From Gammaproteobacteria bacterium (GTDB taxonomy: Bacteria; Pseudomonadota; Gammaproteobacteria; Arenicellales; Poriferihabitantaceae), in contig JAHRAW010000047.1 in NCBI GenBank assembly GCA_020027415.1, positions 1-26,494 of the forward strand: a DNA stretch of 26,494 nt, in the 5' to 3' direction. Positions 1 to 26,494 of this stretch are shown here, in pieces (positions within the stretch are counted from its first letter, which is position 1; each line of letters starts with the position of its first letter). The notes below the pieces were generated by a model. That model saw only the letters and a list, made by a program, of their open reading frames with translations. It ran no database searches and was not told the DNA's origin. The translations under genes and the position numbers were made by a program.

Positions 1-228
1 GGCGGAGCCATTGTGTTGTCCTACTTCGCCAACTACCTAATCAAACAAACCACTTGGCAAGGCAACTTGTTCACCTACGCCATGCCCACCAGCGATGATA
101 CCTTCGCCTACGGCATGCGCGTAAATCCCAATAAAAACTGGGAATTCGGGCTAAACATCACCGACCGTTCCTATGCCGAAACTCCGCAAGACCCGTACTA
201 CGATTTGAAAGTAGAATACCGCTTTTGA
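1..228 (+). CDS. 3' end of a probable outer-membrane beta-barrel protein (partial; 5' end outside window)
   Basis: Frame is open from base 1 to TGA 226-228. It shows alternating hydrophobic/polar strands (WEFGLNITD, YYDLKVEYRF) and ends in the aromatic YRF motif typical of BAM substrates. Confidence 0.6.
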   Translation, partial: GGAIVLSYFANYLIKQTTWQGNLFTYAMPTSDDTFAYGMRVNPNKNWEFGLNITDRSYAETPQDPYYDLKVEYRF

Positions 229-243
229 ATCCATAAGTACCGG

Positions 244-292
244 CGGGGGCGGTTTTGGCAATTCCCCGGAACCGAATGAAACTCCGCCCCCG
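244..292 (+). other. GC-rich stem-loop in the 3' UTR of the barrel gene
   Basis: Perfect 9-bp inverted repeat CGGGGGCGG (244-252) / CCGCCCCCG (284-292) with a ~31-nt loop and no U-tract. Confidence 0.5.
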
Positions 293-302
293 TCTGTGCA
301 TC

Positions 303-331
303 GCCCCCCATTTCATCGGGGGGCTTTTTTT
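303..331 (+). terminator. Rho-independent terminator
   Basis: GCCCCCC-atttcatc-GGGGGGC followed by TTTTTTT. Confidence 0.85.
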
Positions 332-339
332 GTTAGACT

Positions 340-379
340 TGGATTCTCGCAACCACACGCTTAAAACCGCGGGAATGAC
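340..379. repeat. REP/RPE-like palindromic element, degenerate
   Basis: TGGATTCTCGC...GCGGGAATGAC arms resemble the widespread TGGATTCCCGC-N-GCGGGAATGAC proteobacterial repeat (ATTCCC/GGGAAT core). The loop is 18 nt. Single copy in this window. Confidence 0.4.
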
Positions 380-400
380 GAGGTGGGCAAGGTGGGGGCT

Positions 401-409
401 TGCTATACT
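401..409 (+). promoter_or_regulatory. Extended -10 sigma70-type promoter
   Basis: TG-c-TATACT, 6 nt upstream of the ATG at 416. No Shine-Dalgarno in between. Confidence 0.5.
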
Positions 410-415
410 GCCCGC

Positions 416-1183
416 ATGCAAATTATCCCCTCCCTACTCCAATTTGACGGACTCGGCGTATTGGTTATTGCGGTGCTAATTGCCGGCATCGTGCGCGGGT
501 TTTCCGGGTTTGGCACGGCGTTGGTGTTTGTGCCGATTGCGGCGACGGTGGCGCCGCCGATTTGGGTTATTTTGATGATGATGATGTTTGATATCTTCGG
601 TCTGCTGTTTCTGCTGCCGCGCGCGTGGCGGGACGGCGAGCCCAAAGATGTCGCCGTGTTGGGCGTTGGCGCGCTCATCGCCCTGCCGTTAGGCGTGTAT
701 CTGCTCACCCGATTGGAGCCGAATTTATTCCGCTGGTTGGTTTCCACGTTGTCGTTTACGATGTTAGTTTTACTGCTGAGCGGCTGGCGTTACGGTCGCG
801 CATTAAACGCCGCGGCGACCATGTTGATCGGCATGCTCAGCGGGTTTTTGGCGGGCGTCGCCGCATTGCCCGGTCCGCCGGTCATCTTGTCTTATCTTTC
901 CAGTCCGCGCGCGCCGCAAGTGATTCGCGCCAACACTATGATGTATTTGTTCTTGGTGGATTTGTTAACCATGTTGGTGTTCGCCGTCAAAACCCTATTG
1001 GTTTGGTTGCCGTTGTTAATCGGTTTGTTGTTGGCGGCGCCGTATGCGCTCGGCGGCTATATCGGGCAGCGTATTTTCAATCCGCAACAAGAGGCGGTGT
1101 ATCGTAGGGTTGCGTACGCCATCATCGCCGTCAGCGCGCTCATCGGATTGCCAATTTGGGGGGCAATTTGGAGAGCAACTTAG
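416..1183 (+). CDS. Sulfite exporter TauE/SafE (TSUP, DUF81) family membrane protein
   Basis: Hydrophobic ~8-TM protein with two repeats of the family motif (AGIVRGFSGFG; SGFLAGVAALPGPP). Start placed at ATG 416. Confidence 0.88.
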   Translation: MQIIPSLLQFDGLGVLVIAVLIAGIVRGFSGFGTALVFVPIAATVAPPIWVILMMMMFDIFGLLFLLPRAWRDGEPKDVAVLGVGALIALPLGVYLLTRLEPNLFRWLVSTLSFTMLVLLLSGWRYGRALNAAATMLIGMLSGFLAGVAALPGPPVILSYLSSPRAPQVIRANTMMYLFLVDLLTMLVFAVKTLLVWLPLLIGLLLAAPYALGGYIGQRIFNPQQEAVYRRVAYAIIAVSALIGLPIWGAIWRAT

Positions 1184-1289
1184 AAATAGGGAAAGTTGCG
1201 TACACCGAAAAGCGGCTACCCGCGTGGTCGGTTTGTTCTAAACTAATTCTGCGTTGGCAGCCGCCGCCGCAGCCTACCGTTATGACCTC

Positions 1290-2771
1290 ATGAATCGTTC
1301 AGCAACCAATTGCCCGCCGCCGAGTCGTCAGTCGTTGGCGCGACGGTTGCGCAAATTTTTACCGCGCGATGCGGTGATTGCGCAACCGGAGGCGTTGCGC
1401 GTGTATGAATGCGACGGCTTGAGCGCGTATCGTCAGTTGCCGAAATTGGTCATCCTGCCGCGCACCGTGGCGCAGGTTCAACAAGTCATGCGGGTTTGCA
1501 ATGAACTGCGGGTGCCGGTGGTCAGCCGCGGCGCCGGCACCGGTCTTTCCGGCGGGGCGTTGCCGCACGCCGACGGCATCGTGTTGAGTTTGGCGAACAT
1601 GAATGCGTTGCTGCAAATTGATGCGGTGCATCGCACCGCGCGCGTGCAGCCGGGCATTCGCAATCTCGCGGTTTCTGAGGCGGTTAAGCATTTGGGGCTT
1701 TTTTATGCGCCCGACCCGTCATCGCAAATCGCTTGCACCATCGGCGGCAATGTGGCGGAAAACGCCGGCGGCGTGCATTGCTTGAAATACGGGCTAACCG
1801 TGCACAACATACTCAGCCTAACCATCGTCACCATAGACGGCGAGTTGCTCACCCTCGGCGGCGGTTTGGATGCGCCGGGATACGATTTGTTGGCGTTGCT
1901 GATTGGCTCGGAAGGCATGCTGGGGGTGGTGGTGGAAGTTACGCTGAAACTATTGCCGCTGCCGCAATCCGTGCAAGTGCTGTTGGCGGCGTTTGATACG
2001 GTGGAAAAAGCCGCCGACAGCGTCGCCGCGCTGATTGCCGACGGCATCATTGCGGCCGGCCTGGAAATGATGGATAACCCGGCGATTCGCGCGGCGGAGG
2101 ATTTCACCCAAGCCGGCTATCCCCGCGCCGCCGCCGCGTTGCTGTTATGCGAACTGGACGGCATCCCGCAGCAAGTGGCCGCCGAAGTCGCCGTCGCGCG
2201 GCGCATTTTTCAACAACACGGCGCGGTGGAAATCCGCGTGGCGCGCGATGAACACGAGCGGGCGAGGTTCTGGTCCGGGCGCAAAAATGCGTTTCCGGCG
2301 GTCGGGCGCATTACGCCGGATTACTATTGCATTGACGGCACCATTCCGCGTAAAGCGGTGGGCGCGGTGTTGCGTCAAATTGCGCGCTGGTCCGACGAGT
2401 ACGGATTGCCCGTCGCCAATGTGTTTCACGCCGGCGACGGCAACCTGCATCCGCTGATTTTGTATGACGCGAACCAACCCGGCGCGTTACAGAAAACCGA
2501 GCAACTCGGCGGCGAAATTCTGCGCTTGTGTTTAGCGGTTGGCGGCACGATTACCGGCGAACACGGGGTCGGCGTGGAAAAAGTGGGGGAGATGTGCGTG
2601 CAATTCAACGACCACGAGCGCGCGCAGATGCACGCCGTGCGCGAGGCGTTTGACCCCAAGCGGCTGTTAAACCCGGGCAAAGCCATTCCCACTTTGGCGC
2701 GCTGCGCGGAATACAACGCCATGCATGTGCATCGCGGGGCGACGCGGTTTGCGGAAATTGAACGCTTGTAG
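1290..2771 (+). CDS. glcD: Glycolate oxidase subunit GlcD (FAD-linked oxidase)
   Basis: Motifs RGAGTGLSGGALP, YAPDPSSQIACTIGGNVAENAGGVHCLKYGLT, HAGDGNLHP, GEHGVGVEK. Followed by glcE and glcF. Confidence 0.93.
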   Translation: MNRSATNCPPPSRQSLARRLRKFLPRDAVIAQPEALRVYECDGLSAYRQLPKLVILPRTVAQVQQVMRVCNELRVPVVSRGAGTGLSGGALPHADGIVLSLANMNALLQIDAVHRTARVQPGIRNLAVSEAVKHLGLFYAPDPSSQIACTIGGNVAENAGGVHCLKYGLTVHNILSLTIVTIDGELLTLGGGLDAPGYDLLALLIGSEGMLGVVVEVTLKLLPLPQSVQVLLAAFDTVEKAADSVAALIADGIIAAGLEMMDNPAIRAAEDFTQAGYPRAAAALLLCELDGIPQQVAAEVAVARRIFQQHGAVEIRVARDEHERARFWSGRKNAFPAVGRITPDYYCIDGTIPRKAVGAVLRQIARWSDEYGLPVANVFHAGDGNLHPLILYDANQPGALQKTEQLGGEILRLCLAVGGTITGEHGVGVEKVGEMCVQFNDHERAQMHAVREAFDPKRLLNPGKAIPTLARCAEYNAMHVHRGATRFAEIERL

Positions 2772-2788
2772 GTTGCGCTGCCAACCCG

Positions 2789-3934
2789 ATGTCAATGTCA
2801 ATACCAACGCCAACGCCCGAAGCGGATTGCCAACAAGCCTTACAACAACGCGTGCAAACCGCGTATGCACAGCGGCAACCGCAGCCGCTGTGCATCATCG
2901 GCGGCGACAGCAAGGCTTTCTATGGACGCGAAGCCGTTGGCGAACCGCTGCACGCCGGCGCGCATTGCGGAGTGCTGGATTATGACCCCTCCGAGTTGGT
3001 GATTACCGCGCGCGCCGGCACCCGCATGCACGCGGTGCAACAACTGCTGGCTGCGGAACAGCAGATGCTTGGTTTTGAGCCGCCGCGATTTTCCGCCACC
3101 ACCACCGTGGGCGGCGCGGTGGCGGCGGGGTTATCCGGACCGCGCCGTCCATACGCGGGCGCGGTGCGGGATTTTGTGTTAGGAGTCAAAATCATTAACG
3201 GCAAAGGGGAAGTCATGCGCTTCGGCGGTCAAGTGATGAAAAATGTCGCCGGTTTTGACATTGCCCGGTTGATGGTCGGCGCCATGGGAACTTTGGGCGT
3301 GTTGTTGGAGGTTTCCCTCAGAGTGATGCCGCAGCCGCAAGCGGAAACCACTTGCCGATTCGCGCACCGCCAACCGCAGCAAGCCATCGCCCTGTTCAAC
3401 CAATTGGCGGCGCGCCCGTTGCCGTTATCGGCGGCGGCGTGGAGCGACGGGACAACGCGCCTACGCTGGTCGGGCAATCAAGCCGCGGTGCGCAACGCCG
3501 TTCAATCTATCGGCGGCGAAGAGGAGTCGGACGCCGCCGGACGCGCCTTCTGGCGACAACTGAGGGACCATGACCTGCCATTTTTTGGCGGCGAACAACC
3601 GTTGTTGCGTTATGCGGTGCGCGCCGGCACGGAAGTGGAAGTGGAAGTTGAGCCGCGCAAAACGAATGCCAATGCAGACACGAATGCGAACGCCGCGCAA
3701 TTGTTGGATTGGGGCGGTGCGCAACGGTGGTTGCGCGGCGCGATCAACTTGGACGAACTACGCAAAATCGCCGCCGCGCACGGCGGGCATGTTACCCATT
3801 TTCGCCATGGCGACCGCCAAGGCGAAGTGTTTCAATCGCTCAGCGCGCCGTTGCACGCGCTGCACCGCCGCCTGAAACGCGCCTTTGACCCCGCTGGCAT
3901 CCTCAACCCGAGCCGCCTATACGCGGATTTGTGA
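2789..3934 (+). CDS. glcE: Glycolate oxidase FAD-binding subunit GlcE
   Basis: Motifs YDPSELVITARAGT, GGAVAAGLSGPRRP, GGQVMKNVAGFD, DWGGAQRW, FDPAGILNP. Lies between glcD and glcF. Confidence 0.92.
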   Translation: MSMSIPTPTPEADCQQALQQRVQTAYAQRQPQPLCIIGGDSKAFYGREAVGEPLHAGAHCGVLDYDPSELVITARAGTRMHAVQQLLAAEQQMLGFEPPRFSATTTVGGAVAAGLSGPRRPYAGAVRDFVLGVKIINGKGEVMRFGGQVMKNVAGFDIARLMVGAMGTLGVLLEVSLRVMPQPQAETTCRFAHRQPQQAIALFNQLAARPLPLSAAAWSDGTTRLRWSGNQAAVRNAVQSIGGEEESDAAGRAFWRQLRDHDLPFFGGEQPLLRYAVRAGTEVEVEVEPRKTNANADTNANAAQLLDWGGAQRWLRGAINLDELRKIAAAHGGHVTHFRHGDRQGEVFQSLSAPLHALHRRLKRAFDPAGILNPSRLYADL

Positions 3935-3935
3935 T

Positions 3936-5249
3936 ATGCAAACTTCGCTCAGCGCCGAATTCCAAAACACCGCGCCCGGACGGCAAGCAGAGAAAATCTT
4001 GCGCGCCTGCGTGCATTGCGGTCTTTGCAACGCCACCTGCCCCACCTATGAACTATTGGGCGACGAGCGGGATAGCCCGCGCGGGCGCATTTACCAGATG
4101 AAGCAACTCTTTGAAGGGCATGCGGTGAGCCGCAGCCTGCGGCTGCACCTGGACCGTTGCCTCCGCTGTCGGGCGTGCGAGACCACCTGCCCGTCTGGAG
4201 TGCAATACAACACGCTGTTAGAACTCAGCCACGCAACGCTGGACCGAAAACTGCCGCGCAGCCTCGGCGACCGCATGCGGCGGCGCGCGCTCGGGCGCTT
4301 CATCGCCAACGGCACCGGTTTTGCGCGCTTACTGCGACTGGGCTGGCGCTGCCGAAGGCTGCTGCCGACCGCGGTGCGCCGCTGGTTGCCGCCGCAACCA
4401 AGCCCGCAACCAAATCTAAATCCAGCCCCAGCGGGCACAAAATGGCCCCCGCGGCGGCATGCGCGCAAGATGATTGCGCTGGCTGGTTGTGTGCAGTCAG
4501 CGGCAACACCCAACACCAACCTAGCCGCCGCCCGCGTGCTGGACCGACTGGGCATTTCGTTGTTTGAAGTCGGCGCGGCGCGCTGCTGCGGGGCGGCGCA
4601 ATTGCATACCGGCGGGCATACCGGCGGCGAACCCGCTGGGCTGGCGGCGGCGCGGGCGTTGATTGATCAGTGGTTGCCGCACCTGCAAAGCGGCGCCGAA
4701 GCCATCGTGATGACGGCGAGCGGTTGCGGCCTCACCATCAAGGAGTATCCGCAGTGGTTTGCGAATGAGCCTGCCTACCGCGAAAAAGCGCGCCAAATCA
4801 GCGCAAAAACGCTTGACCTCAGCGAGGTGGTGGCGCGGGAACTGCCGCATGATTATGCGCCCGCGCGCCGGCAGGAATCGCCGCGTAAAGTCGCCTTCCA
4901 CGCGCCATGCACTTTGCAGCATGGGCAGCGCACGCGCGGGGTGGTGGAAGCGATGCTAACGCGGGGCGGTTATACGCTGTGCGAAGTGCGCGATGCGCAT
5001 TTGTGTTGCGGCGCCGCCGGCACCTATTCCATTTTGCAGCCGAAACTTGCCGCGCAGTTGCGACAAAATAAACAAGCCGCGCTCGCCGCATCGGGCGCGC
5101 AAGTGGTATGCACCGCCAATGTCGGCTGTCAGATGCACTTAGGGATGAATTTCACGCAAGGGACGAATTCCACGCAATCAGTAGTGCACTGGATTGAGTT
5201 GCTGGAACGAGTTTTGCCGCCGCAAATCAACACCAACGCAAATGGTTAG
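3936..5249 (+). CDS. glcF: Glycolate oxidase iron-sulfur subunit GlcF
   Basis: Two 4Fe-4S motifs (CVHCGLCNATCP, CLRCRACETTCP) and two CCG domains (RCCGAA, LCCGAAGTY). Start placed at ATG 3936, right after the glcE stop. Confidence 0.93.
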   Translation: MQTSLSAEFQNTAPGRQAEKILRACVHCGLCNATCPTYELLGDERDSPRGRIYQMKQLFEGHAVSRSLRLHLDRCLRCRACETTCPSGVQYNTLLELSHATLDRKLPRSLGDRMRRRALGRFIANGTGFARLLRLGWRCRRLLPTAVRRWLPPQPSPQPNLNPAPAGTKWPPRRHARKMIALAGCVQSAATPNTNLAAARVLDRLGISLFEVGAARCCGAAQLHTGGHTGGEPAGLAAARALIDQWLPHLQSGAEAIVMTASGCGLTIKEYPQWFANEPAYREKARQISAKTLDLSEVVARELPHDYAPARRQESPRKVAFHAPCTLQHGQRTRGVVEAMLTRGGYTLCEVRDAHLCCGAAGTYSILQPKLAAQLRQNKQAALAASGAQVVCTANVGCQMHLGMNFTQGTNSTQSVVHWIELLERVLPPQINTNANG

Positions 5250-5896
5250 CGGGAATCGGCAAACTTGCGCGCCTTCCACACGCTCGGCAACACCCACATC
5301 GCCAACGCAATTTTCAGCGCATCGCCAAGTAGGAACGGATACAACCCCCACTGCAGAATCGGTTGCTCCCACCCGAGCAACGCCCCCAACCACAACAAGC
5401 CGGCGGCATACATGATGAGATTGCCGACTAACATAGCGGCGCAAGTGGTGGACACGCGCCGGTCCCAGCCTCGTTCGGCAAGATAACCGCACGCGGCGGC
5501 GGCTACTACAAAGCCCGCCAAATATCCGCCAGTTGGTCCCATCATATAGGCGAAGCCGAGCCCCTGTTGCGGGGTGGCGGCAAACACCGGCAAACCAATT
5601 GCGCCTTGCGCGAGATACAGCAACACGGTCAGCGCGCCTAATTTCCAGCCATACGCGAAGCCGATGAGCAAGACCACAAAAGTTTGCATGGTCAGCGGCA
5701 CCGGGTAAAACGGAATTTGCACCTTCGCCGACAAGGTTAGCAACAGAGTTCCGCCGATCGCTAACATTAAGTTGCGCCCTAAGTCTCGGACTTGGTTGCG
5801 GAATTGATTTTGATTTTGGGCTTGGCTTGGGCTTGCCCACAATTGGGAACCCAAGGTTGGATATTTGAAGCCGTGCGGCATGCTGTGAGCGTTCAT
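5246..5896 (-). CDS. bioY: Biotin transporter BioY (ECF S-component)
   Basis: Motifs PFYPVPLTMQT, GLPVFA, GPTGGYLAGF, PFLLGDALK. Start could alternatively be ATG 5881. Confidence 0.92.
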   Translation of the reverse strand: MNAHSMPHGFKYPTLGSQLWASPSQAQNQNQFRNQVRDLGRNLMLAIGGTLLLTLSAKVQIPFYPVPLTMQTFVVLLIGFAYGWKLGALTVLLYLAQGAIGLPVFAATPQQGLGFAYMMGPTGGYLAGFVVAAAACGYLAERGWDRRVSTTCAAMLVGNLIMYAAGLLWLGALLGWEQPILQWGLYPFLLGDALKIALAMWVLPSVWKARKFADSR

Positions 5897-5954
5897 AAAT
5901 CTAACTCGGATGGTCGGTTGGGGCTGAATGAGGTACGGTAATTAGGCTCGTATG

Positions 5955-7487
5955 CTAACGCAATTTACGCCGCCCAAGCAACCACCCGAAACCGATCAAC
6001 AGCGCGCTGAACAGCAACGCCGGGCGGTCGCCAAACTGGACATAGGGGGTGCTGCCGGCGCGCGGTTGCACTTTGGCGGTGAGCACGGTTTTTACGAATT
6101 GCGGCGCCACCTCATCCAAACCGCCGCGCCAATTGATGACCGACGACAAGCCGTTGTTGGAGGAGCGAATCATCGGGCGCGCGCTTTCCAACGAGCGGAA
6201 GCGCGCCATCTGTAGGCGCTGATGCGGGGCGAACGAATCACCAAACCACATGTCCTCGCTGACATTGAGCAACACCCCGGCGCTTGCCACCTGCTCGCGC
6301 CAAGTTTGGGGGAAGGCGTCTTCGTAACAAATGGAAGCCGCAAAGCGGTTGCCGGCGGCGCGCAACGGCGCTTGCGGCGCGCGCCACGAGGCGAAATCGG
6401 ACATGGGAATGTTGAGCCGCGCGAATAACGGCTGAAACAACCATTTCATCGGTAAAAATTCGCCGAACGGCACCAGATGCCGCTTGTGATACAGCATCGT
6501 CCGGTCGGCACCGGTAAACGCGGCGATGCTATTGAATGACTCGCCTTGCCCGCGGTCCGCTTGTCCGCCCGTTTGCGCATCCTTTTTCGCTGGGCGACTC
6601 TCGCCCAGCGTCAGTGCGCCAAAAATAAAGTCGGCCGGATGCGCGCGCAGTTGGCGGTGGAAATCGGCGGGCAGGCGATGCAGATACTCCGGCACCGCGG
6701 CTTCGGGCCACACCACTAAATCCACATCGCGGTGGCGCGCGCTTTGCGCGAGATAGTCGGCGATAATTTGCGCGCGTTGGCGCGGCTGCCATTTGTGCTG
6801 CAACGGCACATTATTTTGCACGATGGCGACCGAGATTTCCGCGCCCTGCGGTTGCGTCCACGGCGCGGTAGCAAGTTGCCACCCACCCAACCAGCCCAAG
6901 CCAAGCAACGATGACAGCAGCAAGTTGTCCCACGACCATTCCAGCAACAACGCCAACAACGCGCCGGCGCTCATCAACGCCAACAAGCCGACCAGATAAA
7001 CCCCGCCAAGCGGCGCCAGCCCGGCGAGAGGGGTGTCTAACATCGCATAACCGCCGGTGAGCCACGGGAAGCCGGTGCACAGCCAGCCGCGCAACCATTC
7101 ACCCAACAACCAGATGCTCGGCATAATCAAAATGGCGCGCATGGTCGTCGCGTGCGGCGCGGTGGCGCGATAAAGGACGTAGGACTGCAACCAGCCAGCC
7201 AGCGCCGGCAACAGCGATACCGCCGCCACCAACAGCGCCACGCACAAGCCGGCAAGCCATGGCGGCAAGCCGCCGAAATTGTGCAAACTGACATAAATCC
7301 ACGAGGTGCCGAGCCCGAACATCCCCACTCCAAACACAAACCCATACCAAGCGGCGGCACCGCGCTTCGCGCGCAACCACAGCCCAAATAGAACGGCGAA
7401 GCTGAGCAGGCACAGCAACCACCAGCCAAACGGGGCAAAGGCAAGCGCATTCAAGGCGCCGGCGAGCAATGCGAGTAAAGTTTTCAT
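5955..7487 (-). CDS. lnt: Apolipoprotein N-acyltransferase
   Basis: N-terminal TM domain (LAFAPF, GFPW). Nitrilase-fold triad in WPEAA, YHKRHLVPFGE and ICYED. Also NVSEDMWFG and RSSNNGLS. Confidence 0.94.
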   Translation of the reverse strand: MKTLLALLAGALNALAFAPFGWWLLCLLSFAVLFGLWLRAKRGAAAWYGFVFGVGMFGLGTSWIYVSLHNFGGLPPWLAGLCVALLVAAVSLLPALAGWLQSYVLYRATAPHATTMRAILIMPSIWLLGEWLRGWLCTGFPWLTGGYAMLDTPLAGLAPLGGVYLVGLLALMSAGALLALLLEWSWDNLLLSSLLGLGWLGGWQLATAPWTQPQGAEISVAIVQNNVPLQHKWQPRQRAQIIADYLAQSARHRDVDLVVWPEAAVPEYLHRLPADFHRQLRAHPADFIFGALTLGESRPAKKDAQTGGQADRGQGESFNSIAAFTGADRTMLYHKRHLVPFGEFLPMKWLFQPLFARLNIPMSDFASWRAPQAPLRAAGNRFAASICYEDAFPQTWREQVASAGVLLNVSEDMWFGDSFAPHQRLQMARFRSLESARPMIRSSNNGLSSVINWRGGLDEVAPQFVKTVLTAKVQPRAGSTPYVQFGDRPALLFSALLIGFGWLLGRRKLR

Positions 7488-7560
7488 TGGATTTTATCGG
7501 CAAGGCGGCGCGCAAATGCGCCCATTTTCGCAACTCGCGGGCGGTGGGCGGCTGGCGGCG

Positions 7561-8016
7561 TTACGCCGCCAGGGGACGAATCGCCATCCCAATTTCCGCC
7601 ATGATGGCTCGTTCCAGCGCTTCCATCTGTTCGGCTGGCGCTGGTAGTTGATGGTCAAAGCCGCACAAATGCAACGTGCCATGGATCGTTAAATGCGCCC
7701 AATGTTGCAGCGGCGGCAGGCGGTGGGTGGCGGCGTACGCAGCCACCAGCGGCGCGCAAATTACCACATCTCCCAAGATCTTCAGCGGCAACCCGGCAAT
7801 CGCTTCAAACGGAAAAGACAATACATCGGTGGCGTCGCGCCGATTGCGATAACGCTGATTGAGCGCCGCCATTTCGGCGCGCGCAACCACGCGCACGGTG
7901 ATTTCCCCAGCCGGGCGCGCAATTTCTTGTAAAGCCGCGGTGACCCAGCCTTGAAACTGGCGGCGGGTCGGAATTGGAGGCGCCGACGCGCAAGCAATTT
8001 GTAGTTGTAGTTGCAT
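7561..8016 (-). CDS. ybeY: rRNA maturation endoribonuclease YbeY
   Basis: Motifs LNQRYR, TDVLSFPF, LGDVVIC and the zinc-binding HGTLHLCGFDH. Start at ATG 8016 (alternative 8034). Confidence 0.93.
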   Translation of the reverse strand: MQLQLQIACASAPPIPTRRQFQGWVTAALQEIARPAGEITVRVVARAEMAALNQRYRNRRDATDVLSFPFEAIAGLPLKILGDVVICAPLVAAYAATHRLPPLQHWAHLTIHGTLHLCGFDHQLPAPAEQMEALERAIMAEIGMAIRPLAA

Positions 8017-8051
8017 CGGTCGTCTCAGTTGCATCAGTCGCCGCGGGCGTC

Positions 8052-9068
8052 TCAGTCGCCGGCGTTCTCAGCGGCGCGTTGATAGGCTTCCACGATGCGT
8101 TGCACCAACGGATGGCGCACCACATCTTGCGGCAGAAACTGCGTGAAACTGATGCCGTCTACGCCGCTCAGCACGCGTTGGGCGTGCTTCAATCCGCTGC
8201 GTTGTTCGCGCGGCAAATCCACTTGTGTGATATCGCCGGTGACGATCGCTTTGCTGGCAAAGCCGATGCGCGTCAGGAACATTTTCATCTGCTCCGCGGT
8301 GGTGTTTTGCGCTTCATCTAAAATGACGAACGATTCGTTCAAAGTGCGCCCGCGCATATACGCCAACGGAGCGAGTTCAATGGTGCGGCGGGCGATTAAT
8401 TTGCCCACCCGTTCAAAGCCGAGCATTTCGTAGAGCGCGTCAAACAGCGGTCGGAGGTAGGGATCTATTTTCTCGCCGATATCGCCGGGCAAAAAACCTA
8501 ATTTCTCGCCCGCCTCCACCGCCGGGCGCACCAACAGGATGCGCTTCACGCGGTCTTCGGCGAGCGCCTGCACCGCGCACGCCACCGCTAAATAGGTTTT
8601 GCCGGTGCCGGCTGGACCAATGGCGAAATTGATATCGTGGCGGTGGATGCGGCGGAGGTAGTCGCGCTGCCGCGAATTCTGACCGCGAATGGCGCAGCGA
8701 CGTATCGTGACCACCACTTCTTCGCCGCCATCGCCCCCGCCCTCACTCTCTGCGCCGTCCCCTTCGCGTTGCGGGGCGCGCTGAGTATCCGCCTCAGCCG
8801 CCCGCGCGCGCACCAGTTGGAGATGCACATCGTTGCCGCTGAGCGGTTCGGCTTGGTGTTTTGCCATTTCAAATAAGCCACGGATTACGGTTTCGGCGCG
8901 GCACGCCCGTTGCTTGCTGCCGGTCACCTTGAAGGCGTTGTGGCGTTGCATAATTTTGACTTGCAGGCGCGCTTCAATTTGTTGCAAGTGCGCGTCCAGT
9001 TCCCCGCACACTTGCGCCAACCGCTCGTTCTCGGCCGGCAGCAACTGAAATGTAATCGCTTGGTTCAA
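8052..9068 (-). CDS. ybeZ: PhoH-like ATPase (YbeZ)
   Basis: Walker A GPAGTGKT, plus [31 protein letters not shown] and VVRHPLV. Lies between miaB and ybeY. TTG start. Confidence 0.93.
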
Positions 9069-9137
9069 GTTAGCGCAACCTACTCAGCGACCTCGCCTTT
9101 ACGCGCGCCTTGTACTTGGACTTGGCGCGGCAACGGC

Positions 9138-10523
9138 TCACGCAACTTGCCGCGCCGGCGGGCGATTTTGCAGCGGCTGGTTCTCCACATGCAACACTTC
9201 GCCGCGCAACGAATTGGGCAAGGCTTCGGTGATTCTAACGAGCGCGAATTGCCCCGCCCAGTCGGCGCGACCGGCGAAATTCACCACGCGGTTGTTTTCG
9301 GTGCGCCCAGCCAGATGCGCGGGGTTCTTGCGCGACGCGCCCTCCACCAACACGCATTGCTCGCTGCCCAGCATGCGCAGGCTAATGGCCGCCGCCATCT
9401 CCGTAAGGCGTTGTTGCAATTTCTGCAGGCGTTGCTTTTTCACCGTCAGCGGAACTTCATCGGGCAAATCTGCAGCCGGCGTGCCGGCGCGCGCGCTATA
9501 CAGAAAACTAAATGATTGGTCGTAGCCGACCCGTTCAAGCAACGCCATGGTGGCGGCGAAATCGTCATCGGTTTCTCCGGGAAAGCCGACGATAAAATCC
9601 GAAGACAGCGAAATATCCGGGCGGCTGGCTCTGACTTGTTCAACGCAGGCGAGGTAGTCCGCCGCCGTGTAGCCTCGTTTCATCAATTTTAGAATTCGGT
9701 CGGAGCCGCTTTGTACCGGCAAATGCAGATGCCCCGCCAATTCTGGTATCTCGGCGTACGCGCGCGCCAACGGCGCGGTGAAATCCAGCGGATGCGAAGT
9801 GGTGAAGCGAAGCCGTTCAATGCCGTCCACCGCGGCGACATAGTGCAATAGTTCGGCGAATTCAACCACGCGCTGCGCATCGTGCGTCGCGCCGCGGTAA
9901 GCGTTGACATTCTGCCCGAGTAAATTGATTTCGCGCACGCCTTGCTGCGCCAACCCATACACTTCGGTAATCACATCATCAAACGGGCGGCTGAATTCGG
10001 TGCCGCGGGTATACGGCACCACGCAGAATGAGCAGTATTTGCTGCAGCCTTCCATAATGGAGACAAACGCTTTGACGCCATGCACGGAGGGCGGCGGCAA
10101 GCAGTCAAACTTCTCTATTTCGGGGAAGGAAATATCCACCACTTTGGCGCGCTGCGGGCGTTTTTTCAGCGCCTGATTCAGCATAGCGGGCAGGCGGTGC
10201 AGGGTTTGCGGACCAAAGACCAGATCCACATACGGCGCCCGCCGCATAATCATCTCCCCCTCTTGGCTGGCGACGCAACCGCCCACGCCGATGACCAACG
10301 TCGGCTTGCGCGCCTTGAGCAGACGCCATTGCCCCAGTTGCGAAAACACTTTTTCTTGCGCCTTCTCCCGCACCGAACAGGTGTTCAGCAACACCACATC
10401 CGCTTGTTCAGGCTGCGCGGTGGTTTCATAGCCGTGGCTGGCGCGCAACAAATCCGCCATGCGCGATGAATCGTATTCGTTCATCTGACAGCCGAATGTT
10501 TTAATGTGTAGTTTTTGGGGCAT
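9138..10523 (-). CDS. miaB: tRNA i6A37 methylthiotransferase MiaB
   Basis: UPF0004 N-terminus ([20 protein letters not shown]), radical SAM CxxxCxxC (CSKYCSFC) and a C-terminal TRAM domain. Start placed at ATG 10523. Confidence 0.96.
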
Positions 10524-10596
10524 CTGCGAAGGCTTGCAAGGCTTACCAAGGTTAGGCGGGCAAGAAAATCGGTCGGCGCGTAACGCTAAATCGTCC

Positions 10597-10620
10597 GCCG
10601 CCGCAATTTTTTGCGGCGGC
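10597..10620. other. Perfect hairpin between ppiA and miaB (possible terminator or processing/stability element)
   Basis: GCCGCCGCAA-tttt-TTGCGGCGGC, a 10-bp perfect stem. No downstream U-tract on the minus strand. Confidence 0.5.
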
Positions 10621-10664
10621 ACTACCGATTGCGATTGCGGTTGCCGGAATTCAGCGACTCATTT

Positions 10665-11252
10665 TCACAACTTTTCCACTTTGAGAATCACCACCGGCTG
10701 GGTCGGCACATCGCTAAACGGACCGACCGTGCCAGTTGGCAACGCCGCGATTTTTTCCACCACTTGCATGCCTTTGACCACTTTGGCGAACACCGCATAG
10801 CCCCAACCTTGCGGGGTTTTGGCGGTATGGTCAAGAAACGCATTGTCCGCCAAGTTGATGAAAAACTGGGAGGTGGCTGAATGTGGCTGCGCGGTGCGCG
10901 CCATAGATAAGGTGCCGGTCAGATTTTTTAACTGGTTGTCGGCTTCGTTCTCAATCGGCGGGTCGGTCGGGCGCGGTTTCATATCGTCGGTGAAACCGCC
11001 GCCTTGAATCATAAAGCCGGCAATCACGCGATGAAAAATCAGTCGCTCAAAGTGCTCAGACTCCACATAACGGAGGAAGTTCTGCACGCTCAGCGGCGCC
11101 TGTTGCGGATACAATTCTATTTCAATCTCGCCTAAGGTGGTGGTCATTTTCAGCATCGGTAGGTTCTTATCGGCTTGGCTATGGAGCGACCAAAAGGTAA
11201 CCACCGCCAAAATTAAGAGCATGGGCAGGACGACAAAACGAATCAGTTTCAT
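10665..11252 (-). CDS. ppiA: Periplasmic cyclophilin-type peptidyl-prolyl isomerase
   Basis: Motifs FHRVIAGFMIQGGG, GTLSMART, SATSQFFIN and WGYAVF. N-terminal signal peptide (MKLIRFVVLPMLLILAVV...SQA). Confidence 0.9.
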   Translation of the reverse strand: MKLIRFVVLPMLLILAVVTFWSLHSQADKNLPMLKMTTTLGEIEIELYPQQAPLSVQNFLRYVESEHFERLIFHRVIAGFMIQGGGFTDDMKPRPTDPPIENEADNQLKNLTGTLSMARTAQPHSATSQFFINLADNAFLDHTAKTPQGWGYAVFAKVVKGMQVVEKIAALPTGTVGPFSDVPTQPVVILKVEKL

Positions 11253-11311
11253 AATAATTCAACACCAGGAAAGGAAAACTACGGTGATTGTGGAAGGATT
11301 GGCTGAATGAT

Positions 11312-11770
11312 TCAAGTCGCAATGAGTTGCATAATCCGCCGCCAGTGCCGCGCTTCAACCGGAAACACCGAGAGCCGATTGCCGCGTTTGAGCAGTTGCA
11401 TATCGGCAAGCGCCGGTTCTTGTTTCAAGCGCTGCAAGGTGACCGGGTGTTTCAGTTTACTTACAAACTTGACTTCAACCAACATCCAGGTCGGGTTGCG
11501 CGGGTCGCTTTTGGCATCGTAATGCGCGTTCTGCGGCATAAAAGCGGTCGGGTCCGGATAGGCGGCGCCGGCGATTTCCATGATGCCGACAATGCCCGGC
11601 GTTTGGCAACTGGAATGATAGAAAAACGCGCGGTCGCCAAGCGCCATTTGGTCGCGGATGAAATTACGCGCTTGATAGTTGCGCACGCCATCCCACGGCT
11701 CCACCGTGACCCGTTGCAGGTCATCAATGGAAAATTCATTCGGTTCGCTTTTCATTAACCAGTATTGCAT
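11312..11770 (-). CDS. EVE domain protein
   Basis: Motifs YWLMKSEP, WDGVRNYQARN, FFYHSSC and RLSVFPV. Typical position downstream of ygfA. Confidence 0.93.
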   Translation of the reverse strand: MQYWLMKSEPNEFSIDDLQRVTVEPWDGVRNYQARNFIRDQMALGDRAFFYHSSCQTPGIVGIMEIAGAAYPDPTAFMPQNAHYDAKSDPRNPTWMLVEVKFVSKLKHPVTLQRLKQEPALADMQLLKRGNRLSVFPVEARHWRRIMQLIAT

Positions 11771-11787
11771 GGCGGCTTGTCGGTCGG

Positions 11788-12507
11788 TCAATTTACGCCG
11801 GGCGGGCGGGCGCGCGCGGCTTGGCTTGTCGGCAACTCGGCGCAGTGATAAATGCGTTGCTCGGTCACCACCGTGGCGAGCGGAATGTCCCAGTTTTCGG
11901 CGTCTATTTTTTCCACGCGCTGCATTTCATGCGCCAGCCCGACCAGTTGCGGGCGGCGGTGCGGCGCGGCTTTCTTAAACGCCAAGGTGGCGTCGTAGAA
12001 ACTCCCGCCCATGCCGAGGCGATTGCCGTGGCCGTCAAACCCGACCAGCGGCAACAATATCAAGTCCAGTTGCTCGGCTGCCAATAACTCGTCCGCCGCC
12101 ACCAGCGGCTCGGCGATGCCCAATTGATTGCGTTGAAATTTGCTGTGCGCGGTAATCTCGGCAAAGCGCAATGAGTTTTTATGCGGCTGGCACCGGGGTT
12201 TGCTCAGCGCGGCGGCGCGCGCGCGCGCCACCACCGGTGCATAGCAACGTTTCCCGTGCGCCAGACTCCACGCCAACACTTTGCCGGGATCAATCTCGCC
12301 GTCGTTGACCATATACAGCGCGATGGATTGACTGTGCTGGAACGCCGGCAGGGTTTTGATGCGCTCCGCCAAGGCAATCGCCGCTTGCGCTTGCTGTGCC
12401 GGACTGAGTGCGTTGCGCTGTTGCCGCAACCGTTTTCGCAACTCGGGTTTCCGCCGCCGAAAGTTTGTCGGCGGGGGTTCGCCGCCAATTGGATGAGGCT
12501 GAATCAT
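11788..12507 (-). CDS. ygfA: 5-formyltetrahydrofolate cyclo-ligase
   Basis: Motifs KPELRKRL, DGEID, LPLVGFD-GNRLGMGGSFYD and WDIPL. Start at ATG 12507 is uncertain; the frame is open back to 12579. Confidence 0.92.
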   Translation of the reverse strand: MIQPHPIGGEPPPTNFRRRKPELRKRLRQQRNALSPAQQAQAAIALAERIKTLPAFQHSQSIALYMVNDGEIDPGKVLAWSLAHGKRCYAPVVARARAAALSKPRCQPHKNSLRFAEITAHSKFQRNQLGIAEPLVAADELLAAEQLDLILLPLVGFDGHGNRLGMGGSFYDATLAFKKAAPHRRPQLVGLAHEMQRVEKIDAENWDIPLATVVTEQRIYHCAELPTSQAARARPPGVN

Positions 12508-12550
12508 ATGATGGATGAAGGGATGAAGGGATGGAGATTGAGAAATTGAC

Positions 12551-12850
12551 TCACTGGGCGTTGGTGACCGCCTCGTCAACCTGCTGATGCAGGGTTTTCA
12601 GACGCGCATGAATTTGCGCTTGGTCGCGCGCCGCATCGCGCACCGCCAGCAGTTCATGGCTGATATTCAAGCCGGCCATGATGGCGCAGCGATCGATGCC
12701 CAACACCTCGGCGCCGGTGGCGACCGTGCGCATCTGCTGGTCAAGATACGCCGCCGCCGCCAGCACCCCGCGCCGTTCCTCTTTGGAACACACCACGCTA
12801 AATGTGTGCTGCATGATGCGCACTTGTACGCTTTCGTTTGCCGTGCTCAT
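12551..12850 (-). CDS. zapA: Cell division protein ZapA
   Basis: VRIMQHTFSVVC..EE..L..AA.YLDQQM and AIMAGLNISHELL, followed by a coiled coil. Canonical position. Confidence 0.92.
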   Translation of the reverse strand: MSTANESVQVRIMQHTFSVVCSKEERRGVLAAAAYLDQQMRTVATGAEVLGIDRCAIMAGLNISHELLAVRDAARDQAQIHARLKTLHQQVDEAVTNAQ

Positions 12851-12932
12851 GGAGTGTTATAGGGGTTATGGGGAAGGTGATGGCGGGTGGCGGCGCAAGC
12901 TTTTACTCCCGGCAAGCGTTGCCGACAACCAC

Positions 12933-13133
12933 TCAGCCTTCCAACGAGTTCAGGCGCGCCACGATATGCTCAACGCGACCGTGCGCGATTTTATTCTTTT
13001 CTTGCAAGGCTTTGAATTGTTGCTGCAGCATACGTTTCTCGTTGCGCAACAGTTCGTTGTCGCGGCGCAAGCCGGCGGTCAACTTGATTAAATCGTTGAT
13101 GCGTTGTTCAAGTTTTTGAATGGTCTGTTCCAC
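12933..13133 (-). CDS. TIGR02449 family coiled-coil protein (ZapB-like)
   Basis: 66-aa coiled coil (LEQRINDLI..LRRDNELLR..KNKIAHGRVEHIVARLNSLE) directly upstream of zapA. GTG start. Confidence 0.8.
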   Translation of the reverse strand: MEQTIQKLEQRINDLIKLTAGLRRDNELLRNEKRMLQQQFKALQEKNKIAHGRVEHIVARLNSLEG

Positions 13134-13162
13134 TGGATTTGCCGGCGTCGCCCAAGCGCAGA

Positions 13163-13191
13163 ACTATAAACCACCCGCCAACATGCGTCAA
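13163..13191 (-). promoter_or_regulatory. Sigma70 promoter for the TIGR02449-zapA-ygfA-EVE unit
   Basis: Minus strand reads TTGACG-N17-TATAGT. Confidence 0.75.
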
Positions 13192-13226
13192 AGACTTCCG
13201 CCCAATTCTTTTCAGCCCGCCGCCGC

Positions 13227-13255
13227 TTGCCCAGTCGCCCGGCTTGGAGTAAACT
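13227..13255 (+). promoter_or_regulatory. Divergent sigma70 promoter for the SDR-ygfB-pepP-ubiH-ubiI unit
   Basis: TTGCCC-N17-TAAACT. Confidence 0.6.
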
Positions 13256-13330
13256 GATGCGCGTGTTGGCTCCGCCGCCGGCAACCTATGGCTGTATCCT
13301 GTTGTCTAAATTTACCCTGAGAATAAGATT

Positions 13331-13990
13331 ATGCCCACCAGTCTGGTAGTCGGCGCCAACCGCGGCCTCGGCTTGGAAATATGCCGCCAACTGCTGCAAC
13401 GCGGCGAGCGCGTGATTGCCGTCTGCCGCACGCCCAACCCCGAACTGGCGCGCCGCGGCGCCACTATGATCAGCGAAGTGGATGTTACCAACCCCGAACA
13501 TGTGCGCCGCTTGGCCGGCGAAGTCAAATCAATCCAACTGGATTGGCTGCTTCACAACGCCGGGCTGCTCACCGCCGAATCGCTCGCGGAACTGGATTTT
13601 GACCGTATGCTAAACCAGTATCAAGTCAATGCCTTAGGTCCGTTGCGGGTGGTGCATGCCCTGCTTGGCAACCTGTCCGCCGGCGCCAAAATCGGCATCG
13701 TCTCCAGCCGCGTCGGCTCGTTGGGCGACAACGCCAGCGGCGGCAACTACGGCTACCGAATGTCCAAAGCCGCGGTGAACATGGCGGGAGTCAATCTGGC
13801 GCACGACCTGCGCGCGCGCGGAATTGCGGTGTTGTTGCTGCATCCTGGGTTGGTGGCGACCGACATGACCGCCGGGCGCGGCATCCAACCGGCGGTGGCG
13901 GCGCGCCAACTGATTGAACAAATGGATGAACTGTGCATGCAACGCAGCGGCGCCTTCTGGCATGCGGAAGGGTATCCGTTGCCGTGGTGA
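13331..13990 (+). CDS. Short-chain dehydrogenase/reductase (CsgA/C-factor-like)
   Basis: Motifs VGANRGLG (GxxxGxG), HNAG, SSRVGS, the catalytic YRMSK (YxxxK) and HPGLVATDM. Confidence 0.92.
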   Translation: MPTSLVVGANRGLGLEICRQLLQRGERVIAVCRTPNPELARRGATMISEVDVTNPEHVRRLAGEVKSIQLDWLLHNAGLLTAESLAELDFDRMLNQYQVNALGPLRVVHALLGNLSAGAKIGIVSSRVGSLGDNASGGNYGYRMSKAAVNMAGVNLAHDLRARGIAVLLLHPGLVATDMTAGRGIQPAVAARQLIEQMDELCMQRSGAFWHAEGYPLPW

Positions 13991-14026
13991 ATGGTGAATA
14001 GTAAATGGTGAGCGGTGAATGGCGAA
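13985..14026 (+). repeat. Degenerate heptamer tandem repeat, six units
   Basis: TGGTGAA TGGTGAA TAGTAAA TGGTGAG CGGTGAA TGGCGAA spans the SDR stop and the first ygfB ATG. Confidence 0.8.
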
Positions 14027-14726
14027 CCCCGGCACTCCGCCCCGCGCCTCCATCAACCCCTTGCGCATGAGCACGCACGCTCCCACCAAACCGCCGTCCC
14101 AGCCGCCGTTGCAGGCGCGGCTGTATCACGACCTCAATCGGCGGTTACAAAACTCCAGTTGGAACAGCAGCGCCGCCGAGGCGCACGGGTTGCTGAGCGG
14201 GCTCGCTTGCCGCGGACTCGGCGCCGCGCAGTTGCGCAGTAAAATGTGGCTGTTGCAAGTAGCGGAAAAATCCGACATCGCATTGTTAGCAAGCATGTAT
14301 GACTTGATCCTGCGCGATTTGCAAGCGGACGATTTCGCGTTTAACTTGCTGCTGCCACCGCAACCGCCGGAAAATTCTCGGCACCGCCCAACCCCGACTC
14401 TGCCACCGACCCTAACCTTAGAGTCGCTGGCGGATTGGTGCAACGGCTTCGGGCAAGGGTTTCTGCACGACGGCGAACAATGCCTCAGCGGCGCCGCGGC
14501 CGCGGTGCGCGAAGCGTTGCAGGACATCATGCAAATCAGCCGTCTGCACATCGCCGCCAACGCCGACCAAAAAACCGAGCGGCAGTTGTGTGAAATTGAG
14601 CAATACTTGCGGGTCGCAGCGCATGTGATATTTGAAGAATCGCGCCGACCCGCAGTCATGCCCACGACCACGCCCACGCCCATGCCAAACAGCGCAAAAC
14701 CGCGGCCCACCGAGTTGCCGACATGA
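14019..14726 (+). CDS. ygfB: UPF0149 family protein (YgfB/YecA-like)
   Basis: Motifs AEAHGLLSG, LADWCNGF..GF, EALQDI..I and IEQYLRVA. Upstream of pepP with ATGA overlap. Start uncertain (14019 or 14067). Confidence 0.82.
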   Translation: MANPGTPPRASINPLRMSTHAPTKPPSQPPLQARLYHDLNRRLQNSSWNSSAAEAHGLLSGLACRGLGAAQLRSKMWLLQVAEKSDIALLASMYDLILRDLQADDFAFNLLLPPQPPENSRHRPTPTLPPTLTLESLADWCNGFGQGFLHDGEQCLSGAAAAVREALQDIMQISRLHIAANADQKTERQLCEIEQYLRVAAHVIFEESRRPAVMPTTTPTPMPNSAKPRPTELPT

Positions 14727-16039
14727 GCGCGAACCATGATGCTGAAATCTACCGCCGCCGACGGCAGGATTTGATGGCTTGCATGCGCGGCGGCCTCGCC
14801 ATCATTCCCACCGCCCGGCAGCAGCCGCGCAATAGTGATGTGCTGTTTCCGTTTCGCCCGGACAGCGATTTTTACTATTTAACCCATTTCCCCGAACCGG
14901 AAGCGATCGCGGTGCTGGCGCCGGGGCGAGCGGAGGGGGAATTTCTGCTGTTCTGCCGAGAAAAAGATGCGCGCCAAGAAACTTGGGAGGGGCGTCGCCA
15001 GGGGCTACTCGGCGCGCGCGAACAATATGGCGCTGAGCAGAGTTTCCCGATTGGCGAATTCCACGACCGCCTGCCGAACTTGCTTGAAAACCGCGCGCGC
15101 GTGTTTGTCACCATGGGGCGCTACCGCGATTTTGACCGCGAGTTGCTGCGCTGCACCCGTGCGTTGCGCGCCAAGCAACGCGCCGGCGTGCATGCGCCCG
15201 GGGAGTTTGTGGAGTTGGGGCATTTCCTACATGAAATGCGGCTGATTAAGAAAAAAGACGAGCAAAAACTGATGCGCGCCGCCGCGCGATTGTCCGCCGC
15301 CGGACATCGGCGCGCCATGCGAAGCACCGCCGCGGGGCGCTATGAATACCAGATTCAAGCCGAACTGGAATATGAGTTTGGCTTGGGCGGCAGCCATTAC
15401 CCCGCCTACCCTTCCATCGTGGCGGGGGGCGCAAACACTTGCATCATGCACTACACCGAAAACAATCGCCGACTGCAAGACGGCGATTTATTGCTCATTG
15501 ACGCCGGCGCGGAACTGGATTGTTATGCGGCGGATATCACCCGCACCTTCCCGGTCAACGGCGCTTTCAGCGCGCCGCAAAAAGCGGTGTATGAGGTGGT
15601 GTTAGCGGCGCAGCAAGCCGCCATCGCCGCCATCCAACCGAACCAACCGCTGAGCGAATACCATACCGCGGCCACGCAAGTGTTGACCGACGGCTTGATA
15701 GACTTGGGCTTGTTGCACGGCGAGCGCAACGAATTGGTTGAGACGCATGCCTATCAGCGTTTCTACATGCATCGCACCGGTCACTGGTTGGGAATGGATG
15801 TGCATGATGTCGGCGATTACAAAGTGGATGAGCAGTGGCGGTTGTTGGAACCCGGCATGGTGCTGACCGTGGAGCCGGGGCTATACCTGCCCGCCGCCGC
15901 CGACTTAGACGCCCAGTGGCACAACATCGGCATTCGCATTGAGGACGATATTTTGGTCACCCGCAACGGTAACGAGAATCTCTCGGTGGATGCGCCGAAA
16001 CAAATCGCTGACATTGAAGCGCTGATGGCGGACGCATGA
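14723..16039 (+). CDS. pepP: Xaa-Pro aminopeptidase
   Basis: Motifs FRPDSDFYYLTHF, LIDAGAELDCYAADITRTFP, HRTGHWLGMDVHD, LTVEPG and GIRIEDD. Confidence 0.96.
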   Translation: MSANHDAEIYRRRRQDLMACMRGGLAIIPTARQQPRNSDVLFPFRPDSDFYYLTHFPEPEAIAVLAPGRAEGEFLLFCREKDARQETWEGRRQGLLGAREQYGAEQSFPIGEFHDRLPNLLENRARVFVTMGRYRDFDRELLRCTRALRAKQRAGVHAPGEFVELGHFLHEMRLIKKKDEQKLMRAAARLSAAGHRRAMRSTAAGRYEYQIQAELEYEFGLGGSHYPAYPSIVAGGANTCIMHYTENNRRLQDGDLLLIDAGAELDCYAADITRTFPVNGAFSAPQKAVYEVVLAAQQAAIAAIQPNQPLSEYHTAATQVLTDGLIDLGLLHGERNELVETHAYQRFYMHRTGHWLGMDVHDVGDYKVDEQWRLLEPGMVLTVEPGLYLPAAADLDAQWHNIGIRIEDDILVTRNGNENLSVDAPKQIADIEALMADA

Positions 16040-17292
16040 TACAGCCTGCCGCTGCCGCCGCCGATAGCCCCAAGCCACGCCGATACGATGTGGTGATTGT
16101 CGGCGGCGGGTTGGTCGGCGCCAGTTTGGCGGTGGCGCTGGAAACCAGCGGGCTATCCATCGCCGTCATGGAACCGCGGGCAAGCCGCGACCAGCCGAGT
16201 TTTGACGAGCGCACCGTTGCCTTGACCTACCTCGCCCGGCAAATCTACACCGGCATGGGCGTGTGGGCGCAAATTGCCGCGCATCAAGTGCAGCCCATTT
16301 TGGAGATTCACATATCCGACCGCGGGCATTTTGGCATGACCCACCTGCGCAATACCGATGTGGGCGTGCCAGCGTTGGGGTATGTGGTGGCAACCCGAGT
16401 GTTAGGCGAGGCGCTGCATCAGCGCCTGCGCCAAAGTGCCGCCATTGACCTGTTTTGCCCGGCCGAAGTGGAGCGCGTGCAGCCGCGCGCGCGCGACAAT
16501 TTGCTCACCGTCTGCCACCGCCAACAAGCCGTGACCTTGCAAGCCGGATTGGTGGTGCTCGCCGACGGCGGTCGCTCCAACTTGGGCGCGCAAATCGGCG
16601 TGCAAGCCCGTCGTACCCGGTATCCGCAGAACGCGATTCTCTGCTTCGTGCAAACCGACCGCCCGCATGGCGGGCGCGCCTATGAACGGTTTACCGGCGA
16701 AGGTCCGCTGGCGTTGCTGCCGCACTGCGACCATCGCTACGCCGTGGTATGGAGCACCGACCGCCAACAAACCGCCGCCCGCATGGCGTTGTCGGACACC
16801 GCCTTCATGCAGGCGTTGCAACGGGCGTTCGGCGCGCGCGCCGGCAATTTTTCGCGCCCCAGCGCGCGCAACTGTTATCCGTTGCACCGCAGTAAAATTG
16901 AACGCCCGGTGCGCGGGCGCGCGCTGAGCATCGGCAACGCCGCGCATATCGTGCATCCAGTCGCCGGGCAGGGCTTTAATCTTGGGCTGCGTGATGTCGC
17001 GGTGTTGGCGGAAATGCTGCATCAAGCGGCGCAACAACGCCAAGATATTGCAAGCCCGGCGTTGCTGGAAAGGTATGTCGCGCGGCGGCGGCGCGAAACC
17101 GCGATGGTCGGCGGCTTTACTGACGGGTTGATTCAATTGTTTTGCAGCCCGCGCAAGTCGGTGCAATTCGCGCGCAATATCGGACTCGCCGGCGTTGAAC
17201 TGCTGCCGCCGATCAAGCGGTTATTGCTGCGGCACACCTTAGGATTAGCCGCCTCGCCAACGCGGTTGGGTGCCGGCTTGCCGCTGGCGTGA
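16036..17292 (+). CDS. ubiH: 2-octaprenyl-6-methoxyphenol hydroxylase
   Basis: Motifs VGGGLVG, ADGGRS, AYERFTGEGPLALLP and IGNAAHIVHPVAGQGFNLGLRD. Directly after pepP. Confidence 0.9.
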   Translation: MIQPAAAAADSPKPRRYDVVIVGGGLVGASLAVALETSGLSIAVMEPRASRDQPSFDERTVALTYLARQIYTGMGVWAQIAAHQVQPILEIHISDRGHFGMTHLRNTDVGVPALGYVVATRVLGEALHQRLRQSAAIDLFCPAEVERVQPRARDNLLTVCHRQQAVTLQAGLVVLADGGRSNLGAQIGVQARRTRYPQNAILCFVQTDRPHGGRAYERFTGEGPLALLPHCDHRYAVVWSTDRQQTAARMALSDTAFMQALQRAFGARAGNFSRPSARNCYPLHRSKIERPVRGRALSIGNAAHIVHPVAGQGFNLGLRDVAVLAEMLHQAAQQRQDIASPALLERYVARRRRETAMVGGFTDGLIQLFCSPRKSVQFARNIGLAGVELLPPIKRLLLRHTLGLAASPTRLGAGLPLA

Positions 17293-17321
17293 GTAGATTG
17301 CCGCGCGGCGTAGCGGATTAC

Positions 17322-17346
17322 GACACTACTGACACTACGCACTACT
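17322..17346 (+). repeat. Short tandem repeat of a CACTAC core, three units
   Basis: GACACTACT GACACTAC GCACTACT in the ubiH-ubiI spacer. Confidence 0.7.
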
Positions 17347-17359
17347 AGCGCAATGCGAT

Positions 17360-18646
17360 ATGTCGCTCGCTGCTGACAAACCAGACTGCCGACCATTTGA
17401 TGTCGTGGTCGCCGGCGCCGGCTTAATCGGCGCAGCCAGTGCTTGCTTGTTCGCGCATCAAGGGCTCAAAGTGGCGTTGGTGGAAGCGCAACCGCAGTCG
17501 CAACCAAAACCACAACCGCAAGCGGCGCAATCATCGCAACCGCGCGGTGCCTTCCCGCCGGACGCAACCGATGCGCGCGTCAGCGCAATCAATCTTGCAG
17601 TCGGCAATTTATTCACCGCGTTAGGCGTGTGGTCGCGCCTGAACCCGAAACTGCTCAGCCGCTATCACGCGATGAAAGTATGGGATCGCAACAGCGCGGC
17701 GAAAATTTCGTTTCGCGCCGACGAAGTGGGCGTGGGCGAAGCATGCCTCGGTTATATCATTGAGAACCGCGTGATGCGTGCCGCGATGCTGGCACAACTG
17801 CAACAAAGCGCGCATGCCACGGTGCTGCATAATACTGCGGTAACGGGCATCCAACAGAACGGCGCGGCAACCGTGACGGTCACCCTATCCGACCAACAAA
17901 TCGTCACCCGCTTGTTGGTGGGCGCGGACGGCTGCCATTCCCGCGTGCGCGAACTTTGCGGCATATCCACCCAGTTCTTTGATTTCGCGCAGGACGCCAT
18001 CGTCGCCACCTTATCCGCCGCCCGCGGACATCGCGCCACCGCCTGGCAGTGTTTTTTGGCAACCGGTCCGGTGGCGATGCTGCCGTTGGCGGATGCGCGC
18101 TGCGCGCTGGTATGGTCGTGCGACCGCGAGCGAGCGGGTGCGCTGATGCAATTGAACGAAACCGAATTCTGCGCGCGGCTGCAGCCGCTGTTTTTGTCTG
18201 AACTCGGGGCGCTCAGCGACCTCCAACCGCGCCGCCGCTTTCCAATTGTGCAACACCATGCCAGTCGCTACATTGCCGATTCGGTCGCGCTGGTCGGCGA
18301 TGCCGCGCATAGCCTTCATCCGCTGGCTGGGTTGGGCGCCAACCTCGGCTTTATGGACGCCGCCGCGCTCGCCGAAGTGGTCGGGCATGCGCATCGCCAC
18401 GGGCGGCATATCGGTCAATACAGCGTGCTACGACGTTACGAGAGATGGCGGCAGGGCAATAACGCGCTGGTGCTGGCGATGATGCGGGGCTTCAAAGAAA
18501 TTTTCGGCAGTCGGCGCCGCGCCGCCCAAGCGATTCGTAGCGGCGGCATGAATTTGGTTGACGCCAGCCCGGCGTTGAAAACCGCGCTGGCTAAATTCGC
18601 CGGCGGCGGGTGCGGCGATATCCCGTTGTTGTGCCGCCGCGCTTAG
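17360..18646 (+). CDS. ubiI: UbiH/UbiF/VisC family FAD-dependent hydroxylase, positionally UbiI (VisC)
   Basis: Motifs AGAGLIG, RVSAIN, GYIIENR, GADGCHSRVR and VGDAAHSLHPLAGLGANLGFMD. Follows ubiH as visC does. Confidence 0.82.
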   Translation: MSLAADKPDCRPFDVVVAGAGLIGAASACLFAHQGLKVALVEAQPQSQPKPQPQAAQSSQPRGAFPPDATDARVSAINLAVGNLFTALGVWSRLNPKLLSRYHAMKVWDRNSAAKISFRADEVGVGEACLGYIIENRVMRAAMLAQLQQSAHATVLHNTAVTGIQQNGAATVTVTLSDQQIVTRLLVGADGCHSRVRELCGISTQFFDFAQDAIVATLSAARGHRATAWQCFLATGPVAMLPLADARCALVWSCDRERAGALMQLNETEFCARLQPLFLSELGALSDLQPRRRFPIVQHHASRYIADSVALVGDAAHSLHPLAGLGANLGFMDAAALAEVVGHAHRHGRHIGQYSVLRRYERWRQGNNALVLAMMRGFKEIFGSRRRAAQAIRSGGMNLVDASPALKTALAKFAGGGCGDIPLLCRRA

Positions 18647-18720
18647 ACGCTTAGACTAGTTTAGACTCGCTTCGGTTTGCGTCGTTCGGTTCGTAATTCG
18701 CTTCGCTCAGCTCGATTCGC
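18643..18720 (+). repeat. Degenerate micro-repeat spacer: TTAGAC three times, then TTCGN-type pentamers
   Basis: TTAGAC at 18643, 18651 and 18661, followed by ttcgg/ttcgg/ttcgt/ttcgc/ttcgc/ttcgc-like units. Confidence 0.55.
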
Positions 18721-18760
18721 TGCGTTAATCCACTCCGCACGGCGAGCCAGACCGCAGCAA

Positions 18761-18788
18761 CCTGACGCGGGCTAATGTCATGTATACT
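18761..18788 (+). promoter_or_regulatory. Possible sigma70 promoter for fur
   Basis: CTGACG-N16-TATACT, 55 nt upstream of GTG 18844. Confidence 0.45.
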
Positions 18789-18843
18789 GCATAGCGGCAT
18801 GCATACCCGCCGCCCTATCCAACCACTCCCACGATCATCTCCC

Positions 18844-19263
18844 GTGCCCGGCAGCACCGACCTCAAACAAGCAGGGTTAAAAACCACCCGCCCCAGATTG
18901 CAGGTGCTGGCGGTGCTGGAAAATAGCGAGGTGCGGCATATGGCGGCGGAGGATGTCTATAAAATTCTGCTGGAAAACGGGCAGAACATCGGGCTGGCTA
19001 CGGTGTATCGGGTGCTTACCCAGTTTGAAAACGCGGGGTTGGTCATCCGCAATAAATTTGAGAGCGAGCGAGCGGTGTTTGAACTCAATGACGCCGCCCA
19101 TCACGACCACATGGTTTGCATTGAGTGCGGCAGCGTCGCCGAATTTTTTGATGCGCGCATTGAAGCCCAACAAGACAAGGTGGCGAAACGGCATGGCTTC
19201 ATGCTGCACGACCACGCACTCACGTTATACGGCAAGTGCAAAAGTTGCGCCCGGACCTCCTAA
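18844..19263 (+). CDS. fur: Ferric uptake regulator
   Basis: Motifs LKQAGLKTTRPRLQVL, IGLATVYRVLTQFE.AGLV, HHDHMVCIECG and a C-terminal CKSC. Start placed at GTG 18844 to match family length. Confidence 0.95.
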   Translation: MPGSTDLKQAGLKTTRPRLQVLAVLENSEVRHMAAEDVYKILLENGQNIGLATVYRVLTQFENAGLVIRNKFESERAVFELNDAAHHDHMVCIECGSVAEFFDARIEAQQDKVAKRHGFMLHDHALTLYGKCKSCARTS

Positions 19264-19299
19264 CCCTAACGCAACGCCGCCCTCCTTTCAGGAAACGCT

Positions 19300-20262
19300 G
19301 TGCCCACCTTAATCACCGGCTCGTTCGCTTATGACACCATCATGGTGTTTCGCGACCAGTTCAAAAATCATATCCTGCCCGACCGCATGCATATGCTTAA
19401 TGTATGTTTTCAGGTGCCGGAGTTGCGGCGGGAGTTCGGCGGCTGCGCCGGCAATATCGCATACAACCTGAAACTGCTCGGCGGCGAACCGCTGCCGATG
19501 GGCACGGTGGGCAAGGATTTTGCGCCGTATCGCAAGTGGCTTTGCCGACACCATATTGAGGTTACGCATATTTCCGAAATTGCGGACACCTACACCGCGC
19601 AAGCATTCTTGACCACCGATATTGATAACAATCAAATTGTCGCCTTTCATCCCGGCGCCATGCAACACGCCCGGCAACAGCAAGTGACCGATGTGACCGC
19701 CGGCGCTGATATTCGCCTTGGCATCGTCGCGCCGAATGATAAAAACGCCATGCTGCAGTATGTAACCCAATTCCACGCGGCGGATATTCCGTTTATTTTT
19801 GACCCCGGGCAAGGGCTGCCGATGTTCACCGGCGACGAGTTGGCGCGGTGTATTGAGCGGGCCACCTATATCGTCGTCAACCACTATGAAGCCGAACTGC
19901 TGCAACAGAAAATCGGCAAAAACTTAGCGCAAATCGCCGCGCGCGTGGCGGCGTTGGTGGTCACGCGCGGCGGCGAGGGCGCGGATTTTTACCACGATGG
20001 ACATGTCATGCGCATCCAGGCGGCGCATGTTAAAGCCGCCAAAGACCCGACCGGTTGCGGCGACGCTTTTCGCGCCGGCTTGTTATATGGTCTCGCCAAG
20101 CAACTGGACTGGCAAACCAGCGGGCAAATCGCCTCGCTGTTGGGCGCCATCAAAATAGAACACCCCGGCACGCAGAATCATCGCCTTAGCAAAGCGCAGT
20201 TTGAAAAGCGGTATAAAGAAAATTTTGGCGCCACTCTACGCCTTAACTCTTTAACTCCCTGA
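19300..20262 (+). CDS. PfkB-family carbohydrate/nucleoside kinase (adenosine-kinase-like)
   Basis: Motifs GSFAYDTIM, EFGGCAGNIAY, FDPGQG, VTRGGEG and the PfkB signature DPTGCGDAFRAG. Confidence 0.9.
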   Translation: MPTLITGSFAYDTIMVFRDQFKNHILPDRMHMLNVCFQVPELRREFGGCAGNIAYNLKLLGGEPLPMGTVGKDFAPYRKWLCRHHIEVTHISEIADTYTAQAFLTTDIDNNQIVAFHPGAMQHARQQQVTDVTAGADIRLGIVAPNDKNAMLQYVTQFHAADIPFIFDPGQGLPMFTGDELARCIERATYIVVNHYEAELLQQKIGKNLAQIAARVAALVVTRGGEGADFYHDGHVMRIQAAHVKAAKDPTGCGDAFRAGLLYGLAKQLDWQTSGQIASLLGAIKIEHPGTQNHRLSKAQFEKRYKENFGATLRLNSLTP

Positions 20263-20286
20263 CTCATACACCGCTTGGTTAAACCC

Positions 20287-21507
20287 ATGAAACCAAATAT
20301 TAAAAGCCGTACTGTTTTTCTCGGTGACAACATAGATTTCCTGCGCGGCATCAATTCGGCATGCGTGGATTTAATTTACGCCGACCCGCCGTTTAATAAA
20401 AAGAAACAATTTACCGCGCCGATTGGCTCGGAGGCCGAAGGCGCGAGTTTTTCGGATTACTTCGGCGCAGAGGATATTAAGGATGAATGGGTGGAGGAAT
20501 TGCGGCAGGAGAACCACGAATTGCATTCGCTGTTGATCGGCGTCAACGCCATGGGCAATTCGTATAACTACTGCTATCTGGTTTATATGGCAATCCGCTT
20601 AATTGAATGCCACCGAGTTTTGAAATCCACCGGCAGTTTTTATTTGCACTGCGACCCGACCATGTCGCATTACCTAAAATTATTGCTGGACTGCATATTC
20701 GGCGGCAAGCAATTTCAAAATGAATTTATCTGGTATTACGGCGGCGGCGGCGCCGGCAAAAACCGCTGGGGGTGGAAACATGATGTGTTGCTGTTTTTCA
20801 CCAAAAGCGCGAACTGGACTTTTAACATGGACGCGGTGCGCGTGCCGCATAAATGGAGTCAAGGGCAGTTGCGCGCCGACGGGTCACAGCGGTCGCTGGA
20901 GAAGGGGAAAATTGCCGATGATGTGTTTGTTCGTCATGGCGTAATGCCATGGAGCAAAGAGCGCACCGGCTACCCCACGCAAAAACCGCTGGCGTTGCTG
21001 GAGCGCATCATTTCCGCCTCGTCCAACCCCGGCGATTTTGTGCTGGATCCGTTTTGCGGCTGCGTCACCACCTGCATCGCCGCCGAACGTTTGGAGCGCA
21101 ACTGGGTCGGCATTGATGTCGCCAGAGAAGCGTGGAAGCAAATTGAACAACGCTTGGAAAAAGATGTGCCATCTGATTTACTGCGCGGCGAAGCCAATTT
21201 TTCCCGCACCCCGCCGCAACGCGGCAAACAAGATGCGCGTGCGAAAAAATATGTATATGTGATCAGCAATCCGGCGTACCCAGGCATCTACAAAGTCGGC
21301 GTGGCGACCAACGCCGAAGCGCGATTAGCCAGTTATCAAACCGCCGACCCAAAGCGACGCTATCAATTGGAATTTAAGATTTTGACGGCGGAATATAAAA
21401 CCTTGGAGCCGCATATTCACCGCAAGTTTGACGGCGACCACGAATGGGTGCCGGGCAAGTTGGCGGATATTATTGCAGCAATGAAAACCTACCAAGCGCC
21501 GGCGTGA
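20287..21507 (+). CDS. Beta-class N6-adenine/N4-cytosine DNA methyltransferase fused to a C-terminal T5orf172/GIY-YIG-like domain
   Basis: Catalytic motif IV IYADPPFN precedes YPTQKP and motif I VLDPFCGC (beta order). The last ~90 aa contain YVYVISNPAYPGIYKVG..RLASYQTADP..LEPHIH..HEW. Start at ATG 20287 (TTG 20275 alternative). Confidence 0.88.
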   Translation: MKPNIKSRTVFLGDNIDFLRGINSACVDLIYADPPFNKKKQFTAPIGSEAEGASFSDYFGAEDIKDEWVEELRQENHELHSLLIGVNAMGNSYNYCYLVYMAIRLIECHRVLKSTGSFYLHCDPTMSHYLKLLLDCIFGGKQFQNEFIWYYGGGGAGKNRWGWKHDVLLFFTKSANWTFNMDAVRVPHKWSQGQLRADGSQRSLEKGKIADDVFVRHGVMPWSKERTGYPTQKPLALLERIISASSNPGDFVLDPFCGCVTTCIAAERLERNWVGIDVAREAWKQIEQRLEKDVPSDLLRGEANFSRTPPQRGKQDARAKKYVYVISNPAYPGIYKVGVATNAEARLASYQTADPKRRYQLEFKILTAEYKTLEPHIHRKFDGDHEWVPGKLADIIAAMKTYQAPA

Positions 21508-21520
21508 TGAGGCAGGCGAG

Positions 21521-21580
21521 ATCCCACCGGGGAGATGGGGATGTTCGCAGTATCTCCGCCCGTTTCACCCACTTCTCCGG
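21521..21580. other. Imperfect inverted repeats between the convergent methyltransferase gene and the tRNA (possible terminator region)
   Basis: CCGGGGAGATGGG pairs imperfectly with CCCACTTCTCCGG. An inner GGAGAT/ATCTCC pair and ATCCCA/TGGGGAT offer alternative pairings. Confidence 0.35.
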
Positions 21581-21607
21581 ATGTGTCGGCTGGTAGTGGC
21601 ATAGAGA

Positions 21608-22646
<1,039 letters not shown>

Positions 22647-22667
22647 GGTTTTCTCCGCATGCAACAT

Positions 22668-23204
22668 TTAACCGCCCGGCTCACCGCGGCGCGGCGCATG
22701 CCGCCGCCAGCCAAAGCCATCGCAGAATAACAGCACAGCGCCGATGAAAATCGCGCTGTCGGCGAGGTTGAAGGCGGGAAATCGCCAGCCGTGATAATGC
22801 AACAAAATGAAGTCTATGACATATTGATGGCTAACGCGGTCCAGCAGATTGCCGATTGCGCCGCCTAATACCAACGCCAACCCATAACACAGCATGGCTC
22901 TTCGCGGCGGCGCGCGCCACAGCCACGCCACCAATAGCAACCCGATCCCGGTCGCCAAGCCGCCCAAAAAATAATGCTGCCAGCCGCCGGCTTCGGCGAG
23001 AAACCCGAACGCCGCGCCGCGATTAAACACTAAGGTCAAATGAAAAACCGGCAGAATCTCCAACGGCGGTCGCCCGAATAAATTGAGCAGCGCCGCGTAT
23101 TTGCTAACTTGGTCAAGACCGACCACCACCGCCGCAAGCAACAGATAACCGATGAAACGCCGGCTTTTAGTTTCCCGGGTTTCGGCTTGGGAAAGTATGT
23201 TCAT
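22668..23204 (-). CDS. lspA: Lipoprotein signal peptidase II
   Basis: Motifs LDQVSK, FNRGAAFGFL, GAIGNLLDR, VIDFI and PAFNLAD. Confidence 0.95.
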   Translation of the reverse strand: MNILSQAETRETKSRRFIGYLLLAAVVVGLDQVSKYAALLNLFGRPPLEILPVFHLTLVFNRGAAFGFLAEAGGWQHYFLGGLATGIGLLLVAWLWRAPPRRAMLCYGLALVLGGAIGNLLDRVSHQYVIDFILLHYHGWRFPAFNLADSAIFIGAVLLFCDGFGWRRHAPRRGEPGG

Positions 23205-24145
23205 GCGGCGCTTGCGCGTAACATTTGTTTGGCGATTTGAACATCTTGTGCCATGCGTTTTGTGAGCGTAGCATAATCGTCAAACTTTTCCTCGTCGCGA
23301 ATTTTTTGCCTGAACTCCACGCAAACTCGCCGACCATACGCCTCGCCGTGATAATCAAACAAATGAACTTCCAACAAATTTTTGGGTTGCGAGGCGACCG
23401 ATTTCAGCGTCGGGCGGGTGCCGAGACTGGCGACGCCGGGCATAGCATCGCGCTCCAAACCGCGCACCCGCACGGCGAACACGCCGCTGAGCGCCGGGCG
23501 ATGCCGAACCGCGATATTGAGGGTCGGAAACCCCCACTCTCGCCCGCGCCGTTGACCATGCATGACGCGCCCCACATAAGTATATTTGCGCCCCAATAAC
23601 TGCTCGGCTTGGTGCAAACGACCGCCGCCGAGCAATTCTCGCACCCACGTGCTGCTGACGCGGCGGTCGTGTCTCTTCAAGGTGTCCGCGCGCTCCACTT
23701 GATAGCCATATTGCGCCGCGTGTCGGCTCAGCATATTCAAATCGCCCACTCGTTTGGCGCCAAACCGAAAGTCATCGCCGATTAATAAATACTTCATCCG
23801 CAACCGCTCGGCCAGATAAACGCGAATAAATTGCGCCGCGTCGGTGCGCGCCAACTCGTCATTGAAGCGCAGGCTGAGCATCATATCCACGCCGCATTCC
23901 TGCAGCGCAAAAAACCGCATGGAAGCGGTGGTTACCCTAACCACCGCATCAGCGCCGCGAAAATATTCTTGCGGATGCGGGTCAAAAGTCATCACCACCG
24001 CCGGCAAGTTGCGTTGTGCGGCGCGCTGCCCCAAGGTTTTCAAAATTTCGCGATGCCCCAGATGAATCGCATCAAAGTTGCCGATGGTGAGCGCGCAACC
24101 GGCGCGCGGCAACGCCGGGGAATGTATGGAGCGAAGCAGTTGCAT
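23201..24145 (-). CDS. ribF: Bifunctional riboflavin kinase / FAD synthetase
   Basis: Motifs IGNFDAIHLGH, GDDFRFG, SSTWVR, GFPTLN, LEVHLFD and IRDEEKF. Confidence 0.95.
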   Translation of the reverse strand: MQLLRSIHSPALPRAGCALTIGNFDAIHLGHREILKTLGQRAAQRNLPAVVMTFDPHPQEYFRGADAVVRVTTASMRFFALQECGVDMMLSLRFNDELARTDAAQFIRVYLAERLRMKYLLIGDDFRFGAKRVGDLNMLSRHAAQYGYQVERADTLKRHDRRVSSTWVRELLGGGRLHQAEQLLGRKYTYVGRVMHGQRRGREWGFPTLNIAVRHRPALSGVFAVRVRGLERDAMPGVASLGTRPTLKSVASQPKNLLEVHLFDYHGEAYGRRVCVEFRQKIRDEEKFDDYATLTKRMAQDVQIAKQMLRASAA

Positions 24146-24152
24146 GCGCTTG

Positions 24153-25712
24153 TTAGGAGCCGGCTTGGGCGCGCCACATGGCTTGAAGCCGCAGCCCCAT
24201 CAACCGCAGCGCAATGAAATACACCGCGCCGCCGAGCGCGACCCAAAGCACCAGTTCAAGCGCGCGTTGCCCGCTTGAGCGCGCCAGCCACGCGGCGGTG
24301 TCGTCGCCGCCCCAGATGAGCAACAAGCCCATGCCGAGCGACGCCGCGCACACTTTGGTTAAGAAGCCCGCCCAACCGGGCTCGGCGCAATACACCTTTG
24401 CTTTTTTCAACTCCACATACAATAACGCGGCGTTGAGACAAGCCGCCAACGAAGTCGCCAAGGCTAAGCCGACATGCCGCAGCGGATATACCAACAACAA
24501 ACTCAACACCATATTGCACGCCATTGCAATGATCGCGATGCGCACCGGGGTTTTGGTGTTTTGGTGCGCATAGAAACCGGGCGCGAGAATTTTCACCAGC
24601 ACGATGGCGGTTAACCCGACCGCATAGGCGACCAAACTGGCGGCGGCGTTATACACCCCGTTTTCGGTAAAGCCGCCGTGGAAATAAATGGTCGCGATCA
24701 GCGGTTCGGCGAGGACGATGAGTCCCACGGTCGCCGGGATGCAGACCAGACAAACCCAGCGCGCCGCCCAATCCAGGGTTTTGGAAAACGCCGCGCCGGT
24801 AGCGCGCTTGCGCGATAAATTCGGCAAGATTACGGTGCTGAGCGCGAGCCCAAACACGCCCACCGGAAATTCCATCAAGCGGTCCGAATAGTACAGCCAC
24901 GATATGCTGCCGGTCACTAAAAACGAAGCCAGCAAGGTATTAATTAACACATTGATTTGCGCGACCGACACGCCCAACATTGCCGGCAAGGTCAATCTGA
25001 ACACTTGCCCGACCCCGGCTGCCGCCACCGCGTCTTGCCGCCGACGCCGCAGGCGCGGGCGCAGGCTGAGTTGCTCCTTGCGCAAGAACGGAATCTGAAA
25101 CAGCAGTTGCACCAGCCCCGCCAACGCCACGCCAATGGCGAGGGCGATGGGCGCGCTGGAAAACCACGGCACCAATATCAGCGCCGCGCCAAGCAGGCAG
25201 ATATTCAACAAAATCGGCGTGGCGGCAGGCGCGGCAAACCGTCCGCAAGCATTCAACATGCCAGCCGCCATGGCCACCAATGAAATGAAAAACACATAGG
25301 GGAAGGTGATGCGCGTTGCGTTGACCGCCAGTTGATATTGGTCGGGATGTTGCAAAAAACCCGGGGCAAGCAGCGCCACCAACAACGGCGCCGCCAACAC
25401 TCCGAGCGCCGAAGCCACCAATAAAATCAACCCAAAGCGACCCAACAATAACTGCACAAAACGCTCGGCATCGTTTGCCGATTGGCGCATGCGGGTATCC
25501 ACGAACACCGGCACAAACGCGGCTGAAAAGGCGCCCTCGGCGGAAATTCGGCGGAAAAAGTTGGGGATTCTCAACGCCACAAAAAACACATCCGCCGCCG
25601 CGCGGTCGCCTAACAAATGGGCGAACACCACATCCCGCAGCAGCCCGGAGACTCGCGACAAAAATGTCATGGCGCCGATGACCGAAGCCGATTTGATTAA
25701 TTTCGCCGCCAT
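24153..25712 (-). CDS. murJ: Lipid II flippase MurJ (MviN)
   Basis: Motifs SRVSGLLRD, PNFFRRISAEGAFSAAFVP, YYSDRLMEFPVGVFG and FYAHQNTKTP. Start placed at ATG 25712. Confidence 0.95.
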   Translation of the reverse strand: MAAKLIKSASVIGAMTFLSRVSGLLRDVVFAHLLGDRAAADVFFVALRIPNFFRRISAEGAFSAAFVPVFVDTRMRQSANDAERFVQLLLGRFGLILLVASALGVLAAPLLVALLAPGFLQHPDQYQLAVNATRITFPYVFFISLVAMAAGMLNACGRFAAPAATPILLNICLLGAALILVPWFSSAPIALAIGVALAGLVQLLFQIPFLRKEQLSLRPRLRRRRQDAVAAAGVGQVFRLTLPAMLGVSVAQINVLINTLLASFLVTGSISWLYYSDRLMEFPVGVFGLALSTVILPNLSRKRATGAAFSKTLDWAARWVCLVCIPATVGLIVLAEPLIATIYFHGGFTENGVYNAAASLVAYAVGLTAIVLVKILAPGFYAHQNTKTPVRIAIIAMACNMVLSLLLVYPLRHVGLALATSLAACLNAALLYVELKKAKVYCAEPGWAGFLTKVCAASLGMGLLLIWGGDDTAAWLARSSGQRALELVLWVALGGAVYFIALRLMGLRLQAMWRAQAGS

Positions 25713-25845
25713 GCCGGTGCCTGGTATTCTCGCTGTTGGTGGTTCATCCGCGTTGGCAACTCGCAACTTGTGGGAGAGGCGGCGGCGGCGCCGCTTGCCT
25801 AACCCGCAATTTCAATTGATTTGGTTTCCATGAACTGGATATCGC

Positions 25846-25874
25846 TTGACTTTTGCAACCCGATTGCCAATACT
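25846..25874 (+). promoter_or_regulatory. Sigma70 promoter for rpsT
   Basis: TTGACT-N17-AATACT. RBS GAGGA at 25923-25927. Confidence 0.75.
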
Positions 25875-25933
25875 TGCCGCTGTTTTGCAAGCACTATCGC
25901 AACTAACCATCACCCAACCGACGAGGAATCACT

Positions 25934-26200
25934 TTGGCAAATTCGCCGCAGGCGCGCAAACGAGCGCGTCAAAATATCAAACTTCGCCTTCACAACATGA
26001 GCCAACGCTCAGCGTTGCGTACCGCCATCAAGAAATTTTTGAAACTGGCGGGCGCGCAGGATCGCCCAGCCGCCACCACCGCCTACCGCGACGCAACCAT
26101 TTGCATTGATCGCTCGGTGTCAAAAAATTTGCACCATAAAAATCGCGCCGCCCGATTGAAAAAACGCCTTAACAATCGCTTGCGCGCGCTCGCCGCCTAA
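25934..26200 (+). CDS. rpsT: 30S ribosomal protein S20
   Basis: MANSPQARKRARQ..RSALRTAIKK..HKNRAARLK. TTG start as in other gammaproteobacteria. Divergent from murJ. Confidence 0.97.
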   Translation: MANSPQARKRARQNIKLRLHNMSQRSALRTAIKKFLKLAGAQDRPAATTAYRDATICIDRSVSKNLHHKNRAARLKKRLNNRLRALAA

Positions 26201-26229
26201 GCGACAACCAAGCGCAACATTGTAGCAAT

Positions 26230-26264
26230 AAAAAAAGCACCGCCCGAAAAAGCGGTGCTTTTTT
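26230..26264. terminator. Bidirectional Rho-independent terminator
   Basis: AAAAAAA-GCACCGC-ccgaaaaa-GCGGTGC-TTTTTT between rpsT and the convergent gene. Confidence 0.9.
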
Positions 26265-26275
26265 GTGGTTGAAGT

Positions 26276-26322
26276 TTTTATGGCGACGGCGGTGCAATTG
26301 TTATTGCCCGCTCGCCATAAAA
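26276..26322. other. Long stem-loop just 3' of the convergent barrel gene
   Basis: Perfect 11-bp TTTTATGGCGA/TCGCCATAAAA with an inner GCAAT/ATTGC pair. Confidence 0.55.
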
Positions 26323-26328
26323 CACCCA

Positions 26329-26493
26329 CTATCTAAATCGCACTCCTAACGCAAAGCGGAGCGAGACCGGTTGCGTTTCAAAAGTGGTGATCGTTGGATT
26401 CAGCGTGCCAAAGGTGTGGCTTTGGACAATCTCGTCTTCGTAATCCGCATAGTGCACCGCAACCTGCCAGAACCATGCTTCGTTTAGCGACTT
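26329..26493 (-). CDS. 3' end of a probable outer-membrane beta-barrel protein (partial; not in the ORF track)
   Basis: Manual translation gives KSLNEAWFWQVAVHYADYEDEIVQSHTFGTLNPTITTFETQPVSLRFALGVRFR*. This reads as two amphipathic strands separated by a loop, with a terminal G-V-R-F motif. Confidence 0.55.
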   Translation of the reverse strand, partial: KSLNEAWFWQVAVHYADYEDEIVQSHTFGTLNPTITTFETQPVSLRFALGVRFR

Positions 26494-26494
26494 T

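What the first reader, a model, noticed from the sequence alone, without database searches (positions are those of the whole stretch)
20287..21507. Solitary DNA methyltransferase fused to a T5orf172/GIY-YIG-like domain beside the tRNA-Thr 3' end
Seen: a beta-order amino-methyltransferase (DPPF .. FCGC) carries a ~90-aa C-terminal domain with YVY-x-KVG-x-R-x-Q-x-E-x-EW spacing. There is no separate restriction, specificity or integrase gene nearby. It ends 100 nt from the tRNA 3' end. Three 60-nt lines counted by hand (starting 20281, 20581, 21361) are 35-42% GC, against 57% for a line in the upstream kinase gene; another methyltransferase line (21001) is 60%. Known: classical single-chain Type IIC/IIG enzymes have an N-terminal PD-(D/E)xK nuclease and a gamma-class methyltransferase. 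T5orf172 belongs to the GIY-YIG superfamily and is common in phages. tRNA-Thr(CGT) is a known integration hotspot. Inference: this is a horizontally acquired one-gene restriction-modification, nicking or anti-phage module with non-canonical architecture, and the best candidate for a poorly described defence system in this window.
Basis: partly seen in the sequence, partly recalled or inferred. Interest (0 to 1): 0.7.

Follow-up and report, generated by a model that had tools for sequence, protein, structure and literature searches.

The report
Single-gene DNA methylase–nuclease fusion
A gene inserted between a sugar kinase gene and a threonine tRNA encodes a DNA adenine-type methylase joined to a small, apparently active DNA-cutting domain. 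It belongs to a very large, unstudied family that looks like a one-protein restriction-modification enzyme and is present in dozens of copies per genome in this bacterial genus.

Summary
ORF 20287-21507 (+, 406 aa) is a beta-class N6/N4 DNA methyltransferase (PF01555, 1e-46) fused to a C-terminal T5orf172 domain (PF10544, above cut-off). It ends 100 nt from the 3' end of tRNA-Thr(CGU), among housekeeping genes only.

It is a one-gene insertion. Four species of the same genus have the kinase stop followed within about 15-90 nt by the tRNA. There is no integrase, no att repeat and no conserved non-coding end.

The C-domain models as a GIY-YIG fold. All motif residues are invariant in 62 homologues, including E374, which aligns with the catalytic E180 of phage ICP1 Odn. 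dN/dS against a paralogue in this genome is 0.11-0.20.

In paralogues sampled from this genus, HNH or Mrr-type nuclease domains recur on the same methylase scaffold. The central target-recognition segment is swapped between copies. Relatives lie mostly in sponge-type symbiont MAGs of many phyla, often in tandem arrays, and six of 25 loci ride beside an IS1595 transposase.

Best reading (about 0.5): a self-contained single-chain restriction-modification enzyme of non-canonical build. Activity is untested.

This scan has already found the same family several times on other genomes, so this copy is a further member, not a first sighting.

The parts
20287..21507 (+). CDS of the methyltransferase-T5orf172 fusion (406 aa plus stop), protein P0001
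   Evidence: Open frame. Pfam PF01555 plus PF10544. 62 full-length homologues at 51-69% identity. AF2 model with pLDDT 84.9 and pTM 0.80.
20383..20394 (+). Motif IV, DPPF (residues 33-36), catalytic loop of the amino-methyltransferase
   Evidence: D33, P34, P35 and F36 are invariant in 62 homologues. D-P-P-[FY] is typical of N6-adenine enzymes (established knowledge, so adenine specificity is an inference).
20740..20958 (+). Hypervariable middle segment (residues about 152-224), the presumed target-recognition domain
   Evidence: Length 61-143 aa in homologues. Sequences with the closest frames (77-82% identity) have unalignable middles (12-25%). Ten sequences with the same 73-aa middle (55-67%) have more distant frames. 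Nucleotide similarity to paralogues skips gene positions about 455-668.
21046..21063 (+). Motif I, DPFCGC (residues 254-259), SAM-binding loop
   Evidence: D254, P255, F256, G258 and C259 are invariant. This part aligns to M.MboIIA, M.RsrI and CcrM.
21169..21240 (+). Linker (residues about 295-318) between the methylase and the nuclease domain
   Evidence: No Pfam match. Lower pLDDT (73-87) and almost no regular secondary structure in the model.
21241..21486 (+). T5orf172 (GIY-YIG superfamily) domain, residues 319-400, minimal catalytic core
   Evidence: PF10544. Topology beta-beta-alpha-beta-alpha-beta-alpha. The best structural matches are Slx1, HIGLE, EF2693, I-TevI and UvrC. Y324, K336, G338, R346, E374, H378, E386 and W387 are invariant. 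E374 aligns with Odn E180.
20263..20286 (.). 24-nt spacer after the PfkB kinase stop; left limit of the inserted segment
   Evidence: No promoter-like or terminator-like site between kinase and methylase on the + strand. No similarity to the flanks of paralogues.
21508..21607 (.). 100-nt spacer before the tRNA 3' end; right limit of the inserted segment
   Evidence: No similarity to other loci apart from the tRNA itself. No unusual RNA fold (z = +1.33).
21608..21683 (-). tRNA-Thr(CGU), intact, not duplicated
   Evidence: ARAGORN. The same tRNA directly follows the kinase gene in G001, G003, G006 and G008.
19300..20262 (+). PfkB-family kinase gene, the conserved left neighbour used as synteny anchor
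   Evidence: Pfam PF00294. Orthologues at 55-71% identity in 13 relatives.

Best explanation
The gene encodes a self-contained, single-chain restriction-modification-type enzyme. An N-terminal beta-class (probably N6-adenine) methyltransferase reads a short DNA motif through its exchangeable middle segment and methylates the host's own sites. A minimal GIY-YIG-type (T5orf172) nuclease core is tethered by a linker of about 25 residues and has no recognition elements of its own. The methylase module brings it to unmethylated copies of the same motif on incoming DNA, where it nicks or cuts nearby, as in I-TevI or Type IIS/IIG enzymes. The protein probably acts as a homodimer through the methylase domain, which would supply two nuclease cores for a double-strand cut. 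The gene entered this lineage horizontally as a one-gene unit and is probably co-transcribed with fur and the kinase gene. Shown here: the domain architecture, the conservation of catalytic residues, purifying selection, the insertion, and the family-wide exchange of recognition and nuclease modules. Inferred: methylation, cleavage, coupling of the two activities, defence, and co-transcription.
For: (1) Both domains pass the curated Pfam cut-offs. The methylase motifs are invariant.
(2) The C-domain models as a GIY-YIG fold. The six best of 48,161 chains are all GIY-YIG proteins, mostly known nucleases: Slx1 Z 7.0 (rmsd 3.8, 88 aligned), HIGLE Z 6.8, a second Slx1 entry Z 6.2, EF2693 4.8, I-TevI 4.3, UvrC 4.1.
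(3) All motif residues are invariant in 62 homologues and at least 90% conserved in 111 cluster representatives. E374 aligns with E180 of ICP1 Odn. The E180A change abolishes cleavage by Odn in vitro and in vivo (PMC8263062).
(4) dN/dS against the paralogue on contig C27 is 0.20, and 0.11 in the nuclease part.
(5) The nuclease position is filled by different folds. Of 21 other paralogues with the same methylase frame (17 loci of G001 giving 18 genes, plus 3 of this genome), 10 match HNH and 5 match Mrr_cat families. The matches were not mapped to a position, but each protein has a 65-175-aa tail behind the methylase. Non-homologous nuclease domains recurring on one scaffold argue that cutting is the selected function.
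(6) The recognition segment is exchanged independently of the frame, as expected if one module directs both activities.
(7) There is no recurrent partner gene. 94 flanking ORFs of 25 loci fall into 130 Pfam families, mostly housekeeping.
(8) Homodimer model: score 0.78, best of 3 controls 0.00. That mark was reached by 20 of 30 proteins solved as pairs of one chain and by 1 of 23 solved as single chains. The runs share at least 85% of contacts and the partner's pLDDT is at least 79. The interface lies in the methylase domain (residues 77-91, 124-170, 209-213).
(9) Precedents exist. An engineered Eco29kI GIY-YIG REase-MTase fusion works as a Type IIC enzyme (PMC3039593). BtgZI has an N-terminal MTase and a C-terminal nuclease (PMC4081073). 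Iyer and Aravind list T5orf172 among nuclease domains of N6A R-M systems (PMC4738411).
Against: No member has been assayed, as far as 10 full-text searches and the PDB, phage and plasmid collections show. A host carrying 14-51 tblastn matches per 2-3 Mb genome would bear a heavy self-cleavage risk if all copies were active restriction enzymes. The structural Z-scores are middling (7 or less), and Foldseek gave no match at E <= 0.001. The profile alignment to Odn has low probability (4%, E 0.0097), so it rests on motif agreement. The homodimer pass may reflect memory of solved beta-class methylase dimers. T5orf172 domains can be domesticated as DNA binders (the title and abstract of the PLE satellite preprint; I did not read it). 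Insertion between housekeeping genes with tiny spacers is also the habit of free-standing homing endonuclease genes.
Confidence: 0.5

Rival explanations
1. Selfish, homing-type mobile gene. The nuclease mainly serves the gene's own spread: it cuts unmethylated, gene-less alleles so that repair copies the gene in. The methylase only shields the carrier genome. Defence would be a by-product. This overlaps with the best explanation, since R-M systems can behave as selfish elements, but it puts the selected function elsewhere.
For: One-gene insertion in a spacer of about 15-90 nt between conserved genes, without repeats, integrase or transposase. Similarity to paralogues starts and stops at the ORF ends. 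A paralogue pair in G007 begins at an overlap with the prs stop, ahead of pth. HNH and GIY-YIG are the nuclease types of free-standing phage homing genes, and T5orf172 genes are the commonest putative homing genes of ICP1 phages (bioRxiv 10.1101/2023.03.23.533998). The nearest phage relatives of the C-domain (45-47% identity) are small ORFs beside tRNA genes in phages with genomes of about 110 kb. Copy number per genome is high.
Against: A 73-aa recognition segment of a beta-class methylase should read a short motif with very many genomic sites, not one long homing site. Recognition segments are diversified, which a homing gene tied to one site does not need. In contigs of runs from three studies only the occupied allele was bridged. 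Six of 25 related loci sit next to an IS1595 transposase, a different means of movement.
Confidence: 0.2
2. Orphan (regulatory or epigenetic) methyltransferase whose T5orf172 domain no longer cuts. The domain would act as an extra DNA-binding or dimerising module, as the C-terminal domain of CcrM does, or as the domesticated T5orf172 repressor of the PLE satellite does.
For: There is no separate restriction gene. CcrM, a beta-class orphan, is a sequence relative of the methylase part. Versions of the same scaffold without a nuclease exist (tails of 7-40 aa in L081, L086, L117, L118, L089). A domesticated T5orf172 regulator is on record (abstract).
Against: Y324, R346, E374, H378 and E386 are invariant, and dN/dS is 0.11 in the domain. 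HNH and Mrr_cat nuclease domains recur on the same scaffold, which a mere binding role would not predict. The predicted dimer interface lies in the methylase domain, not in the C-domain.
Confidence: 0.15
3. Remnant passenger of an IS1595-type transposon or of a tRNA-targeting island that has lost its mobility genes. The gene would be a hitch-hiker with no current role for the host.
For: An IS1595 DDE transposase lies directly upstream on the same strand in L053, L058, L061, L066 and L072, and downstream in L074. The kinase/tRNA-Thr slot is variable in the genus: ABC transporter plus GDSL lipase in G002, and an Eco57I-type methylase plus IS605 TnpB in G005.
Against: The window has no transposase, no terminal inverted repeats and no target duplication. 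The ORF is intact and under purifying selection. The same junctions are present in runs from three studies.
Confidence: 0.08

Closest known systems
Type IIC/IIG single-chain restriction-modification enzymes (MmeI, Eco57I, BpuSI; the exception BtgZI)
   Same: Methylase and nuclease sit in one polypeptide. One recognition module presumably serves both. They can stand alone without a second methylase (MmeI). BtgZI also has the order methylase then C-terminal nuclease (PMC4081073).
   Different: The classical enzymes have an N-terminal PD-(D/E)XK nuclease and a gamma-class methylase and are about 900-1000 aa. BtgZI has an alpha-class methylase and a PD-(D/E)XK variant. Here a beta-class methylase carries a C-terminal T5orf172/GIY-YIG core in only 406 aa. 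Activity is untested.
GIY-YIG restriction endonucleases Eco29kI, Cfr42I, Hpy188I, and the engineered RM.Eco29kI fusion
   Same: The same nuclease superfamily is used for restriction. The artificial Eco29kI R-M fusion shows that a GIY-YIG nuclease joined to a methylase can both cut and protect (PMC3039593).
   Different: Those nucleases are separate proteins with their own recognition elements, paired with a separate methylase gene. The domain here is a bare core of about 85 aa of the T5orf172 subfamily, and the fusion is natural.
T5orf172 nucleases of phages (ICP1 Odn/Gp88 and putative ICP1 homing endonucleases; small ORFs near tRNA genes of phages with ~110-kb genomes)
   Same: Same Pfam family and the same motif set (Y-x-Y, K-V-G, R, E-x-x-x-H, [DE]-W). 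The catalytic Glu of Odn (E180) aligns with E374. The build is modular, with a DNA-targeting domain plus a T5orf172 core. The C-domain is 45-47% identical to the small phage ORFs.
   Different: The phage proteins use RepA_N-like or other DNA-binding domains, not a methyltransferase. No phage record out of 50,697 holds the full fusion.
Beta-class amino-methyltransferases M.MboIIA, M.RsrI, CcrM
   Same: Sequence homology over the catalytic and SAM-binding parts (E 1e-17 to 1e-21). A dimer through the methylase domain is predicted.
   Different: These enzymes carry no nuclease domain. CcrM's C-terminal domain is a non-catalytic DNA binder. NCBIfam scores for the CcrM and PRK11524 equivalogs are far below their cut-offs.

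Membership tests
N6_N4_Mtase (Pfam PF01555), beta-class amino-methyltransferases | Profile match above the curated cut-off | tested here: met
   160.1 bits against a cut-off of 26.7, residues 27-287 covering profile positions 1-220 of 221.
N6_N4_Mtase (Pfam PF01555), beta-class amino-methyltransferases | Circular order: motif IV (D/S-P-P-Y/F), then recognition segment, then motif I | tested here: met
   DPPF at 33-36, variable segment about 152-224, DPFCGC at 254-259.
N6_N4_Mtase (Pfam PF01555), beta-class amino-methyltransferases | SAM-dependent methylation of a defined DNA motif | not testable with these tools
   Needs expression and SMRT or nanopore read-out.
T5orf172 (PF10544), GIY-YIG superfamily | Profile match above the curated cut-off | tested here: met
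   34.9 bits against a cut-off of 20, residues 322-388. phrog_5032 at E 2.8e-21.
T5orf172 (PF10544), GIY-YIG superfamily | GIY-YIG fold (beta-beta-alpha-beta-alpha core) | tested here: met
   Model with pLDDT 85.4 and strands and helices in that order. The top six of 48,161 chains are GIY-YIG proteins, Z 7.0 to 4.1. Foldseek alone gave only weak rows (E 0.25 or more).
T5orf172 (PF10544), GIY-YIG superfamily | Catalytic Tyr, Arg and Glu retained | tested here: met
   Y324, R346 and E374 are invariant in 62 sequences. E374 aligns with Odn E180, and R346 with Odn R148 by my count along the printed alignment. The profile probability is low, so this rests on motif agreement.
T5orf172 (PF10544), GIY-YIG superfamily | Metal-dependent DNA cleavage | not testable with these tools
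   Biochemical assay needed.
Classical Type IIC/IIG R-M enzymes (MmeI/Eco57I type) | Methylase and nuclease domains in one chain | tested here: met
Classical Type IIC/IIG R-M enzymes (MmeI/Eco57I type) | [quoted passage not shown] | tested here: not met
   The methylase is N-terminal and of beta order with DPPF. The nuclease is C-terminal and of the GIY-YIG type. So this protein may work like a Type IIC enzyme but is not a member of that lineage.
Classical Type IIC/IIG R-M enzymes (MmeI/Eco57I type) | Cleavage of unmodified sites and protection by its own methylation | not testable with these tools
   Needs in vivo and in vitro assays.
Integrase-borne genomic island at a tRNA gene | Integrase gene and direct repeat of the tRNA 3' end (att) | tested here: not met
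   No integrase among the neighbours. No repeat longer than 13 nt at the borders, and the tRNA 3' end is not duplicated.
Free-standing homing endonuclease gene | Nuclease gene inserted between conserved genes, present or absent among relatives, without terminal repeats | tested here: met
   Empty site in G001, G003, G006 and G008. No repeats.
Free-standing homing endonuclease gene | Long, rare target site at the empty allele and nuclease-driven gene conversion | not testable with these tools
   The target is unknown. The congeners are too distant (kinase 64-71% identical) to align the spacers.
IS1595-family element with passenger gene | DDE_Tnp_IS1595 transposase adjacent, with terminal inverted repeats | tested here: not met
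   Absent in the window. Present beside the fusion in 6 of 25 related loci.

The most novel reading that the evidence does not exclude
The gene is one unit of a combinatorial mini-restriction repertoire. A single small methylase scaffold is combined with three unrelated nuclease cores (T5orf172, HNH, Mrr-type) and with freely exchanged recognition cassettes. It is held in dozens of copies and tandem arrays per genome and is shared horizontally among symbiont bacteria of more than ten phyla. If the copies are active, this would be an undescribed, highly evolvable class of one-protein R-M enzymes of about 400 aa, and a natural source of compact programmable cutters.
Probability: 0.35. Interest if true: 0.8.

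Novelty: new variant of a known kind. Interest (0 to 1): 0.55.

Why it matters
If the fusion cuts and methylates through one recognition module, it is the smallest kind of complete restriction-modification unit: about 400 aa in one gene, with no partner.

Its build (beta-class methylase followed by a GIY-YIG core) is missing from the current Type II subtyping and from PADLOC models.

Three family-level features could explain how these bacteria cope with heavy phage and foreign-DNA exposure:
- dozens of copies per 2-3 Mb genome;
- cassette exchange of the recognition segment;
- interchangeable nuclease folds.

These bacteria are mostly sponge-type symbionts. The organism of this window was also recovered in seep, sediment and biofilm samples.

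The paralogues also have a practical cost, because they fragment short-read assemblies.

The enzymes could yield many new specificities for biotechnology. For this window alone the news is modest: it is one more intact member, with a clean empty-site comparison.

Tried and rejected
- att or terminal repeats around 20263-21607: none longer than 13 nt and none at the borders.
- Conserved non-coding ends shared with paralogues: none. Similarity ends at the ORF.
- Structured RNA in the 100-nt tail: z = +1.33, so none.
- Own promoter or terminator: none found by the consensus scan.
- PDB sequence search with the C-domain profile: only chance rows at E above 1.
- Foldseek against the PDB: no match at E <= 0.001. 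The GIY-YIG rows were weak.
- Full-length fusion in cultured phages and plasmids: not found. There were 0 phage records at 80% cover or more, and the 4 plasmid records at that cover are 26% identical methylases.
- Empty-site allele in the population: no contig joined 20262 to 21608 in four runs. Contigs cannot prove absence.
- Expression: an RNA-labelled library holds the gene at a depth like its neighbours, but the data are contigs and DNA carry-over is possible, so transcription is not shown.
- Habitat from the small shares in two sponge metagenomes: the one run laid (X7) gave mostly the tRNA plus a few short low-depth pieces in the kinase and methylase genes, so this is not evidence of habitat.
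- PADLOC: no system-specific model, only generic MTase_II, MTase_III and oMTase models.
- NCBIfam: no equivalog reached its cut-off.
- Literature: 10 full-text searches found no description of a beta-class MTase-T5orf172 or MTase-HNH family. Subscription journals and REBASE itself were not searchable.
- ispH/tRNA overlap in relatives: an apparent tblastn read-through was checked and rejected, because the relatives have stops before the tRNA.
Full report
**Observation**

The ORF at 20287-21507 (+) is intact and encodes 406 aa. Pfam places an N6_N4_Mtase domain at residues 27-287 (E 1e-46). It places a T5orf172 domain at 322-388 (34.9 bits, cut-off 20), with a weaker match to the related MUG113 family.

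The motif order is DPPF (33-36), a variable middle, then DPFCGC (254-259). That is the beta order. The methylase part is homologous to M.MboIIA, M.RsrI and CcrM.

ARAGORN finds tRNA-Thr(CGU) at 21608-21683 on the minus strand, so exactly 100 nt lie between the stop codon and the tRNA 3' end. The whole gene is 51.8% GC against 57.6% for the genome, and the low part is mainly the first 450 nt.

All neighbours are housekeeping genes: UbiH-type monooxygenase, Fur, PfkB kinase, IspH, LspA, RibF and MurJ.

**It is an insertion, but not an integrase-type tRNA island**

In four species of the same genus (G001, G003, G006, G008) the kinase stop is followed within about 15-90 nt by the 3' end of the same tRNA, and where the fetched stretch reaches that far (G001, G003, G008) ispH comes next. 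The window therefore carries a one-gene insertion of at most 1345 nt (20263-21607).

The slot varies in the genus. G002 has an ABC transporter and a GDSL lipase there, with the tRNA and ispH beyond them. In G005 an Eco57I-type methylase and an IS605 TnpB follow the kinase, and in G004 unrelated genes do, with no tRNA or ispH in the 13-14 kb fetched.

There is no duplicated tRNA end, no flanking direct or inverted repeat, and no integrase or transposase. Similarity to paralogues begins and ends at the ORF. No promoter-like or terminator-like site separates the gene from the kinase gene, so co-transcription is likely, though this is an inference.

Contigs from runs of three different studies bridge one or both junctions, and I saw no empty-site joint. 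The runs are a biofilm RNA-labelled library, a cold seep and a sediment. The insertion therefore appears fixed in this organism, as far as contigs can tell.

**The C-terminal domain looks like a working nuclease core**

AlphaFold models of the whole protein (pLDDT 84.9, pTM 0.80) and of the C-domain alone (pLDDT 85.4) give a beta-beta-alpha-beta-alpha-beta-alpha fold.

An exhaustive structural comparison puts GIY-YIG proteins in the first six places of 48,161 chains: Slx1 (Z 7.0 and 6.2), HIGLE (6.8), EF2693 (4.8), I-TevI (4.3) and UvrC (4.1). The Z values are middling, and Foldseek alone was weak. The agreement of the top rows with the Pfam clan assignment is what carries weight.

In 62 full-length homologues Y324, K336, G338, R346, P355, R357, T367, E374, H378, E386 and W387 never change.

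I fetched Odn (Gp88) of phage ICP1, the T5orf172 nuclease whose E180A mutant is dead in vitro and in vivo (PMC8263062). In the profile alignment Odn E180 falls on E374 and Odn H184 on H378, and by my count Odn R148 falls on R346. The probability of that alignment is low, so it rests on the motifs.

Against a second copy in the same genome (contig C27, 91% nucleotide identity) dN/dS is 0.20, and 0.11 within the nuclease part.

**The family**

The word-index search returned 7991 significant proteins. The 120 best all carry PF01555 plus PF10544, are about 400-480 aa long, and are 48-77% identical to this protein.

An exhaustive search with the C-domain alone found 791 clusters. Of the 111 closest, 107 are T5orf172 and 45 also carry the methylase.

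In one-genome-per-species contigs, 595 relatives were confirmed. Their hosts are almost all uncultured bacteria whose record names point to sponge microbiomes, spread over many phyla: Poribacteria, Poriferihabitans, Arenicellales, Dehalococcoidia, Spirochaetia, Alphaproteobacteria, Flammeovirgaceae, Nitrospirales, Acidobacteriota and others.

None of 50,697 phage records and none of 72,556 plasmid records holds the full fusion.

**Copy number and modularity**

Every one of the 11 same-genus genomes gave 7-51 tblastn matches to this protein in 2.1-3.1 Mb (matches are not copy numbers).

This genome has four T5orf172 fusions: C145 complete, and C27, C135 and C208 cut by contig ends. It has about twenty further ORFs or fragments with the methylase frame, most of them at contig ends. 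The paralogues evidently break the assembly.

I took 21 other paralogues with the same methylase frame (18 genes from 17 loci of G001, plus 3 from this genome). None has T5orf172. Ten match HNH families and five match Mrr_cat. Each has a tail of 65-175 aa behind the methylase frame, which is presumably where those matches lie.

Three unrelated nuclease folds on one scaffold is the strongest argument that cutting is the selected function.

The middle segment behaves as a cassette:
- Sequences with the closest frames (77-82% identity) have unalignable middles (12-25%).
- Ten sequences sharing this protein's 73-aa middle (55-67%) have more distant frames.
- At the nucleotide level the paralogue matches skip positions about 455-668.

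Tandem arrays are common. There are at least six genes with the methylase frame in a row in L060 (five with T5orf172, the sixth cut by the end of the fetched stretch), three in L052 and L055, and five of the non-T5orf172 type in L097. There are also pairs in G011 and G007.

**Context**

Ninety-four ORFs flanking 25 T5orf172 loci fall into 130 Pfam families, mostly housekeeping. No restriction, specificity or helicase partner recurs.

The only repeated neighbour is an IS1595 DDE transposase. It lies directly upstream on the same strand in five loci and downstream in a sixth. Part of the family's mobility is therefore by transposon piggy-back, but not at this locus.

**Mechanism proposed**

The nuclease core of about 85 aa has no recognition elements, so specificity must come from the methylase and its exchangeable segment. 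The linker of about 25 residues suggests cutting at a short distance from the motif, as in I-TevI or Type IIS/IIG enzymes (inference).

A homodimer is supported by the complex model:
- The score is 0.78, and the best of 3 controls is 0.00.
- That mark was reached by 20 of 30 proteins solved as pairs of one chain and by 1 of 23 solved as single chains.
- The runs agree in at least 85% of contacts, and the partner's pLDDT is at least 79.
- The interface lies in the methylase domain.

This may be memory of solved beta-class methylase dimers. A dimer would bring two nuclease cores to one site.

Two precedents make the logic plausible. The engineered Eco29kI R-M fusion works as a Type IIC enzyme (PMC3039593). 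BtgZI has its methylase first and its nuclease last (PMC4081073).

The selfish-homing reading remains a serious rival and is not exclusive. A non-catalytic binding role is less likely given the invariant active-site residues.

**Comparison with known systems, and novelty**

The protein works like a Type IIC enzyme. It fails the defining build of that lineage, which is an N-terminal PD-(D/E)XK nuclease plus a gamma-class methylase.

It is a member of PF01555 and of PF10544. PADLOC knows only its methylase half.

The Aravind group lists T5orf172 among R-M nuclease domains (PMC4738411). Methylases of COG0863 are known to be specific to sponge cyanobionts (PMC4453008). I found no description or assay of this fusion family.

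This scan has met the family repeatedly on other genomes, and those follow-ups reached the same reading. My own evidence for it came before I read those notes.

I rate it a new variant of a known kind, of moderate interest. For this window the added value is the clean empty-site comparison, the residue-level link to Odn, the dN/dS figure, and the predicted dimer.

Noticed in passing
window 21608-21683 / 21639-22667: The ispH frame runs 45 nt into tRNA-Thr before its stop. In G008, G003, G001 and G002 ispH stops 35-120 nt before the tRNA, so the overlap is peculiar to this genome among those checked.
   Followed up: partly
G000 contigs C27, C135, C208, C50, C175, C131, C53, C126, C24, C169, C75, C32, C68, C121: Most methylase-frame ORFs of this MAG lie at contig ends. 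The conserved parts of the paralogues act as repeats that break the short-read assembly, which may help explain why this genome is only 1.56 Mb in 244 contigs against 2.1-3.1 Mb for its relatives.
   Followed up: partly
L031-L047 (G001), A3: One complete 2.7-Mb genome of the genus carries at least 18 full-length genes with the same methylase frame. In the set of 21 that also holds three paralogues of this genome, ten match HNH and five match Mrr_cat families; none has T5orf172.
   Followed up: partly
L060:1247-9271; L097:1094-8176; L052; L055; L105; L121: Tandem arrays of three to six or more methylase-nuclease fusion genes with spacers of 3-180 nt and different middle segments. They look like substrates for cassette exchange.
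   Followed up: partly
L053:3132-3980, L058:3481-3975, L061:2959-3909, L066:3040-3984, L072:2315-3268, L074:6135-7109: An IS1595-family DDE transposase sits directly beside the methylase-T5orf172 gene in six of 25 loci from Arenicellales, Poriferihabitans, Pseudomonadales and OMG-group MAGs. The element ends were not mapped.
   Followed up: partly
L024:1374-5332 (G002); L023:1366-4147 (G005): The same kinase/tRNA-Thr slot holds other cargo in congeners: an FtsX/ABC transporter pair plus a GDSL lipase in G002, and an Eco57I-type methylase plus an IS605 TnpB in G005. The spacer is a genus-wide variable spot.
   Followed up: partly
L026:4829-6939 (G011): A C5-cytosine methylase and an NgoFVII-type (PLD plus B3-like) restriction endonuclease lie immediately upstream of a tandem pair of T5orf172 fusions, forming a small defence cluster.
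   Followed up: no
phage records H31-H60 (genomes of about 107-128 kb, hosts Salmonella, Escherichia, Vibrio): Small ORFs, often unannotated or overlapping annotated tRNA genes, are 45-47% identical to the C-domain of this protein. They may be the free-standing relatives from which the nuclease core derives.
   Followed up: no
window 19700-22100 in runs X1-X5: The organism, with this insertion, is recovered from samples labelled biofilm, cold seep and sediment in three studies, whereas most relatives of the gene come from sponge-named MAGs.
   Followed up: partly
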